From positions 2,464,001 to 2,528,000 of the forward strand of contig OY760074.1 of the NCBI GenBank assembly GCA_963663035.1: a stretch of 64,000 nt of DNA, given 5' to 3'. The notes under the pieces are model-generated. The model was not told the DNA's origin. It searched no databases and saw nothing but the letters and a program-made list of their open reading frames with translations. A program made the translations under genes and the position numbers. Source of the stretch: Acidobacteriota bacterium. Lineage in GTDB: Bacteria > Acidobacteriota > UBA6911 > RPQK01 > JADFOI01. This document shows positions 1-64,000 of the stretch, piece after piece. Numbering within the stretch: position 1 is the stretch's first letter; the number at the start of each line of letters is the position of its first letter.

Positions 1-131
1 GGCTAAGGTATGTGGCGTATTGCCGGCTCGGCCTCTTGCCTGTGATTGAAGGCAGTCTCGATGGAGGGCCAGGAGGGATGTACATGTGTTGTCTGGCGAG
101 GAAAGCGGCACACCAGGGACGCTGTGGATAG
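1..131 (+). CDS. 3' end of an upstream gene entering the window (possibly a methyltransferase)
   Basis: Open frame from base 3 to TAG 129-131 (...GMYMCCLARKAAHQGRCG*); the ARK-type ending resembles the methyltransferase C-termini downstream. Confidence 0.3.
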   Translation, partial: LRYVAYCRLGLLPVIEGSLDGGPGGMYMCCLARKAAHQGRCG

Positions 132-316
132 TGGCTATGCCGACAGGACGCATCAGGAAGAATCCCTAGGATCACAAGGGCTCACACAACTCTGGTAACT
201 ACCGCCGCTTGGCGACGACCTACCAACGAGCATTCTACATAGTTTTGTATAGTAGTGGCATGGGTTTCGAGGTTCTGACTGGGCTGTTTTGCGGACATCG
301 AATTGGACCCCAGCAG

Positions 317-1351
317 ATGGGCCAGCACCGTCTGCCTGTTCGAATGTGGGTCGGACTTTCACGAGCCGTGTCAGGATTTCTGCTCAGGCATCGTTTTCGA
401 GGGCGAGGGCGGCTCCTGAGCCTGGCGACGCGATGGCTGATGCCAAAACCTGCAGGGCCGACGATCGTGCCGGTTCTCGGGGACCTGCTCATGTGGGTGG
501 ACCCTGCGGACGGCGGGTTAGAGCAATCCCTGTATTATTTTGGGGCCTACGAAGCGGGCACCCTTCACGTGATGGCGAGGTGTTTGCACCCCGGTGACAC
601 GTTTTTGGACATAGGCGCCAACATCGGCTTAATGACCTTGACGGCCTCTCGGGCGGTGGGCGGCACGGGACAGGTGCACGCCTTTGAGCCCCTTCCCGAG
701 ACTCGCGCGATACTGGAACGCAACCTGGTGCTCAATCACACGCAGGGCGTCGTGGTCCATGGGACAGCCCTGGGGGCGAGGGCGCGGAGACGCACACTCT
801 ATTCTCCTGAAGGCACAAACCGGGGAATGGCTACGCTCCTTCCGCCGGCCACGGCACGCTCGTCAGTCGACGTGGAAGTGCTGCCTCTCGATGAGATTCT
901 ACAGGCACAGGGATTGATTAACGTGCGTATGATGAAAATCGATGTGGAGGGCTGGGAACTGGAAGTGCTCAAAGGGGCCACCACCTTCCTTGGGCAAGAG
1001 AATCCGCCGATCCTTTGCATTGAATACAGCGCCATGCGTCCAGTGCAAGGTGGCACGCTCCTGGATCTGGCCCGCTGGCTTACCCGCATCAACAGCTATC
1101 GCCTTTATCGGCTGGATCTTGGCAAGAACCATCTGGGGCTGCTGAAGCTCGTTGGGTCCGAACAGGAGCTGCCGTATCATGACAATCTTTTTTGTGTGAC
1201 CGACCAACAACGGACTACGCTACCGGCCTCGCTTTTTGCAGACCGTACAGCTCGGTTAACGGGTTCCCGCAACGAGTCAAGGTCACAGGGTATCCTTTCC
1301 CAAAGGGACTGTCCCCTCCCTGTCAAGAAAGAGGACTATTGCCGCGCATGA
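317..1351 (+). CDS. FkbM-family SAM-dependent methyltransferase (start uncertain: 260, 317 or 344)
   Basis: FLDIGANIG, VHAFEP and KIDVEGWELEVLKG motifs; stop overlaps the next ATG (ATGA 1348-1351). Confidence 0.9.
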   Translation: MGQHRLPVRMWVGLSRAVSGFLLRHRFRGRGRLLSLATRWLMPKPAGPTIVPVLGDLLMWVDPADGGLEQSLYYFGAYEAGTLHVMARCLHPGDTFLDIGANIGLMTLTASRAVGGTGQVHAFEPLPETRAILERNLVLNHTQGVVVHGTALGARARRRTLYSPEGTNRGMATLLPPATARSSVDVEVLPLDEILQAQGLINVRMMKIDVEGWELEVLKGATTFLGQENPPILCIEYSAMRPVQGGTLLDLARWLTRINSYRLYRLDLGKNHLGLLKLVGSEQELPYHDNLFCVTDQQRTTLPASLFADRTARLTGSRNESRSQGILSQRDCPLPVKKEDYCRA

Positions 1352-2619
1352 CTCAGCAGGTGAGCTTGAGAAAGTATCCCTATCCTTACCGGAGTGCCCT
1401 CACCATTTGCAGTGATATTGACTTGACCACTCCTGAAGAATTCCTTGAAATACACCGCTTCCTCAATACCAAGCAACGCACCCCCATGGGTGTTGGTGTG
1501 GGGTTGGAGATAGGGGACAGCTTTTGGATGTACTCGGCTGCTCCCGAACCCGGGAGGAGCTTGTCCTTATTTAACGGCTTGGAGCCTGTAGAAGGCCCCT
1601 GGTCGGAAATGATCCTCGATTTCATCCGGGCCGGCTACCTCGACTGTCTGCACACCTATGGAGACTTCAGTTTCTACGGTGGTTTCAGGAGGGAAATGGC
1701 GGTCACGGCAGTGGACTATCTTCAAGACAAGGGCATCCAGATTAGAGTTTGGACGAACCATGGAGACCTGCATAACTTTCAAAATATTCAGGAGAATTTT
1801 AGCTTGGGAGACTTGCAGCAGGGGCAGACGGCTAATGGGGATTCCTATGAAATTGTTGAGTATCACATGGACCTCACGCGCACTCTCGGAATCACCTTTC
1901 TGTGCAGGAGCCGCGACGTCACTCAGTTTTGGGGACAGAACAGAGACCTCCGCCTTCAGGAAGTATTTACTCCGACCAGGATGAGCGATCCTGTGAACTG
2001 TCTCAAGTGGTTTTACCACCAGCTTCGCCCCGGTGTTAAGAGGTTCATTGCAAACCCTTTGTTACAAAGCATCAACGTGAGGGATGGGAACTCACTTTTT
2101 GCTTTTAAGCGCTATGGCCGGTGCCAGCAGGACCGATCCAATGATCTTGGAAGTGTACTATCGCAGAAAAATTTTGCGCGGCTGATCAGGGATGAGTCCG
2201 TTGCCATTCTCTATACACATATGGGGAAAAGGCTTCAACCGGAAGGGCCCGTGATCCCCGAAGAGTTCCAAGAAGGTCTGAGAAGGTTAGAAGAACACTT
2301 TCGGGAGGGGACAATCTTTGTTACCACTACCGCTCGTCTGTTGAACTACCTTTCAGTCCACCGGGACTTAGACTTTCTGGTTGTAGAGAACGAAGATCAT
2401 CTCAGAGTCACACTCCAATCCAAGGCCCAAGTGGAAAAACTTGGGGGGATTACTTTCTTTGTGGACAGTCCAAAGAAACCCAGGTTCTTCTTAGACGAAA
2501 AGGAACTTGAGCTTCAAGAGAATCCCAAGGACCATCGCCAACGGAAAAGTTATTCCGTGCCACTAACCCCTCTTTCGATCGAAAAGCTCGAGCCTCACTT
2601 CAAAACTCATGCTCACTAG
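1348..2619 (+). CDS. Conserved polysaccharide-locus protein, possible deacetylase/hydrolase-like barrel
   Basis: YPYPYRSALTICSDID, LDCLHTYGD, VWTNHG and LYTHMG metal-ligand-like motifs; translationally coupled on both sides. Confidence 0.55.
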   Translation: MTQQVSLRKYPYPYRSALTICSDIDLTTPEEFLEIHRFLNTKQRTPMGVGVGLEIGDSFWMYSAAPEPGRSLSLFNGLEPVEGPWSEMILDFIRAGYLDCLHTYGDFSFYGGFRREMAVTAVDYLQDKGIQIRVWTNHGDLHNFQNIQENFSLGDLQQGQTANGDSYEIVEYHMDLTRTLGITFLCRSRDVTQFWGQNRDLRLQEVFTPTRMSDPVNCLKWFYHQLRPGVKRFIANPLLQSINVRDGNSLFAFKRYGRCQQDRSNDLGSVLSQKNFARLIRDESVAILYTHMGKRLQPEGPVIPEEFQEGLRRLEEHFREGTIFVTTTARLLNYLSVHRDLDFLVVENEDHLRVTLQSKAQVEKLGGITFFVDSPKKPRFFLDEKELELQENPKDHRQRKSYSVPLTPLSIEKLEPHFKTHAH

Positions 2620-3325
2620 AGTGATCCGTTTCTGGCAAGTGTGGGTAAAGTTGCCCTGGGTGGTGGACCGCAAGTTCGACTTCGCTTTGAGCCAAGCCCG
2701 TCAATATGTGGGTGGCAGGTTGTTGGATGTGGGCTGCGGAGCAAAGCCCTATCGGAAGCTCTATGCTGCATCTGTTGATAGGCACATTGGCGTGGATTTC
2801 ACCATTCCCGATGGAAACCGTGAAGAAGAAGTCGCATCTCGAGCGATGGGGCCCGACGTTTTAGCTGACGGACAACATCTCCCCTTTCGTTCAACATCAT
2901 TCGATACGGTTCTCTGTACCCATGTCTTTGTACATTTCAAGGAACCTTCTCAAGCTATGGGAGAAATGAGCCGTGTTCTCCGAGAAGGTGGACATCTGGT
3001 GTTGAGCGCCCGACAGATGTGGCATGTCTACGTCGCTGAGGATTACTTTCGCTTCACCGAAAACGGGTTAAGGCATCTTGCCAAGAAAAACGGACTCGAA
3101 GTGTTGCAAGTTTTCGGAGTGGGCGGTTTTTTCGCACGCTTGGGAGCCAAACTAAGCTACTTTCTGCACTCGCTCAACCGACGGAAGCTTCGCTTCTTCA
3201 TCGAGGTTCCTTTGGGAATCCTCATCGTGTTCATACAGGGACTCTTCTACTTTCTGGATTCAATTTTTCCTACCCCAAACGACGTGGTTTTTAATGTCCT
3301 TGTGGCCAGGAAAGGTTCCCAGTGA
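2609..3325 (+). CDS. Class I SAM-dependent methyltransferase
   Basis: LLDVGCG, LPFRSTSFDTVLC, RVLREGG and DYFRFT motifs. Confidence 0.9.
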   Translation: MLTRVIRFWQVWVKLPWVVDRKFDFALSQARQYVGGRLLDVGCGAKPYRKLYAASVDRHIGVDFTIPDGNREEEVASRAMGPDVLADGQHLPFRSTSFDTVLCTHVFVHFKEPSQAMGEMSRVLREGGHLVLSARQMWHVYVAEDYFRFTENGLRHLAKKNGLEVLQVFGVGGFFARLGAKLSYFLHSLNRRKLRFFIEVPLGILIVFIQGLFYFLDSIFPTPNDVVFNVLVARKGSQ

Positions 3326-4659
3326 GCTTGTTCGTGAAGGACATCTCTGCGACGTTAGGCACGAGAGTCATACTTCTGTTTGTCGGTTTTTTCACTAACG
3401 TTTTTGTTGCAAACAGCCTCGGCTCCGAGAGGCTGGGAGCATTCAGCCTGGTCATGACTACCCTGGCGTGGCTTACTCTGTGCGCTGGTTTTGGCATAGA
3501 TGCCTCAAATGTCTATTTTGCAGGGCAAAAGAGATGGACTACGGCATCATTGGTTGCCAATTCACTTTGGATAGCACTGCTGGGAGGTGTCCTGGCTTCA
3601 GTTCTATTCTTGTCGGTTCAGAATTGGGCTTTCGAGACTATCCTCAAAGGGGTCGATCCCAAATGGCAGTTTGTGGGTCTTTTGGCTTTGCCTGTGATGG
3701 TTGCCAGAAACTCTTTGCAGGGGATCTTGAGAGGTACAAACCGAATTCTTGAATGGAACGGGACCGCTTTGGCAAATGCCGCACTACTGTTGCTGCTGTT
3801 TCTCATTCTACTCAAGGGAGCTGGACTGGGGGTGTTGGGAGCGGTTTCGACCCATTTGATCGTTGCCTTTTTAATGACGGTGACGTTGCTTTTCATCTTG
3901 TCGCGAGGCTCAAAGTTATCCTGGAAGATTCATTGGCAAGGGATGAAGGAGAGTCTCGGATACGGACTCAAAATACAATCGAGTAATGTCATCAACTTTT
4001 TCAACTACTACTTGAATTATTATCTCTTGAATTATTTCTTGAGTACGACTGAAGTAGGCCAATACAGCGTGGCCATGGCTTTGAGTCAACCTCTCATGAT
4101 CCTTCCCGCTGCCATTCAGTATGTCCTGCTTCCCAAGGTCTCCATCACTCAAACTTCCGAAGCAAAGATCTGGATGCCCCTATTACTACGACTAACTGTC
4201 TTTCTCATGTTGTCTATGTTGTGCGTCTTCCTTCTGGTCTGCCCTCTTGTTATCGCCTGGTTCTATGGCGACGAGTACGCGGCCTCGGTTTTGCCGCTTC
4301 GACTACTGATTTCAGGCTGCCTTTTCCTCAGTATCGCGACAGTGACTTCAGGTTATAACGCCGGCTCTGGACGTCCCGAGATATCAATTTATTCTTCGGG
4401 GCTGGGTTTGGTGACGACCGTTACACTTGGCATCTGGCTGATTCCCACCTACGGTTTGGCAGCGGCCGGCTTCACCTCAGCCGTGGCCTACTTCGTTCTG
4501 GCTGTTATTGAATTTATCGGTTACCTCCGAGTATCGGGCAACGGAATGGCGGAGTCGCTCATCATCAGAGGAGAAGATTTCCGATTTACTTTCAATTCGC
4601 TCCGGTCGATGGCAACCCATTGGAAAGCCCGATTTGACCTGGAAAAGGGGAAAGATTAG
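3322..4659 (+). CDS. wzx: Wzx-type oligosaccharide flippase
   Basis: About 12 hydrophobic segments; LG-ERLG-F and VGQYSVA motifs typical of MOP/PST flippases; locus context. Confidence 0.85.
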   Translation: MSLFVKDISATLGTRVILLFVGFFTNVFVANSLGSERLGAFSLVMTTLAWLTLCAGFGIDASNVYFAGQKRWTTASLVANSLWIALLGGVLASVLFLSVQNWAFETILKGVDPKWQFVGLLALPVMVARNSLQGILRGTNRILEWNGTALANAALLLLLFLILLKGAGLGVLGAVSTHLIVAFLMTVTLLFILSRGSKLSWKIHWQGMKESLGYGLKIQSSNVINFFNYYLNYYLLNYFLSTTEVGQYSVAMALSQPLMILPAAIQYVLLPKVSITQTSEAKIWMPLLLRLTVFLMLSMLCVFLLVCPLVIAWFYGDEYAASVLPLRLLISGCLFLSIATVTSGYNAGSGRPEISIYSSGLGLVTTVTLGIWLIPTYGLAAAGFTSAVAYFVLAVIEFIGYLRVSGNGMAESLIIRGEDFRFTFNSLRSMATHWKARFDLEKGKD

Positions 4660-4686
4660 AACCTGCTTCCTACAGGTGGCAAAGCT

Positions 4687-5850
4687 ATGCATTTGTGCTT
4701 CATGGGTAACTTGGAAAGTATTCATCTCAGGAGGTGGATCCAGCACTTTATCGAGCGAGGACACCAGGTCTCTTTGCTTTCATACTCAGGTGAATCGGTC
4801 CAAATGGAGGGGTTGAAGGTACATTCCCTCCTGGAGAACGGTTCTGGAGATACTCAACCCCTTCCGAGCAATTCCGCTCCCCCTACAGCTCCCCCTCGGG
4901 CACCTGAGTGGGCTCAGCGTCTCCTTCCCTTTGGCCTTCTCACCGCCAAGATGAGTCTGAAATGGCTGCGCCATGGGATCAAGAAAAAGCTGAAGGAAAT
5001 TCAGCCGGACATTTTACATGGGCATTTTCTAGTGGAGTACGGGTTGTATGCCGCTATCACGGGATTCTCACCGTTAGTCGTCTCTGCATGGGGTTCGGAC
5101 CTTCTGCTTCATCCTCAGAGGTCCTTGCTTAACAGGTTGTTGGTCCGCTATACGGCCAAAAGAAGTTCTTTGTTCCATGTTGCATCTCCTTTCATGGTCA
5201 CGAAGCTAGAAGAAATGGGACTCCGTCATGACAACATCGTCATTGCCAATCTTGGGGTGGGCGAAGAGTTCCTTGATGTCCAAACTCAGTCAACGGCAGG
5301 GAGAAGTGTATTGGTGAGCACGCGGAAGCTTGGTCAAGTCTACAATCCAGCTACTCTTATCCGGGCCATGAAGTTGGTGAGCAAGGACCATCCTCAGGTT
5401 TTGCTGAGATTAGCGGGAGAAGGTCCGCTTCGCCAAGGTCTCGAAGCTTTGGTGGCTGAGTTGGGCTTGCAGGCCAATGTTGAGTTCTTGGGCAGTCTCT
5501 CTGAAGAAGATGTCAAACAGACTCTGAGCGAAGCCGATCTCTATCTTTCTACCTCGCTCTCGGATTCAGCCTCTATCGCATTGCTGGAGGCCATGGCGGT
5601 CGGACTTCTTCCGATTGTATCGGACATTGCGGGAAACAGGGAATGGATCACAGACGGTGTCAACGGGTTCCTTGTTGACCCTCACGACACCGATACGATG
5701 GCCGCGAGGATCACACTGGCTTTGAGCAGGGCCGACTGGAGACAAGAGGTGTGTCAGCAAAATAAGGAGATTGTGAAACAGCGAGCTCTCCGGAAAAACC
5801 AGATGGACATCGTGGAACAGGCCTACCGGGAGCTACTCTCGCAGAAATAG
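4687..5850 (+). CDS. Glycosyltransferase family 4 (paralog A1)
   Basis: PDILHGH, SAWGSD and LLEAMAVG..IVSDI..NREWI motifs. Confidence 0.9.
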   Translation: MHLCFMGNLESIHLRRWIQHFIERGHQVSLLSYSGESVQMEGLKVHSLLENGSGDTQPLPSNSAPPTAPPRAPEWAQRLLPFGLLTAKMSLKWLRHGIKKKLKEIQPDILHGHFLVEYGLYAAITGFSPLVVSAWGSDLLLHPQRSLLNRLLVRYTAKRSSLFHVASPFMVTKLEEMGLRHDNIVIANLGVGEEFLDVQTQSTAGRSVLVSTRKLGQVYNPATLIRAMKLVSKDHPQVLLRLAGEGPLRQGLEALVAELGLQANVEFLGSLSEEDVKQTLSEADLYLSTSLSDSASIALLEAMAVGLLPIVSDIAGNREWITDGVNGFLVDPHDTDTMAARITLALSRADWRQEVCQQNKEIVKQRALRKNQMDIVEQAYRELLSQK

Positions 5851-5856
5851 GATGCC

Positions 5857-7011
5857 ATGCATTTGTGTTATATGGGTAGGTTCGAAAGTGTTCATCTCAA
5901 GAGGTGGATCAAGCACTTTATCGAGCAAGGACATCAGGTCTCTTTGCTTTCTTTCTCAGGTGCATCACTTCAGATGGAGGGCTTGAAAGTACATTCCCTC
6001 CTGGCGAACTGTTCTGGAGACTCTCCACCACCCACGAGCACGCCCACTCTTCTCTTTGGAGCGCAAGAGTGGGCTCACCGCCTCCTTCCCCTGGGCCTCC
6101 TAACGGCCAGAATGAGTCTTAAGTGGCTGCGCCATGGAATCAAGAGAAAGCTGGAGGAGATTCAGCCCGACATTTTACATGGGCACTTTCTGATGGAGTA
6201 TGGTTTCTACGCTGCCACTACGGGATTCTCACCGTTAGTTGTCTCTGCATGGGGTTCGGACCTTCTGATTCATCCTCAGAGGTCCTTGATCAACAGGTTG
6301 TTGATCAACCACACGCTCAAAAGAAGTTCTTTAGTCTACGTTATGGCTCCTTTCATGGCCAGAAAGATTGAAGAGATGGGGATCCATAGAGGGAAAATCG
6401 TTTCGGCCAATTTTGGGGTAGATGAAGCTTTACTCGATGTACAGGCTCAATCAAGGAATGGGAGACCGATACTGGTATGCACCAGGATGCTGGACCACGT
6501 CTATAATCACGCCACGCTGATTAAAGCTTTAGCCGTGGTACGCAAAGCCCATTCGGAGGTTTTGCTTAGATTAGCGGGAGACGGTCCCTTACGGAAGCCT
6601 CTGGAAGCCTTGGTGAATGAGTTGAGTTTGCAGACAAATGTTGAGTTTGCAGGCTTTCTTTCAGGAAGTAAATTAATAGGGGCTCTGAGCACTGCGGACC
6701 TCTATCTCTCCACCTCTCTGTCCGATGGAACCTCGGTGTCACTACTGGAAGCCATGGCGGTCGGACTTTTTCCGATTGTATCGAACATTGAGGGAAACCG
6801 GGACTGGATCGCTGACGGCGCCAACGGATTCCTTGTTGACCCTCACGACCCAGATGCGCTGGCCGCAAGAATCACCCTGGCTTTGAGTAAGGTCGACTGG
6901 AGACGAGAGGTGTGTCAGCAAAATAAGGAGATTGTCAAACAGAGAGCTCTCCGGAAAAGCCAGATGGAGATCATGGAACAGGCCTACCGCGAGCTATTAT
7001 CGGAGCAATAG
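5857..7011 (+). CDS. Glycosyltransferase family 4 (paralog A2, tandem duplicate of A1)
   Basis: Same motifs (SDGTSVSLLEAMA); long DNA identity with 4687-5850. Confidence 0.9.
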   Translation: MHLCYMGRFESVHLKRWIKHFIEQGHQVSLLSFSGASLQMEGLKVHSLLANCSGDSPPPTSTPTLLFGAQEWAHRLLPLGLLTARMSLKWLRHGIKRKLEEIQPDILHGHFLMEYGFYAATTGFSPLVVSAWGSDLLIHPQRSLINRLLINHTLKRSSLVYVMAPFMARKIEEMGIHRGKIVSANFGVDEALLDVQAQSRNGRPILVCTRMLDHVYNHATLIKALAVVRKAHSEVLLRLAGDGPLRKPLEALVNELSLQTNVEFAGFLSGSKLIGALSTADLYLSTSLSDGTSVSLLEAMAVGLFPIVSNIEGNRDWIADGANGFLVDPHDPDALAARITLALSKVDWRREVCQQNKEIVKQRALRKSQMEIMEQAYRELLSEQ

Positions 7012-7091
7012 GATTTCAGTTGTTAGTCAGGAGATACGGCTAGCTCTTCGAATGGGCTTTTGACGGGAGAACCACTTCGAGGCAACTTCAG

Positions 7092-8264
7092 ATGAAGATA
7101 CTCTACGTCCTCTATCATGAGTATGAGCGAATGCCCATACATGCTGTTGAAGTGATCGAGGAGATGAACCGCCAAGGGCACCAGGTGGTGGTTGTGACTG
7201 CCATTTCACGCCAATTTCTGCGAGGACTCGCCTGGCCCCCCACCATTCAAGTCCATCGGGTCCCGATCGTGAATCTTAAGGGTCTTCGAATGATCTCTTT
7301 CTGTCTGAGTTCCTTGCTGCTTCTGCCTCGCTGGTGCCTGAAAGAATGCCCGAATATTGTTTATGATCGCTTTTCACTCACCTCTCTCGTGACAGTCTGG
7401 ATGACACGCCTCTTAGGTATTCCCCTGGTTTTGGAGATCAATGGAATCGTGAGCGATGAGTTAGCCTTGGGTCGGAGTGCGCGTTGGCGTCGTCAACTCT
7501 TTAAGCTGGTTGAGGGTTGGGTGTTTCGAGGTGGTGACCATCTCATCACCGTGACCGAAGGTATTCGTAAGTGGGTCAGCTCTGCTCATTCGGTGCCGCT
7601 TGAAAACATAGAGACCATCCTCAATGGCACCAATCCTGGCAGGTTTAAGCCCGTTGATAAGGGTCTGGCTCGACAGGAACTTGGGCTGGATCCTGAGCGG
7701 CCTATCGTCGGCTATCTAGGAAGCCTGTTCCCCTGGTGCGGTCTGGAAGTTCTCATTGAAGCCTCGCTTATCATTTTGGAAAGTATTCCTGATGGACTGT
7801 TTCTGATCGGAGGTGGTCAGGCAGAAATGAAAGTGGCATTGGAGGGAAAAGTGAAGCACCTGGGTGCGGAACAGCACTTTGTCTTTCAGGGTGAAGTTCC
7901 CTGGGATCAGGCCGCTCTGTTTATCAGTGCCTTCGATGTTGCAGTGGCTCCAGCCCAACTCTCAGAGCGCTCAGGAATCTCACCTCAGAAGGTTTATGCA
8001 TACCTGGCATGCCAACGCCCTGTGGTGGGAAGTGATATCGAGGGACTGGGTGACATGCTGACACAGGAGAGGGTTGGATTCTCCTTTCCCTCAGGCGATG
8101 CTGAGAGAATGGCCGGAGCCATCATCCAACTGCTTCAGGATCGGGAATTGGCGCAGACGATGGGTGAGCGGGGAAGACGGTTAGTGTTGGATCGTTTCAC
8201 CTGGGAACGAGTGGTCCAGAAGACAGTACGGATTTTCAAGGACATCTTGGAATCACGGTGTTGA
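7092..8264 (+). CDS. Glycosyltransferase family 4 (paralog B1)
   Basis: LEING, NGTN..F, GYLGSL.PW and SPQKVYAYLAC motifs. Confidence 0.9.
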   Translation: MKILYVLYHEYERMPIHAVEVIEEMNRQGHQVVVVTAISRQFLRGLAWPPTIQVHRVPIVNLKGLRMISFCLSSLLLLPRWCLKECPNIVYDRFSLTSLVTVWMTRLLGIPLVLEINGIVSDELALGRSARWRRQLFKLVEGWVFRGGDHLITVTEGIRKWVSSAHSVPLENIETILNGTNPGRFKPVDKGLARQELGLDPERPIVGYLGSLFPWCGLEVLIEASLIILESIPDGLFLIGGGQAEMKVALEGKVKHLGAEQHFVFQGEVPWDQAALFISAFDVAVAPAQLSERSGISPQKVYAYLACQRPVVGSDIEGLGDMLTQERVGFSFPSGDAERMAGAIIQLLQDRELAQTMGERGRRLVLDRFTWERVVQKTVRIFKDILESRC

Positions 8265-8300
8265 AACGACTGAGATGAGAATGAGACAGGGCAAACTGAG

Positions 8301-9479
8301 ATGAAGATCTTCTACGTCTTCTATCATGAGTATGAGCGAATGCCCATACATGCTGTTGAGGTGATCGAGGAGATGAACCGGCAAGGGCAGCAGGTGGTTG
8401 TTGTGACTGCCATTTCACGCCAATATCTGCAAGGACTTGCCTGGCCCAAGAGCATTCAAGTTCATCAGGTTCCGATACTTCATCTCAGGGGTCTTCGAAT
8501 GATCTCCTTCTTTTTGAGTTCGTTTCTATTGATGCCTTACTGGTGCCTGAAGGCATCGCCCGATATTGTGTATGAACGCTTCTCACTCACTTCTCTAGCG
8601 ACTCTGTGGATTACACGCCTTTTAGGTATTGCTCTGGTCGTGGAGGTAAATGGAATCGTCACCGATGAGTTAGCCTTGAGTCAGACTGCCGGTTGGCGTC
8701 TTCACCTTCAGGAGCTGGTTGAGGGTTGGGTGTTTCGAGGGAGTGACCATCTCATCACCGTGACCGAGGGTATACGTCAGTGGGCCGGATCCGATCATTC
8801 GGTGCCGCTTGAGAAAATAGAAACAATCTTCAATGGCACCAATCCTCGCAAATTTAAACCCTTTGAGAAAGGTCTTGCTCGACAAGAATTTGGGCTGGAC
8901 CCGGAGCGGCCTATCGTCGGCTATCTGGGAAGCCTGTACCCCTGGTGTGGTCTGGAACATCTGATTGATGCTTCGCCTATGATTCTTGAAGAAATTCCAG
9001 ATGCACTCTTCCTGATCGGAGGTGGTCAAACGGAGATGAAATGGGAATTTGAGAGAAGGGCGAAGCACCTGGGTGTGGAACAGCACTTTGTCTTTCAGGG
9101 TGAAGTTCCCTGGGATAAGGCCGCGCTCTTTATCAGTACCTTCGATGTTGCAGTGGCCCCCGCCCAATTCACAAAGCGCACAGGAATATCACCTCTGAAG
9201 TTCTATGCCTACCTAGCATGCGAACGCCCCGTGGTCGGAACTGACTTGCAGGGTTTGGGCAACATCCTGGAGGAGAGAAATGTTGGAAAGTCATTTCCCG
9301 TGGGTGAAAAGGAAGAACTGGCGGAGGCTGTGATTCTGCTGCTCCAAGATAGAGAAATGGCGACGAGCATGGGGAAAAGAGGTAGAGAGTTTGTCCTGAA
9401 ATCTCATACTTGGGAGCGAGTGGTTGAGAAGACCATCGAGTTACTCAATAGGTGTCTAAACTCGAAGCGAGGCACTTAG
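8301..9479 (+). CDS. Glycosyltransferase family 4 (paralog B2, tandem duplicate of B1)
   Basis: SPLKFYAYLAC motif; near-identical N-terminus and DNA similarity to 7092-8264. Confidence 0.9.
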   Translation: MKIFYVFYHEYERMPIHAVEVIEEMNRQGQQVVVVTAISRQYLQGLAWPKSIQVHQVPILHLRGLRMISFFLSSFLLMPYWCLKASPDIVYERFSLTSLATLWITRLLGIALVVEVNGIVTDELALSQTAGWRLHLQELVEGWVFRGSDHLITVTEGIRQWAGSDHSVPLEKIETIFNGTNPRKFKPFEKGLARQEFGLDPERPIVGYLGSLYPWCGLEHLIDASPMILEEIPDALFLIGGGQTEMKWEFERRAKHLGVEQHFVFQGEVPWDKAALFISTFDVAVAPAQFTKRTGISPLKFYAYLACERPVVGTDLQGLGNILEERNVGKSFPVGEKEELAEAVILLLQDREMATSMGKRGREFVLKSHTWERVVEKTIELLNRCLNSKRGT

Positions 9480-10381
9480 TGCTCACTGAGCCCTTGAATC
9501 AGCTCACACCAGAAGAATTGAAGCTCTATGGAAATGTGGAAGCGGTTGAGGAACATCGAATCTATCAGAAGTTTGCGCATAGTCCTCGGCACCATAAGGA
9601 CTATTACCGGCTGATGTATTTCGAGTTTGAGCAACGGGCACAGGTTGGGGATCTCTTAACTGAAAGTGAGCTTCGTCTCTTTGAACGACAAAGGCAGATG
9701 GAAAAGGAGCGCATCACACGTTTCATGAAGATCATTGCGCCTCTCCCGGATCACTTTTTTTTAGACGTTGGGTGTGGCGTGGGACAATTGACCTACCATC
9801 TTGCTCGTGCCGGGGCCCGTGTTGTGGGGATAGAACTCAGTTATGAGGCCGTGCAGGTCGGGTTGGCGATACTGAATGAGTGTTCGCTGCCTGCTCCTGT
9901 GAGTTTTATCTGCCAGAACGCTATCTCCTTACCTTTTCAGAACGGGATCTTTGATCGGGTGGTTTGTGCGGATGTCATGGAGCACCTGAGCGACGAAGAG
10001 AAGCGAGCAGTGCTGCAAGAAGTCTACCGAGTGCTGAAGCCAGGCGGAGAGGTTTTTTTTCACACACCGAATAAACGGCGGATACAACTGGGGTTGCTCA
10101 GGAGACGTCTCGCCGCATTAATCCGATTGGAAAACCCTATGTCCATACGGCATCACTATCCCGAGGGGGGAGGCCACGTCGGTCTGACAACGCCAAGAAA
10201 GCTGATTCCGATGTTAACTGCCAGTGGTTTTGATTGCAGACGCATTTACTGTCCAGGTGATATCCCCATTCTCAAAGGGTTAGGCAGACCCGTGAATGAT
10301 CTGCTGAGTGCAGATACACCGGTCCTGAGGGATTTTCTGGCGGCGAATTTTGTCCTGATTGGGAGGAAACGCATTGGTTAA
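9452..10381 (+). CDS. Class I SAM-dependent methyltransferase
   Basis: FLDVGCGVG, LPFQNGIFD, DVMEHL and RVLKPGG..HTPN motifs. Confidence 0.88.
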   Translation: MSKLEARHLVLTEPLNQLTPEELKLYGNVEAVEEHRIYQKFAHSPRHHKDYYRLMYFEFEQRAQVGDLLTESELRLFERQRQMEKERITRFMKIIAPLPDHFFLDVGCGVGQLTYHLARAGARVVGIELSYEAVQVGLAILNECSLPAPVSFICQNAISLPFQNGIFDRVVCADVMEHLSDEEKRAVLQEVYRVLKPGGEVFFHTPNKRRIQLGLLRRRLAALIRLENPMSIRHHYPEGGGHVGLTTPRKLIPMLTASGFDCRRIYCPGDIPILKGLGRPVNDLLSADTPVLRDFLAANFVLIGRKRIG

Positions 10382-10468
10382 GCGTGTCACCCTGAAGCTC
10401 TATGCTTATCTGGCTTGGTGGGCAATCTCTGACACGGTCTCGGGCAAGAGAGACAAGGGTAAGACACT

Positions 10469-11659
10469 GTGAAAATCGTCGTGACCGCAAGGTCTGACCT
10501 CTCAGGGCAGGTCACTACGCCAGGAGGCATGGTTCACCTCCTGGAAACTTGCCGAAATCTCCACTTGCTGGGACACGACGTCACCCTCTTTGTGGGAACT
10601 GAAGGGCGCTATCAAGAGGCTGTCCCTTTTAAGATCGTTAATATCCCTATTCCCCGTATACGGTTTCTAGGTACTTTCTTATTTCCCATTCTCCTCTTCA
10701 TCTATCTTCTAGCCTGGAGCCTTTTCAACAAGTCCGACGTCATCTATGAGAATTGCGTAACCTACTCTTTTTCGGGATTATTGGTGGCCAAGCTCTTAGG
10801 CAAGCCCCACGCGATGCATGTTCACGGTTTTACTCCCGATGAGATGGAGATGGGAGGACACGGAAAGTTTCGAGTGGCCTTGGTCCTTTTCGTTGAACGC
10901 TGGAACTACCGCCTGTCGGATGCGCTTTTCTGCGTGACCCCGGTCGTCCTTGAGAAAATCAGTGAAGTGTATGGTGTGTCTCCTGATACCTCATACTTCA
11001 TCTACAACGGAGTGGACGCGGATCGCTGCAGGCCCATGGACAGGCAGGAATGTGCTCGAACCTTAGGGATGGATCCCAGCCAGGAATATGTGGGATTCAT
11101 CGGCTATCTTTACCCTTGGTCGGGAGTTGACAAACTGATTGAGGCGGCTCCTGCAATTGTTGCCAAACGTCCCAAAGCTCAATTCGTGGTGGTTGGCCAC
11201 GGGATCTGGGGACCCCAACTCCCCGTCTTAGCCAAAAAAGCAGGAGTATCGGAGCACTTTCATTTTGTGGGTTATCAACCGTGGGATCAGATCCCCCTCT
11301 TTTGTAATCTCTTCGACGTAGGGGTAACAGCCTACACAGCGGAAAAGGGCGTTGGACGCTATCGTTCCTCCATGAAGTCTCTGGAATACTCGGCAGCAGG
11401 TTGTCCGGTGGTGATTACTCGCGCCCGAGGCGTCTCGGACATTATTGAGGAAGCGGGTTGTGGAATCGTGGTCGAGCCAGACGACATGGATGCGTTAGCC
11501 AACGCCATCATTGAGATTCTCCAGGACCCGGAACTCCGAAAAACCATGGGAGATAAGGGCCGACAACTTATTGAGGACGGCTACACATGGCGACATGTTG
11601 CTGAGAAAATGACGGTTGTTTTTGACAAGCTTGTTAAATCACCTTCTGATAGCGGGTAA
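10469..11659 (+). CDS. Glycosyltransferase family 4
   Basis: NGVD, GFIGYLYPWSG and SMKSLEYSAAGCPVV motifs. Confidence 0.9.
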   Translation: MKIVVTARSDLSGQVTTPGGMVHLLETCRNLHLLGHDVTLFVGTEGRYQEAVPFKIVNIPIPRIRFLGTFLFPILLFIYLLAWSLFNKSDVIYENCVTYSFSGLLVAKLLGKPHAMHVHGFTPDEMEMGGHGKFRVALVLFVERWNYRLSDALFCVTPVVLEKISEVYGVSPDTSYFIYNGVDADRCRPMDRQECARTLGMDPSQEYVGFIGYLYPWSGVDKLIEAAPAIVAKRPKAQFVVVGHGIWGPQLPVLAKKAGVSEHFHFVGYQPWDQIPLFCNLFDVGVTAYTAEKGVGRYRSSMKSLEYSAAGCPVVITRARGVSDIIEEAGCGIVVEPDDMDALANAIIEILQDPELRKTMGDKGRQLIEDGYTWRHVAEKMTVVFDKLVKSPSDSG

Positions 11660-11722
11660 AGAGAACGGCCTGTCTGAAGTTTTTCCACTTCCTCCTTCTG
11701 CCCGGATTATAGCTGACAAACC

Positions 11723-13645
11723 ATGTGTGGAATTTGCGGGATTGTTCTAGATCAGGAAAGCAAAGAGGCCGATCTCAAGAGCCTACAGTCCATGAGAGAG
11801 GCACTGTTTCACCGCGGACCGGATGATCATGGATCATATCTGAAAGGTAATGTGGGCTTGGCCATGCAGCGGCTCAGCATTATCGACTTGGCAGGAGGAC
11901 ACCAACCGATCCATAACGAGGACCAGACTGTTTGGGTGGTCTTCAACGGTGAAATCTACAATTTCCAGGAATTGCGGAAAGAATTGATCGGTAAAGGGCA
12001 TCACTTCTCCACCAGGAGTGATACGGAAGTCATTGTCCATCTCTACGAAGAATCCGGCGTCGACTGTGTGAAGAGACTTCGGGGGATGTTCGCTTTTGCG
12101 CTGTGGGACACGAGAAGGAAGACTCTGCTTCTTGCCAGGGACCGTTTGGGCATCAAACCCCTTTACTATTACCACCGGAACGGATGTTTTCTCTTTGCCT
12201 CGGAGATAAAGGCATTGATTCAACACCCCGCAGTTGAGCGCCAGGTGAGTATGAGGGGACTGGACTGCTACTTCACTTATGGCTACATCCCAGCCCCTGA
12301 AACCATCTTCAAAGATATCTACAAACTGAGTCCGGCTGCAACTCTCTCGCTGCAACAGGGTCATGTCTCGAAGCAAAAATATTGGGATCTGGACTATACA
12401 GACACACTGCAGGGCGATCCTGAGGAGTTGAGCCAGGAGCTCCTGGAGCGCTTGCGAGATTCGGTCCGGCGTCATTTGGTAAGCGACGTGTCTGTGGGGG
12501 CCTTCTTGAGCGGAGGGGTAGACTCAAGTGCCATGGTGGCCCTGATGCGCGAGGAAGCGGACCGGCCCATTAAAACCTTTTCCTTGGGATACCGAGGAAA
12601 GGGCGACGAGCTGGGTTATGCCAGATTGGTCTCCAAGCACCTCGAGACCGAGCACCACGAATTTATAGTCAGTCCGGATATGACGGAGCTGTTGCCCGAA
12701 TTGGTTTGGCATCAGGATGAGCCCTTGTTTGATAACTCCATACTCCCTACTTTTCTGGTGTCGAAACTGGCCAGAGAGCATGTCAAGGTTGCCTTGTCCG
12801 GCGACGGAGGTGATGAGCTGTTTGGAGGATATGAATGGACTCGCCGATATCAATTCATACGATACTACAATCAGCTACCTGGAGGTATCAGGACGATCTT
12901 ACAGAAGCTGTTGTTGAGAGACGGACACGAACCTGCATACCGTTCCGATTTCACGAGTAAGCTGAAACGTTTCATCTCTGACACAACCCTATCCTTGGAG
13001 GAAGGCTTTGCCCGCAGGACGACCAATTCAGGGCAATTCAGACAGCAGCTTTATTCCGAAGAAACAAAAAAGGCACTGGATCGTTATGACGCTTTGACTC
13101 TTCAGAGCGAGTGCTTCACTCGAGCATCCGTGCAGGATGAGAGAGACAAGATGCTCTATGTGGATAGCATGCTTTATTTGCCCGATGATTGCCTTTTCAA
13201 AGTAGACCGCATGAGCATGGCCAACTCTCTCGAGGTAAGAGTTCCCTTTCTCGACCATGAGTTCGTAGAGTTCACCAGTCGTCTTCCCTTTTCTGTGAAG
13301 GTTTCCGGCCTCACCACGAAGCGAATTCTGAAGAAGGCCCTTGCCAGTCGACTTCCTTCAACAGTCTTCTCTCAGAGGAAGCAGGGTTTCACCATTCCCA
13401 TTGCTGATTGGCTGAGGGGAGAGCTGGGTGATCTGGTGGAGAAGATCATTCTACAGGACAGGGCTCAGGAACGAGGTTTCTTCAATCCAGATTGCTTGCG
13501 ATGGATGCTCGAAAGCCATCGAAGTCACCGCTACAATTTGAGCTATCAAATCTGGGCGGTATTCATCTTCGAGATCTGGGCAAGACTGTATCTGGACCGG
13601 ACAGATCTGACCAAACCCGAAGCAACTCTGAAAGACCTACTTTAG
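11723..13645 (+). CDS. asnB: Asparagine synthase-like glutamine amidotransferase (polysaccharide amidation)
   Basis: N-terminal MCGICG, HRGPDD, NGEIYN, LSGGVDSS, SGDGGDELFGGY and KVDRMSMANSLEVRVPFLD motifs. Confidence 0.93.
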   Translation: MCGICGIVLDQESKEADLKSLQSMREALFHRGPDDHGSYLKGNVGLAMQRLSIIDLAGGHQPIHNEDQTVWVVFNGEIYNFQELRKELIGKGHHFSTRSDTEVIVHLYEESGVDCVKRLRGMFAFALWDTRRKTLLLARDRLGIKPLYYYHRNGCFLFASEIKALIQHPAVERQVSMRGLDCYFTYGYIPAPETIFKDIYKLSPAATLSLQQGHVSKQKYWDLDYTDTLQGDPEELSQELLERLRDSVRRHLVSDVSVGAFLSGGVDSSAMVALMREEADRPIKTFSLGYRGKGDELGYARLVSKHLETEHHEFIVSPDMTELLPELVWHQDEPLFDNSILPTFLVSKLAREHVKVALSGDGGDELFGGYEWTRRYQFIRYYNQLPGGIRTILQKLLLRDGHEPAYRSDFTSKLKRFISDTTLSLEEGFARRTTNSGQFRQQLYSEETKKALDRYDALTLQSECFTRASVQDERDKMLYVDSMLYLPDDCLFKVDRMSMANSLEVRVPFLDHEFVEFTSRLPFSVKVSGLTTKRILKKALASRLPSTVFSQRKQGFTIPIADWLRGELGDLVEKIILQDRAQERGFFNPDCLRWMLESHRSHRYNLSYQIWAVFIFEIWARLYLDRTDLTKPEATLKDLL

Positions 13646-13651
13646 AACAGG

Positions 13652-15169
13652 ATGTTTAAGAGCGTACTCAATGAGAGCCGGCTACCGTATCTTTTTGTTT
13701 GCATTTTTTTGCTGCAGGCCGTGATCTTCATTGACTACACGGTGGATGATGCCTTTATTACTTTCAGGTATTCCAGGAATCTGATCAGCGGACTGGGACT
13801 GGTTTTCACCGCGGGGGAAAGAGTAGAGGGAATCACCAATTTCATGTGGATGCTTCTCATGGCAGGGCCGATAAAGGCAGGTGTGGACCCCGTACAGGCA
13901 TCCAAGGTTTTGGGGCTTGCCTCATCTGCTCTACTCATTCTAGCTCTGTGGAAAATCTTGGAGAAGGAGGGAGTCGGACTGGCTGCACGAACTCTTTCGA
14001 CTATGCTTCTGGCCCTGGATGGGAGCCTTGTGCTGTGGAGTGTGGGGGGGTTGGAAACATCGTTTTTTACGCTGCTCTGTTTTGTCGGATCGGCGCTTGC
14101 CATCGCCAATAGACCGGGCCAGCGGCTGTATGTCATTTCAGGTCTATTGCTTGGAGTTGGATTTCTGACTCGACCTGAAGCCGCCATTTTCATTGCTCTT
14201 GTGTTTGTCTTCCTGCTTCTCGAGCCGAACAAAACGGAAGCGGAGAAGAAAGGATTACGTCGGTGGGCGCTGACTGTTTTTATCATTGCGGTGACATTTT
14301 TGACTTGGCGCTTGATTTACTACGGAGATATTTTCCCGAACACCTTTTACGCCAAGACCGGCAGAGGACTCACACAGACCCTGGGAGGGGCACGATACAT
14401 TTATCGGTACTTCATGCTTTACGGAGGGATGCTGACTATTCCCTTGGCTCTCCTGCCCCTAGCTCTTGGGAAAGCAAAGAGACTGTACAGTTTCTCATTG
14501 ATAATCGTTTTTAGTTTCTTTGGGTACGTGTTGCTGGTTTCCGGGGCTGATTGGATGATGCTTTTCAGATTTCTCTTGCCGGCACTGCCTTTCTTGTATC
14601 TCACGGTGGGATTCGGTGTGCAGGAGTTTTCCGAAACATTCATCGCAAACATAAGAAGGCCAGCGGCAGCAGCCTACTTTTTCAGTTTCTGTGGGCTCTT
14701 GCTGTCTGTCATGTTTCTCACTTCTACAGTGACTGCAAGATTCCTGCATGATACTGCCCTTCACGGGATAACCGTATACACTGGGGGTATTCACCGCGAT
14801 GCAGGTTTATGGCTCAAGAGGAATGCTCCTGCCACCTCATTAATTGCGGTGGCAGATGCGGGCGCGATTCCCTATTTCAGTGAAATGCCGACGCTCGACA
14901 TGAGCGGACTTGCAGACCCCTACCTGGCCAGGATTGCTCCCACCGAACCACGAGGTTTGAGGCTTGATCTGGATTACGTATTTAAAAGGGAGCCTGACTT
15001 TATACAGCTCTATTCCACCACTGATATCACCCGGCAAGGATTCACCAACTACTATCGCGGCTATGGAGAACTGTTTGAGCGAGCCCTGCACGAGGGTCAA
15101 TATGTTCCGGTTGCACCCTACAACAGCGGACCTGGATTGATCATCTTGCGCCGTCAAGACAGGAACTAG
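13652..15169 (+). CDS. Polytopic membrane GT-C fold glycosyltransferase
   Basis: DDAFITFRYSRNL..G.G..F..GERVEG, GLET, LTRPE, PNTFYAK and DAGAIPY..D..GL motifs. Confidence 0.8.
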   Translation: MFKSVLNESRLPYLFVCIFLLQAVIFIDYTVDDAFITFRYSRNLISGLGLVFTAGERVEGITNFMWMLLMAGPIKAGVDPVQASKVLGLASSALLILALWKILEKEGVGLAARTLSTMLLALDGSLVLWSVGGLETSFFTLLCFVGSALAIANRPGQRLYVISGLLLGVGFLTRPEAAIFIALVFVFLLLEPNKTEAEKKGLRRWALTVFIIAVTFLTWRLIYYGDIFPNTFYAKTGRGLTQTLGGARYIYRYFMLYGGMLTIPLALLPLALGKAKRLYSFSLIIVFSFFGYVLLVSGADWMMLFRFLLPALPFLYLTVGFGVQEFSETFIANIRRPAAAAYFFSFCGLLLSVMFLTSTVTARFLHDTALHGITVYTGGIHRDAGLWLKRNAPATSLIAVADAGAIPYFSEMPTLDMSGLADPYLARIAPTEPRGLRLDLDYVFKREPDFIQLYSTTDITRQGFTNYYRGYGELFERALHEGQYVPVAPYNSGPGLIILRRQDRN

Positions 15170-15181
15170 GCTAACTTTTCC

Positions 15182-16156
15182 ATGTCCAGCGTTGATGCAA
15201 TAATCGAGACTGCCAATAGGAAGCGAAAGGAGTTCGTCCGCCACAGGAATACTGACTTTTCTCCCCGAATTCAGGTCATTGAGGGAACCGCTCGTCAGGA
15301 AGGTCGCCCTCCAGAGTTATCCATCACTGTCCCCACACTCGAAGGGAGTCGGGGAGGGGTCTTTCAATCGCTCCTGGAGCAGATCAAGAAGCAAAGCCTC
15401 CAGAACTACGAGCTCATCATAGTGGAGGGAGATCCTCGACAGGGTCGAGCCATCAACACAGGAGCTGCTCTGGCAAGGGCGGAACTTCTACTGACACTCG
15501 ACGATGACACCGTCCTGGGTCATGAGAGAGTCTTTGAAACTCTGATCAGGACGATGAGATCCTATCCGGACATCGGCATGGCTGGGACTTCGAATCTTGT
15601 TCCTGAGGATGCCCCCTGGCTGGTGAGAACACTCATGAACCAGATACCCAGGAGGAGTTCAGAACTGGTTCACGAGATCACCGACAGTGACATGGCGGAA
15701 CATCCCTGTCTGGCAATCAGAAAATCGGTCTTTTTTGAGATAGGAGGAGAGAACGAATTGATTCCGCGAGGACTGGACCCTTACTTGAGGGCTGAAGTCA
15801 GAAAGGCTGGATACAGGGTTGTGGTTGTGCCCGAGACCTGGATCCATCATTTGCCTCCCAATTCTCTTCCAGTGGTGATCAGGCAGTTCTTTCGGAATGG
15901 TTCCCAAGCAGCATTCTGCAAAAAGCTTTACCCGCAGTGGGTCATTGAAACCCCCGATCAGCATGTTGGTGAATTCAAAGAAAGAATTTCTTTTAGCAAG
16001 AGGCTGGTGAGATATGCCGGAAGGATCTTGTTGGCCGTTGCGAAGGTCCGGTTGCTTTACCTCTTGGTTTTAATTGTTTACGCACTGGGATACGTCTATG
16101 GCTTCATGACGACGAGGGTGGAACAGCAGGAAAGCAAAGAAGGCGGTCTGGAGTGA
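15182..16156 (+). CDS. Glycosyltransferase family 2
   Basis: SITVPT, AINTGA..A...LLLTLDDD (DxD) and F..IGG motifs; C-terminal hydrophobic helix. Confidence 0.85.
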   Translation: MSSVDAIIETANRKRKEFVRHRNTDFSPRIQVIEGTARQEGRPPELSITVPTLEGSRGGVFQSLLEQIKKQSLQNYELIIVEGDPRQGRAINTGAALARAELLLTLDDDTVLGHERVFETLIRTMRSYPDIGMAGTSNLVPEDAPWLVRTLMNQIPRRSSELVHEITDSDMAEHPCLAIRKSVFFEIGGENELIPRGLDPYLRAEVRKAGYRVVVVPETWIHHLPPNSLPVVIRQFFRNGSQAAFCKKLYPQWVIETPDQHVGEFKERISFSKRLVRYAGRILLAVAKVRLLYLLVLIVYALGYVYGFMTTRVEQQESKEGGLE

Positions 16157-16158
16157 AT

Positions 16159-17769
16159 TTATGATTCGCGCTGAGCGGGTCTACGCATTTGGGGCTGTTC
16201 ATAAATCGCGTCGGTTCCGCGATTGACCAGAATCACCTGTTCGGTGTCGACATCAGACGGTGGTTCTGTCTCGGTACGGGTCCAGAGTGTCGGAAAGGCC
16301 TTTCCCAAGTTTTTGGTCTTGATGACTTTCTGGAGACTTCCCCAGAGCCCATACCAGCGCAACTGGTCTCGGATATAAATCCCCACTCGCAGCAGGTAGA
16401 CGATCCATTTGAGCACCCGCGGGCGCCCCTGGGTGAGAGCGAGGCAGGCCTGGAAAAGCCACCTGGACAGTCGATCACCCCGGCCAGCGAATCCGCTCAT
16501 GAGAATCTGAAAGAGAACGATCTGTTCTTTTCTGAGGGTCGGCAACTCCAGTACCGTGCTTTCGTAATAGTTCTCCGGCATCTCATCGTCTGTCAGGTAT
16601 CCTTTCTCCTTGCAGTAATCATGGAGTACCGTGCCTCTCAAGGGATAGAAGATAGTGACCTGAAAGCTGTCGGGCTGTAACTCGGCCAGCAGCTCAAAGT
16701 TCTTGCGGAGGACATCCGCAGTTTCACCTGGCAACCCGACCATGTTAAAGGCATGAGTGTGCAAACCATATTTCTTTGCCAGTCGAAAAGCTTCGATGAC
16801 CTTTCCCTGCGGTGTTTTCCGATCCAGAGTCTCTTTCCTGAAGTCTTCATCTCCGCTTTCCACTCCTATGGCAACAGCCGCCGCACCAGCCTCACTGATC
16901 AACTTCATCTTCTCCTCGGTGATGAGCTCGGGACGCTCCATGAAGGTAAAAGGGATGTTGACCTGAGAACTGAAGAGATCTCTGATCCTTTCGAGCCTCG
17001 GTCTTTGGGTGAGGAAAATCTCATCTACGAAGTAGATGTAATCCAGGCCACCGAGTAATTTCTTTAATGCGTGCACCTCCTCGACCATCCGTTCGGGGGA
17101 TTTCTCACGGCGCCAGGATTTACCTCCGTACATGTTCATCAAGTGGGGACTGCTGCAGTAGGTGCAGGTAAAAATACATCCTCTACTTCCCTCGAAGGTA
17201 CCGACGATGTTTGCTCCACTGGCTACACCGCCTTTGAGGTAATGGGAGGTAAAGTGCGCCTCGTCAAAGATTTGCCAGTCGGGAAAAGGCAACTCTTCGA
17301 GATCAATCAAGGGCCGGAGACTATTCTTGTGGACAACACCATTCTCGCGTACCCACACATTTTGAACATCCTTCAGGCTCTCTCCCTTTTCCAGCTTCTC
17401 AACCAGTTCCAACAGGGCATACTCCCCCTCTCCCTGAACAACGATGTCGAAGGTCTCCATCATCTCCTGGGCGGCAACTGTGACGTGATGCCCCCCAGCG
17501 ATAACCGTGATCCCCTCAGGAATCAGTTCCTTGAGTAAACGAACCATTCTCACTTCGTTGCTGCGAATGGAAAAGGCAACAAGCTGGGGCTGAAAGTCCT
17601 CAAGTTTTTGAACGAAACTTGTTCGTTCATGGCCCGGTTCAACCAGTGTAGTGTCATACAGATCGCAGTCATGGCCATGAAGTTTCATGACTGCCGAAAG
17701 CGAACAGATACCCAGTTGAGGGGTGCGAGCACCCCGCTGGATATTTGGATACACAAACAGAATTTTCAT
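16159..17769 (-). CDS. B12-binding domain radical SAM enzyme (class B-like)
   Basis: N-terminal cobalamin-binding fold (PQLGI..L, AGGHHVT, GEGE); SRGCIFTCTYC cluster motif; GVESG and MVGLPGET. Confidence 0.92.
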   Translation of the reverse strand: MKILFVYPNIQRGARTPQLGICSLSAVMKLHGHDCDLYDTTLVEPGHERTSFVQKLEDFQPQLVAFSIRSNEVRMVRLLKELIPEGITVIAGGHHVTVAAQEMMETFDIVVQGEGEYALLELVEKLEKGESLKDVQNVWVRENGVVHKNSLRPLIDLEELPFPDWQIFDEAHFTSHYLKGGVASGANIVGTFEGSRGCIFTCTYCSSPHLMNMYGGKSWRREKSPERMVEEVHALKKLLGGLDYIYFVDEIFLTQRPRLERIRDLFSSQVNIPFTFMERPELITEEKMKLISEAGAAAVAIGVESGDEDFRKETLDRKTPQGKVIEAFRLAKKYGLHTHAFNMVGLPGETADVLRKNFELLAELQPDSFQVTIFYPLRGTVLHDYCKEKGYLTDDEMPENYYESTVLELPTLRKEQIVLFQILMSGFAGRGDRLSRWLFQACLALTQGRPRVLKWIVYLLRVGIYIRDQLRWYGLWGSLQKVIKTKNLGKAFPTLWTRTETEPPSDVDTEQVILVNRGTDAIYEQPQMRRPAQRES

Positions 17770-17784
17770 CACTTGCGGCTCTCC

Positions 17785-17984
17785 CTAGCCGGGATTATGC
17801 ATAGGTTTTCGTGACGAAGTGCCGCAGGCGCCGCGATGACAAGGCATGCGAAGGGGTACCCGCTTGCGGGTCGGGACCCGCAGGCGTACTCATGCAGTAC
17901 GCCGAGGAGCCCAAGGAAGCATAACGCAGTCAGCGCGGATGATTGCGGCACTGCAGTAGAAAATTTATTCATAATCCCGGCTAA
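17785..17984. repeat. Palindromic MITE-like element, copy A
   Basis: Terminal IR GCCGGGATTATG...CATAATCCCGGC flanked by TA; core GGGGTACCCGCTTGCGGGT shared with other copies. Confidence 0.85.
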
Positions 17985-18077
17985 ACCCTGCTTCTATGTT
18001 ACAAAATAAGAGGGGCCGACCGTGCAGCCCTCAACAGGAAACGTTACCGTATTGATGGGACGAGGTACTGTGGAAGA

Positions 18078-19181
18078 ATGAGAATTCTAGTCATTTGTGA
18101 TGTTCTGTCTCCGCAGACGGTGGGAGGGGCGGGAAGGTTCGCTCGAGAAGTCACCACGGCTTTCGGAGAACGGGGTAACGCGGTGGAATTTCTCACTCGA
18201 CAAGTTTCTGCGAATCGTTCGAGAAACGATGCCAACGATATCAAAACAACCTATTACCCATTTGTGGGAAAGGCCTTTCCCACTCGTTTTCGAAAGATCT
18301 TCAACCAGACCATAAGAGACTTTAAACCTGACCTTGTGCATGTTCATCAACCCCTGCCAGCATTCCTATTGATTCCATCTTCTTTCTCCCGACCGATCGT
18401 CTACACCTTTCACTCCTCCTGGGCGGAGGAGTTTAAGATCAAGTCTTCTCGCTGGCCGCGAGTCTTCAGAAAGATAGTGAGTCCTTTGCTGGCGGAAGTG
18501 GAGAAACGCGCACTCCACCGTGCAACTGCAATAACGGTGCTGAGCGAGTTCTCACAGCGCAAACTGAAGCGACTTTATAACCGGGAAGGGGTCATAATCC
18601 CGGGCGGAGTCAACTCCGAGCGATTTCAACCGATCGAGAAAGTGCAACCCAACCAGACTCTTCGCCTGGTTACCCTTCGCAACCTGGTCCCACGGATGGG
18701 ATTACCTCAACTGATCCGCGCCATGAAACTCTTGCCTTCCCACATCGAACTAACGATCGGGGGACAGGGTCCACTGCGGAATGAGCTAATGGGGCTCATC
18801 GGGTCCCTGGGTCTGAGCAAACGAGTGCAATTGGCTGGACACGTGCCGGATGATGATCTTTCTCATTTCTATTCGTCGGCCAACTGGTTTGTTCTGCCCA
18901 CTGTGGCACTGGAAGGATTCGGTCTGGTTATCTTGGAAAGCCTTTCCTGTGGCACTCCGGTGTTGGGAACAAGGATCGGGGCGATTCCGGAGCTGTTGGA
19001 AAAATTCGATCCACAGTGGATCATCAAAGAACCCACTCCGGAGGCCATCGCTGCCACAATACTATCTGTCAGCGAAAACTCCCCTCCCTCGCCCACCCAG
19101 TTGCATGATCGGGTCAGCGCGGAATTCGACTGGAGAAACATTGCCGCGCGCTACCTCGACCTGTTCGCGAGTCTCATCTAG
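18078..19181 (+). CDS. Glycosyltransferase family 4
   Basis: PDLVHVH, RNLVPRMG and EGFGLVILESLSCGTPV motifs. Confidence 0.92.
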   Translation: MRILVICDVLSPQTVGGAGRFAREVTTAFGERGNAVEFLTRQVSANRSRNDANDIKTTYYPFVGKAFPTRFRKIFNQTIRDFKPDLVHVHQPLPAFLLIPSSFSRPIVYTFHSSWAEEFKIKSSRWPRVFRKIVSPLLAEVEKRALHRATAITVLSEFSQRKLKRLYNREGVIIPGGVNSERFQPIEKVQPNQTLRLVTLRNLVPRMGLPQLIRAMKLLPSHIELTIGGQGPLRNELMGLIGSLGLSKRVQLAGHVPDDDLSHFYSSANWFVLPTVALEGFGLVILESLSCGTPVLGTRIGAIPELLEKFDPQWIIKEPTPEAIAATILSVSENSPPSPTQLHDRVSAEFDWRNIAARYLDLFASLI

Positions 19182-19270
19182 GGAAATGTGGGGACAAAGG
19201 GGAAATGTGGGGACAAAGGGGAAATGTGGGGACAAAGGGGAAATGGGGACAAAGGGGAAATGTGGGGACA
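19181..19270 (+). repeat. G-rich 19-bp tandem repeat (GGGGAAATGTGGGGACAAA, about 5 units)
   Basis: Read directly; the fourth unit lacks 2 bp. Confidence 0.9.
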
Positions 19271-19330
19271 GACTACCCGTTCACCTTATTTCGGAAATGA
19301 GGTGAACGGGTAGTCTGTCCCCACATTTCC
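19256..19330. terminator. Long near-perfect hairpin between convergent genes (REP-like or bidirectional terminator)
   Basis: GGAAATGTGGGGACAGACTACCCGTTCACCT ... AGGTGAACGGGTAGTCTGTCCCCACATTTCC. Confidence 0.7.
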
Positions 19331-19348
19331 CTCCACCAGCTTCCCCCT

Positions 19349-19579
19349 CTACCTTCTGTCCGCGTCCTGAGGCTCGTAGAATTCAGGCTGGTGATTGTAA
19401 AGATAGGTCCCAAACCACATGAGAAAAAAGGCAATCACGACAATCACCAATAAGACAATCACCTTCGGCCAGACCCCTCCGCGTCGTGGAGAACCTAGCC
19501 TAAAAAGGCCGGAGATCTTTCCCCTGTCTCTCCTTCTCCTGCCTCTACCTCTCCTGTCTCCCTTTCTCCTCTCTGTCAT
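19349..19579 (-). CDS. Small single-pass membrane protein with Arg-rich N-terminus
   Basis: ATGA coupling to the asnB stop; ERRKGDRR tract followed by one TM helix. Confidence 0.65.
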   Translation of the reverse strand: MTERRKGDRRGRGRRRRDRGKISGLFRLGSPRRGGVWPKVIVLLVIVVIAFFLMWFGTYLYNHQPEFYEPQDADRR

Positions 19580-21462
19580 CCTGTGAGCCTCTTCTCCATC
19601 TTTTCATACCACAGCTGAAAGACAAGAAGACCCCACAACTGGTTGGTCTTGCGAACTTTTCCGCTGAGGTGCTCCTGAAACAGAAAGTTGACCTGTTGTG
19701 AATCGAAGAAACCCTGACGATCCAGTCTCTGGGGTGCAAAGTAATGCTCGAACATGGATCGCAGCTCCTGTTTCATCCAGGTGCCGATGGGAATCATAAA
19801 ACCCTGCTTCTTCCGGCTGAGGATCTTCGGAGGCAAGTCGTTTTTCAATATTTTTTTCAACAGCTTCTTCAGGGTAAAGGAGCCTACCTTGCGGTGCCAT
19901 GGGTGACGAAGCAAGTCCTCTACTAAAAGATGGTCGCAAAAAGGTACTCGAATCTCCAAGGAGTGAGTCATTCCCATCTGGTCAGCCATATAGAGCAGAT
20001 CATTCACCAGGTAGGACACCAGATCCACATAAAAGACCTGGTCCACAGGGTTCCACTCCCGAACCGGCTGAAGTAACTCGTTGAAGTAAGCCTTATCTCG
20101 ATCCAGTGACGTCAACTTGCTCAGGAACTCCCTGGTGTACAGTGCTCGTCGGTCCTCTGGTGAATTGAAGCTGACCCACCTGCGATAGCGGTCAAGAGGC
20201 TGATCCTCAGGATGTGACAGGAAGCGGCGTGCCCATCCTCCTATGTTTCTACTGGATTCCCCCTCGGGGATGGCCCTGGACATCCGCGACAAGAGCTTCC
20301 GCAAGGCAAGAGGCAACTCCCGGTAACGGGTGTCCCACAAAACGCCCAGGTATCGAGGATAGCCGCCAAATAACTCGTCGCCGCCGATGCCAGACAATGC
20401 CACTTTGACTTGGCCGGCCGTTTGCTGGCTGACGAGATAAGTGGGAATGGCTGAAGAATCGCCAAAGGGCTCATCCATTGCCTGAACAACATCCAAGATC
20501 GTCTGCTGGATGTCGGGCTGGACAACGAACTCGCAGTGCTCAGTCTTGTAATAGTCAGCAACCAGACGGCAATACTCCAGTTCATCAAAAGAGGAAAATT
20601 GCTCTCCGTAGCCAATAGAAAAGGTCTTCACCGGCTCAGAGGAGCTTTCACTGACCAAGGCAACAATGGCACTGGAGTCTATGCCTCCACTCAAAAACAC
20701 CCCCAGAGGCACGTCACTCATCAGCCGGATCGCCATGGACTCGCGAAGACGTGAATCAATCTGTTTCTCAAAATCCTCTGCACTTTCCTCTGATAACCGA
20801 TCAACTGGAGGCTCCCAGTACTGAACAAGTTCATACTCACCTTTTTCATATTCCAGGTAAGTACCAGGTGGAAGTTTGTAGATGTTTTTGTAGATGGTCC
20901 AGGGACAGGGGATGTAGAGAAAACTCTGGTAGAGATCCAGAGCTTCAGGACTCAACTCCAGGGAAAGTCGCTCCTCTTGAAGCACTGCCTTCAGCTCTGA
21001 AGAAAAAATCACTCTTGTTCCCAGAGGAGTGAAATAAAGTGGTTTGACTCCCAAATGATCCCGCGCCAAAAAGCCTTTCTGCTCTTTTTGATTCCAGATG
21101 GCGAAGGCAAAGTCGCCCCTCAAAAATTTGGGGGTCTCCGGCCCCTTTTCTTCAAAGAGATGCAGAATAACTTCCGTATCCGTATGCGTCGAAAAGCGAT
21201 GACCTCGCCCTTCAAGTCCCTCTCTCAGTGTCTGGTAATTATAGATCTCCCCATTGAAGACAATCCAAAGATCACCCGATTCATTGCTGATCGGCTGATG
21301 ACCCGTGATCAGGTCAATGATGGTGAGCCGGCGCATACCCAGTGTTGCACCCGGGTTGCTGTAGACTCCGTGGTCGTCGGGCCCCCGATGAGTGAGGCAC
21401 TCATTCATGCGCTCCACCAGAGCAGGGTTTTGTTCCCCAAAGACACCATTAATTCCACACAT
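19576..21462 (-). CDS. asnB: Second asparagine synthase-like amidotransferase
   Basis: MCGING, HRGPDD, LSGGIDSS and SGIGGDELFGGY motifs. Confidence 0.93.
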   Translation of the reverse strand: MCGINGVFGEQNPALVERMNECLTHRGPDDHGVYSNPGATLGMRRLTIIDLITGHQPISNESGDLWIVFNGEIYNYQTLREGLEGRGHRFSTHTDTEVILHLFEEKGPETPKFLRGDFAFAIWNQKEQKGFLARDHLGVKPLYFTPLGTRVIFSSELKAVLQEERLSLELSPEALDLYQSFLYIPCPWTIYKNIYKLPPGTYLEYEKGEYELVQYWEPPVDRLSEESAEDFEKQIDSRLRESMAIRLMSDVPLGVFLSGGIDSSAIVALVSESSSEPVKTFSIGYGEQFSSFDELEYCRLVADYYKTEHCEFVVQPDIQQTILDVVQAMDEPFGDSSAIPTYLVSQQTAGQVKVALSGIGGDELFGGYPRYLGVLWDTRYRELPLALRKLLSRMSRAIPEGESSRNIGGWARRFLSHPEDQPLDRYRRWVSFNSPEDRRALYTREFLSKLTSLDRDKAYFNELLQPVREWNPVDQVFYVDLVSYLVNDLLYMADQMGMTHSLEIRVPFCDHLLVEDLLRHPWHRKVGSFTLKKLLKKILKNDLPPKILSRKKQGFMIPIGTWMKQELRSMFEHYFAPQRLDRQGFFDSQQVNFLFQEHLSGKVRKTNQLWGLLVFQLWYEKMEKRLTG

Positions 21463-21478
21463 AGTGGGAACAGAATCT

Positions 21479-22902
21479 TCAGACAGACTGGTCCAGGGGC
21501 TCAGTTTCCTCTTCGGAGAGCTCTTCAGCAGCTACAAAGCGCAAGCTAAAGACAAGGCCGGCTACCAGCCAGAAGGGCTGCATAATGCGGACTATAATGA
21601 AGGTGTTGGACCCGATGGCATGGAAGAGGAGGCACACCAGAGCTCCTAGAAAACCGACCGCCAGACCTCTGGAGAAGGGTTCATCAGAAAAATAGCGGAA
21701 ACGATCCATCCCCATTTGAAAAAGTCTAAAACAGAGGAACAACAGAGCAAACAGACCCAATAGCCCGCTTTCGAGCAACGTTCTAAAGTACTGGGCATCG
21801 ATAAACTGCCACCCCGTCACCCCATAACCGAGAAGAGGTTCCTCGTAGAAATCCTGCAGAGCCGCTTGGAAACTTTGCAGTCGAGCAGAGGTTGAGGTAT
21901 CCAATCGCTGACCAAAAACGAGGACCTGGCCGGCCATGGGCTCCTGGGCTCCTGGGTCCAGGTATAGGTGACCCGGTCGCGAATAACTTGGGGGAACACA
22001 TTGGGGAAAAGCAGAAGACAAAAGGTCAGACCCAGCAGACTGTAGCTGACCAGGCGCTGCTTACTCAAGAGCAGCACCACAGCCAGCCCTGGAATAAAGC
22101 CGAGATAGGAAGCTCGTGAAAGCGTGAACAAGAAAGGCACAAAGAGATAAAAAGCAATGGCGAAGTAACCGATCCGGCTCCTGTATTCCGGTAGATTCAG
22201 TGACAGAGCAATACAAATGAGGATCAACAAGGCCAGATAGCCTCCAAAGGTATTGGGTTCTGGGCTGTCACCTTCAAAGGGAGCTGTTATCCGACCTCCG
22301 CCGGGGACCTGAGCGAGACCGATAGCGCCTACAATAAGAGCTGTCACGATGACCGCCACCCAATATCGTCGCAGCTGCTTTTGGTCTTCGATGTTGTTGA
22401 TGACCAGAAAAAAGAGCACAAAGTACTGGATGTACTTCAGCACAAAAAGGGACCCGGCCATGAGTTGGACCCGGCCGGCCGCTATCCCTATCAGTGTAGA
22501 GAGAAAACACGCGAAAGCGTAAAGAAGCATGGCACCATTGAGCGGGGTTTTCTTGAAAATTCCCAATTCTTTGTGCAGGGCACTTTTCACCATCCAGGAA
22601 ACTGCAATGATCACCAGTAGAAAATCATCGAAACGAAAGGTGACACCCCTTCCCAAGGTCCCTCCTGTAGTGGCGGACTGACCGACACCGAACTCGGGAG
22701 AGAGCAGCATGGAGCAGATCAGTAGATAGATGGCGATCTTCGCTCTGAAAAAGACAAGGACGGTGACCGCGATCCCTACACCCACCAGAAGGGCCACACT
22801 CATCTCCAGTCGGGAGATAAGGAGGGCGACTACAAACAGAACCCCTCCCATGAGAAGCATCAGGAAAAGCTCAAAGGTGTGCTCGCCAGGGATCCGTGCC
22901 AT
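21479..22902 (-). pseudogene. O-antigen ligase/Wzy-like polymerase, frameshifted
   Basis: Two overlapping ORFs (EPNTFGGYL, TLSRASYLG; PLLGYG..D.QY.R.LLESGLLG); deleting one CTCCTGGG of the tandem pair at 21941-21956 restores WTQEPMAGQV. Confidence 0.85.
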
Positions 22903-22909
22903 CTGGTGA

Positions 22910-25315
22910 CTACTCCTCGTCCGTGAGCTTCATCACGTCTTCCATTTCCTCATCGCCAGAGGAGGGGTGGGAGGGCTTCTTGGGGGATGCTTTAAAACCT
23001 CTGAAGATCTTTCGAAGACTCTGACGGCCGAGAAAGCTCGAAAATCGCTCTTTCAAGCCGCCCACGAGTCCCAAATAGGATTCGGGGGCAAGAACCTCTT
23101 CGTACTTATATTTATAGCCATAGTATGGGTAATCGCGGGTATAGTAGATTTCCGCCTCGATGTCGTTCATCAAAAGACCCACCACGTTTCCACCAACAGA
23201 TTGCAGCCGACTTTTGGTTCGGTTGACGACTTCGCGTCCAACTCGGCCAATTTGATAGGTAATCAGTGTCGCCTCGATGCCGGGGGTCAACTGAGAGGCT
23301 TCGGCCACCGGAAGCACAGGTGCAATATCCACAATGATGATGTCATAAAGATCACGCATTTCTGAAAGGATTCCGCTCATCTTGTCCAGGTTCAGGAGTT
23401 CAGCGGGGCTATCGACCCTTCTCCCGGCAGTGAGTAGAAAAAGATACTCAAGTCCCGGGTTCAAGTGGGCATTCTTGAGTCCAAATTTCCCTAAGATCAA
23501 ATCATCGATTGATTTGGTGGCACTTTCCCACTCAGCCACTCCCAGAAGAACATCCGATAATCCAGGGGTCTTAGACAATCCAAAGACTCTATGGACCTGG
23601 GGACGCCGCAGGTCGGCATCTATCAAGAGTGTCTTCCAACCGGCCTGGCCAAAGATGACCGCTAAGTTACAGGCGGTGTTCGTCTTACCCTCCTGCAAGA
23701 CAGAGGACGTGACCAGGACGGTCTTCCAGTCATTTTTCTTTAACATGACCTCGAGCTGGGCACGCATTGAACGGAAAGCCTCGGAGACGGGCTCTTGAGG
23801 GGCAAAATGAGTACAGAGAGTGGCCATTCGGTCTATTTCCCCGGAGGTGACATCGCTCCCCATCTCTCCCACCAGCACATTCCCTCTCACCAGGTCTGCA
23901 TCCAGATGGGGGATCACCCCCAAAACAGGAAGCTCAAGATATCCCTCAACATCATCTATAGTCCCAATCGAGGTATCCAGGGACTCCAGCAGGACAGAAA
24001 AAATGCCGCCTAAAATCAGTCCGATCAGTACGCCCGCCAGAGATTTCAATAATCTCGAGGGCTGAGCCAAGGGGATAGCCAAGCTGGCCTGCTCGACAAT
24101 AGTGACCTCCTTGATTTCACTGGCCTTCTGAATCTCCGCGTCCTGCAACCGCCTCTGGAAAAGATTGAGGCCATCGGTCTGGAGTACGACGCGCCGTTCC
24201 AAAGCTCCAAGTTGGCGGGTGATCTCAGGGACGGTTTCCAGTAGATCCCAACGGATCATTAAAGTGCGGCGATTTTCAATCAACTCATCCTGAACGGCCT
24301 GGTAGCCTTGAAGCAAACTGGAGATGATTTCCCGACCGCTTTCTTCCAGGTCTTCTGTCTCGAGGATTTTCTCCTGGACCTCCCTCGATTCCGCAGTGCT
24401 GTAGCGCAACAGTCGACGCAATTCGGTTTTGAGCCGGTTGATCTCAACAATCAGCTGCAAAACTTGCTCTTCCAGTCGATAAAGCATCTGATCTTCTGCT
24501 TCGCCCAGTACAGGAGAGAAGGACCAGTACTCCTCGACGCTGGGAATCAGCTCCAACTGTCGCATCCCCTTTTCCAGATTGGCCATCGTTCTTCCAAGAC
24601 TCTCGATCCGCTGTTGGATGTCTCCACCTGCGGCGGCATCCAGAGCTAAGACCGTCCGATAGTCTCGCTTGAACTCCTCGAGTCCTTTTTCCGCCTGGCC
24701 CAGCTCTTCCTCAGACTCTTGGATTCGGGCTTGGATGAACAGCACAGCCTCGCGAACCTCTCTATTTCTCTCTGAGATGTTGTAATTGACAAATTCCTCA
24801 GCCGTATAGTTGGCGATATCAACTGCCAGTTCCTGTGAGGAGCCAAAAGCCAGGATGCCCACAGCTTCGCTGTCTCCCTTTTTTTCAGCCTCGATTTCGA
24901 TGTCGCTAACCAACCTCACCAGGTTCGGATCATCCCGGACCTTTTGCTCGAGAGCCTCGTAGTCCACCTCCTCCTCATCTACATCACTACCTAAAGCATT
25001 CATCTCGCTGTATTGATCGTACTTCTGAGCAAGACGCAGCGCCACACGTGCTTTAATCTTCTGACTTGTGATGATCTCTGACTGGGTGGCGATGTTGTCA
25101 CCTTGATACCAATATAAGGCCTCGACCAGCAGTGCCTGCATATTGGCCGCCACACGAGTGATTTTCACCAACGATTCAGCTTCGAATCGGGGAGGCGGGC
25201 TTTCAGTGAAGAACCAGGTCAAAGCCCCGACCAGGCTGGGTGCCAGCAGGAGGATCCACCTCCGGCGACGTGCGACACGAAAGATGTCTCGAAGGTTGAT
25301 TTCAAACTCTGCCAT
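22910..25315 (-). CDS. wzc: Wzc-type polysaccharide co-polymerase / BY-kinase
   Basis: N-terminal TM, coiled coil, second TM, SEAFRSMR, Walker A SSVLQEGKT, IDADLRRP, C-terminal Tyr cluster YYTRDYPYYGYKYKY. Confidence 0.92.
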   Translation of the reverse strand: MAEFEINLRDIFRVARRRRWILLLAPSLVGALTWFFTESPPPRFEAESLVKITRVAANMQALLVEALYWYQGDNIATQSEIITSQKIKARVALRLAQKYDQYSEMNALGSDVDEEEVDYEALEQKVRDDPNLVRLVSDIEIEAEKKGDSEAVGILAFGSSQELAVDIANYTAEEFVNYNISERNREVREAVLFIQARIQESEEELGQAEKGLEEFKRDYRTVLALDAAAGGDIQQRIESLGRTMANLEKGMRQLELIPSVEEYWSFSPVLGEAEDQMLYRLEEQVLQLIVEINRLKTELRRLLRYSTAESREVQEKILETEDLEESGREIISSLLQGYQAVQDELIENRRTLMIRWDLLETVPEITRQLGALERRVVLQTDGLNLFQRRLQDAEIQKASEIKEVTIVEQASLAIPLAQPSRLLKSLAGVLIGLILGGIFSVLLESLDTSIGTIDDVEGYLELPVLGVIPHLDADLVRGNVLVGEMGSDVTSGEIDRMATLCTHFAPQEPVSEAFRSMRAQLEVMLKKNDWKTVLVTSSVLQEGKTNTACNLAVIFGQAGWKTLLIDADLRRPQVHRVFGLSKTPGLSDVLLGVAEWESATKSIDDLILGKFGLKNAHLNPGLEYLFLLTAGRRVDSPAELLNLDKMSGILSEMRDLYDIIIVDIAPVLPVAEASQLTPGIEATLITYQIGRVGREVVNRTKSRLQSVGGNVVGLLMNDIEAEIYYTRDYPYYGYKYKYEEVLAPESYLGLVGGLKERFSSFLGRQSLRKIFRGFKASPKKPSHPSSGDEEMEDVMKLTDEE

Positions 25316-25328
25316 TGTTACCTGGAGC

Positions 25329-25493
25329 TTACCTCCGTGTGAAAAGAAATACCGAGTCTCTCAGAAGTCCCAGCAGCGGAGTAATGACCCCTACCACATC
25401 TCCTAATGTGGCAAGATTACGTCTGGGGACAAATATAACATCATGATTTTGCAAGGTGACGTTCTGAGAGAAATCGGCCTCCTCCACCAGACT
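25329..25493 (-). pseudogene. wza: C-terminal remnant of a Wza-type polysaccharide export protein
   Basis: Manual translation SLVEEADFSQNVTLQNHDVIFVPRRNLATLGDVVGVITPLLGLLRDSVFLFTRR* matches the Wza/SLBB C-terminal pattern; directly upstream of wzc; cut by the IS end. Confidence 0.75.
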
Positions 25494-26760
25494 TGACCTT
25501 GCCCCCTAAAACGAGTCCAGTTTGAATGTTAGGATTTCCGGTTTAGGAAGGAGGCAAGGATGGCAGGGAAGCGGTTTAGGGCAGAACAGATCATCATGAA
25601 GCTGCGTGAGGCAGAGGTGGGTCTGGCCCAAGGACAGAGGGTGGGACAGGTGTCGAAGCAGATGGGGGTGAGCGAGCAGACCTACTACCGGTGGCGCAAA
25701 GAGTACGGAGGGCTCCGGTTGGACCAGGCCAAGAGGTTGAAGGTGTTGGAGAAGGAGAATACCCGGTTGAAGAAGCTGGTGGCGGATCTGTCTTTGGACA
25801 AGCAGATCCTGAAGGAAGTGTCCTCGGGAAACTTCTAGGCCCGGCGAACAGGAGACGAGCGGTGATGTGGGTACGAGAGCGATTAGGAGCAGAGCGAGTC
25901 TCCGAACGTCGGGCCTGCCAAGTGCTGGGACAGGTTCGATCGACCCAGCGAAGGGAAAGGCAAATTCCCGATGATGAGGCCCGATTGGTGGCCCGGATGG
26001 TGGAGTTGGCTACGCAATACGGGCGTTATGGCTACCGGCGGGTCACGGCGATACTTCATGGGGAAGGGTGGAAGGTGAATCCTAAGCGGGTGGAGAGGCT
26101 GTGGAGACAAGAAGGGCTGAAAGTCCCGTCCAGACAGCCGAAACGAAGGAGGCTGTGGCTTAATGACGGTTCCTGTGTTCGGTTACGAGCGGCTCGCAAG
26201 AACCACGTCTGGAGCTATGATTTCGTGCATGAACGGACCCATGATGGGCGAGCCTTTCGGCTATTGACGATCCTGGATGAGTACACCAGAGAGTGCCTCG
26301 CCATTGATGTGAAACGGCAGATGAATCACCAAGACGTGTTGGACCGGCTGGCGGAGTTATTCGTTGATCGGGGAGTGCCTGAGTTTATCCGGTCCGATAA
26401 CGGATCGGAGTTTACGGCACAGGCGGTCCGGGACTGGCTGCAGGCTGTTGGGGTAAGGACCTTGTACATCGAGCCGGGCAGCCCCTGGGAGAATGGGTAC
26501 ATTGAGAGTTTCAACGGGAAACTACGGGATGAGCTGCTGAACATGGAGATCTTCGACACGCTGGGGGAAGCCAAGGTGTTGGTAGAACGCTGGCGGAGGG
26601 ATTACAATCAGATCCGGCCTCACAGCGCCTTGGCCTATCGGCCGCCGGCGCCAGAGGCCAAACTACCTAGGTCGCAGGCACTGGATCCAATCCCTTGGAG
26701 TGGACTTCAAATGGTCCCGGGTCTAGCATAGAGGGTGGACTCGTTCGTGGGGGCAGGTCA
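25494..26760 (+). mobile_element. IS3-family insertion sequence, copy 1 (1267 bp; probably IS407 group)
   Basis: IRs TGACCTTGCCCCC / GGGGGCAGGTCA; orfA 25560-25838 (HTH) and orfB to 26731 in the -1 frame ([25 protein letters not shown] core); GGGAAAC at 25826-25832. Confidence 0.97.
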
Positions 26761-26845
26761 GCTGTGCCTCGACGCACACCGAAGGCCACAAACAAGATAT
26801 GAGAATGAAGAAAGAAAGCGTCCTGGCTAAACTATCTCGTACCAT
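26761..26845 (-). pseudogene. Signal-peptide N-terminus cut by the IS (probably the start of wza)
   Basis: GGAGG RBS, MVRDSLARTLSFFILISCLWPSVCVEAQ, then the IS right end. Confidence 0.55.
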
Positions 26846-26983
26846 AGCTCTACCTCCAAGGTGGAGTCGGTGTTTGAATAATAGGTAACGGAAATTCCAA
26901 CTGTGCACACCACCCCGTTTCGAGAAATCATACCTCAGAATACCGACATCTAGGGGGGGGATGCAGGGGACGGTTGCTTGACA

Positions 26984-28168
26984 CTAACTTGCTGCTGGTA
27001 ATTGACTGTAGGTAATCGCCTTGGTGATATGACGAGAGGGAGTGATCACCAAATCCAGTTCTTGCTCGTTTTTTACCGGTTTTCCCTGGCTGTCGTAAAG
27101 CATCTGGATCTTAGGACGCAGCAGGTTACCGGGGTTGACGTCGATGACTCTGGCTATTTCCCCTGTGTTCAGGAGCACGTACTCATTGAAAGGATAGAGG
27201 GAAAAACTTTTCAACGCCGCCTTGACTATCTTATCGGCAAAACGTCTCGTCGCTCCCGAGGTTAACTCGTGAAATAATTGATATCCGGTCAAAGCCCGAC
27301 GATAGGGGCGCTCGTGGATGCAAGCCTCCAGAACATCGGCGATACCCAATATTTGAGCTTCTTCACGGATCTCTCCTCCTTTGAGCCCCTTGGGGCATCC
27401 CGACCCATCCTCCCGCTCATACACTTGTCCTACCGTTTCCACAAGCCAGGCGTACTCGGAGCCCATCCTTCCTAAAATCTCCGCGCTGTAGACAGGCCGC
27501 AGCCGCACTTCCTGATCCACCTCTCCGCGCTGATGCAGCAACTGCCTGGAGATCTTCACCACCCCAATCTCGTGCAACAGTGCAGCCAAGCCCACCTTGA
27601 TTCTCTCTTTCTGACCGTAATCCAGGCTCTCTGCAATGCGTAATCCCAAAATGGCCACGTTCACGCAATGAGTACTCACAGCAAACTCCTGTATCCTGTT
27701 CGTCGCTGCAAGAAGTAGACTCGAATTCTTCGACATCAACTCGTCGAGTTGTTGGACCAACTGTATCCCTCGCTCAAGATTAGGGAGTTGGTTCTTTTCA
27801 GCCTCACAGATCGTTTCCAGAACGTAGAGGGTCGCGCCTTGGTAAAGTTCTTCGGTTTCGTTCTCAGCTTCCCCTTCAGGCGAGTCTCTCTTGCCTTTCA
27901 GAAAATCCTGCGACTCAAACTCGGTGAGTTCTTCTTGGGAAATTTTGTCAGGGAGACAGGTTTCACTGGTGTCCTCGCGCTGCTCCTCAGGGGTTGCCTG
28001 CCGGGCGGAGCCTGAACGAAAGTCCTCAAGAATATCTTCAATCCCATCAACTGCTTCCCCGTCAGAGTACAGCTTCTGCTGTGAACCGAGTTTCTGGCGA
28101 TACTCTTCCAGATACTCCTCGATTCTCTGTTCTTTCGACCGGTTCGCTGTGGTTCTTTCCTGGACCAT
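26984..28168 (-). CDS. HD-GYP-domain protein with degenerate catalytic motifs
   Basis: HCVNVAI, LLHEIG (HD becomes HE), VYEREDGSGCP (normally HHER.DG.GYP), IADV..A....RPY. Confidence 0.85.
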   Translation of the reverse strand: MVQERTTANRSKEQRIEEYLEEYRQKLGSQQKLYSDGEAVDGIEDILEDFRSGSARQATPEEQREDTSETCLPDKISQEELTEFESQDFLKGKRDSPEGEAENETEELYQGATLYVLETICEAEKNQLPNLERGIQLVQQLDELMSKNSSLLLAATNRIQEFAVSTHCVNVAILGLRIAESLDYGQKERIKVGLAALLHEIGVVKISRQLLHQRGEVDQEVRLRPVYSAEILGRMGSEYAWLVETVGQVYEREDGSGCPKGLKGGEIREEAQILGIADVLEACIHERPYRRALTGYQLFHELTSGATRRFADKIVKAALKSFSLYPFNEYVLLNTGEIARVIDVNPGNLLRPKIQMLYDSQGKPVKNEQELDLVITPSRHITKAITYSQLPAAS

Positions 28169-28476
28169 CAAGTCTTCCCCAGTTTCCAAACCGGGCCTCG
28201 AGCAACACTGCGGCCGAGGTAAATCCCGGCTACAAATTGCTTTTAAAACCTATAGAAGTGTAACAAATATCAGGAGTTTTCGGAACACGAAAGGACTTTG
28301 GAAGGATGACTGCGGTCCTCTATTCTGGCTTGAAAACCTGGCTTGAAAATCCTCCAGTCTTCAGTGGTGACGAGCTGTCGGATATGGTTATAATGATCAT
28401 GAGCACCCGGTTGGGTCCGTACAATGACGTTTGCTGATGGAGATTGCCAGGCGATGTCGAGAAGGGGGTCACTGAG

Positions 28477-29463
28477 ATGCCTAAAACAGCACTCATTACC
28501 GGAATCACTGGTCAGGACGGGTCCTATCTGGCGGAGTTTCTCCTGGAGAGGGGATACCGAGTGGTGGGAATGGTTCGCCGCTCCAGCACCGAAAACTTCG
28601 AGCGAATCGAGTGCTTGCAAGAAAAGATTGAACTGCGTCAGGCCGATTTGCTCGATCAACTGTCCCTGATCAATCTCATTGACGAAGTCCAGCCGGATGA
28701 AGTTTACAACTTAGCCGCTCAGTCCTTTGTTCCAACCTCCTGGGAACAACCGGTGCTCACCGGTGAATTCACCGCTCTAGGAGTCACTCGAATGCTGGAA
28801 GCCATTCGCCTGCTGAACCGGAAGATCAGGTTTTATCAGGCCTCCAGTAGTGAGATGTTCGGGAAAGTTGCTGAAACACCGCAAAGTGAGAAGACACCTT
28901 TTTATCCCCGAAGCCCTTATGGTGTGGCCAAGGTCTACAGGCATTTCATCACCGTAAACTACCGGGAAAGCTATGATCTGTTCGCTTGTTCAGGCATTCT
29001 CTTTAACCACGAATCGCCTCGTCGAGGAAGAGAGTTCGTGACTCGAAAGGTCAGCCACCAGGTGGCCAGAATAAAACATGAACTAGAGAACGAGCTGAAC
29101 TTAGGGAACCTGCAAGCGACTCGAGATTGGGGCTACGCCGGTGACTACGTGAAGGCCATGTGGTTAATGCTTCAACAGGATGGTCCTGATGATTACGTGG
29201 TGGGGACAGGTGAAACACTTAGTGTGCAGGAGTTAGTCGAGATCGCTTTCACTCATGCCGGACTGGATTGGGAGAAACACGTCAAGCTCGATCCCAGCTT
29301 GATCCGCCCGGCCGAGGTGGATCACCTGGTAGCCGACCCCAGTAAAGCGAAAAAAAACCTGAAGTGGGAGGCTACGGTCAGTTTTGAGGAACTGGTGAAG
29401 ATGATGGTGGACGCCGACATTGAAAGAGTGGGGAGGGGGGTCACTGCTGGAACCGAGGCATGA
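28477..29463 (+). CDS. gmd: GDP-mannose 4,6-dehydratase
   Basis: [37 protein letters not shown] and RDWG motifs. Confidence 0.96.
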
Positions 29464-29466
29464 GGT

Positions 29467-30426
29467 ATGAGGTGTTTCATCACCGGCCTCACTGGTTTCG
29501 CGGGGGCCTATCTTGCCAGTCACCTGGCGAGTCAGGGAGCCGAGGTGACTGGCATTGGACTAGGAGCCCGGCCCGAGGCACCTGTCCCAGCTGTCGAGTG
29601 CGACCTTCTGGACTTCGACAAAACGGCTCGTCTCATCGGAGACTTTGGACCTGATCAGGTCTATCACCTGGCAGCTCTGACCAATCCCTCAGAATCCTTG
29701 AAAAGGCCTCGGGAATATTATCAGGTCAATGTTCAAGGCACACTGAATCTCCTGGACGCCCTGTGGCAGCAGCAGATCGACGCCAGGATCTTGCTGGTGA
29801 GTTCTTCCCAGGTCTATGGGAAGGCTTCGCCCGGTGTTTTGATCTCAGAAGAATCTCCTCTGGAACCCAACAACCCGTATGCATCCTCCAAAAGGCTCAG
29901 TGAAGAGATTGGGCTGCAATATCGGAAACACTTTGCCTCTCGAGTCGTTATAACCCGCCCCTTCAACCACACAGGACCTGGACAATCACAAGCTTTCGTC
30001 ATCTCAGACTTTTGCAGACAAATTGCCATGCGAGAGCAGGAGGCAGCCCGCTCGGGTAAGAGTGATCAGAAAATGTTGGTGGGAAATCTCAATTCAACGG
30101 TAGATTTTCTGGACGTTCGCGACGTGGTACGAGCATACACAGGCCTCGCCGCAAAAGGAGTGGAGGGGGAAACTTACAATATCTGCTCGGGGGTGGGAAC
30201 TCAGATCAGTGAGATACTTGATGCAGCGATCAATCTCACCGAGCTGAATCTGGAACTGGAGGTTTCTTCCAGTAAGTCTCGCAAAAGGGACGAGGGGTGG
30301 CTAGTGGGCGACAATCAAAAATTGCGTTCCATTCTCGACTGGACTCCTCAGTACTCCCTGCGGCAGACTATCCAGGACACACTCAACGCCTGGAGAGCTG
30401 TTGTGAAGAAGGAAAATTCTTCCTAG
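29467..30426 (+). CDS. rmd: GDP-6-deoxy-4-keto-mannose reductase-like SDR (GDP-D-rhamnose pathway)
   Basis: ITGLTGFAG, PYASSK, RPFNHTGPGQ and DFLDVRDVVRAY motifs; follows gmd. Confidence 0.8.
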   Translation: MRCFITGLTGFAGAYLASHLASQGAEVTGIGLGARPEAPVPAVECDLLDFDKTARLIGDFGPDQVYHLAALTNPSESLKRPREYYQVNVQGTLNLLDALWQQQIDARILLVSSSQVYGKASPGVLISEESPLEPNNPYASSKRLSEEIGLQYRKHFASRVVITRPFNHTGPGQSQAFVISDFCRQIAMREQEAARSGKSDQKMLVGNLNSTVDFLDVRDVVRAYTGLAAKGVEGETYNICSGVGTQISEILDAAINLTELNLELEVSSSKSRKRDEGWLVGDNQKLRSILDWTPQYSLRQTIQDTLNAWRAVVKKENSS

Positions 30427-30583
30427 CCCGCATTATGAATAGGTTTTCGTAGCGAAGTGGCGCAAGCGCCGCGATGACAAGGCGTGTGAGGGGTACCCGC
30501 TTGCGGGGCGCAAGGAAACACAACGACGTCAGCGCGGATGATTGCGACACTGTAGCAGAAAATTTATTCATACTGCGGGCTAA
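30423..30583. repeat. Palindromic MITE-like element, copy B
   Basis: GCCCGCATTATGAAT...ATTCATACTGCGGGC; both ends overlap the TAG stops of convergent genes. Confidence 0.85.
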
Positions 30584-31365
30584 AAGACCTGTTTGATGAT
30601 CTCATGGTCCACCATCTGGACTTGCTGATTGGCTCCCTCCAGAAGACATAAACCGCAGAGATTATTGATGCGGCGCGCGATCCCTTGGCTGATTTCATGG
30701 ATTAAGTAAAGCGCTGCATCAGAAAAAACCTCCTTGTCACAGCCCGCAGTCTTCAGGCGATACTTGATATAACCTACCGTATCCTGGTCATCAAAGCGCT
30801 CAAGCTGAAACTTGGTAGCGATCCTCTCAGTAAGATGCGGATGGTCCTTCAAATGTTCCAGCAACTCAGGCTGTCCCACCAGGTGGATATTCAAAAGAGG
30901 CCGATCCTCCAGTTGCAGATAGAGCAGTGAACGCAGCTCCTCGAAAACCTTAGGGTCATCGATAATCTGTGCCTCGTCAATGATGAGAATATTTCTCTTT
31001 TTACTGGCCAGGTTTCGATAAAAAAAACGTAAGAGCTCCTGAAAACAGTCACTTCGATTGGGTTGCTCATCTTCTTGCCCAAATTAGCGAAGAATCTCCT
31101 CCAAGAACTCTTCCCCCTGAAAGATAGGATAGTCAATTAAAGCCACCTCATAGTGGCTTGCATCCAGGTTCTGGATCACGGTGCGAATAAGATGAGTCTT
31201 CCCGCACCCATATTCCCCCGTCAATAAGGCACACCCTTTCTCTTCGCTGAGTGCACTAAAAAGCTTGCTCAGCGCTTCCCGATGTTGCTTGGATGCGTAT
31301 AGAAAACGTGGGTCGGGGGTGTTTTCGAAGGGCGGCTCCTTTAAATTCCAGTAATCGAGATACAT
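30580..31365 (-). pseudogene. ExeA/GspA-like AAA ATPase with a premature stop
   Basis: MYLDYWNLKEPPFENTPDPRF, Walker A GEYGCGKT, IIDEAQ, LVGQPEL and GIARRINNLC all in one frame, with a single TAA at 31084-31086. Confidence 0.88.
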
Positions 31366-31426
31366 GCCGCAGTTTACTCTTGGCCCGACCTGAGGAGGGG
31401 AATGTGGGGACAACCCACTCGTTCCT

Positions 31427-31456
31427 CTAGCCGGGATTATGCATCATCCCGGCTAG
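31427..31456. repeat. Ends-only remnant of the palindromic element
   Basis: CTAGCCGGGATTATGCATCATCCCGGCTAG equals the fused termini of copy A. Confidence 0.75.
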
Positions 31457-31496
31457 CAGCAGTTTAGCAGTTTCACGATCAACGAGCATAAATCTC

Positions 31497-32225
31497 TCAC
31501 GGGATACCGCCTACCTTCTTGATTTTTCCATCTCGTGTGAGCGTGTATCCCTCCGGCAGAGTGTCTTCAATCTTGGGACGAAAACCTTTCACACTCCAAC
31601 CCGTTTCGGCAAAGCGTTCCAGAATATGGCTGCGTACCCGCGGCCGCTCCTCGGAATCCAAATAACACTCCAGGGCCTCCTGGCGCGCCTGGTCTTCAGA
31701 CCGGTCGAGAAAATAGTCCAGAGCCGCCAGCCGAACGTCGTCCGCCTCATCCCCCAGAAAGAGCCTTACCGTATCCACCAGCTGGGAGGACTGAACCTCC
31801 AACAATCGGATCAATTGCGCGGTGGGATCAGAGCTGGCAGGCGGACTGTCCCAGTGGTCACGCAAAATCTCGCTCATCTTTTCGGTAAACTCCTCTTCCG
31901 TCACGGTCTCTCTCAGAGCTCTCATGGCCCAATAGACTTGTCTCTCTCTTTTCAGGAACTGAATGAGGGGCGGCACCGCTCTCTCACCCATGTGGACAAT
32001 CCAGGAAAGCACTTCCTCCTTCTCCTGCTCATCCTGGTCGGAGGGGGAAACATTGATGATAAATCGATCGAGCAGTGCCAGAAGGGCCTCCGCTGTGCCC
32101 ATCTCACGCAGCCGGTGGGCCGCACTCATTCTCGTCGCCGGATCCCCATGGGGTTCTCTGACCTTCTTGCGAGCCCTTTCGATCTGCTTCTCAGGCGAAC
32201 TACGGAACAGTGAGAGTAGATCCAT
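31497..32225 (-). CDS. HEAT-repeat protein
   Basis: Repeated helical units (RMSAAHRL, AVPPLIQFL, DDVRLAALD). Confidence 0.7.
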   Translation of the reverse strand: MDLLSLFRSSPEKQIERARKKVREPHGDPATRMSAAHRLREMGTAEALLALLDRFIINVSPSDQDEQEKEEVLSWIVHMGERAVPPLIQFLKRERQVYWAMRALRETVTEEEFTEKMSEILRDHWDSPPASSDPTAQLIRLLEVQSSQLVDTVRLFLGDEADDVRLAALDYFLDRSEDQARQEALECYLDSEERPRVRSHILERFAETGWSVKGFRPKIEDTLPEGYTLTRDGKIKKVGGIP

Positions 32226-32269
32226 AATTGATGGTCTCACAACTAGCACAATCAGGTTCGAAGGTCCAG

Positions 32270-32347
32270 GGCCCGTGGGCTAAAGCCCACGGCTCTGACT
32301 GATCCTCGCTGGCTCCAATCAGAGCCGCAGGCTTTAGCCTGCGGGCC
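32270..32347. repeat. REP-like doublet
   Basis: CCGTGGGCTAAAGCCCACGG ... CCGCAGGCTTTAGCCTGCGG; recurs at 34160, 57000 and 62297. Confidence 0.85.
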
Positions 32348-32597
32348 AGCGGGGACTTAAACGCAGGTCCTGAACTGTCTCCTGGCTCCTACTTCCTGTC
32401 TCCTTCTTCATGTCACCTGTAAACTGCGGTTGACATCGCGGGAGAAAAAGGGCGTTTTTCCGCTCTTGGGCATTACTTTCTTAATAACTTAACTCGTTTT
32501 TTTATAGATATTTATAAGGAAGTTCCTGACATCGCAGGATACCCGCCTGGGGATGGCATGTTACTTGCTTAAGAGACAGGTGATTAAGTGCAGTTAG

Positions 32598-33890
32598 GTG
32601 AAGTCAATGACTGAATTACAACGCTACACAGATTTCAGCATGAATGTCCACCAGAAGGTGGGGGGCGCACGAGCTCCTCTCAGTGCGACCATTGAGCTGA
32701 CACTCCGTTGTCCCTTGACCTGTGCACACTGCTACAACAATCTCCCTATGGGAGACCGCGAGGCACGCTCAGGGGAACTGAGCTACGAAGAACACTGCCG
32801 TATTCTGGATGACATCACGGAAGCCGGCTGTTTCTGGCTTCTTTACACCGGGGGCGAGATCTTCGCGCGCAAGGATTTTCTGGACATCTATACCTACGCG
32901 AAACAAAAAGGACTTCTCATCACCTTGTTTACCAATGGGACTCTCATCACGCCCGAGATCGCAGATTATCTGGTCGAGTGGCGTCCCTTCTCCATCGAGA
33001 TTACGCTTTACGGTCGCACCCGCGAGACCTACGAGAAGCTGACCGGCATTCCAGGCTCCTATGACCGCTGTATGCGAGGGATTCAGCTGCTAATAGAGCG
33101 AAACTTACCGCTTGAGCTCAAGGCCGTCGCGGTGTCCATCACTAAGCATGAGATCTGGGAGATGAAGCGATGGGTGGAGGAAGATTCAGGCTTGAAATTC
33201 AAGTTTGACGCCATGATCAACCCAAGAATTGACTGCTCCCACAGTCCCTTGGCGACTCGGCTGAACCCAGCAGAGGTGGTGGCCCTGGACCTGAAGGATC
33301 CCAAGCGAAAAGCGGAGTGGGTCAAGCACACACAGGCCTCCATTGATCGAGTGCACCTATGGGCCGACAGCGAGGACGTCTACCACTGCGGAGGTGGAGT
33401 CCAGTCTTTTGCCATTGATCCCAGTGGGAAGATGAGCATCTGTGTGCTCTCACACTTTGACACTTACGATCTCCGCACAGGAAGCTTTCAGGAAGGCTGG
33501 GACGGCTTCCTTTCTCAGGTGCGGCACAAGAAGAGGACGAGATTGACCAAGTGTGTGGCCTGTGGGCTGAAAGAGATGTGCGGGATGTGTCCCGCTAACG
33601 GGGAGCTGGAAAATGGCGACCCGGAGGCACCGGTGGATTTCCTTTGCCATGTGGCCCATCTCCGCGCCCACGCCGTCGGTTTGCAGGTTCCCCCTCATGG
33701 GGACTGTGAGTACTGCCAGGATGGAGCAAACTATGAGGATTTAATGCAATCGCTGGCTGCTGTAGAAGAAGGCAGCGCTGCCAGAGAGCTGGCTTTCATC
33801 AAAAACGAGCAAGCCTTCTCTCTTCCCATCCTCACTGAGGAAACTGTTTCTGGAGGCAGCAGCTGCAGCGGCGGCGGCTGTTCCTCGTGA
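32598..33890 (+). CDS. Radical SAM/SPASM peptide maturase
   Basis: CPLTCAHC, TGGEIF and FTNGTLI motifs; SPASM cysteines CGGG...C...CVAC.....CGMCP...C. Confidence 0.93.
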   Translation: MKSMTELQRYTDFSMNVHQKVGGARAPLSATIELTLRCPLTCAHCYNNLPMGDREARSGELSYEEHCRILDDITEAGCFWLLYTGGEIFARKDFLDIYTYAKQKGLLITLFTNGTLITPEIADYLVEWRPFSIEITLYGRTRETYEKLTGIPGSYDRCMRGIQLLIERNLPLELKAVAVSITKHEIWEMKRWVEEDSGLKFKFDAMINPRIDCSHSPLATRLNPAEVVALDLKDPKRKAEWVKHTQASIDRVHLWADSEDVYHCGGGVQSFAIDPSGKMSICVLSHFDTYDLRTGSFQEGWDGFLSQVRHKKRTRLTKCVACGLKEMCGMCPANGELENGDPEAPVDFLCHVAHLRAHAVGLQVPPHGDCEYCQDGANYEDLMQSLAAVEEGSAARELAFIKNEQAFSLPILTEETVSGGSSCSGGGCSS

Positions 33891-33949
33891 GCTTAATTGG
33901 GTTTACCTTGGGAAATGCGAAAGAGAATTCATAAGAGAGGAAATGGTCT

Positions 33950-34129
33950 ATGAAAACGAAGCAAACAGAGGAACAACCGAAGAGACCCTACAAGAAGCCT
34001 GAACTGCTGCAGGTCCCTTTGAGAGCTGAAGAGGCTGTGCTGGGAAACTGCAAGATGTCTAGTTCAAGTGGCCCCGCGCAGGCCACCTGTTCCGGTCCTC
34101 CTTTCCCCTGTTCTGGTGTGGGGTCGTAG
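33950..34129 (+). CDS. 59-aa RiPP precursor peptide (not in the ORF track)
   Basis: GAGAGG RBS; MKTKQTEEQPKRPYKKPELLQVPLRAEEAVLGNCKMSSSSGPAQATCSGPPFPCSGVGS*; YxxPxL leader motif and three Cys. Confidence 0.88.
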   Translation: MKTKQTEEQPKRPYKKPELLQVPLRAEEAVLGNCKMSSSSGPAQATCSGPPFPCSGVGS

Positions 34130-34159
34130 GGAACGGTAGGAAGGGAGCATTCACTCCCA

Positions 34160-34187
34160 CAGAGCCGTGGGCTTTAGCCCATGGGCC
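34160..34187. repeat. Single REP-like hairpin after the precursor gene
   Basis: CAGAGCCGTGGGCTTTAGCCCATGGGCC. Confidence 0.75.
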
Positions 34188-34216
34188 AGAAACGAGTGGA
34201 CCATCCCTCTCCCCGC

Positions 34217-35107
34217 ATGAAGCAAGAAAGCCAATTCTGTCTTGAAGTTGCCGACATCTCCTTGCTGGTCTGCAGCGCTGATCCAACTCTAAAGCTTGAG
34301 ACTCAAGGGGCAATGACAGACTTTCTGGCCGGGGAAACCAAGCCGGATGCCCAGCTATCGGCCGCCTGGCGTGATCTGAGTCAGGTGAACCTGGGACGGA
34401 AGGTCTTCGATTCAGGGGCCCTGTGGCAATTGCACCGCCGCAATGGATCCTATCTTTACAGCTTCACCTCTTCCGCCATCGGTCCAGTCCCCTATAGAGT
34501 GGCCTCATTCGACTCCAGCTTTACCTCCGGAGATCTCTACCTCCACCATCCCTACTTTGAGTCGAAACCGGCACTGTACCCCTTGGAATACCCTCTGGCT
34601 GAACTGTGGTTAATCAATCTACTGGGCCAGGGTCGAGGAGCAGAGCTTCATGGCTGTGGAGTGGTGGACTCTCAAGGGAAAGGCCACCTTTTCGTAGGAC
34701 AGTCGGGCGCTGGGAAAAGTACTATGGCTCGCTTGTGGCAGCCGCAGCCGGGTATCCAGATCCTCAGCGACGACCGAATCGTGCTGCGCAAAGAGGGCAA
34801 AAAGCTTTGGATGCACGGCACCCCCTGGCATGGCGAGGCGGGACTCAGCAGTGCGGCTCGCGCCCCTCTGACTCGGATCTACTTCCTGCAGCACGGGCGA
34901 AAAAGCCAGTTGCTTCCCCAACGGCCAGCTGAGGCTGTTGGAAACCTGTTCACCTGCAGCTTTCCTCCTTTCTACGACCCTACTGCTCTGGACTTCACGC
35001 TGGGCTTTCTTGAGGAGGTGGTCAAGACGGTCCCCTGCTTTGAACTTCAGTTCCTCCCTGAGGAGAGTGTGATCGAACTCATATCCAGACTGAGCAGTGA
35101 TGACTGA
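34217..35107 (+). CDS. HPr-kinase-like P-loop protein (putative peptide kinase)
   Basis: LHGCGVV, GQSGAGKST, ILSDDR and HGTPW motifs; the ATG at 34181 lies inside a REP, so 34217 is preferred. Confidence 0.82.
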   Translation: MKQESQFCLEVADISLLVCSADPTLKLETQGAMTDFLAGETKPDAQLSAAWRDLSQVNLGRKVFDSGALWQLHRRNGSYLYSFTSSAIGPVPYRVASFDSSFTSGDLYLHHPYFESKPALYPLEYPLAELWLINLLGQGRGAELHGCGVVDSQGKGHLFVGQSGAGKSTMARLWQPQPGIQILSDDRIVLRKEGKKLWMHGTPWHGEAGLSSAARAPLTRIYFLQHGRKSQLLPQRPAEAVGNLFTCSFPPFYDPTALDFTLGFLEEVVKTVPCFELQFLPEESVIELISRLSSDD

Positions 35108-35658
35108 GGACTGAGCGACTGACCCCTACAGCGGCGGCGGAACGCGGAAGCCTGGTGGCGGAGTTGCTCACACATTCCTGGCGGCGTGAACCGTCTCCTC
35201 CCAGTCTCTCCCTTGCCGGGCTGGCCCATATTACCCCTTTGCTTCTCAAGACAGACAGCGCTGGGCTGGGCTGGTGGCGAGTTCAGCAGTCCGAGCTGCG
35301 AACATCGGCAGCAGCCCTGAGGCTGAAACATGCCTATATCGCTCATGTGCTCAGTGCTGAACTTCAGGAAAGAGAAATCGTCCAGGCCCTTGGACTGCTG
35401 CGCTCAGCCGGGATTGAGCCACTGCTGGGGAAAGGTTGGGCCATCACCCGGCTCTATCCCAGTGGAGGTCTCCGTTCCTCTATCGATATCGATCTGTGCG
35501 TCCGAAAAGAGCAGCGCTCACTCGCCAAAAGTACCTTAGCGGACCTCGTCGCTGAGGGATGCTGGCTGGATCTCCACACCCAGTTCCGGCCACTTGATCG
35601 ATCTGTGGAGGAGCTCTTTGCTCATTCCCAACTAGCTCGCCTGGGCGAGACAGAGATA
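35100..35658 (+). pseudogene. Nucleotidyltransferase-family protein, truncated by an IS
   Basis: GIEPLLGKGW...LYP..GLR.S.DIDL...LDLH motifs; frame runs into the IS3 left end; 7-bp duplication next to the ATG. Confidence 0.8.
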
Positions 35659-36925
35659 TGACCTTGCCCCCTAAAACGAGTCCAGTTTGAATGTTAGGAT
35701 TTCCGGTTTAGGAAGGAGGCAAGGATGGCAGGGAAGCGGTTTAGGGCAGAACAGATCATCATGAAGCTGCGTGAGGCAGAGGTGGGTCTGGCCCAAGGAC
35801 AGAGGGTGGGACAGGTGTCGAAGCAGATGGGGGTGAGCGAGCAGACCTACTACCGGTGGCGCAAAGAGTACGGAGGGCTCCGGTTGGACCAGGCCAAGAG
35901 GTTGAAGGTGTTGGAGAAGGAGAATACCCGGTTGAAGAAGCTGGTGGCGGATCTGTCTTTGGACAAGCAGATCCTGAAGGAAGTGTCCTCGGGAAACTTC
36001 TAGGCCCGGCGAACAGGAGACGAGCGGTGATGTGGGTACGAGAGCGATTAGGAGCAGAGCGAGTCTCCGAACGTCGGGCCTGCCAAGTGCTGGGACAGGT
36101 TCGATCGACCCAGCGAAGGGAAAGGCAAATTCCCGATGATGAGGCCCGATTGGTGGCCCGGATGGTGGAGTTGGCTACGCAATACGGGCGTTATGGCTAC
36201 CGGCGGGTCACGGCGATACTTCATGGGGAAGGGTGGAAGGTGAATCCTAAGCGGGTGGAGAGGCTGTGGAGACAAGAAGGGCTGAAAGTCCCGTCCAGAC
36301 AGCCGAAACGAAGGAGGCTGTGGCTTAATGACGGTTCCTGTGTTCGGTTACGAGCGGCTCGCAAGAACCACGTCTGGAGCTATGATTTCGTGCATGAACG
36401 GACCCATGATGGGCGAGCCTTTCGGCTATTGACGATCCTGGATGAGTACACCAGAGAGTGCCTCGCCATTGATGTGAAACGGCAGATGAATCACCAAGAC
36501 GTGTTGGACCGGCTGGCGGAGTTATTCGTTGATCGGGGAGTGCCTGAGTTTATCCGGTCCGATAACGGATCGGAGTTTACGGCACAGGCGGTCCGGGACT
36601 GGCTGCAGGCTGTTGGGGTAAGGACCTTGTACATCGAGCCGGGCAGCCCCTGGGAGAATGGGTACATTGAGAGTTTCAACGGGAAACTACGGGATGAGCT
36701 GCTGAACATGGAGATCTTCGACACGCTGGGGGAAGCCAAGGTGTTGGTAGAACGCTGGCGGAGGGATTACAATCAGATCCGGCCTCACAGCGCCTTGGCC
36801 TATCGGCCGCCGGCGCCAGAGGCCAAACTACCTAGGTCGCAGGCACTGGATCCAATCCCTTGGAGTGGACTTCAAATGGTCCCGGGTCTAGCATAGAGGG
36901 TGGACTCGTTCGTGGGGGCAGGTCA
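35659..36925 (+). mobile_element. IS3-family element, copy 2
   Basis: Same IRs and ORFs as copy 1 (orfA 35725-36003, orfB to 36896); no target duplication. Confidence 0.97.
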
Positions 36926-37415
36926 ACTCCCCGGCATTGCCCGCCGATTGCAGATCGTTGAGGATCTGTTCGTAGATGTCGCCAAAATGCTGGCGTTCGC
37001 TCAGGTTGTTGAAGTCGACCTCGTTGATTTTATTGACCACTTGGCGCATCAACTGGCCGGATTTCATGTAGTTGTAGGCGTCCTCGAACACGGCGCGAAC
37101 CACGCGTCGCCGGTCGCCGGAGCGTCCGGTCATCTGAAGAGCTTTCAGGGACGGGAACAGGCCGTCGTCAACGAAGGCGAGCAATTCCTCGCCGGTGATG
37201 CCCTCGGGATCGGCCGCCCAAGCTCGCCATTGGTAGCGCTGGGGGATCGGCGAGGCGTAGCCGGGCCGCATCAACTCCAGTTCCTGGTCCTGATCGTCGA
37301 TGATCTTGAGAAAGAACATCCAGCAAAGTTGACTGATGCGTTGGGCATCGCCATCGACGCCGGTGTCCTGGCGCATGATGTTCTGGATGGATTTGACGAG
37401 AGTGCGGACGGACAT
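36926..37415 (-). pseudogene. hsdM: Type I RM methyltransferase HsdM, N-terminal fragment only
   Basis: KSIQNIMRQDTGVDGDAQR, NYMKSG and GDIYEQIL..LQSAGNAGE, cut by the IS just before the expected FYTP. Confidence 0.9.
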
Positions 37416-37418
37416 GGG

Positions 37419-39869
37419 CTAAGCAATCTCCCGATAGAGAGCGGATTGAAGGTCGTGGACAGCCGCCACGAAACCTTCGTGTCCGCCAAAGGCGTTGATC
37501 AGCTGAACAGGGGTGCCGAGTTCGGTGAAGGGAGGAATGCGCAGCACCTCGGCGTCATCAAGGTTGAGCACCCCTTCGTCGGCGTATTTGGCGAGCAGCG
37601 TGTCGAGCACGGCGCGGGCCTGGTCACTGTATTGGCTGAATACGTCCCGTTTCTTGACGTTCTCGGCGCGCTCGCGCCGGGTCAGTGGTTTGGCGTCGAA
37701 GGCGACATGGCAAATCAAGTCGAAAGGATCGAGGTCTTTGCCCAGGGTTTCAGTGACAACGCCAAGGTCCAAGCCTTCGGCTTCCAACTCCTCGATAATC
37801 ACCTGTTTGCGTTGGGTTCCCTTCCAGCTCCTTAAGAATTCATCCAGGCTTGCAAAGCGCTTTCTGAGTGCCCTCTTGGTGAAGTCGCGCAGGGACTCGG
37901 TGACAAGTTTTCCGTTTTCGTCCAGGTATTCCACCCTTTCCGCGACGATGGTTGCGTCCACCCCGTCCACATAGACCTTGCGCCTCCCTGGCCCATCGGG
38001 TGGCAAGGTGATGTCCGGGGGAACATCGACGATCGTTTCGTCTTCGCCCGGTTCCGGCGGTATGGGGTCCTCATCCCTGGGTGGTATGTCGTCGGGTGGA
38101 GTTATGGGGTCGTCTTCGCCGGGTTCGTAAATCTGAACTGGATCGCCATCAAAATCCGGATCGGCGAAATGGCTGGTCGCTCCCCGAAAATCCATCAGGG
38201 TGAAGTAGAACTTGCGGGTGTCCTCATGCACGCGGGTGCCCCGCCCGACGATCTGCTTGAACTCGGTCATCGAGCCGACCGCGCGGTCGAGCACGATGAG
38301 CCGGCAGGTCTGGACATCGACGCCGGTCGAGAGGAGCTGCGACGTGGTGACCAGCACGGGGTATCGGGATTCCGGGTCAATGAAGTTGCCAAGTTGCGCC
38401 TGCCCTTCCGTGTCGGCACCGGTGATACGCATGACGTAGCGGTGGTTCGTCTCCACGAGGTCGGCGTTCTCGTTGATGAGCGCCTGACGCATGCGGGCGG
38501 CATGCTCCTGGTCGACGCAGAAAACGATCGCTTTCTGGAATCGGTTCCCGCTTTCCTTCAAAAACTCCGTGACTTTCCGGGCGACGAGCTTGGTTCGGTC
38601 ATCCAAAACCAGCGTCCGGTCGAAATCCCGGGTGTTATAGATGCGATCCTCGACTTCGGTGCCGTCTCGATCGAGCTGTCCATGCTCGGGACGGTAGCCT
38701 TCCACGTCACGATCGATATGGACCTTGATGACCTTGTAGGGGGCAAGAAAGCCGTCGCAGATGCCCTGTTTCAGGGAGTAAGAGTAAATGGGTTCACCGA
38801 AGTAATGGATGTTAGAGACGTATTGGGTCTCCTTGGGGGTGGCCGTGAGACCAATCTGCGTGGCCGACGAGAAGTACTCGAGAATCTCCCGCCAGGCCGA
38901 ATCCTCGGCAGCACTGCCGCGATGGCACTCGTCGATCACGATGAGATCGAAGAAGCTGGGCGATAACTCGCGGAAAACCTTCTGGTGGTCTTCCGGCCCG
39001 GTGATCGCCTGATAGAGGCCGAGATAGACCTCATAGGCCGTGTCGATGCGCCGCTTCCCCTCAATGGCGCGGGGTGGATCCCCGGGGGGATCATTTGCGC
39101 GTTCGATGGTCCCGGCCTGCGTCGAGAGCTTCGTCATCGCCGCCTTGAAAGGCCGGAAGTCGTTAACCATGGTCTGGTCGATCAACACGTTACGGTCGGC
39201 CAGAAACAGAATGCGCTTCTTGCGGCCCGCCTTCCAGAGCCGCCAGATGATCTGAAACGCGGTATAGGTCTTACCGGTTCCCGTCGCCATGACCAACAGG
39301 ATGCGGTCATGGCCCTTGGCGATGGCCTCGATAGTGGCATTGATCGCATTGACCTGGTAGTAGCGTGGCGCCTTCCCGCCGTCATCATCGAAATAGTCCT
39401 GGAGGACGATGGATTCAGACTCGGGCGTCAGTCCCTTCCAGGCGCGGTAGCGCTCCCACAGCTCGCCTGGCGGCGGGAAGGCGTCAAGGCCGAGTGTGGT
39501 TTCCCGCTCGGCAGCCGCGCCCGTCCGGTCGTGGAAGACGAAGCCGTCGCCATTGGAGGAAAACACGAAGGGGATACGCAGGGTCTCGGCGTAGTCCAGC
39601 CCCTGTTGCATGCCGTCGCCTGTGGCATGGGTATTGTCCTTGGCCTCGATCAGGGCGATGGGGATGTTGGGCTTGTAATACAGAATATAGTCGGCCCGCT
39701 TGCCTTTGCCCCGGCTGACCAGCTTGCCGCGCACGATGATGCGGCCCTTGGTGAAGCTCACCTCCTCGCGGATCTGCGCCATCTCGTCCCAACCGGCTTT
39801 TCGCAGGGCCGGTGTGATGAACTTGGTGCAGATGTCACGTTCGCTGAGGCTTTTCTTGTCTATCGTCAT
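37419..39869 (-). CDS. hsdR: Type I restriction endonuclease subunit R (EcoAI/EcoEI-like)
   Basis: LSERDICTKFITPAL, IEAK, MATGTGKT, DECHRGS, GLTATP and QIVGRGTR motifs; GGAGG RBS before ATG 39869. Confidence 0.95.
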   Translation of the reverse strand: MTIDKKSLSERDICTKFITPALRKAGWDEMAQIREEVSFTKGRIIVRGKLVSRGKGKRADYILYYKPNIPIALIEAKDNTHATGDGMQQGLDYAETLRIPFVFSSNGDGFVFHDRTGAAAERETTLGLDAFPPPGELWERYRAWKGLTPESESIVLQDYFDDDGGKAPRYYQVNAINATIEAIAKGHDRILLVMATGTGKTYTAFQIIWRLWKAGRKKRILFLADRNVLIDQTMVNDFRPFKAAMTKLSTQAGTIERANDPPGDPPRAIEGKRRIDTAYEVYLGLYQAITGPEDHQKVFRELSPSFFDLIVIDECHRGSAAEDSAWREILEYFSSATQIGLTATPKETQYVSNIHYFGEPIYSYSLKQGICDGFLAPYKVIKVHIDRDVEGYRPEHGQLDRDGTEVEDRIYNTRDFDRTLVLDDRTKLVARKVTEFLKESGNRFQKAIVFCVDQEHAARMRQALINENADLVETNHRYVMRITGADTEGQAQLGNFIDPESRYPVLVTTSQLLSTGVDVQTCRLIVLDRAVGSMTEFKQIVGRGTRVHEDTRKFYFTLMDFRGATSHFADPDFDGDPVQIYEPGEDDPITPPDDIPPRDEDPIPPEPGEDETIVDVPPDITLPPDGPGRRKVYVDGVDATIVAERVEYLDENGKLVTESLRDFTKRALRKRFASLDEFLRSWKGTQRKQVIIEELEAEGLDLGVVTETLGKDLDPFDLICHVAFDAKPLTRRERAENVKKRDVFSQYSDQARAVLDTLLAKYADEGVLNLDDAEVLRIPPFTELGTPVQLINAFGGHEGFVAAVHDLQSALYREIA

Positions 39870-39904
39870 CGGCCTCCTACCACCGCCAGCTCCGTGCTCG
39901 TCGG

Positions 39905-39966
39905 GCCTCCTTCCTAAACCGGAAATCCTAACATTCAAACTGGACTCGTTTTAGGGGGCAAGGTCA
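39905..39966 (-). mobile_element. Solo 62-bp left end of the IS3 element
   Basis: Reverse complement of IS bases 1-62 (TGACCTTGCC...GGAGGC), pointing into hsdR. Confidence 0.92.
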
Positions 39967-40283
39967 GAGCATCTCTCTTCGGCGGGCTCGTAGCGTTGGA
40001 TGGTGATCTCGCTTGCACGTGCACGCATCTGCGAGGCGTCGTGCCAGGCCTGCATCCGCAGCAGCATGTCCATGCTCACGTCAAAGGCCTTTTCGATGCG
40101 CAGTGCCATCTCCGGCGATAGCGCGGCGTTGCCGTTCAACAGGTCCGAAAGCGTAGCGCGGCGAACCCCCAGAATCTGGGAGGCCCTCGTAACGTTCAGA
40201 CCTAACTCCTCGATGACTTCCGTGCGGATGAAGTCACCCGGATGGGAAGGGGTCATGTTCACTTTAATGCCATTGGTAGCCAT
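39951..40283 (-). CDS. higA: HigA antitoxin (Xre HTH)
   Basis: HPGDFIR, LGVRRATLSDLLNG and LSPEMALRIEKAF motifs; stop supplied by the IS end. Confidence 0.92.
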   Translation of the reverse strand: MATNGIKVNMTPSHPGDFIRTEVIEELGLNVTRASQILGVRRATLSDLLNGNAALSPEMALRIEKAFDVSMDMLLRMQAWHDASQMRARASEITIQRYEPAEERCSDLAP

Positions 40284-40573
40284 CAGTGGTAATCCTCCAA
40301 GTTCAAGCGGTCGATGTAGCTGTCCTCTTCTTTAAACGTGATCCGCCAATTACCGGAAACCGAAACGCTCCATTCGTCCTGCCTGTCACCTGAGAGCCGG
40401 TGGACGCGCCAGCCGTGCGGCGCATCGGCAATAAACCCGTCGATGTGCTCAGCCAGAATCAACGCCGTCAAAATTTTGCGCACCCGGTCGACCAGATTCT
40501 GCCGTAGGAACCGGGGGTTGTCCTCTTCGATCAGTCGGCGCAATCCCCGGTGGCGGACAGAGCGAACAACCAT
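40283..40573 (-). CDS. higB: HigB toxin (RelE superfamily)
   Basis: HRGLRRL, HRLSGDR and WSVSVSGNWRITF motifs; toxin-first order. Confidence 0.92.
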   Translation of the reverse strand: MVVRSVRHRGLRRLIEEDNPRFLRQNLVDRVRKILTALILAEHIDGFIADAPHGWRVHRLSGDRQDEWSVSVSGNWRITFKEEDSYIDRLNLEDYH

Positions 40574-40657
40574 GCCATGAGTGTACGGTAATACCGTTCA
40601 CGGTGCAAGTGGTTGTGTTGCAACTTTGGCCGACGGGGGCGAGTAAAAGCTGAAACT

Positions 40658-40993
40658 TTAGTACTTTATAGCTTTGGTGAAATCCAACCTGAGCCGAAAC
40701 CCCAAGGCCGATATGATAGCCATCAGGTTATCTATCTTTGGCTTGCTTCGGCTTGAAAGCACGCGGTACAGGTGTTCGCGGTTGAGGCCGGAGCGATTCG
40801 CCAGGGCACCAACACCCCCCTGGGCCTGGGCAACATCGCGCAGGGCCAATAGCAGCCCCTCGGACTCACCACTTGCTTCACACTCATCCAGCGCGACTTC
40901 CAAGTAGGCCCGAGCTTCTTTGGGATCTTTGAGCGCTTTTAGCAGTCCTTCGTCGTAACGGACCGTGTGTTTCAAAGCCTGTTTCTCATTCAT
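40658..40993 (-). CDS. Addiction-module antidote protein (HTH)
   Basis: AYLEVAL, LLLALRDVAQAQGG..LA..SGLNRE.LYR.LS motif. Confidence 0.9.
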   Translation of the reverse strand: MNEKQALKHTVRYDEGLLKALKDPKEARAYLEVALDECEASGESEGLLLALRDVAQAQGGVGALANRSGLNREHLYRVLSSRSKPKIDNLMAIISALGFRLRLDFTKAIKY

Positions 40994-41324
40994 TGCTGCG
41001 GTTCCTCAAGTCTTGCCAATATGCTTTGGCGCGTTCAATGTCGCGACGTTGTGAGCGCTTAGTGCCACCGCAGAGCAATATTACAACCACTCTCTCCAGC
41101 TCCCCATAATACACGCGGTACCCCGGCCCATAGTGGATTCTCAGTTCAAATACGCCTTCGCCTACAGGCTCGGCGTCGCCTCTATTGCCTAGTCGCACCC
41201 GATTGATCCGGTTTCGGATGATCGCTCGTGCTTTTCTATCTCTGAGAGACTGCAACCAATCATCAAAGGGCGCGTTCCCTTGTTGGGAAACATAATTGAG
41301 CACCGTCCTAAGAGATATGTTCAT
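40986..41324 (-). CDS. RelE/ParE-family addiction-module killer protein
   Basis: PFDDWL..LRD, GN.GD..PVGEGV.ELRIHYGPGYRVYY and LLCGG.K..Q..DI motifs. Confidence 0.92.
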   Translation of the reverse strand: MNISLRTVLNYVSQQGNAPFDDWLQSLRDRKARAIIRNRINRVRLGNRGDAEPVGEGVFELRIHYGPGYRVYYGELERVVVILLCGGTKRSQRRDIERAKAYWQDLRNRSNE

Positions 41325-41399
41325 GTTCAGTATATAGCGTACACGCTACAAACGGTAGACAAAAGGTGCAGACTATAATCTGGGCCGCGGTCAAGAAGG

Positions 41400-41468
41400 T
41401 GACCTTGCCCCCTTCCTAAACCGAAAATCCTAACATTCAAACTGGAATCGTTTTAGGAGGCAAGGTCA
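41400..41468. mobile_element. 69-bp miniature element derived from the IS3 left end
   Basis: TGACCTTGCC...GGCAAGGTCA termini; the interior is the inverted IS left-end spacer with 2 substitutions. Confidence 0.85.
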
Positions 41469-41537
41469 GTGTTCCAGAAAATCCTCGACGAGAATCATCA
41501 ACCTCGCGTCCTATTTTAACCCGATATTTTCAGACTT

Positions 41538-41804
41538 TCAGACTTTCGGGGTTTCAGACTTCTTGACGACCCATCGGGCAACTAGATCTTCGACAAGCTT
41601 GCTGAACTCCCTGCCCTCATCTAAAAGACGTTTTTTAGCAGCGAGGTGCGTCTGTTTGCGCAAATAGACGGTTACCTGAGCGTAGTCCGGGTTGCTCTTC
41701 TTACCTGGCGGTCGCCCCACTTTCCGGGGGGCAGTCGCACGGGCTGTGGCTTTAAGCGCGGAGGTTTTAGGTTTTTCTTGGGTAGGTAGCTTTCCGAAGT
41801 TCTC
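41538..41804 (-). pseudogene. Partition-type small DNA-binding (ribbon-helix-helix-like) protein, N-terminally truncated by the IS
   Basis: GRPPGKKSNPDYAQVTVYLRK..H...K..L......S.LVE; the frame stays open up to the IS end. Confidence 0.6.
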
Positions 41805-43071
41805 TGACCTTGCCCCCTAAAACGAGTCCAGTTTGAATGTTAGGATTTCCGGTTTAGGAAGGAGGCAAGGATGGCAGGGAAGCGGTTTAGGGCAGAACAG
41901 ATCATCATGAAGCTGCGTGAGGCAGAGGTGGGTCTGGCCCAAGGACAGAGGGTGGGACAGGTGTCGAAGCAGATGGGGGTGAGCGAGCAGACCTACTACC
42001 GGTGGCGCAAAGAGTACGGAGGGCTCCGGTTGGACCAGGCCAAGAGGTTGAAGGTGTTGGAGAAGGAGAATACCCGGTTGAAGAAGCTGGTGGCGGATCT
42101 GTCTTTGGACAAGCAGATCCTGAAGGAAGTGTCCTCGGGAAACTTCTAGGCCCGGCGAACAGGAGACGAGCGGTGATGTGGGTACGAGAGCGATTAGGAG
42201 CAGAGCAAGTCTCCGAACGTCGGGCCTGCCAAGTGCTGGGACAGGTTCGATCGACCCAGCGAAGGGAAAGGCAAATTCCCGATGATGAGGCCCGATTGGT
42301 GGCCCGGATGGTGGAGTTGGCTACGCAATACGGGCGTTATGGCTACCGGCGGGTCACGGCGATACTTCATGGGGAAGGGTGGAAGGTGAATCCTAAGCGG
42401 GTGGAGAGGCTGTGGAGACAAGAAGGGCTGAAAGTCCCGTCCAGACAGCCGAAACGAAGGAGGCTGTGGCTTAATGACGGTTCCTGTGTTCGGTTACGAG
42501 CGGCTCGCAAGAACCACGTCTGGAGCTATGATTTCGTGCATGAACGGACCCATGATGGGCGAGCCTTTCGGCTATTGACGATCCTGGATGAGTACACCAG
42601 AGAGTGCCTCGCCATTGATGTGAAACGGCAGATGAATCACCAAGACGTGTTGGACCGGCTGGCGGAGTTATTCGTTGATCGGGGAGTGCCTGAGTTTATC
42701 CGGTCCGATAACGGATCGGAGTTTACGGCACAGGCGGTCCGGGACTGGCTGCAGGCTGTTGGGGTAAGGACCTTGTACATCGAGCCGGGCAGCCCCTGGG
42801 AGAATGGGTACATTGAGAGTTTCAACGGGAAACTACGGGATGAGCTGCTGAACATGGAGATCTTCGACACGCTGGGGGAAGCCAAGGTGTTGGTAGAACG
42901 CTGGCGGAGGGATTACAATCAGATCCGGCCTCACAGCGCCTTGGCCTATCGGCCGCCGGCGCCAGAGGCCAAACTACCTAGGTCGCAGGCACTGGATCCA
43001 ATCCCTTGGAGTGGACTTCAAATGGTCCCGGGTCTAGCATAGAGGGTGGACTCGTTCGTGGGGGCAGGTCA
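41805..43071 (+). mobile_element. IS3-family element, copy 3
   Basis: Same IRs and ORFs; one visible substitution (ERVS to EQVS). Confidence 0.97.
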
Positions 43072-43128
43072 GCGGCTGTGAAAAGGCCCGAAAGCTAAAG
43101 CCTACGGGCCAGCCCCGCTTGCGATACA

Positions 43129-44940
43129 ATGTCGACTGTGGCGACGCGAAAAACAGTGCGAATTGGCAACGCCAGCGGGTACTGGGGAGACGATTCGGAC
43201 GCTCTGGCCCAACAGGCTGCTGGTCCTCTCGATTACATCACGCTGGATTTTCTGGCCGAGATTACCATGTCCGTCCTGCAGAAACAGCGCTCCAGGCGAG
43301 CCGAACTGGGCTATGCCACTGACTTTCTCGACCAGATGCGGGCCTGCCTCCCCACTCTCAGCGACAGCGGAACTCGAATCATCAGCAATGCGGGAGGCAT
43401 CAACCCGCAGGGCTGTGCCGAGGAACTGGCAAAAATCGCACAGGCACTGGGAGTACAAACCACCATCGCGGTGGTCTGTGGGGACGATCTCACCGATCGT
43501 CTGGACCCACTTCTGGAGAAGGGAATCCCTCTCACCAACCTGGACACCGGCCAGAGCCTGCAGACCATACGCGACCGCGTGCGAGGCGCCAATGCCTATC
43601 TGGGCGCAGCACCCGTCATCAAAGCGCTGGAGGAAGGGGCCGAGATCGTCATCACCGGCCGGGTCACCGACGCCGGCATCACCGTGGCGCCTCTGGCCTT
43701 TGAGTTCGAGTGGAGCCTACAGGATTGGGATCGACTGGCGGGGGCCGTGGCAGCGGGCCATATTTTGGAATGCGGGGCACAAGCCAGCGGGGGCAATATC
43801 ACCGATTGGCAAACGGTACCTTCCTTTCTGAACATGGGACATCCCATTGTGGAGTACTCTGCAGAGGGAAGCTTCTGCGTGACCAAGCACAGCAACACCG
43901 GAGGCGTGGTTAACCGCCAAACCGTCACCTCCCAACTGGTTTACGAAATAGGGGATCCACGCAGCTACATGACCCCGGACGTGATTGCTGATTTTTCCAG
44001 CATCACCCTGGAGGACCAGGGAGAAGACCGGGTCAAGATTTCGGGAGTGAAGGGGCGAGCACGTACCGATCAGCTGAAGGTTTCCATCGCCTACCAGGCC
44101 GGTTACAAAGCCCACGGCACCATGATTGTGAGTGGTCCCGATGCAGTTGAGAAATGCCGCCTCCTGGCCCATCTGTTGTGGAAGCGTCTGGGGCTGGAGT
44201 TCGAGGAGACCAGTACTGAACTCGTGGGTCACAGCGCCTGCCACCACCATTTGGCGCCCGCAACCGATCCGCCTGAGATCCTTCTTCGCCTGGGAGTTCG
44301 TGACTCGAACCGGGAAAAAGTTGAGGCCTTCACCAGAAAATCGACTTCCCTTGTTCTCAACAGTGTTCCCGGAGTGGCCCTGGTGGGGGCACGGCCCCGG
44401 GTTGAGGAGGTTGTAGCCTTCTGGCCTTGTCTGGTTCCCGCCTCAGAAGTGACTGCCAACGTGACGCTGCTGGACAGCAGCCACACCTTTCAAATTCCGT
44501 GGACACCGGCCCAGGGAGAGGCATCATCACCACCTGCCGACCTTCCAGAGTGTCAGGAGAAAGCGCCCACCCCTGCCAAGGGGCGCTCAGTGAGGGTGCC
44601 ACTCAGGGAACTCTGCTACGCTCGTTCAGGAGATAAAGGAGACACCTGCAATATCGGGGTGGTGAGCCGCAGCCAGGAGATCTACGACTGGATCTGCCAT
44701 GAACTCACTGCCCCGCGGCTGAAGGATTACTTCTCAGAGCTCTGCCAGGGAAGGGTGGAGCGCTTTGAGATCCCCAATCTCCTGGCCCTCAATTTTCTAC
44801 TGCACCAATCCTTGGGTGGAGGCGGAACCCTCTCGCTGCGAATTGACCCTCAAGGGAAAACCTTAGCAGACGCACTACTCCTGATGGAGGTGGAGGTCCC
44901 GGAAGAACTGCTGGGGGGAACGCTGAACGCTGACCACTGA
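43129..44940 (+). CDS. atuA: Acyclic terpene utilisation AtuA-family protein
   Basis: RIGNASGYWGD, DFLAEITM, SNAGG.NP, GRVTD, GHILECG and ARSGDKGD motifs. Confidence 0.9.
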   Translation: MSTVATRKTVRIGNASGYWGDDSDALAQQAAGPLDYITLDFLAEITMSVLQKQRSRRAELGYATDFLDQMRACLPTLSDSGTRIISNAGGINPQGCAEELAKIAQALGVQTTIAVVCGDDLTDRLDPLLEKGIPLTNLDTGQSLQTIRDRVRGANAYLGAAPVIKALEEGAEIVITGRVTDAGITVAPLAFEFEWSLQDWDRLAGAVAAGHILECGAQASGGNITDWQTVPSFLNMGHPIVEYSAEGSFCVTKHSNTGGVVNRQTVTSQLVYEIGDPRSYMTPDVIADFSSITLEDQGEDRVKISGVKGRARTDQLKVSIAYQAGYKAHGTMIVSGPDAVEKCRLLAHLLWKRLGLEFEETSTELVGHSACHHHLAPATDPPEILLRLGVRDSNREKVEAFTRKSTSLVLNSVPGVALVGARPRVEEVVAFWPCLVPASEVTANVTLLDSSHTFQIPWTPAQGEASSPPADLPECQEKAPTPAKGRSVRVPLRELCYARSGDKGDTCNIGVVSRSQEIYDWICHELTAPRLKDYFSELCQGRVERFEIPNLLALNFLLHQSLGGGGTLSLRIDPQGKTLADALLLMEVEVPEELLGGTLNADH

Positions 44941-44992
44941 CCGCTGACAGGAGAGAGAATCCAGAATATCTCCGGAACCGGAGGTCTTGCCC

Positions 44993-45190
44993 CTATCCCC
45001 CCGGCGTCGCGGCCTGGCCCTTGCTCCCCATGAGCATGAGGGCAATGGCAAGCAGTGCAAAGTTGTCGCAGGCTCGGGAAAAGGACTCGGCAGGGATGTT
45101 CATGATGGGACTGCCCACTAAGCCCACAATGACGCCAACGATGAAGGCCACGAAGGCAAGACCAACTAATCCTTTGGCAAGGTTCTCCAT
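44993..45190 (-). CDS. Small two-TM membrane protein
   Basis: Strong RBS AGGAGGAGG; two hydrophobic helices. Confidence 0.7.
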   Translation of the reverse strand: MENLAKGLVGLAFVAFIVGVIVGLVGSPIMNIPAESFSRACDNFALLAIALMLMGSKGQAATPGG

Positions 45191-45285
45191 GATTGACCTC
45201 CTCCTTTCAGGCAGGTCTGACTCACTTGCGGAGTTGTGGCGATTTTAGCAGGAGGAGCTGAAGTTTTCGGCCGGGATGGGTGGGC

Positions 45286-45888
45286 TTATTCCCCGGCCAG
45301 CCTGATTAATTCCCGTTCCAACAGTTGCTGGCTGTATTTGGTTCCGTTGGGCAGGTTGCGGTTCTGCATCCACACAGTTGGCTTGGGCACCGTCCCTTCC
45401 CAGGTGATCTGAGGTTCATAGACCACAAAGATGTCCCAGGCGGCTTCTCCCCTGGGGTAGTTCAACTCGCTGGTGAAGGTCTTGAGGCCGAAGCCCCAGA
45501 GGTCCCAAAAGTGCTCTACCCGGGGGTCTGCCAGGAAAGCCGAGGCCTCTTTGGAGGTCGATTCGTTATCCCTCTGAAGGATGGGGGACCAGAGGGCAAA
45601 GACCTTGAGTTTCGCGTCCGGGTTCCGCTGCAGGACTTCTAAAGTTTCGAGGGCCCCTCGAAGACAATTGGGTCAAGTGGGAGAAAACACCAGGACCAGA
45701 CGAGTACGATCTGCCGTGGCGTTGAAAGCGTTGACGAATTCTTTTCCGTCAAAAGAAAGCGTTGAGACATACTGTTGCTCCCCTGGGAAAACGTCCTGGT
45801 AAGCGACCTCAAGTCTGGATGATGGAAGCTGCCCTGCCTCAAGAGACGGGAAAAACGCCAGCAGGAGTAGCAAAAACGGTAGTCTCAT
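45286..45888 (-). CDS. Secreted thioredoxin-fold selenoprotein (UxxC), 200 aa
   Basis: Signal peptide; LVLVFSPT-TGA-PNC; the frame stays open for 128 codons after TGA 45673-45675 (ADPRVEHFWD, AWDIFVVY). Confidence 0.85.
45646..45662 (-). promoter_or_regulatory. Candidate bacterial SECIS hairpin
   Basis: TTCGAG-GGGCC-CTCGAA beginning 10 nt 3' of the in-frame TGA, with G in the loop. Confidence 0.7.
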
Positions 45889-45982
45889 AACACTGAAGAT
45901 ATCGAATCACTCTGTAGGTTGCAAGTAGAAGGTGAAATGGAGTGAAAAAACCCAGTGTGTGAAGACGGGTCACGGGGAGGAC

Positions 45983-47104
45983 TCATCGCCGTGTCAACTT
46001 CTTCATGAGTGATGCCAGGCCACCTGAACCGCCTTTGCTGGGTACATTCACAGCCTTGTCCCCTGTATATCGCAAGGCCAAGCCAACGGCAACCGCAAAA
46101 TCACAGCCATCATCTTTTCCAGCCGGCAGCGTCCTTCCATTCCTTTTCACCTTTTCAAAGGGGTTGAGAAATTCGACCGGGACCTGAAAGGTCTCTTGCA
46201 AGAACTCCCTCAATCCCTCTGTGCGACTGGCACCTCCACAGATGTAAATCGTTTCCATTTCCTCGAACTCGGAAGCCGTTCTGAAATAGTCAAATGTCTT
46301 TTGGACCTCGAGAGCTAAAATCTCTGAAACAGACTGCAGAACAGTGCTCACTGTGCCTTTAAGCTCCTCTGGTGCTTTCCCCTGTTTGTATTGGTCGGCC
46401 TCCTCAAAGGAAACACCCAGATCTCTCTGAACATATTCGGTGTAATAGTTTCCGCCCATTCCGATGTCGCGAGTGAAAATGAACTCGTTCCCTGTGGCGA
46501 TATTGACGTTCATGATGGATGCACCGATGTTCAGCAATGCCACCACACTATCCGCTTTGGGCTTGTAGTTGACCTCATAGACATTATGCAGAGCGAAGGA
46601 ATCAAGGTCCATGATCGCCGGTTCCTTTCCTGCCATGGCGATAACATCGCTCTGGTTGTCGATGGTCTCTCGCTTGGCAGCAACCAGGATGACATTGGTC
46701 TCACTGCCGTCTGCGGATGGACCCAGGAGGTGGTAGTCCAGATACACTTCAGCGATGTCGAAAGGGATATACTGCTCTGCTTCCCAGTGGATCGATTCTC
46801 CCACTTCCTCTGCGCTCTTGGCGGGCAGCGATATCTTCTTTACGATCACCGCCGGGCCAGAGACCGAGCTTGCAATCTGATCGCTCTTGATTTTCTGGGA
46901 ATGGAAAAGGTTATTGATCGCGTCTGCGACAGCCTCCCGTTTGGTGATTGCTCCATCGATTATCGTACCGGTGGCAAGAGGTTCTATTCCAGCAGACTCG
47001 AGCTGATAGCCTCCACGCACCGATTGCAGGGACACCACTTTGATAGCCGAGGAGCCAATGTCCAAACCAATCAAATTACTTGCTTTAGATCCAAATAACG
47101 CCAT
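45983..47104 (-). CDS. pilM: Type IV pilus assembly protein PilM
   Basis: IGLDIGSSAIK, SVSGPAVIVKKI, WEAEQYIPF, ICGGAS and AVAVGLALR motifs. Confidence 0.95.
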   Translation of the reverse strand: MALFGSKASNLIGLDIGSSAIKVVSLQSVRGGYQLESAGIEPLATGTIIDGAITKREAVADAINNLFHSQKIKSDQIASSVSGPAVIVKKISLPAKSAEEVGESIHWEAEQYIPFDIAEVYLDYHLLGPSADGSETNVILVAAKRETIDNQSDVIAMAGKEPAIMDLDSFALHNVYEVNYKPKADSVVALLNIGASIMNVNIATGNEFIFTRDIGMGGNYYTEYVQRDLGVSFEEADQYKQGKAPEELKGTVSTVLQSVSEILALEVQKTFDYFRTASEFEEMETIYICGGASRTEGLREFLQETFQVPVEFLNPFEKVKRNGRTLPAGKDDGCDFAVAVGLALRYTGDKAVNVPSKGGSGGLASLMKKLTRR

Positions 47105-47123
47105 GAGATCTCCTCTCAACAGT

Positions 47124-50036
47124 TCAATCTATTTTCTCTTCTTGTACCGTTTCTCCTGTCTTCGCTTCCGCTCCCTCTTTCCCTGAGTAGTGGAGGCAGT
47201 AATTGCGTATCTGCTCCAGAGGCAGAACCCTGCGGAGCTCTTCCAGTGTTGTAATGCCCTGGGCGACCTTGTTGAGGGCATCCCCAACCATCGGCATGAG
47301 GCCGGTGCGTCGAGCCACCTCCCGAATATCCCCTTCGAGATTGCTTATGGCTAAAATCACTTCCGGACTCAGCTCCCAATATTCGTAAACACCCAACCGG
47401 CCCTTGTAGCCAAGATAATCACAGGCCGCACAACCGGCACCACTTACAAATTCTACACCTTCAGGACGGCCACCGGGGTAAAAAAGGGAAATCAGTGCCG
47501 GATCCGGCCCATAGTGTTGCCGGCACTTGGTACAGATGCGTCGTGCCAATCGCTGCGACATGACCGCCAAAAGAGCCTCCCCGGCCAGGGCGCTGTCAAC
47601 CCCCAGGTTGCGCAGCCGCTGGAGTGCCCCCACACTGTCATTGGTATGCAGGGTGCTAAAGACCAGATGCCCGGTCATGGCCGCCCTGAGACACGACTCG
47701 GCAGTTGCCTCGTCACGAATCTCACCAATCAGAATGATATCCGGATCCTTCCGCAAAAAACGGCGAGCGTACTCGGAGAAGGTATTTCCAATATCCTCAT
47801 TGACCTTGTACTGACAAATCCCATCCAGGTAATACTCCACCGGATCCTCAGCGGTGACGATTTTCTTCTCTGTACTGTTGAGGTGAGCCAGGGTGGAATA
47901 GAGAGTCGTGCTCTTCCCACTTCCGGTTGGACCCGTCAGCAAGATCAATCCCTGAGGGTTTTCAACCAGAAGTAAGTAGCGCTCCAACATTTTAGGTGGA
48001 CAACCTAAAGCTTCCAGTGGCAGTAAATTTTTTGAAGTATCAAGAATTCGAATGACAGCGTCTTCTCCAAAATCGGTCGTATGAAGATTGATGCGAAAGT
48101 CCACAAAGCGACCTTTCCCGATGCTCATCTTAAAGACGCCATCCTGGGACCGCCGGTGCTCGGTAATGTCCAGAGCTGCATCCACCTTAAAGACTGAGAT
48201 GATGCTTCGGATGTTGTCCTTCGTCATGGGCGTCTTGCGCTCTTGCAGAAGACCGTCTAGCCGAAACCGCACACGAATGCGGTTTTCCATGTTTTCGACG
48301 TGAACGTCGCTGGCAGACTCAACCACAGCTCGGTAGAGAACCTGATTAATGATCCTCCTGATCTGAGGAATATCCTCGGTGGCAACGAGATCCTTTCGAT
48401 CGTGCACCGCACCCAGCGAAACGGTCTCCATCTCCACCTGATCCTCTATGAGCCCCTGGAAGTTGTACAGATAGCCGATGCCTTCCTTGAGGTTGGAAGG
48501 GGAAGACAAGACAGGTTTCAAGTTAAAGCCATGGTGAGCCAACGAACTCTTTACCGAGTCAATTACTTTCAAGTCATAGGGTTCGGCCATGGCCACTACC
48601 AGCTCTTTGGACTCGTAGTCGACCGACAGGGGCAGTACCAGATTGCGCTGAGCGAACCTCTGTGAAATGAGCTTGCTCAATTCCAAGTCGATGTCCCCGC
48701 TGGAAAAGCGGCGATACTCGTATCCAAGCCTCTCCGCCAAATACATGAAAGTCACGTCTTCTGACACATATCCGTGCCGGATCAACAACTCACCCAGTTT
48801 CGCTTTCGAAGTTTTCTGTTCCCGCAAACAGATGTCCAGCTGGGTTCGGTCGATGAAACCCTCGGCCAGCAGATAGTCACCCAGCCGCATCTCCTCGGCT
48901 CTCAAATAGTGACGGCGCTCGTAGCACTCCTTGATGCCAGTTTTCAGTTCTTCAGCGTCGGTAGGAATGAGTTTCGGATGCAGACCTGTCACTTGCCTGA
49001 TCTCTGAAACCAGAGTGGCATCGGGAGCACCCGAACTGGCTAACAGCAAGTCTCCCATGATCTTGCTCAAGGGCAGCACCTGGTACTCTAAAGCCATTGC
49101 CTCGGGGATCAAGCGCAGGACTTTCGTGTCAATGAAAGAAGAGGGATCAAAGTGAGGTTTATCAGTGCCCTCCCGTTCCTTCAGATGTTGTTGGAGTTCC
49201 TCTTCCGAGAGAAAGTGGAGGTCAACTAAAAGCTCGCTGAGCTTTTTCGGCTCAGCGCCGTATTGGCTTTGCTCCGCATACTTGAGAAAGTCTAGTTTGG
49301 ATTCCTCTTTCGCGATCGGATCGCTTTCCTGCTCTGCTTTCGCTTCCTCTACAGGCTCATCTACTGCCCCCTCTACTGGCTCCTCTACTGGCTCCGGCTG
49401 GGAAGCCTCCGCCGGAACTGGATCGTTCGGCTGCTCTGCTGCCGCTTCCTCTACTGCTTCCTCTACTGCTTCCTCTACTGCCCCCTCTACTGGCTCCTCT
49501 ACTGGCTCCGGCTGGGAAGCCTCCGCCGGAACTGGATCGCTCGCCTGCTCTGCTTCCGCTTCCTCGACTGCCTCCACTACAACCTTTGGTTGGGAGGTCT
49601 CTATCGGAAATCGATCGCTGGCCTCGCCCATGTCTGCATACCCTATAGTGTCCCCTAGCGGAAAGGGATCGCTGGCATCGCCCAGTTCTGCATACCGTAT
49701 AGGCTCTGGCTGGGCTTGATCCCCGTCAACTTTGGATTCATCAGGAGCACCATCCACCGGCGCTTCCACTTCAGAACCGGAAGAGGGAACAATGTGAATC
49801 ACTTTGCCCAATCGCTCTCGAAGTTCCTGCAACTGCTCCGGCGACAGGTCTTTCTCGGCGGCCAGTACCACATCCTGTGGACCATACCTGCCCACGGGAG
49901 TGACCCCGAAGTCTCGAACCACGTCAGCAGGAAAGTCTTTGATGAGATCAGGGTCGGCCTGAACGGCCAATTTGAAGTCGACCTTTTCGTCTGTGGTGGG
50001 CCCGTCCTGGGAAGAACTTTGGTGCGAATCGGTCAT
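47124..50036 (-). CDS. pilB: PilB/GspE-type ATPase with MshEN domain and acidic repeat insert
   Basis: ASDVHVE, GPTGSGKS, AEDPVEY, DPDIILIGEIRD, TGHLVFSTLHTND and CTKC/CAAC motifs. Confidence 0.92.
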   Translation of the reverse strand: MTDSHQSSSQDGPTTDEKVDFKLAVQADPDLIKDFPADVVRDFGVTPVGRYGPQDVVLAAEKDLSPEQLQELRERLGKVIHIVPSSGSEVEAPVDGAPDESKVDGDQAQPEPIRYAELGDASDPFPLGDTIGYADMGEASDRFPIETSQPKVVVEAVEEAEAEQASDPVPAEASQPEPVEEPVEGAVEEAVEEAVEEAAAEQPNDPVPAEASQPEPVEEPVEGAVDEPVEEAKAEQESDPIAKEESKLDFLKYAEQSQYGAEPKKLSELLVDLHFLSEEELQQHLKEREGTDKPHFDPSSFIDTKVLRLIPEAMALEYQVLPLSKIMGDLLLASSGAPDATLVSEIRQVTGLHPKLIPTDAEELKTGIKECYERRHYLRAEEMRLGDYLLAEGFIDRTQLDICLREQKTSKAKLGELLIRHGYVSEDVTFMYLAERLGYEYRRFSSGDIDLELSKLISQRFAQRNLVLPLSVDYESKELVVAMAEPYDLKVIDSVKSSLAHHGFNLKPVLSSPSNLKEGIGYLYNFQGLIEDQVEMETVSLGAVHDRKDLVATEDIPQIRRIINQVLYRAVVESASDVHVENMENRIRVRFRLDGLLQERKTPMTKDNIRSIISVFKVDAALDITEHRRSQDGVFKMSIGKGRFVDFRINLHTTDFGEDAVIRILDTSKNLLPLEALGCPPKMLERYLLLVENPQGLILLTGPTGSGKSTTLYSTLAHLNSTEKKIVTAEDPVEYYLDGICQYKVNEDIGNTFSEYARRFLRKDPDIILIGEIRDEATAESCLRAAMTGHLVFSTLHTNDSVGALQRLRNLGVDSALAGEALLAVMSQRLARRICTKCRQHYGPDPALISLFYPGGRPEGVEFVSGAGCAACDYLGYKGRLGVYEYWELSPEVILAISNLEGDIREVARRTGLMPMVGDALNKVAQGITTLEELRRVLPLEQIRNYCLHYSGKEGAEAKTGETVQEEKID

Positions 50037-50083
50037 GGCGAATGGATCGTCCTTATTAGACTTCCATTATACCAAAAGCTACT

Positions 50084-50310
50084 CTAATTAGCGGTGAAGA
50101 GCTGGCGGAAGCCCAGGCTCACAATGTCCTGGAGACGAGGCGTGGCGGGAGGCATTTGGGTCGGATTCAGAAAGTCGGTGTCGAACGAGAAGTTGAGATC
50201 AGCAATCGAAAAGACGGCGGTGCAGCACTTAAAGACCCCAACCCCGTACTGGGAATAGTAGAGACTGGCCAGAGAACCCCGGTAGTTGAAAGCTTGGCCG
50301 CTTGGCCACT
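50084..50310 (-). pseudogene. C-terminal remnant of a PilX-like / pilus-associated protein
   Basis: Manual translation WPSGQAFNYRGSLASLYYSQYGVGVFKCCTAVFSIADLNFSFDTDFLNPTQMPPATPRLQDIVSLGFRQLFTAN*; begins at the IS end; upstream of pilB. Confidence 0.6.
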
Positions 50311-51577
50311 TGACCTGCCCCCACGAACGAGTCCACCCTCTATGCTAGACCCGGGACCATTTGAAGTCCACTCCAAGGGATTGGATCCAGTGCCTGCGAC
50401 CTAGGTAGTTTGGCCTCTGGCGCCGGCGGCCGATAGGCCAAGGCGCTTTGAGGCCGGATCTGATTGTAATCCCTCCGCCAGCGTTCTACCAACACCTTGG
50501 CTTCCCCCAGCGTGTCGAAGATCTCCATGTTCAGCAGCTCATCCCGTAGTTTCCCGTTGAAACTCTCAATGTACCCATTCTCCCAGGGGCTGCCCGGCTC
50601 GATGTACAAGGTCCTTACCCCAACAGCCTGCAGCCAGTCCCGGACCGCCTGTGCCGTAAACTCCGATCCGTTATCGGACCGGATAAACTCAGGCACTCCC
50701 CGATCAACGAATAACTCCGCCAGCCGGTCCAACACGTCTTGGTGATTCATCTGCCGTTTCACATCAATGGCGAGGCACTCTCTGGTGTACTCATCCAGGA
50801 TCGTCAATAGCCGAAAGGCTCGCCCATCATGGGTCCGTTCATGCACGAAATCATAGCTCCAGACGTGGTTCTTGCGAGCCGCTCGTAACCGAACACAGGA
50901 ACCGTCATTAAGCCACAGCCTCCTTCGTTTCGGCTGTCTGGACGGGACTTTCAGCCCTTCTTGTCTCCACAGCCTCTCCACCCGCTTAGGATTCACCTTC
51001 CACCCTTCCCCATGAAGTATCGCCGTGACCCGCCGGTAGCCATAACGCCCGTATTGCGTAGCCAACTCCACCATCCGGGCCACCAATCGGGCCTCATCAT
51101 CGGGAATTTGCCTTTCCCTTCGCTGGGTCGATCGAACCTGTCCCAGCACTTGGCAGGCCCGACGTTCGGAGACTCGCTCTGCTCCTAATCGCTCTCGTAC
51201 CCACATCACCGCTCGTCTCCTGTTCGCCGGGCCTAGAAGTTTCCCGAGGACACTTCCTTCAGGATCTGCTTGTCCAAAGACAGATCCGCCACCAGCTTCT
51301 TCAACCGGGTATTCTCCTTCTCCAACACCTTCAACCTCTTGGCCTGGTCCAACCGGAGCCCTCCGTACTCTTTGCGCCACCGGTAGTAGGTCTGCTCGCT
51401 CACCCCCATCTGCTTCGACACCTGTCCCACCCTCTGTCCTTGGGCCAGACCCACCTCTGCCTCACGCAGCTTCATGATGATCTGTTCTGCCCTAAACCGC
51501 TTCCCTGCCATCCTTGCCTCCTTCCTAAACCGGAAATCCTAACATTCAAACTGGACTCGTTTTAGGGGGCAAGGTCA
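50311..51577 (-). mobile_element. IS3-family element, copy 4 (inverted)
   Basis: Same IRs and ORFs on the minus strand; RPHSAL to RPQSAL substitution. Confidence 0.97.
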
Positions 51578-51851
51578 TGGCCGAGAAGACAATGTCAACC
51601 TTGGTTTACAGATGTCGACACCCGTTGACTTGAATAGAGCCCCCCGGTCTGGGCCAGATATCCATATAGAGTGGTGTCTATAGGATTTGGCGCAATATAT
51701 GGGCGCGATGTGGGCAGGCAGGATTGGCACGCTATTTGCTGTGATCACCATCACAAATTGGCGCGTGATCCTAATCACACAGCTGCGTTCGAAACCAGAA
51801 GTAGGAAGAGATCTGCGCGCGATTGTATGGAGGCTAACGAAAGGGAGGCTA

Positions 51852-52048
51852 ATGAAAGCGAAAAACAAAGTAATTCAATCCATCATTATGGGCACAGTGG
51901 CGGCCATTCTGTTCATTGGCGGCACTGAGGCGCTGGGTGAGACCATCCTTGTCGATATTGCACCCTGCTCGGACATAGGGATAGGGAACCCCTTCTGTAC
52001 CATCCAGGAAGCGGTAGACGCTGCCGTCCCAGGCGATACGATTGAAAT
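51852..52048 (+). pseudogene. 5' part of a secreted beta-helix protein interrupted by the IS1595 element
   Basis: GGAGG RBS, signal peptide, PFCTIQEAVDAAVPGDTIE; joins in frame to IAAGTYTEN after 54959. Confidence 0.88.
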
Positions 52049-52081
52049 GGGAAGTATATACGATAGTGCCCAAGAGAGGGG

Positions 52082-52255
52082 CTATCCCCTCTTGTTCGGC
52101 TTGTAGTTGGCAACCGCCTTTGCCAGCTTCTCAGGCGTGGCATCAGGGATGCTCAAGTCTTTTTCAAGCTCAGCCTTGGTTGGATGGTGCTTACTGGCGT
52201 CCCATTGGGTGGACCGGGGGCTGATTTTGTTGTGGATGTTACCCTTCTTCTTCAT
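52082..52255 (-). CDS. 57-aa passenger ORF next to the element terminus
   Basis: AAAGGAG RBS; MKKKGNIHNKISPRSTQWDASKHHPTKAELEKDLSIPDATPEKLAKAVANYKPNKRG*. Confidence 0.6.
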   Translation of the reverse strand: MKKKGNIHNKISPRSTQWDASKHHPTKAELEKDLSIPDATPEKLAKAVANYKPNKRG

Positions 52256-52543
52256 GCTTTTTCTCCTTTTGTGAACGTAAAGAATGGGATAATATAGGGA
52301 AAGAGGTTCAGGGTCACGCCGAAATACAAGGTCGTATTCGCGAATGGGGAAAAACGAAATTTGACAGTTAAAGCAGAAATTATCAGTGAAGCAAAGCCTT
52401 CCTTGCTAAAATTCAAGACTGCCGGAGGCGATCTGGTTGCCATTGTTCCTCTTGAAAAAATCCTCTATGTCGTTGAAATAAAAGAAGATGAATAGAGCTA
52501 TATCCCTCTACTTTCCTAAAATAGGATTATCCCACTGCTTGTT

Positions 52544-53113
52544 CTAATCAGCGGTTATCATCGCCTCCACGCATGTTTCCTTTGCCCTTACGTACATACG
52601 TTGACGAGCCTGCAAATTGGCAGTGCTTTTGGCAACCGGTAAGAGGGAATTAACCATCGCATCGACGTCGTCTGCCTTCATGCTCATCACCAGCCACGCC
52701 GTGGTCTCGGATTCCTCCGCCGAGGCGATATTCAATTTCTGGACGGCAATCTTGAAACACGGATGGACAACATGCGTAATAATCTCGCTCCGATAGTCTG
52801 AAGTCGCTGGGGCAGCAGTGGCCGGTTTTGCAGGAAGCGACCAGTTTGGGAACATACCCAGTCCCTTTGATCCACCACAGCCGCCATCAACATGCCCAAG
52901 AGTATGTCCAGTTTCACGGCAGTGCCAGACGCGATTGAATATCTCGTCTGATCCAATCAGATCCATCTCCACATAGGGAGACGGGCACTGGAAGTGTGCG
53001 GGAGGCGGATTTTCACTTTCAGCACAAGGTTGGGGTAAGTGACCTTGGCCCAAGGCCACAAGGGGAACAAACGAAAAAGAGATGGCCGTTAGGGCTACGA
53101 GGATGGTCTTCAT
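52544..53113 (-). CDS. Secreted Cys-containing passenger protein, unknown function
   Basis: 189-aa ORF, Sec signal peptide, six Cys. Confidence 0.65.
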   Translation of the reverse strand: MKTILVALTAISFSFVPLVALGQGHLPQPCAESENPPPAHFQCPSPYVEMDLIGSDEIFNRVWHCRETGHTLGHVDGGCGGSKGLGMFPNWSLPAKPATAAPATSDYRSEIITHVVHPCFKIAVQKLNIASAEESETTAWLVMSMKADDVDAMVNSLLPVAKSTANLQARQRMYVRAKETCVEAMITAD

Positions 53114-53302
53114 GTCGCGGTATCTTTTCTGAAATACTCAAGCAGATCAAGAATGGTATTATAAGAGACAGACGGACCAGCGTTCGATTGGGGGTTGGTA
53201 AACCCCAATCGAACGCTGAAGACTAGCGGTAAACTCAATTGGATGATCTCCAGTTCAAATTGTACCCCGGTTAGTCGTTGTCCGTCAAACAGGATAAGAT
53301 CG

Positions 53303-53584
53303 ATGGCAGGCGCACAACATGCTGGCTGGACGCTAAGACAAGCAGAAAAGGCTGTTGAATTAGCCAGAAAGGTAGGGCGTCCATTGACATTCTTTGCCGC
53401 AATTGGATTTCTTTTGATTGTTATTATCCCGATCCTCTACGGAATGACACCCAATAACCCTCCCATTGGGTTGTCCATTGCTCTATCCCTGGTGTGTTTG
53501 GCCCTGTCCGTGGATATCGTCTGTGTCCTGATCTGGGCCAAGGCCAAGCTGAAACAAAACCCGAATGCCTTCCAGGACGAATAG
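53303..53584 (+). CDS. Small two-TM passenger protein
   Basis: AGGA RBS; two hydrophobic segments. Confidence 0.5.
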   Translation: MAGAQHAGWTLRQAEKAVELARKVGRPLTFFAAIGFLLIVIIPILYGMTPNNPPIGLSIALSLVCLALSVDIVCVLIWAKAKLKQNPNAFQDE

Positions 53585-53610
53585 GGCCTATTCCTTACAC
53601 TGTCTGACAA

Positions 53611-54555
53611 CTACGACACCAAGTCTTGATAGCGCAACCGCTTCCCGTCCATACCCTTGACCATGACCTTCATCTGGTCGATGGTATCAAGCTGGCGCAT
53701 GTTGTGACGCCCTGAGAACTCATCGACATACCGTTGCAGGTGCTTCTCGCTCATGCGATGGTAGGTTCCGTAGTAGCCCCGCTTCAGCATGGCCCAGAAG
53801 GATTCGATGCCATTCGTGTGGGCCTGGCCTTTGACGTACTCCCTGACACTGTGACGGACGGAACTATGCTCAAAATCCAGCCATAGCCGATTGTAACCGC
53901 CGTGGTCGTCCGTGTAGACGGTTGATCCTGGCTTGACACGATCCTGGATAAACCCTTCGAGATTTTCCTGGGTGGTTCCCTGGATGACGGTGGCACTGAC
54001 ACGGTTGGTTTCCCGATCCTTGGCACCAGCGACAGGAGTTTTACCCACGGCCCCACGTCCGGCATTGAGCTTTTTGGAGTTTCGCTTGTTCTTCTCCTTG
54101 CCACCGATGTAGGTTTCGTCCACTTCAACCGGACCCGAGAAAAGTCCCTTATCCTTTGTCCAGGATTCTCTGAGCCTATGGCCGATAAACCAGGCTGTTT
54201 TCTGAGTGATCCCCAGGTCTCGGTGCAGCTTCATGCTGGATACGCCTTTGATTCCAGTGCTGAGTAGGTACATGGCGATGACCCAGGTCTGGAATCCAAG
54301 GTTAGACCCCTCCATAGCGGTTCCTGTCTTGGCACTGAAACGCTTGCGGCAGTCTCGGCATCGGTAGGGCATGGTGGGATGCTTGGCTCCGGTCTGGACA
54401 TTCACCGATCCGCAATGAGGGCAGGCAATCCCATTCGGCCACCGTTGCCCGACAAACCACTTCTCAGCCGTAGAATCATCGGGGAACATCTTGAAGAATG
54501 CTTTTACTGAAAGCCCTTTGCGGTGGCTCTTTCCAGGTTCTTTGTGCTTATCCAT
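53611..54555 (-). CDS. IS1595-family transposase
   Basis: Zn ribbon CPHC...CRDC, HTH (SSMKLHRDLGITQKTAW), VEVDETYIGG, VYTD and HTNGIESFW motifs. Confidence 0.95.
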   Translation of the reverse strand: MDKHKEPGKSHRKGLSVKAFFKMFPDDSTAEKWFVGQRWPNGIACPHCGSVNVQTGAKHPTMPYRCRDCRKRFSAKTGTAMEGSNLGFQTWVIAMYLLSTGIKGVSSMKLHRDLGITQKTAWFIGHRLRESWTKDKGLFSGPVEVDETYIGGKEKNKRNSKKLNAGRGAVGKTPVAGAKDRETNRVSATVIQGTTQENLEGFIQDRVKPGSTVYTDDHGGYNRLWLDFEHSSVRHSVREYVKGQAHTNGIESFWAMLKRGYYGTYHRMSEKHLQRYVDEFSGRHNMRQLDTIDQMKVMVKGMDGKRLRYQDLVS

Positions 54556-54780
54556 GGGTACTATTATAGTATTCAAGGGTGACATTTTTGGGGGGTTCTG
54601 CTGTTCTTTGTAGGAACGTCAGTCCAGGTCAATAAGATGGGAGCGTGCCGTGTGGCAGGAGCCGTTTTAAGGCTCGGCTCCTGCCAGAAAAAGGCTGAGT
54701 GGAAACTGACAAACCCACTCTACCTATTTCGTCTGACAAAGAAGCGGCCCCAAGATTGGCTTGCCTGTAGAAGCCTTTCC

Positions 54781-54861
54781 GGGGGCCGCCCTATGGGGTC
54801 GGCTTGGCGCGGCTTTGGACTCCAAATCTGCCAGCCGAGGGTTCGAATCCCTCCGCCTCCA
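54781..54861 (+). ncRNA. tRNA-like / degenerate tRNA sequence (Trp-type CCA anticodon loop)
   Basis: Perfect T-arm GAGGG-TTCGAAT-CCCTC, loop CTCCAAA, acceptor GGGGGC/GCCTCC-A; D region oversized and anticodon stem weak. Confidence 0.5.
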
Positions 54862-54951
54862 CTCGCACAGTCTATTCCCTGCTGTCTGACACGACAAGGG
54901 TATATTCACCTGAAAGGTGGGATCTCTTGGGTACTATCGTATATAATTCCC

Positions 54952-56850
54952 ATTGAAATCGCTGCAGGGACTTACACCGAGAACGTCATCATCAACAAGA
55001 ACGTGATACTTCTAGGAGCCGGCTCAGGCGTCGATGGCACTTTCGTTGATGGTGGTGGGGCGGGAACCGTTATCACTATAGACCCTGGCGTGACCGTGAC
55101 CATCTCTGACATGAGCATAGTGAACGGTAGCGCCTTCCTTGGAGGCGGCATCTCGAACTTCGGGACGCTCACCCTGGGAAAGAGCGCCGTCAGCGGCAAC
55201 ACGGCTGACTGCGGAGGCGGCATCTCGAACTTCGGGACGCTCACTCTTGAAAACAGCACCGTCAGCGGCAACACGGCTAGCCGCGGAGGGGGTATCGAAA
55301 ACCAATGGATACTCACTATGATCAACAGTACCGTCAGCGACAACATGGCTGCTACCTTCGGAGGGGGCATCGAGAACGTTGACGGCATGGCCGAACTAAT
55401 CAACAGCACCGTCAGCGGTAATACGGCAACCGTGGGTGGTGGCGGCATCATAAACTTAGGCTTGAGTGTACTCACGTTCAGGAATACCACCGTCAGCAAC
55501 AACACGGTGGCAGAGGTGGGATTCGGCGGGGGCATCTTCAACCTTGCCCTGGCGGACTTTGGAAACACCATCATCGCCGACAATCTCGACGGGGTGGCAA
55601 ACCCCGACGACCTCGGTAACCCCAGTAACTGTTATCCGTTCTCTCCCATCGACTCCATCGGGTTCAACCTGGACAGCGATAGCACATGCGTGCTCATGGG
55701 ACCAATGGACCTATTCGACGCAGAGCCCAAGCTGGGCCCACTGGCTGAGAACGATGGCACCACCTTCACCCACGCGCTGCTTTCAGGCAGTCCGGCCATC
55801 GACATGGGCAACGACGTGGATGGCTGCACGGACGCCGCCGGCGTCCTCCTGACAACCGACCAGCGGGGCAAACCGCGGCCGGACACGGACACTGGCCTAT
55901 GTGATATTGGGGCCTTTGAAGTCCAGGCTGCAGCATTGCCGTTTGACGACTTCCTCTCCTATCAGATCAGACCATCAAAGCGCGCCAGAAATCGTGGTCA
56001 TGATGGTGATGATGATGACGACGATGACGATGATGGTTTTCGTCATAAGACTGGGAAAGTCTCTCTGAAGGATCAGTTTGCCGAGAGGACCTTTCGAGTG
56101 GTGAACCCCGTGGCTCTGCTGCGTCCCGCTGTCGCTCAGCAGGAAGACGGAGCGATTGGAGAGCCCTTCGATTCGGAAACTAGCCTCATTGGATACAAAG
56201 TTTTAGGCCCCTGGCGCCATCGCCCCCGGGTTAAAAATATCGAGGTGACGAACCAGTTCACGGAGAAGTTCGGTGAGCTTTCCGTGGACCTGTTCATAGC
56301 TGACCGTCTCCTGGTACCAGCCTCGCAGAGCTTGGACCAGGAACCAGCTGCCCCCGTCATCGCTGACATCAACGTTGACCACTTTTTGTGTTACACAGTC
56401 AGACAGAGCCGGAACACTCCCAGGTTCCCAAGGAACATCAAAGTCTCTGTAGACGACCAGCTGAACGATTCAGCGAAGTTGTACGTCGTGACTAAACCGA
56501 CCCAGCTCTGCACTCCAGTTGACAAAAACGATGAACTGAGAAAAAACGCAGAGAACAACCTCATGTGCTACAGCATCAGACCGGCCAGGCGCCAACCCAG
56601 GCACGAAAGAATAGAAGGCCTCTGGGTGAGTGACCAGTTTGGTTCCATGCAAGTGGACACGCGAACGGAAAAGGAGTTGTGCGTACCATCAACCATAGTT
56701 GTTCCTGAGGTTGACCAGGATGATCACAGGGACGACCGGCAGCGCGACCGTGACAACGATGACGATGATGATGATGACGACGATGACGATGATGACGACG
56801 ACGACGATGGTGACCACGGCGACGATGATGATGATGACGACGACGAATAG
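54952..56850 (+). pseudogene. 3' part of the secreted beta-helix (choice-of-anchor Q-like) protein with poly-Asp tracts
   Basis: GGGI.N...NSTVSGNTA repeats, LGPLAENDG.T.THALLSGSPAID, DQRG..R...CDIGAFE, DHFLCY domain and Asp runs. Confidence 0.85.
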
Positions 56851-56999
56851 CACCCCGGGCCTGCTGCAACTGCATCGGACAGTGTAAAGAAGACCAGGCC
56901 ACTGAGATTTAGCAGGGCATGAAGCTTCCGGGTTCCAAGTTCCAGGTTTAAAAAATTTCCTGACTCCTGACCAGCTGTCCCCTCTTTCCCTTCCAAACA

Positions 57000-57075
57000 G
57001 GCCCGTGGGCTAAAGCCCACGGCTCTGTTTGAGCCTCGTCAGCTCCGTCAGAGCCGCAGGCTTTAGCCTGCGGGC
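57000..57075. repeat. REP-like doublet
   Basis: Same two palindromes as 32270-32347. Confidence 0.85.
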
Positions 57076-57229
57076 TGTACTCAAGTTTCTCCTTCTGGCT
57101 TCTGGATTCTGGATTCTCTCTCCTGCCTGCTGCACTCCTTCTTCCTGTCTGTGGTCTCTTGACAGCTGTCAGTTGTCAGCTGTCAGGAGTGGCATTCAAA
57201 CCAATCAGGTGATATAAATGAGGGCCGAA

Positions 57230-57811
57230 ATGAGCCATCAAAAGCTGATTGTGGCCGTCACTGGAGCAACCGGGGCCATCTTTGGGGTTCGTCTTCTGGA
57301 GCTGTTACAGGGTTCGGAGGTCGAGACCCATTTGGTGCTGAGCAAGTGGGCCAAACGCACTCTCACTTACGAAACCCAGTACACCATGGAGCAGGTCCAG
57401 GAGATGGCGACGGAGGTCTATCCACTGCACGATCAGGGAGCCGCCATTTCCAGCGGATCTTTCGTGACAAGCGGAATGGTTGTCATTCCCTGCAGCATGA
57501 GAACGCTTTCCGCCATTGCTCAGGGCGCCGGCGACAATCTCATTCATCGGGCTGCTGATGTCGTCTTGAAGGAACGTCGCAAACTGGTGCTGGTGGCGCG
57601 TGAGTCCCCTTTGAATCAGATTCATCTGGGGAACATGTTGAAACTGGCGCAGATGGGGACTGTCATTCTGCCGCCCGTGCCTGCCTTTTATAACCACCCA
57701 AAAAAAATCGATGACATCGTCAATCATATTGCCGGTCGGGTTCTGGATCAGTTCGAGATTCACCTGGACGTGGTGAACCGCTGGAGCGGCATGGTGTCTT
57801 CGGTTCAGTGA
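57230..57811 (+). CDS. ubiX: Flavin prenyltransferase UbiX
   Basis: VAVTGATGA, ISSGS, PCSMRTLSAIA, RAADVVLKERRKLVL.RESP and PPVPAFY motifs. Confidence 0.96.
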   Translation: MSHQKLIVAVTGATGAIFGVRLLELLQGSEVETHLVLSKWAKRTLTYETQYTMEQVQEMATEVYPLHDQGAAISSGSFVTSGMVVIPCSMRTLSAIAQGAGDNLIHRAADVVLKERRKLVLVARESPLNQIHLGNMLKLAQMGTVILPPVPAFYNHPKKIDDIVNHIAGRVLDQFEIHLDVVNRWSGMVSSVQ

Positions 57812-57837
57812 ATCCTATCTAGGCTTTGGGATTTCTC

Positions 57838-57990
57838 CTAGCCCGCATTTCTCACACCAGGTCGTCGCGAAGCGGCGGAAGGGCCGGCCTGACAAGGCGC
57901 GCGAGGGGTACCCGCTTGCGGGTCGCGAAACGCCGTCAGGTCGGATCATTGCGCCGATGCAGTAGAGCGGGTGTGAGAAGTGCGGGCTAG
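57838..57990. repeat. Palindromic MITE-like element, copy C
   Basis: GCCCGCATTTCTCACACC...GGTGTGAGAAGTGCGGGC; the right end overlaps the TonB receptor stop. Confidence 0.85.
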
Positions 57991-60900
57991 AAGGTATATC
58001 TCAATCCCAGCTGCAGCTGACGGGAAGAACTTGTGGTCGAAAAGATGGTGGCCGCATTCCCCACCGGGATTCCATTGCCAAGGCAGGCGGGATCAGGCGG
58101 AGCCACCGAGCACTCGTCATCCAGGTCATTGAATATAATCACTCCACCACCAGCTCCCCGGTTTTGAGGGTGGGAGAAGTTGGCTCGATTGAGCAGATTG
58201 AAAACCTCCAGCCGGAATTGCAAACCGTGCTGCTCACTCAACTGGACACTCCGTGTCGCACTGACATCCAGTGTGGCAAAGCCGGGGCCGATGAGAGAAT
58301 TGCGGCCCAGCGTACCCAGATGTCCTTCGTCCTGCAATGTAAAGGAAGAGACATCAAAATAGTTGTCAGGGCCCCACAGCACAGGATTGTTATCGGAACC
58401 CGGTACCAGGTCAGGCCGGTGGCCTTCGCGCACGCGGTTGTTCACAATGTCAAAGGACACGTTGGCGCTGAAAGGGTAGCCGCTTGAAATAGTCACAATT
58501 CCAGCCGTCTGCCAGTCGTTGAGCAAGATCCCACTTATACTGCTTTGCGGGAATTGACCGGGCAGGTCCCAGGTGTACTGGAGCACGGCGTTGTGAGCGA
58601 TGTGGAAGTTGGAAAGACCCCGATCGATGCTTCTGTCAAAGTAATAGGTTGCCTCAGGAAGGCTGTTGGTGAACTCTCGCCGATATGCCGAAGCGTCATC
58701 TATGGAACGACCGTAGGTGTAATTGAACAGAAACTGAAAACCCGATTCCCAGCGCCGTGTGAGGCCAACCTGCAGGGAGTTGTAGATGGAGTTCGCATCG
58801 GTGGAGGTCAGGCGAACCGCATCCAGATTCGCATTCGGCCGGGCAGCCGGCCTGGTTCCGAAGTACAGTCTCCCATCAGGGTCAACGGATTGCGGCGCCG
58901 GGATATTGATGTCGCCCACCCGGGGAAGGTGTACCCCGCGAGAACCGAAATACCCCACTCGCAGCACCAGCTGGTGGCCCAGCGATTGCTGCAGCAAGAG
59001 GTGGTATCGCATTACGTAGGGGGTCGACAGATTAAATTCCAGTGCATCCTGGCGCGGGTTTCCACCGTCACCGGCACCCAGCGGATCAGGATACTGAGGA
59101 GGAGGCCGAAAAGTGGTGCGCACGGTCGTAAAGGGACTCTGGATCCGCACCCGGTAGCCAAAAATGTTTTCCCGGATGGGCTCATAAAAAACGCCAAAGC
59201 CACTCCGCAGGACCGTCCGATCGTTTCCACCCACGTTCCAGGCCAGTCCCAGCCGGGGAGCAAAGTTCAAAAGGGAGGGATTTTCAAAAAGAGGATTCCC
59301 TTCGGTGGGAGCGGGATCATTGATATTCCGGAGGTTAGAGATCCGGTCATTCTTTTCGGTGGGCACCGTAAACCACTCGTAGCGCAGACCGTAACTGAGG
59401 GACAGGGCTGGGGTCCAGCGGTATTGATCGTGGACATAAAGCGCAAACAGGTCCTGCCGATACTCTCTGTGTGAATCGGCATCCGCCTGGGCACCGATAA
59501 AACGCTGGGGAACGTTGGTCAGGAAATCTTCCAGGTTTTCATAGACCAGCAGCCCGTCAAAGAAAAACTTGTAGTCACCGGCACTGGTCTGGTGCTTCCA
59601 GTCAAACCCCCAGCGAAGATCGTGATCGCCAGAAGTAAACTGAAAACCATTACTCACCTGATACTGCTGAAAGGGGAAATTCACGTCAGCGGTGTCGGTC
59701 CCGAAGCTGGTGAGCCCGCGAATGTTGATCCGTCCCATGTTGGGACGGCTGGGAATTAAGGGCGGCGTAGCCGCCAGCTCCGGAGTGCTGGCCACGCTTT
59801 CACTGGTGTAGGCACCTCGATTGTAAGCGAACTGAGCGGTGTGCAGGAGCCGTGAGGAAAACAGATGAGTCTCCTCCACGGCGAGATACTGACTACGGGA
59901 ATTGAGGTCACTGTCAAACCCCTCAATACTCACCTCAAAGGGAGCCAGCTTCTCGCTGTCCTGGAGGGTATAACGAACGAAAAGCGAATCGTTCGATCCC
60001 AGTCGAAAATCGGTACGAGCATTGAAGTGCTGGTCGTCGGTGGGCACTTGCTGCTGAAAGACATACTCGGCACTGCCATCTCCGAAGTCCCTCCCCACAG
60101 CCCGGGGATAGAGATTCAAAAGGGGTTTGATATCGTCTGAGACAGTGACAGAACCACTGGGCAAATCCCCCAGCCGAGCGGCATCGGTAGGCACCGTGTT
60201 GAAAAGAGTGAGCCCCATGCGTTCTCGCAAACCCTCATAGCTGAAGAAGAAGGTGTTTTCCTGCCCGGGCAGTGGCCCTCCGATTGAACCCCCATACTGG
60301 TCGCGGCTCAGGGGCGGAGGATCGCTGCGCTGGGTGGGATTGGAGGGATCTCTGTCGAAAAAGTTGCGGGCATCCAGAGCACTGTCTCGAAAGTACTCAA
60401 AAACTGATCCGTGAAAGTCGCGGGTTCCCCGGCGCGTGATGATGCTGACCGTGGCACCTCCACTTCCCCCCAGGTAGGCGGGATAGGCGTCATTGAGAAC
60501 CTCAAATTCCTGGACCGAGTCCATTCCCAGCAGCACTCCCGAAACTCCTCCGGGTGTGGACTTGAGAATGGGGTGTTGAATATCCATCCCATCCAGCAAA
60601 TACTCCGTGCCTCTTGCCCCATTGCCACTGATCTCTGCAGTCGTCCCATTCAGGGCACGGGTGTCCTTGGCACGCACCGGGATCATTCCGGGGGCCAGGA
60701 GAGCCAGACTGTCCAGGCTGCGGCCATTGATGGGCAGAGATGAGAGAGAAACCTCGTTGATGAGGGAGCTCAGGTGAGGGCTGGACAGATCCAATGGCGC
60801 GACCTCGCCCACCACCGTAATGGACTGCTCTGCATCCTGAACCTCCAGTGTCAGATCCAGCGAAATGGCCTGTCCGGCGCTCAAGGAGAGGTTCTTTTGC

Positions 60901-61163
60901 TCAACTGACTGAAACCCTCTATAAGAGGCGGAAATCTCATAGTTCCCCGGGGGCAGCCTCAAGAATTCGTACTGTCCCTCTTCGTCCGTGGAGACGGAGT
61001 GGATGCGTCCATTCTCTTGATCATGCGCCTGCAGCAGGACACCTGGGATGACGCCTCCCGAAGCATCGCGGACCTGGCCCGAAACTTGAGCAGCGGGGGA
61101 CTGTGCCCACATGAAAGGCAGCGGCAAGAGGAGCACTAGACTCAAAAAAATGATTTTTCTCAT
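57987..61163 (-). CDS. TonB-dependent receptor, Oar-like with carboxypeptidase-regulatory N-domain
   Basis: GQVRDASGGVIPG, LPINGR, DSVQEF, LDARNFF, NFAPRLGLAW, terminal RQLQLGLRYTF. Confidence 0.93.
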   Translation of the reverse strand: MRKIIFLSLVLLLPLPFMWAQSPAAQVSGQVRDASGGVIPGVLLQAHDQENGRIHSVSTDEEGQYEFLRLPPGNYEISASYRGFQSVEQKNLSLSAGQAISLDLTLEVQDAEQSITVVGEVAPLDLSSPHLSSLINEVSLSSLPINGRSLDSLALLAPGMIPVRAKDTRALNGTTAEISGNGARGTEYLLDGMDIQHPILKSTPGGVSGVLLGMDSVQEFEVLNDAYPAYLGGSGGATVSIITRRGTRDFHGSVFEYFRDSALDARNFFDRDPSNPTQRSDPPPLSRDQYGGSIGGPLPGQENTFFFSYEGLRERMGLTLFNTVPTDAARLGDLPSGSVTVSDDIKPLLNLYPRAVGRDFGDGSAEYVFQQQVPTDDQHFNARTDFRLGSNDSLFVRYTLQDSEKLAPFEVSIEGFDSDLNSRSQYLAVEETHLFSSRLLHTAQFAYNRGAYTSESVASTPELAATPPLIPSRPNMGRINIRGLTSFGTDTADVNFPFQQYQVSNGFQFTSGDHDLRWGFDWKHQTSAGDYKFFFDGLLVYENLEDFLTNVPQRFIGAQADADSHREYRQDLFALYVHDQYRWTPALSLSYGLRYEWFTVPTEKNDRISNLRNINDPAPTEGNPLFENPSLLNFAPRLGLAWNVGGNDRTVLRSGFGVFYEPIRENIFGYRVRIQSPFTTVRTTFRPPPQYPDPLGAGDGGNPRQDALEFNLSTPYVMRYHLLLQQSLGHQLVLRVGYFGSRGVHLPRVGDINIPAPQSVDPDGRLYFGTRPAARPNANLDAVRLTSTDANSIYNSLQVGLTRRWESGFQFLFNYTYGRSIDDASAYRREFTNSLPEATYYFDRSIDRGLSNFHIAHNAVLQYTWDLPGQFPQSSISGILLNDWQTAGIVTISSGYPFSANVSFDIVNNRVREGHRPDLVPGSDNNPVLWGPDNYFDVSSFTLQDEGHLGTLGRNSLIGPGFATLDVSATRSVQLSEQHGLQFRLEVFNLLNRANFSHPQNRGAGGGVIIFNDLDDECSVAPPDPACLGNGIPVGNAATIFSTTSSSRQLQLGLRYTF

Positions 61164-61355
61164 AATAACTCTCATCTTTCCTGTGACCTTATTCAGTTCT
61201 ACGAGATGACCTTTTCTGTTCTTACCTTTTTGTGTTCTGGTTCTACTGTTACTGCGTTCCTTTTGGGCGGCATGGTACAGGAAGGGTGTTATTTGGTCAA
61301 GAGACATCGACGCGGCCTGAGGCTCCTGCCACCCACTCCCAACACTCCCTAAAGA

Positions 61356-62246
61356 GTGATATATTGGTGCCCAGTGAAACCCTTATTTCGAATAGCCTCA
61401 GTTGGTAGCTTGACTCTTTTGCTGCTCAATTCCTGGACCATCTGCTGGGCCCAGGAACTGGAAACACCTCAGGCCCAGATCGGCTGGAAGGTGTTGATAG
61501 GAGCGGAACTGGTACTAGTCAAACTGCCCCCTGAAACGGCGCCGGTCCTTCCCTCCTGGGTGCCTCACGGTGAAAGGAGCGGAAGCCCTGACTCGATGCC
61601 TTCCTCCAGCGATTCAGAGTCGGCTCTGGCAGAGAGGATGAAGCTCTCACTCGAGCAGGCCATCCACATTGTGAACGGTTACCTTCCCCAAGATCTCGAG
61701 GGCGATTTCAAGCTGTGGATCTTTCAGGACATTCCCTATGCGGCCAAGACCTTGAGTCCTCAGCTGATTCTCTCAGCTGACGTGCTGAACTCTAAAAACT
61801 GGGAACGATTGCCCTTTGTACTCGCTCATGAGATTCATCATCTAGCCCTGATGCGGACTGGGTTTTTGAAAGCCCACCCCTCGGCCCGAGCCAGCATCTT
61901 AGCGGGACTCCTGACCGAAGGCGTTGCCACCTGGCTCTCCTATGCATCCGGTTTGTTTCCGGAACTGGATCAGATTCTGCAAGAACCTCAACAACTACAG
62001 GCAGCCTTCCACCGGATCCAACGAGCCCTGGACGAAGCAGCGGACGATGCTCCGGCCCGGTTGGATGATCTCTATGGCCAGAATAAGTGGGGCTACTATG
62101 TGGGGTGTCGGATGATCCAGCAAATTGAGGAGCGCTTTGGCAGAGAGGCCTGGCTTGCCTTGCTCAGCAAGTCTTCAGAGGAAGCCAATGAGGAACTCGT
62201 GCAACTTTACCTGGACACGAGTCCTCCCGCCGAATACCGGTTCTAG
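61356..62246 (+). CDS. Putative secreted Zn-dependent protease
   Basis: LAHEIHH, EGVAT and GYYVG..M motifs; signal-like N-terminus. Confidence 0.7.
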   Translation: MIYWCPVKPLFRIASVGSLTLLLLNSWTICWAQELETPQAQIGWKVLIGAELVLVKLPPETAPVLPSWVPHGERSGSPDSMPSSSDSESALAERMKLSLEQAIHIVNGYLPQDLEGDFKLWIFQDIPYAAKTLSPQLILSADVLNSKNWERLPFVLAHEIHHLALMRTGFLKAHPSARASILAGLLTEGVATWLSYASGLFPELDQILQEPQQLQAAFHRIQRALDEAADDAPARLDDLYGQNKWGYYVGCRMIQQIEERFGREAWLALLSKSSEEANEELVQLYLDTSPPAEYRF

Positions 62247-62446
62247 CCCGCATTTCTCACACCAGGTCGTCGCGAAGCGTAGAAAGGACCGGAAAACAGA
62301 GCCGTGGGCTTTAGCCCACGGGCCCGCAGGCTAAAGCCTGCGGCTCCGACTGGCGCGCGAGGGGTACCCGCTTGCGGGTCGCGCAACGCAGTCAGGTCGT
62401 GTCATTTCTACGATGCAGTAGACCTGGTGTGAGAAGTGCGGGCTCA
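62243..62446. repeat. Palindromic MITE-like element, copy D, with a nested REP doublet at 62297-62348
   Basis: GCCCGCATTTCTCACACCAGGTC...GACCTGGTGTGAGAAGTGCGGGC between two convergent stop codons. Confidence 0.85.
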
Positions 62447-63685
62447 GTTTTCTGACGGCTCTGACGGCTCTTCCAGCGAACGAAGCAGCTCAATGAGGGA
62501 ACGAATCCGGGCCGCGTCAGGGGCATCTGGCAGCACTTCAAGGTAGCGAGTGTAGTTTTCAACGGCTCGTGTGTGGTCTGCCAGGCGAAAGAAGATATCC
62601 CCCCGAAACTTGTAGGGGTCGGACAACTGCGCGTTCAACTCGGTGGCTCGATCGAACTCTCTGAGGGCACGACCAGAGTCTCCCTGCCTTGCCAGCAGCG
62701 CGCCCAGGTTGCTGTGGCATTCAGGAAAATTGTCGTCCAGCCTGACCGCCTCTTCCAGCGCCGCAAGAGCACTGGCTTGGTCTCCCAACTCGAGGTGACA
62801 CAGGCCAAGAATGTTTTGGGCCCGTGCCGAGCCAGGATCGATCTGGACCGCTTGCTGGGCGATGTTCAAGGCCTCCCCGGTGCTGCCGTCCCGCAAATAC
62901 AAAGCGGCCAACTCCACATAAGAAGGAATGAAGTTGGGGTTATTAGCGATTGTCTTTTTCAACTCGCTCTGCGCTGACAGACTATTCCCCTGGAGAAGAT
63001 TGGCCATCCCCAAGTTGTGCTGGGCCGGCGCAAAATCACTGTCAACTCGAAGAGCCTCCTGTAATTCACTTATGGCCCGACCAAACTGACCAAGACGGCT
63101 CAATGTAAACCCCAAGTTATTATAGGCATCGACGTAACTGGGCCGCACCTGTTTCGCCTTCATGAAAAACTCAGAGGATCGATGGTATTCCCCCTGTCTG
63201 TTGTAGACAATTCCCAGCGAGTTGTAGGCCTCAGCGAGATTGGGATCCAGTTCAATGGCCCTCTCCAGATGGGAGATAGCTCTCCTGTAGAATTGAGCGA
63301 CATTCATCCGGTGGGCCTGGACGGAGTACAAGATACCCAGGTTGGAATGGGCCGCGGCAAAATCCGCTTGCAGATCCAGAGCAGCCTCATAGGCTTCTGT
63401 GGCCCTGCCGTAGTCTGCTTTCTCAAAGTAGACCGCCCCCAGATTATTGTAGGCCTCGGCAAACTGGTTATCCAGGCGAACGGCCTCCCGATATTCATCC
63501 AGCGCCTGGTTCAACTCTCCCTCTTGCTGAAAGTTCGCTCCCTGGAAGAAATGGACGATGGCACGAATCTGCACCGCGGGCTGAAGGTTGTTTTGTGCTG
63601 CCGGGGGCTGGGGAGCGCCCAACAGGGTCAGCGAAGGCCACAACCCACAAAAGATCAGTAATTTCAAGAGAAAGTATCTAGGCAT
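62444..63685 (-). CDS. Secreted TPR-repeat protein
   Basis: About ten AEAYNNLG-type 34-aa repeats; signal peptide. Confidence 0.92.
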   Translation of the reverse strand: MPRYFLLKLLIFCGLWPSLTLLGAPQPPAAQNNLQPAVQIRAIVHFFQGANFQQEGELNQALDEYREAVRLDNQFAEAYNNLGAVYFEKADYGRATEAYEAALDLQADFAAAHSNLGILYSVQAHRMNVAQFYRRAISHLERAIELDPNLAEAYNSLGIVYNRQGEYHRSSEFFMKAKQVRPSYVDAYNNLGFTLSRLGQFGRAISELQEALRVDSDFAPAQHNLGMANLLQGNSLSAQSELKKTIANNPNFIPSYVELAALYLRDGSTGEALNIAQQAVQIDPGSARAQNILGLCHLELGDQASALAALEEAVRLDDNFPECHSNLGALLARQGDSGRALREFDRATELNAQLSDPYKFRGDIFFRLADHTRAVENYTRYLEVLPDAPDAARIRSLIELLRSLEEPSEPSEN

Positions 63686-63847
63686 AACGTTCTCCCCCTT
63701 CTCAGTAGAACTCGAATCGAGTCGATCCTGCTTTTCTACAGCTCCCAGAGTGTCTGCCTTTGAGGGAAGTCATCCCCTCCAGGGCAGGAGAGCCAGGCTG
63801 GCTCATGTTAACCCGTTTCCACCCGCTGAGACAAATTTATTTCCCTA

Positions 63848-64000
63848 TAACCCGCATTATGCATAGGTTTTCGTAGCGAAGTGGCGCAAGCGCCGCGACG
63901 ACAAGGCGTGCGAGGGGTACCCGCTTGCGGGTCGCGCCCCGCAGGTGTACTCGTGCAGTACGCCGAGGAGCGCAAGGAAGCACAACGCCGTCAGCGTGGA
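63848..64000. repeat. Palindromic MITE-like element, copy E (runs off the window)
   Basis: CCCGCATTATGCATAGGTTTTCGT... with the same core as copies A and B. Confidence 0.85.

Follow-up and report, generated by a model that had tools for sequence, protein, structure and literature searches.

Does the TGA that interrupts a minus-strand reading frame at positions 45286..45888 of the 64,000-nucleotide stretch analyzed here (the window) end a short protein, or is it read as selenocysteine (Sec)? The plain list of open reading frames (ORFs) holds only the first part of the gene, a product of 71 aa ending at SPT. The minus-strand frame, 45888..45286, extends over 200 codons to a TAA, with its sole internal TGA at codon 72 (45675-45673) in the context ...LVFSPT-TGA-PNC..., and 128 further codons lead to a terminal AGE. 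The initial annotation had claimed that the frame runs past SPT for 128 protein-like codons, and this was borne out by the minus-strand translation and by homology both before and after the TGA. Based on frame, homology and dN/dS, the whole gene (45286..45888, minus strand) is therefore described below as encoding 200 aa including one Sec (U72; 45673..45675, minus strand), which opens a putative UxxC redox motif, U72-P-N-C75 (45664..45675, minus strand). The plus-strand reading of 45286..45888 contains stops, gives no sensible protein and was rejected.

Protein homologs were collected with a word-based search (21 proteins, 44-63% identity) and from a representative protein library, where 1125 matches were obtained at E values up to 0.001 and the best 150 of these 1125 were used. 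The closest relatives of the window gene (76-81% identity) came from Acidobacteriota MAGs plus one unclassified MAG, which makes an origin of the window in this phylum probable. Among the 170 proteins fetched first, 153 covered the codon-72 site, and this column consisted of 148 Cys, 2 Asp, 1 Val, 1 Ser and 1 Trp, with no Arg. The other 17 were half proteins; 16 of them start downstream of the site, and the last, at 87% identity, breaks off right at SPT. Across a wider set of 252 proteins, 32 comprise the C-terminal half only and three end exactly at SPT, and one cluster of C-terminal halves has 278 member sequences. Annotation pipelines thus split genes of this family in two in many Acidobacteria. 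Family members carry the name "hypothetical protein" in their sources, with a single case of "protein-disulfide isomerase". Fragments from more distant subfamilies (P0173, P0151, P0225, P0227, P0229-P0234 and P0237) likewise stop at SPT or have their first residues inside the motif or directly behind it, and may mark Sec forms outside the fetched clade.

At the nucleotide level, the GTDB collection was scanned once with a C-terminal pattern that excludes the codon-72 site. This yielded 75 loci, 73 of them labelled Acidobacteriota, from 61 genomes (hand count of contig prefixes). The codon-72 site was TGA in 53 loci, TGC in 16, TGT in five and TGA accompanied by a frameshift in one (L073), so that all 75 carry either TGA or a Cys codon; TAA, TAG, TGG (Trp) and Arg codons were found at this site in none of the 75. 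Tryptophan or arginine, which the initial annotation had named as residues that would speak against Sec, was therefore represented by a single Trp among the 153 proteins and by neither residue among the loci. By hand count, about 46 of the 61 genomes hold a TGA copy and four hold both the TGA and the Cys kind. Uncultured Acidobacteriota often carry several paralogs of the family, and a Sec isoform sometimes shares a genome with a Cys isoform. The two are tandem in L055 (7400-8495), where the TGA copy lies upstream of the Cys copy and has its SECIS-type hairpin intact, and are found at separate loci in CP070717, CAYRCA and CAZGEH. Since four genomes hold both isoforms, a periplasmic comparison of Sec with Cys is directly testable. 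One-base frameshifts in family genes of L011 (about 8335-8357), L073 (about 8093) and L071 are probably assembly errors.

The half proteins in databases (the 32 C-terminal halves and the three proteins ending at SPT) are what would be expected if the TGA were a true stop in a pseudogene or split gene, or a sequencing error; they are also what gene callers make from a Sec codon. A stop or an error does not account for TGA recurring at the same codon in about 46 of 61 genomes with never a TAA or TAG in its place. Furthermore, dN/dS could be measured for 14 of 17 pairs in the part upstream of the TGA, where it was 0.03-0.26, and for 12 of 17 in the part downstream, where it was 0.05-0.26; both parts are thus under purifying selection and show no decay. 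In-frame start codons past the TGA do not mark a common restart site, as the first of them falls anywhere between offsets 7 and 109. A changed code in which UGA specifies Trp is excluded because TGG serves for Trp in the TGA-type genes (348 codons) and TGA terminates 20 of these 54 genes. Conservation of the TGA, dN/dS and codon usage thus led us to reject a changed genetic code and a pseudogene, and we regard a true stop, a sequencing error or a recoded Trp, taken together, as extremely improbable.

The sequence just 3' of the TGA provides a second line of evidence. The hairpin TTCGAGG-GGC-CCTCGAA lies at +11 to +27 after a 10-nt spacer, placing the loop 17 nt from the TGA; the tight hairpin reported 10 nt past the TGA in the initial annotation is therefore present, with a 7-bp stem and a 3-nt GGC loop (45655-45653). 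Based on bSECIS constraints and on conservation of pairing, it is assigned as a bacterial SECIS (45646..45662, minus strand). The bSECIS model, as set out in section 5 of PMC13188914, has a loop of 3-9 nt, a stem of 4-16 bp, a G in the first two loop positions, a spacing of 16-37 nt and a minimum free energy at or below -7.5 kcal/mol. When these published criteria were applied with our own script, the window hairpin satisfied all of them (GGC loop, 7 bp, 17 nt, -8.6 kcal/mol), and 50 of 54 TGA genes, the window gene included, passed as opposed to three of 21 Cys genes.

Folding energy was rejected as proof of a SECIS, as it is not significant for the window sequence alone: the 61-nt region had a z value of 0.73 and folded no better than 156 of 200 shuffles, which is not beyond chance, and 122 of 2000 synonymous recodings gave an equally stable hairpin. 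The register of the hairpin is nevertheless rare. Among the window's 2413 TGA triplets, six or more of the seven pairs plus a G at the start of the loop occur in this register at only five, and all seven pairs only at the codon-72 TGA. With the window structure held fixed, the TGA genes were 98.0% paired, a value reached by none of 500 shuffles and compared with 26-78% in slid controls; the Cys genes, at 46.4%, were at the shuffle level. In the TGA genes, both partners had changed in four of the seven pairs and in 18 cells (compensatory changes), even where this alters the encoded amino acids (RGALE, RGASE, QAGSE). Synonymous divergence over the ten SECIS codons was lower than downstream in all 12 measurable pairs of the 17 tried.

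A tree was built without the site and the SECIS codons, with 73 rows and with the frameshifted L011, L071 and L073 left out. By a criterion derived from the TGA set, all 52 TGA rows had the hairpin and none of the 21 Cys rows did, and the Sec/Cys state changed at least seven times. Independent pairs on starred branches numbered three and all agreed, too few for significance (p 0.25). The SECIS thus comes and goes with the TGA, and the family constitutes a clean natural data set for SECIS evolution, the hairpin being absent from Cys lineages over at least seven changes.

Insertion of Sec directed by SelB and a SECIS is an established bacterial mechanism. Applied to this gene, SelB carrying Sec-tRNA would bind the hairpin just 3' of UGA72, and selenocysteine would be inserted at that codon. 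The 64-kb window and the flanks that were fetched, which are small parts of the genomes, yielded no selA, selB, selC or selD. The tRNA and Rfam scans returned nothing in the window and no tRNA-Sec in the 54 TGA loci, and a motif scan for SelA, SelB and SelD, run without a positive control, was blank over the window and all flanks. The absence of canonical Sec genes from the regions scanned would also suit an opal tRNA-Cys working with a SelB-like factor, or leaky suppression, by which UGA would be read as Cys to give an ordinary CxxC protein. There is a precedent in the selC* tRNA-Cys with a UCA anticodon of Desulfobacterales (PMC7609411), but Acidobacteria are not among the selC* holders given in the available part of that source, and Acidobacteria with selenoproteins are on record (PMC1794560, Table 2; PMC12013277). 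The window hairpin, moreover, fits the standard bSECIS model. Reading of the codon as Cys is thus very unlikely, and UGA72 is almost certainly read as Sec. This points to Sec use in about 46 genomes of a phylum for which the available portions of the sources list few selenoproteins.

The structure model, together with conservation, indicates a thioredoxin-fold domain of ResA/TlpA-like architecture over residues of about 40-200 (45289..45771, minus strand). The [C/U]xxC motif lies at the N-terminus of the helix that follows the first core strand, here strand 62-68, so that in the model U72 occupies the attacking-cysteine position of a ResA/TlpA-like fold. The proposal in the initial annotation that the UxxC is of the thioredoxin-fold type agrees with this model, which is thioredoxin-like with the motif in its canonical place. 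Conserved residues and motifs of the domain include W100, D107, DxR, HFWD, AWD (150-152) and W163/P168/P170. Similarity to characterized oxidoreductases was below significance in sequence searches, including those of the PDB, where no significant match was obtained.

Residues 1-18 (45835..45888, minus strand) appear on inspection to form a likely cleavable signal peptide, with a short basic start, a Leu/Phe core, an L-E-A end and no lipobox Cys. By a hydrophobicity measure used without a control, an N-terminal stretch was hydrophobic in 52 of the 54 genes of the TGA type and in 20 of the 22 others, and the structure model has low pLDDT over residues 1-30. Judging from these sequence features, the protein is likely exported by way of the signal peptide. 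The earlier description of a periplasmic Sec-oxidoreductase therefore stands with respect to the UxxC motif and the thioredoxin-like fold, and its periplasmic part rests on the signal-peptide pattern seen by inspection.

We favor, with moderate confidence, an exported Sec-dependent thiol-disulfide oxidoreductase. Exported by means of its N-terminal signal peptide, the chain would adopt its ResA/TlpA-like thioredoxin fold beyond the inner membrane. A disulfide or other oxidized thiol on an envelope substrate would be attacked by the U72 selenolate, and C75 would resolve the mixed bond to leave a selenenylsulfide, which could be reset by a small thiol or by a DsbD/CcdA-like electron donor in the membrane. 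U72 and C75 would in this way cycle between selenol-thiol and selenenylsulfide, reducing or rearranging envelope disulfides. Against this reading, the invariant Trp151 may stand where the cis-Pro of thioredoxin usually sits, which would be atypical for a plain disulfide oxidoreductase.

Several features would also suit a selenoprotein that works like a GPx-, Prx- or deiodinase-type enzyme, as a peroxidase or a reductase of small molecules, instead of acting on protein disulfides. GPx8 is among the top Foldseek matches to the model (E 2.4e-5), an invariant Trp-Asp (within AWD) precedes the third core strand, and many Trp residues are conserved. A thiol-peroxidase-like gene directly follows the family gene in L018 and L034. 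We consider such a peroxidase or reductase activity rather unlikely, and the exported thiol-disulfide oxidoreductase is retained as the preferred reading.

The distant homologs suggest a further possibility, in which the selenoprotein serves heavy-metal handling in the envelope, either binding Hg or Cu at the U/CxxC or keeping a MerP/HMA-type CxxC reduced. Among 128 scanned homologs, nine distant members of the Cys type carry HMA and/or MerT domains (eight HMA, two MerT, one with both), and one distant homolog carries a GDCCVxC domain (NF041374, E 2.8e-24). These fusions, the only functional pointer beyond general redox activity, hint at metal handling. Nramp, MgtE and ArsR-type genes adjoin three Cys loci, and the high affinity of Se for Hg and a place for Sec in metal trafficking are discussed in 10.1101/2022.07.06.499078. 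However, the fused relatives are of the distant Cys type, at about 28-37% identity, whereas the close clade is single-domain; HMA or Mer domains were found in none of the 93 scanned neighbors, and there was no match in the plasmid collection. A role in metal handling is therefore doubtful. Its most specific form, a lineage-wide family of exported SPT-UxxC selenoenzymes with a Trp-lined site that captures or reduces periplasmic Hg/Cu thiolates, is a speculative proposal that we consider unlikely to hold. The members fused to GDCCVxC, MerT or HMA domains are P0149, P0163, P0093, P0057, P0061, P0110, P0156, P0077, P0104 and P0028. Members of about 300 aa with an unnamed N-terminal domain are common among the best 150 of the 1125 library matches.

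A domain scan of 93 of 161 picked neighbors, from 45 loci, detected no sel, HMA or Mer domains, the genes being unrelated, and the neighborhood search found no family-wide partner, donor or substrate gene. Redox neighbors were local ones, namely the thiol-peroxidase-like gene of L018 and L034 and, in nine loci, a DsbA-like gene on the opposite strand. In the window, the family gene is preceded on the same strand by a pilB-like gene (50036-47124) and by pilM (47119-45983), the latter 94 bp away; no promoter-like or terminator-like site was found in this gap. This arrangement is what a dedicated redox factor for type IV pilus assembly, acting for example on a pilin disulfide, would be expected to show. 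Across the family, however, pilM adjoins the gene in just eight of the 75 loci (67 of which hold at least 1.5 kb of upstream sequence), all eight in the window's own clade, while unrelated genes adjoin it in other clades. Co-orientation with pilB-pilM, as given in the initial annotation, is thus real, but a functional link does not follow from it; it is local synteny only and no clue to function. As the gene is not linked to pil genes family-wide, a type IV pilus operon component was rejected, and a pilus-specific role is highly improbable.

Downstream of the family gene, a hydrophobic ORF of 65 aa (44993..45190, minus strand), recognized from the ORF list and its homologs, has a strong AGGAGG site and a conserved FSRACxNLAL stretch. 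It had no Pfam match, and its NCBIfam matches were weak and far below the cut-off. The ORF is possibly co-transcribed with the family gene; its homologs lie downstream in six of the 75 loci, all in the window's clade, and it is no general partner of the family.

Neither Pfam nor NCBIfam gave a match to the window protein at cut-off, with no matches to PF08534, PF00578 or the selenoprotein models. Over 95 family members, the best Pfam matches were PF08534 in four (E 0.029) and PF00578 in one (E 0.079), and the best among the NCBIfam matches listed was NF041057 in two of the 95 (E 0.045). The usual motif of ResA, TlpA and DsbE (CcmG) is WCxxC, whereas the window family has SPT-[U/C]xxC. The family is only 5-17% identical to these proteins, matches none of their profiles at cut-off, has Sec in place of the first Cys and conserves HFWD and AWD motifs of its own; in addition, the window protein has an apparently cleaved signal and not a membrane anchor or lipobox.

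The mechanism class, a UxxC thioredoxin fold with UGA plus a bSECIS, is already well known. UxxC thioredoxin-fold selenoproteins named in Table 1 of PMC13188914 include Prx-like (PF00578), Redoxin (PF08534), TlpA-like (cd02966), DsbG-like (NF041057), deiodinase-like (PF00837), GOS_C (NF045500), TsoX (NF045809), SaoT (NF040730) and HUIPC (NF047660). The window protein resembles the families given there in its single Sec, its Cys homologs, its adjacent bSECIS and its thioredoxin fold, but it matches none of those models even at E values up to 1. Nor was a match found, by domain model or motif, to any of the 119 families in the table of this 2026 catalogue. SaoC and SaoX of the SAO system provide a precedent for bacterial selenoproteins that bear signal peptides and have a metal-linked role (10.1101/2022.07.06.499078). 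They belong to unrelated families, are mostly lipoproteins and are encoded in a conserved nine-gene cluster of anaerobes, in contrast to the window-type gene, a lone gene with variable neighbors in Acidobacteriota. A literature search that covered part of the recent selenoprotein surveys found no description of an SPT-UxxC family. We therefore think that the family is quite probably undescribed, an apparently uncatalogued addition to the roughly 119 prokaryotic selenoprotein families already known.

Other features of the window were noted in passing. A two-ORF insertion sequence, IS3-like in appearance, is present in four copies of 99.8-100% identity (25494-26762, 35659-36925, 41805-43071 and 50311-51577), one of which cuts the methylase ORF of a type I restriction-modification system at about 36888, and a transposase of the IS1595 family lies at 53611-54585. 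Two adjacent small gene pairs beside an hsdR-like gene (39951-41324, minus strand) look, by inspection, like HigBA/RelE-type toxin-antitoxin modules. The region 209-30426, with glycosyltransferase-like, two asparagine-synthase-like and sugar dehydratase-like genes, appears by inspection to be a long polysaccharide biosynthesis region. Lastly, a plus-strand segment at 32598-35661 holds a radical SAM gene, a kinase-like gene and a nucleotidyltransferase gene, with an insertion sequence copy at its end, and looks like a peptide-modification (RiPP) cluster; within it, a Cys/Ser-rich ORF of 59 aa at about 33950-34129 has a leader that we presume to be of the YxxPxL type.
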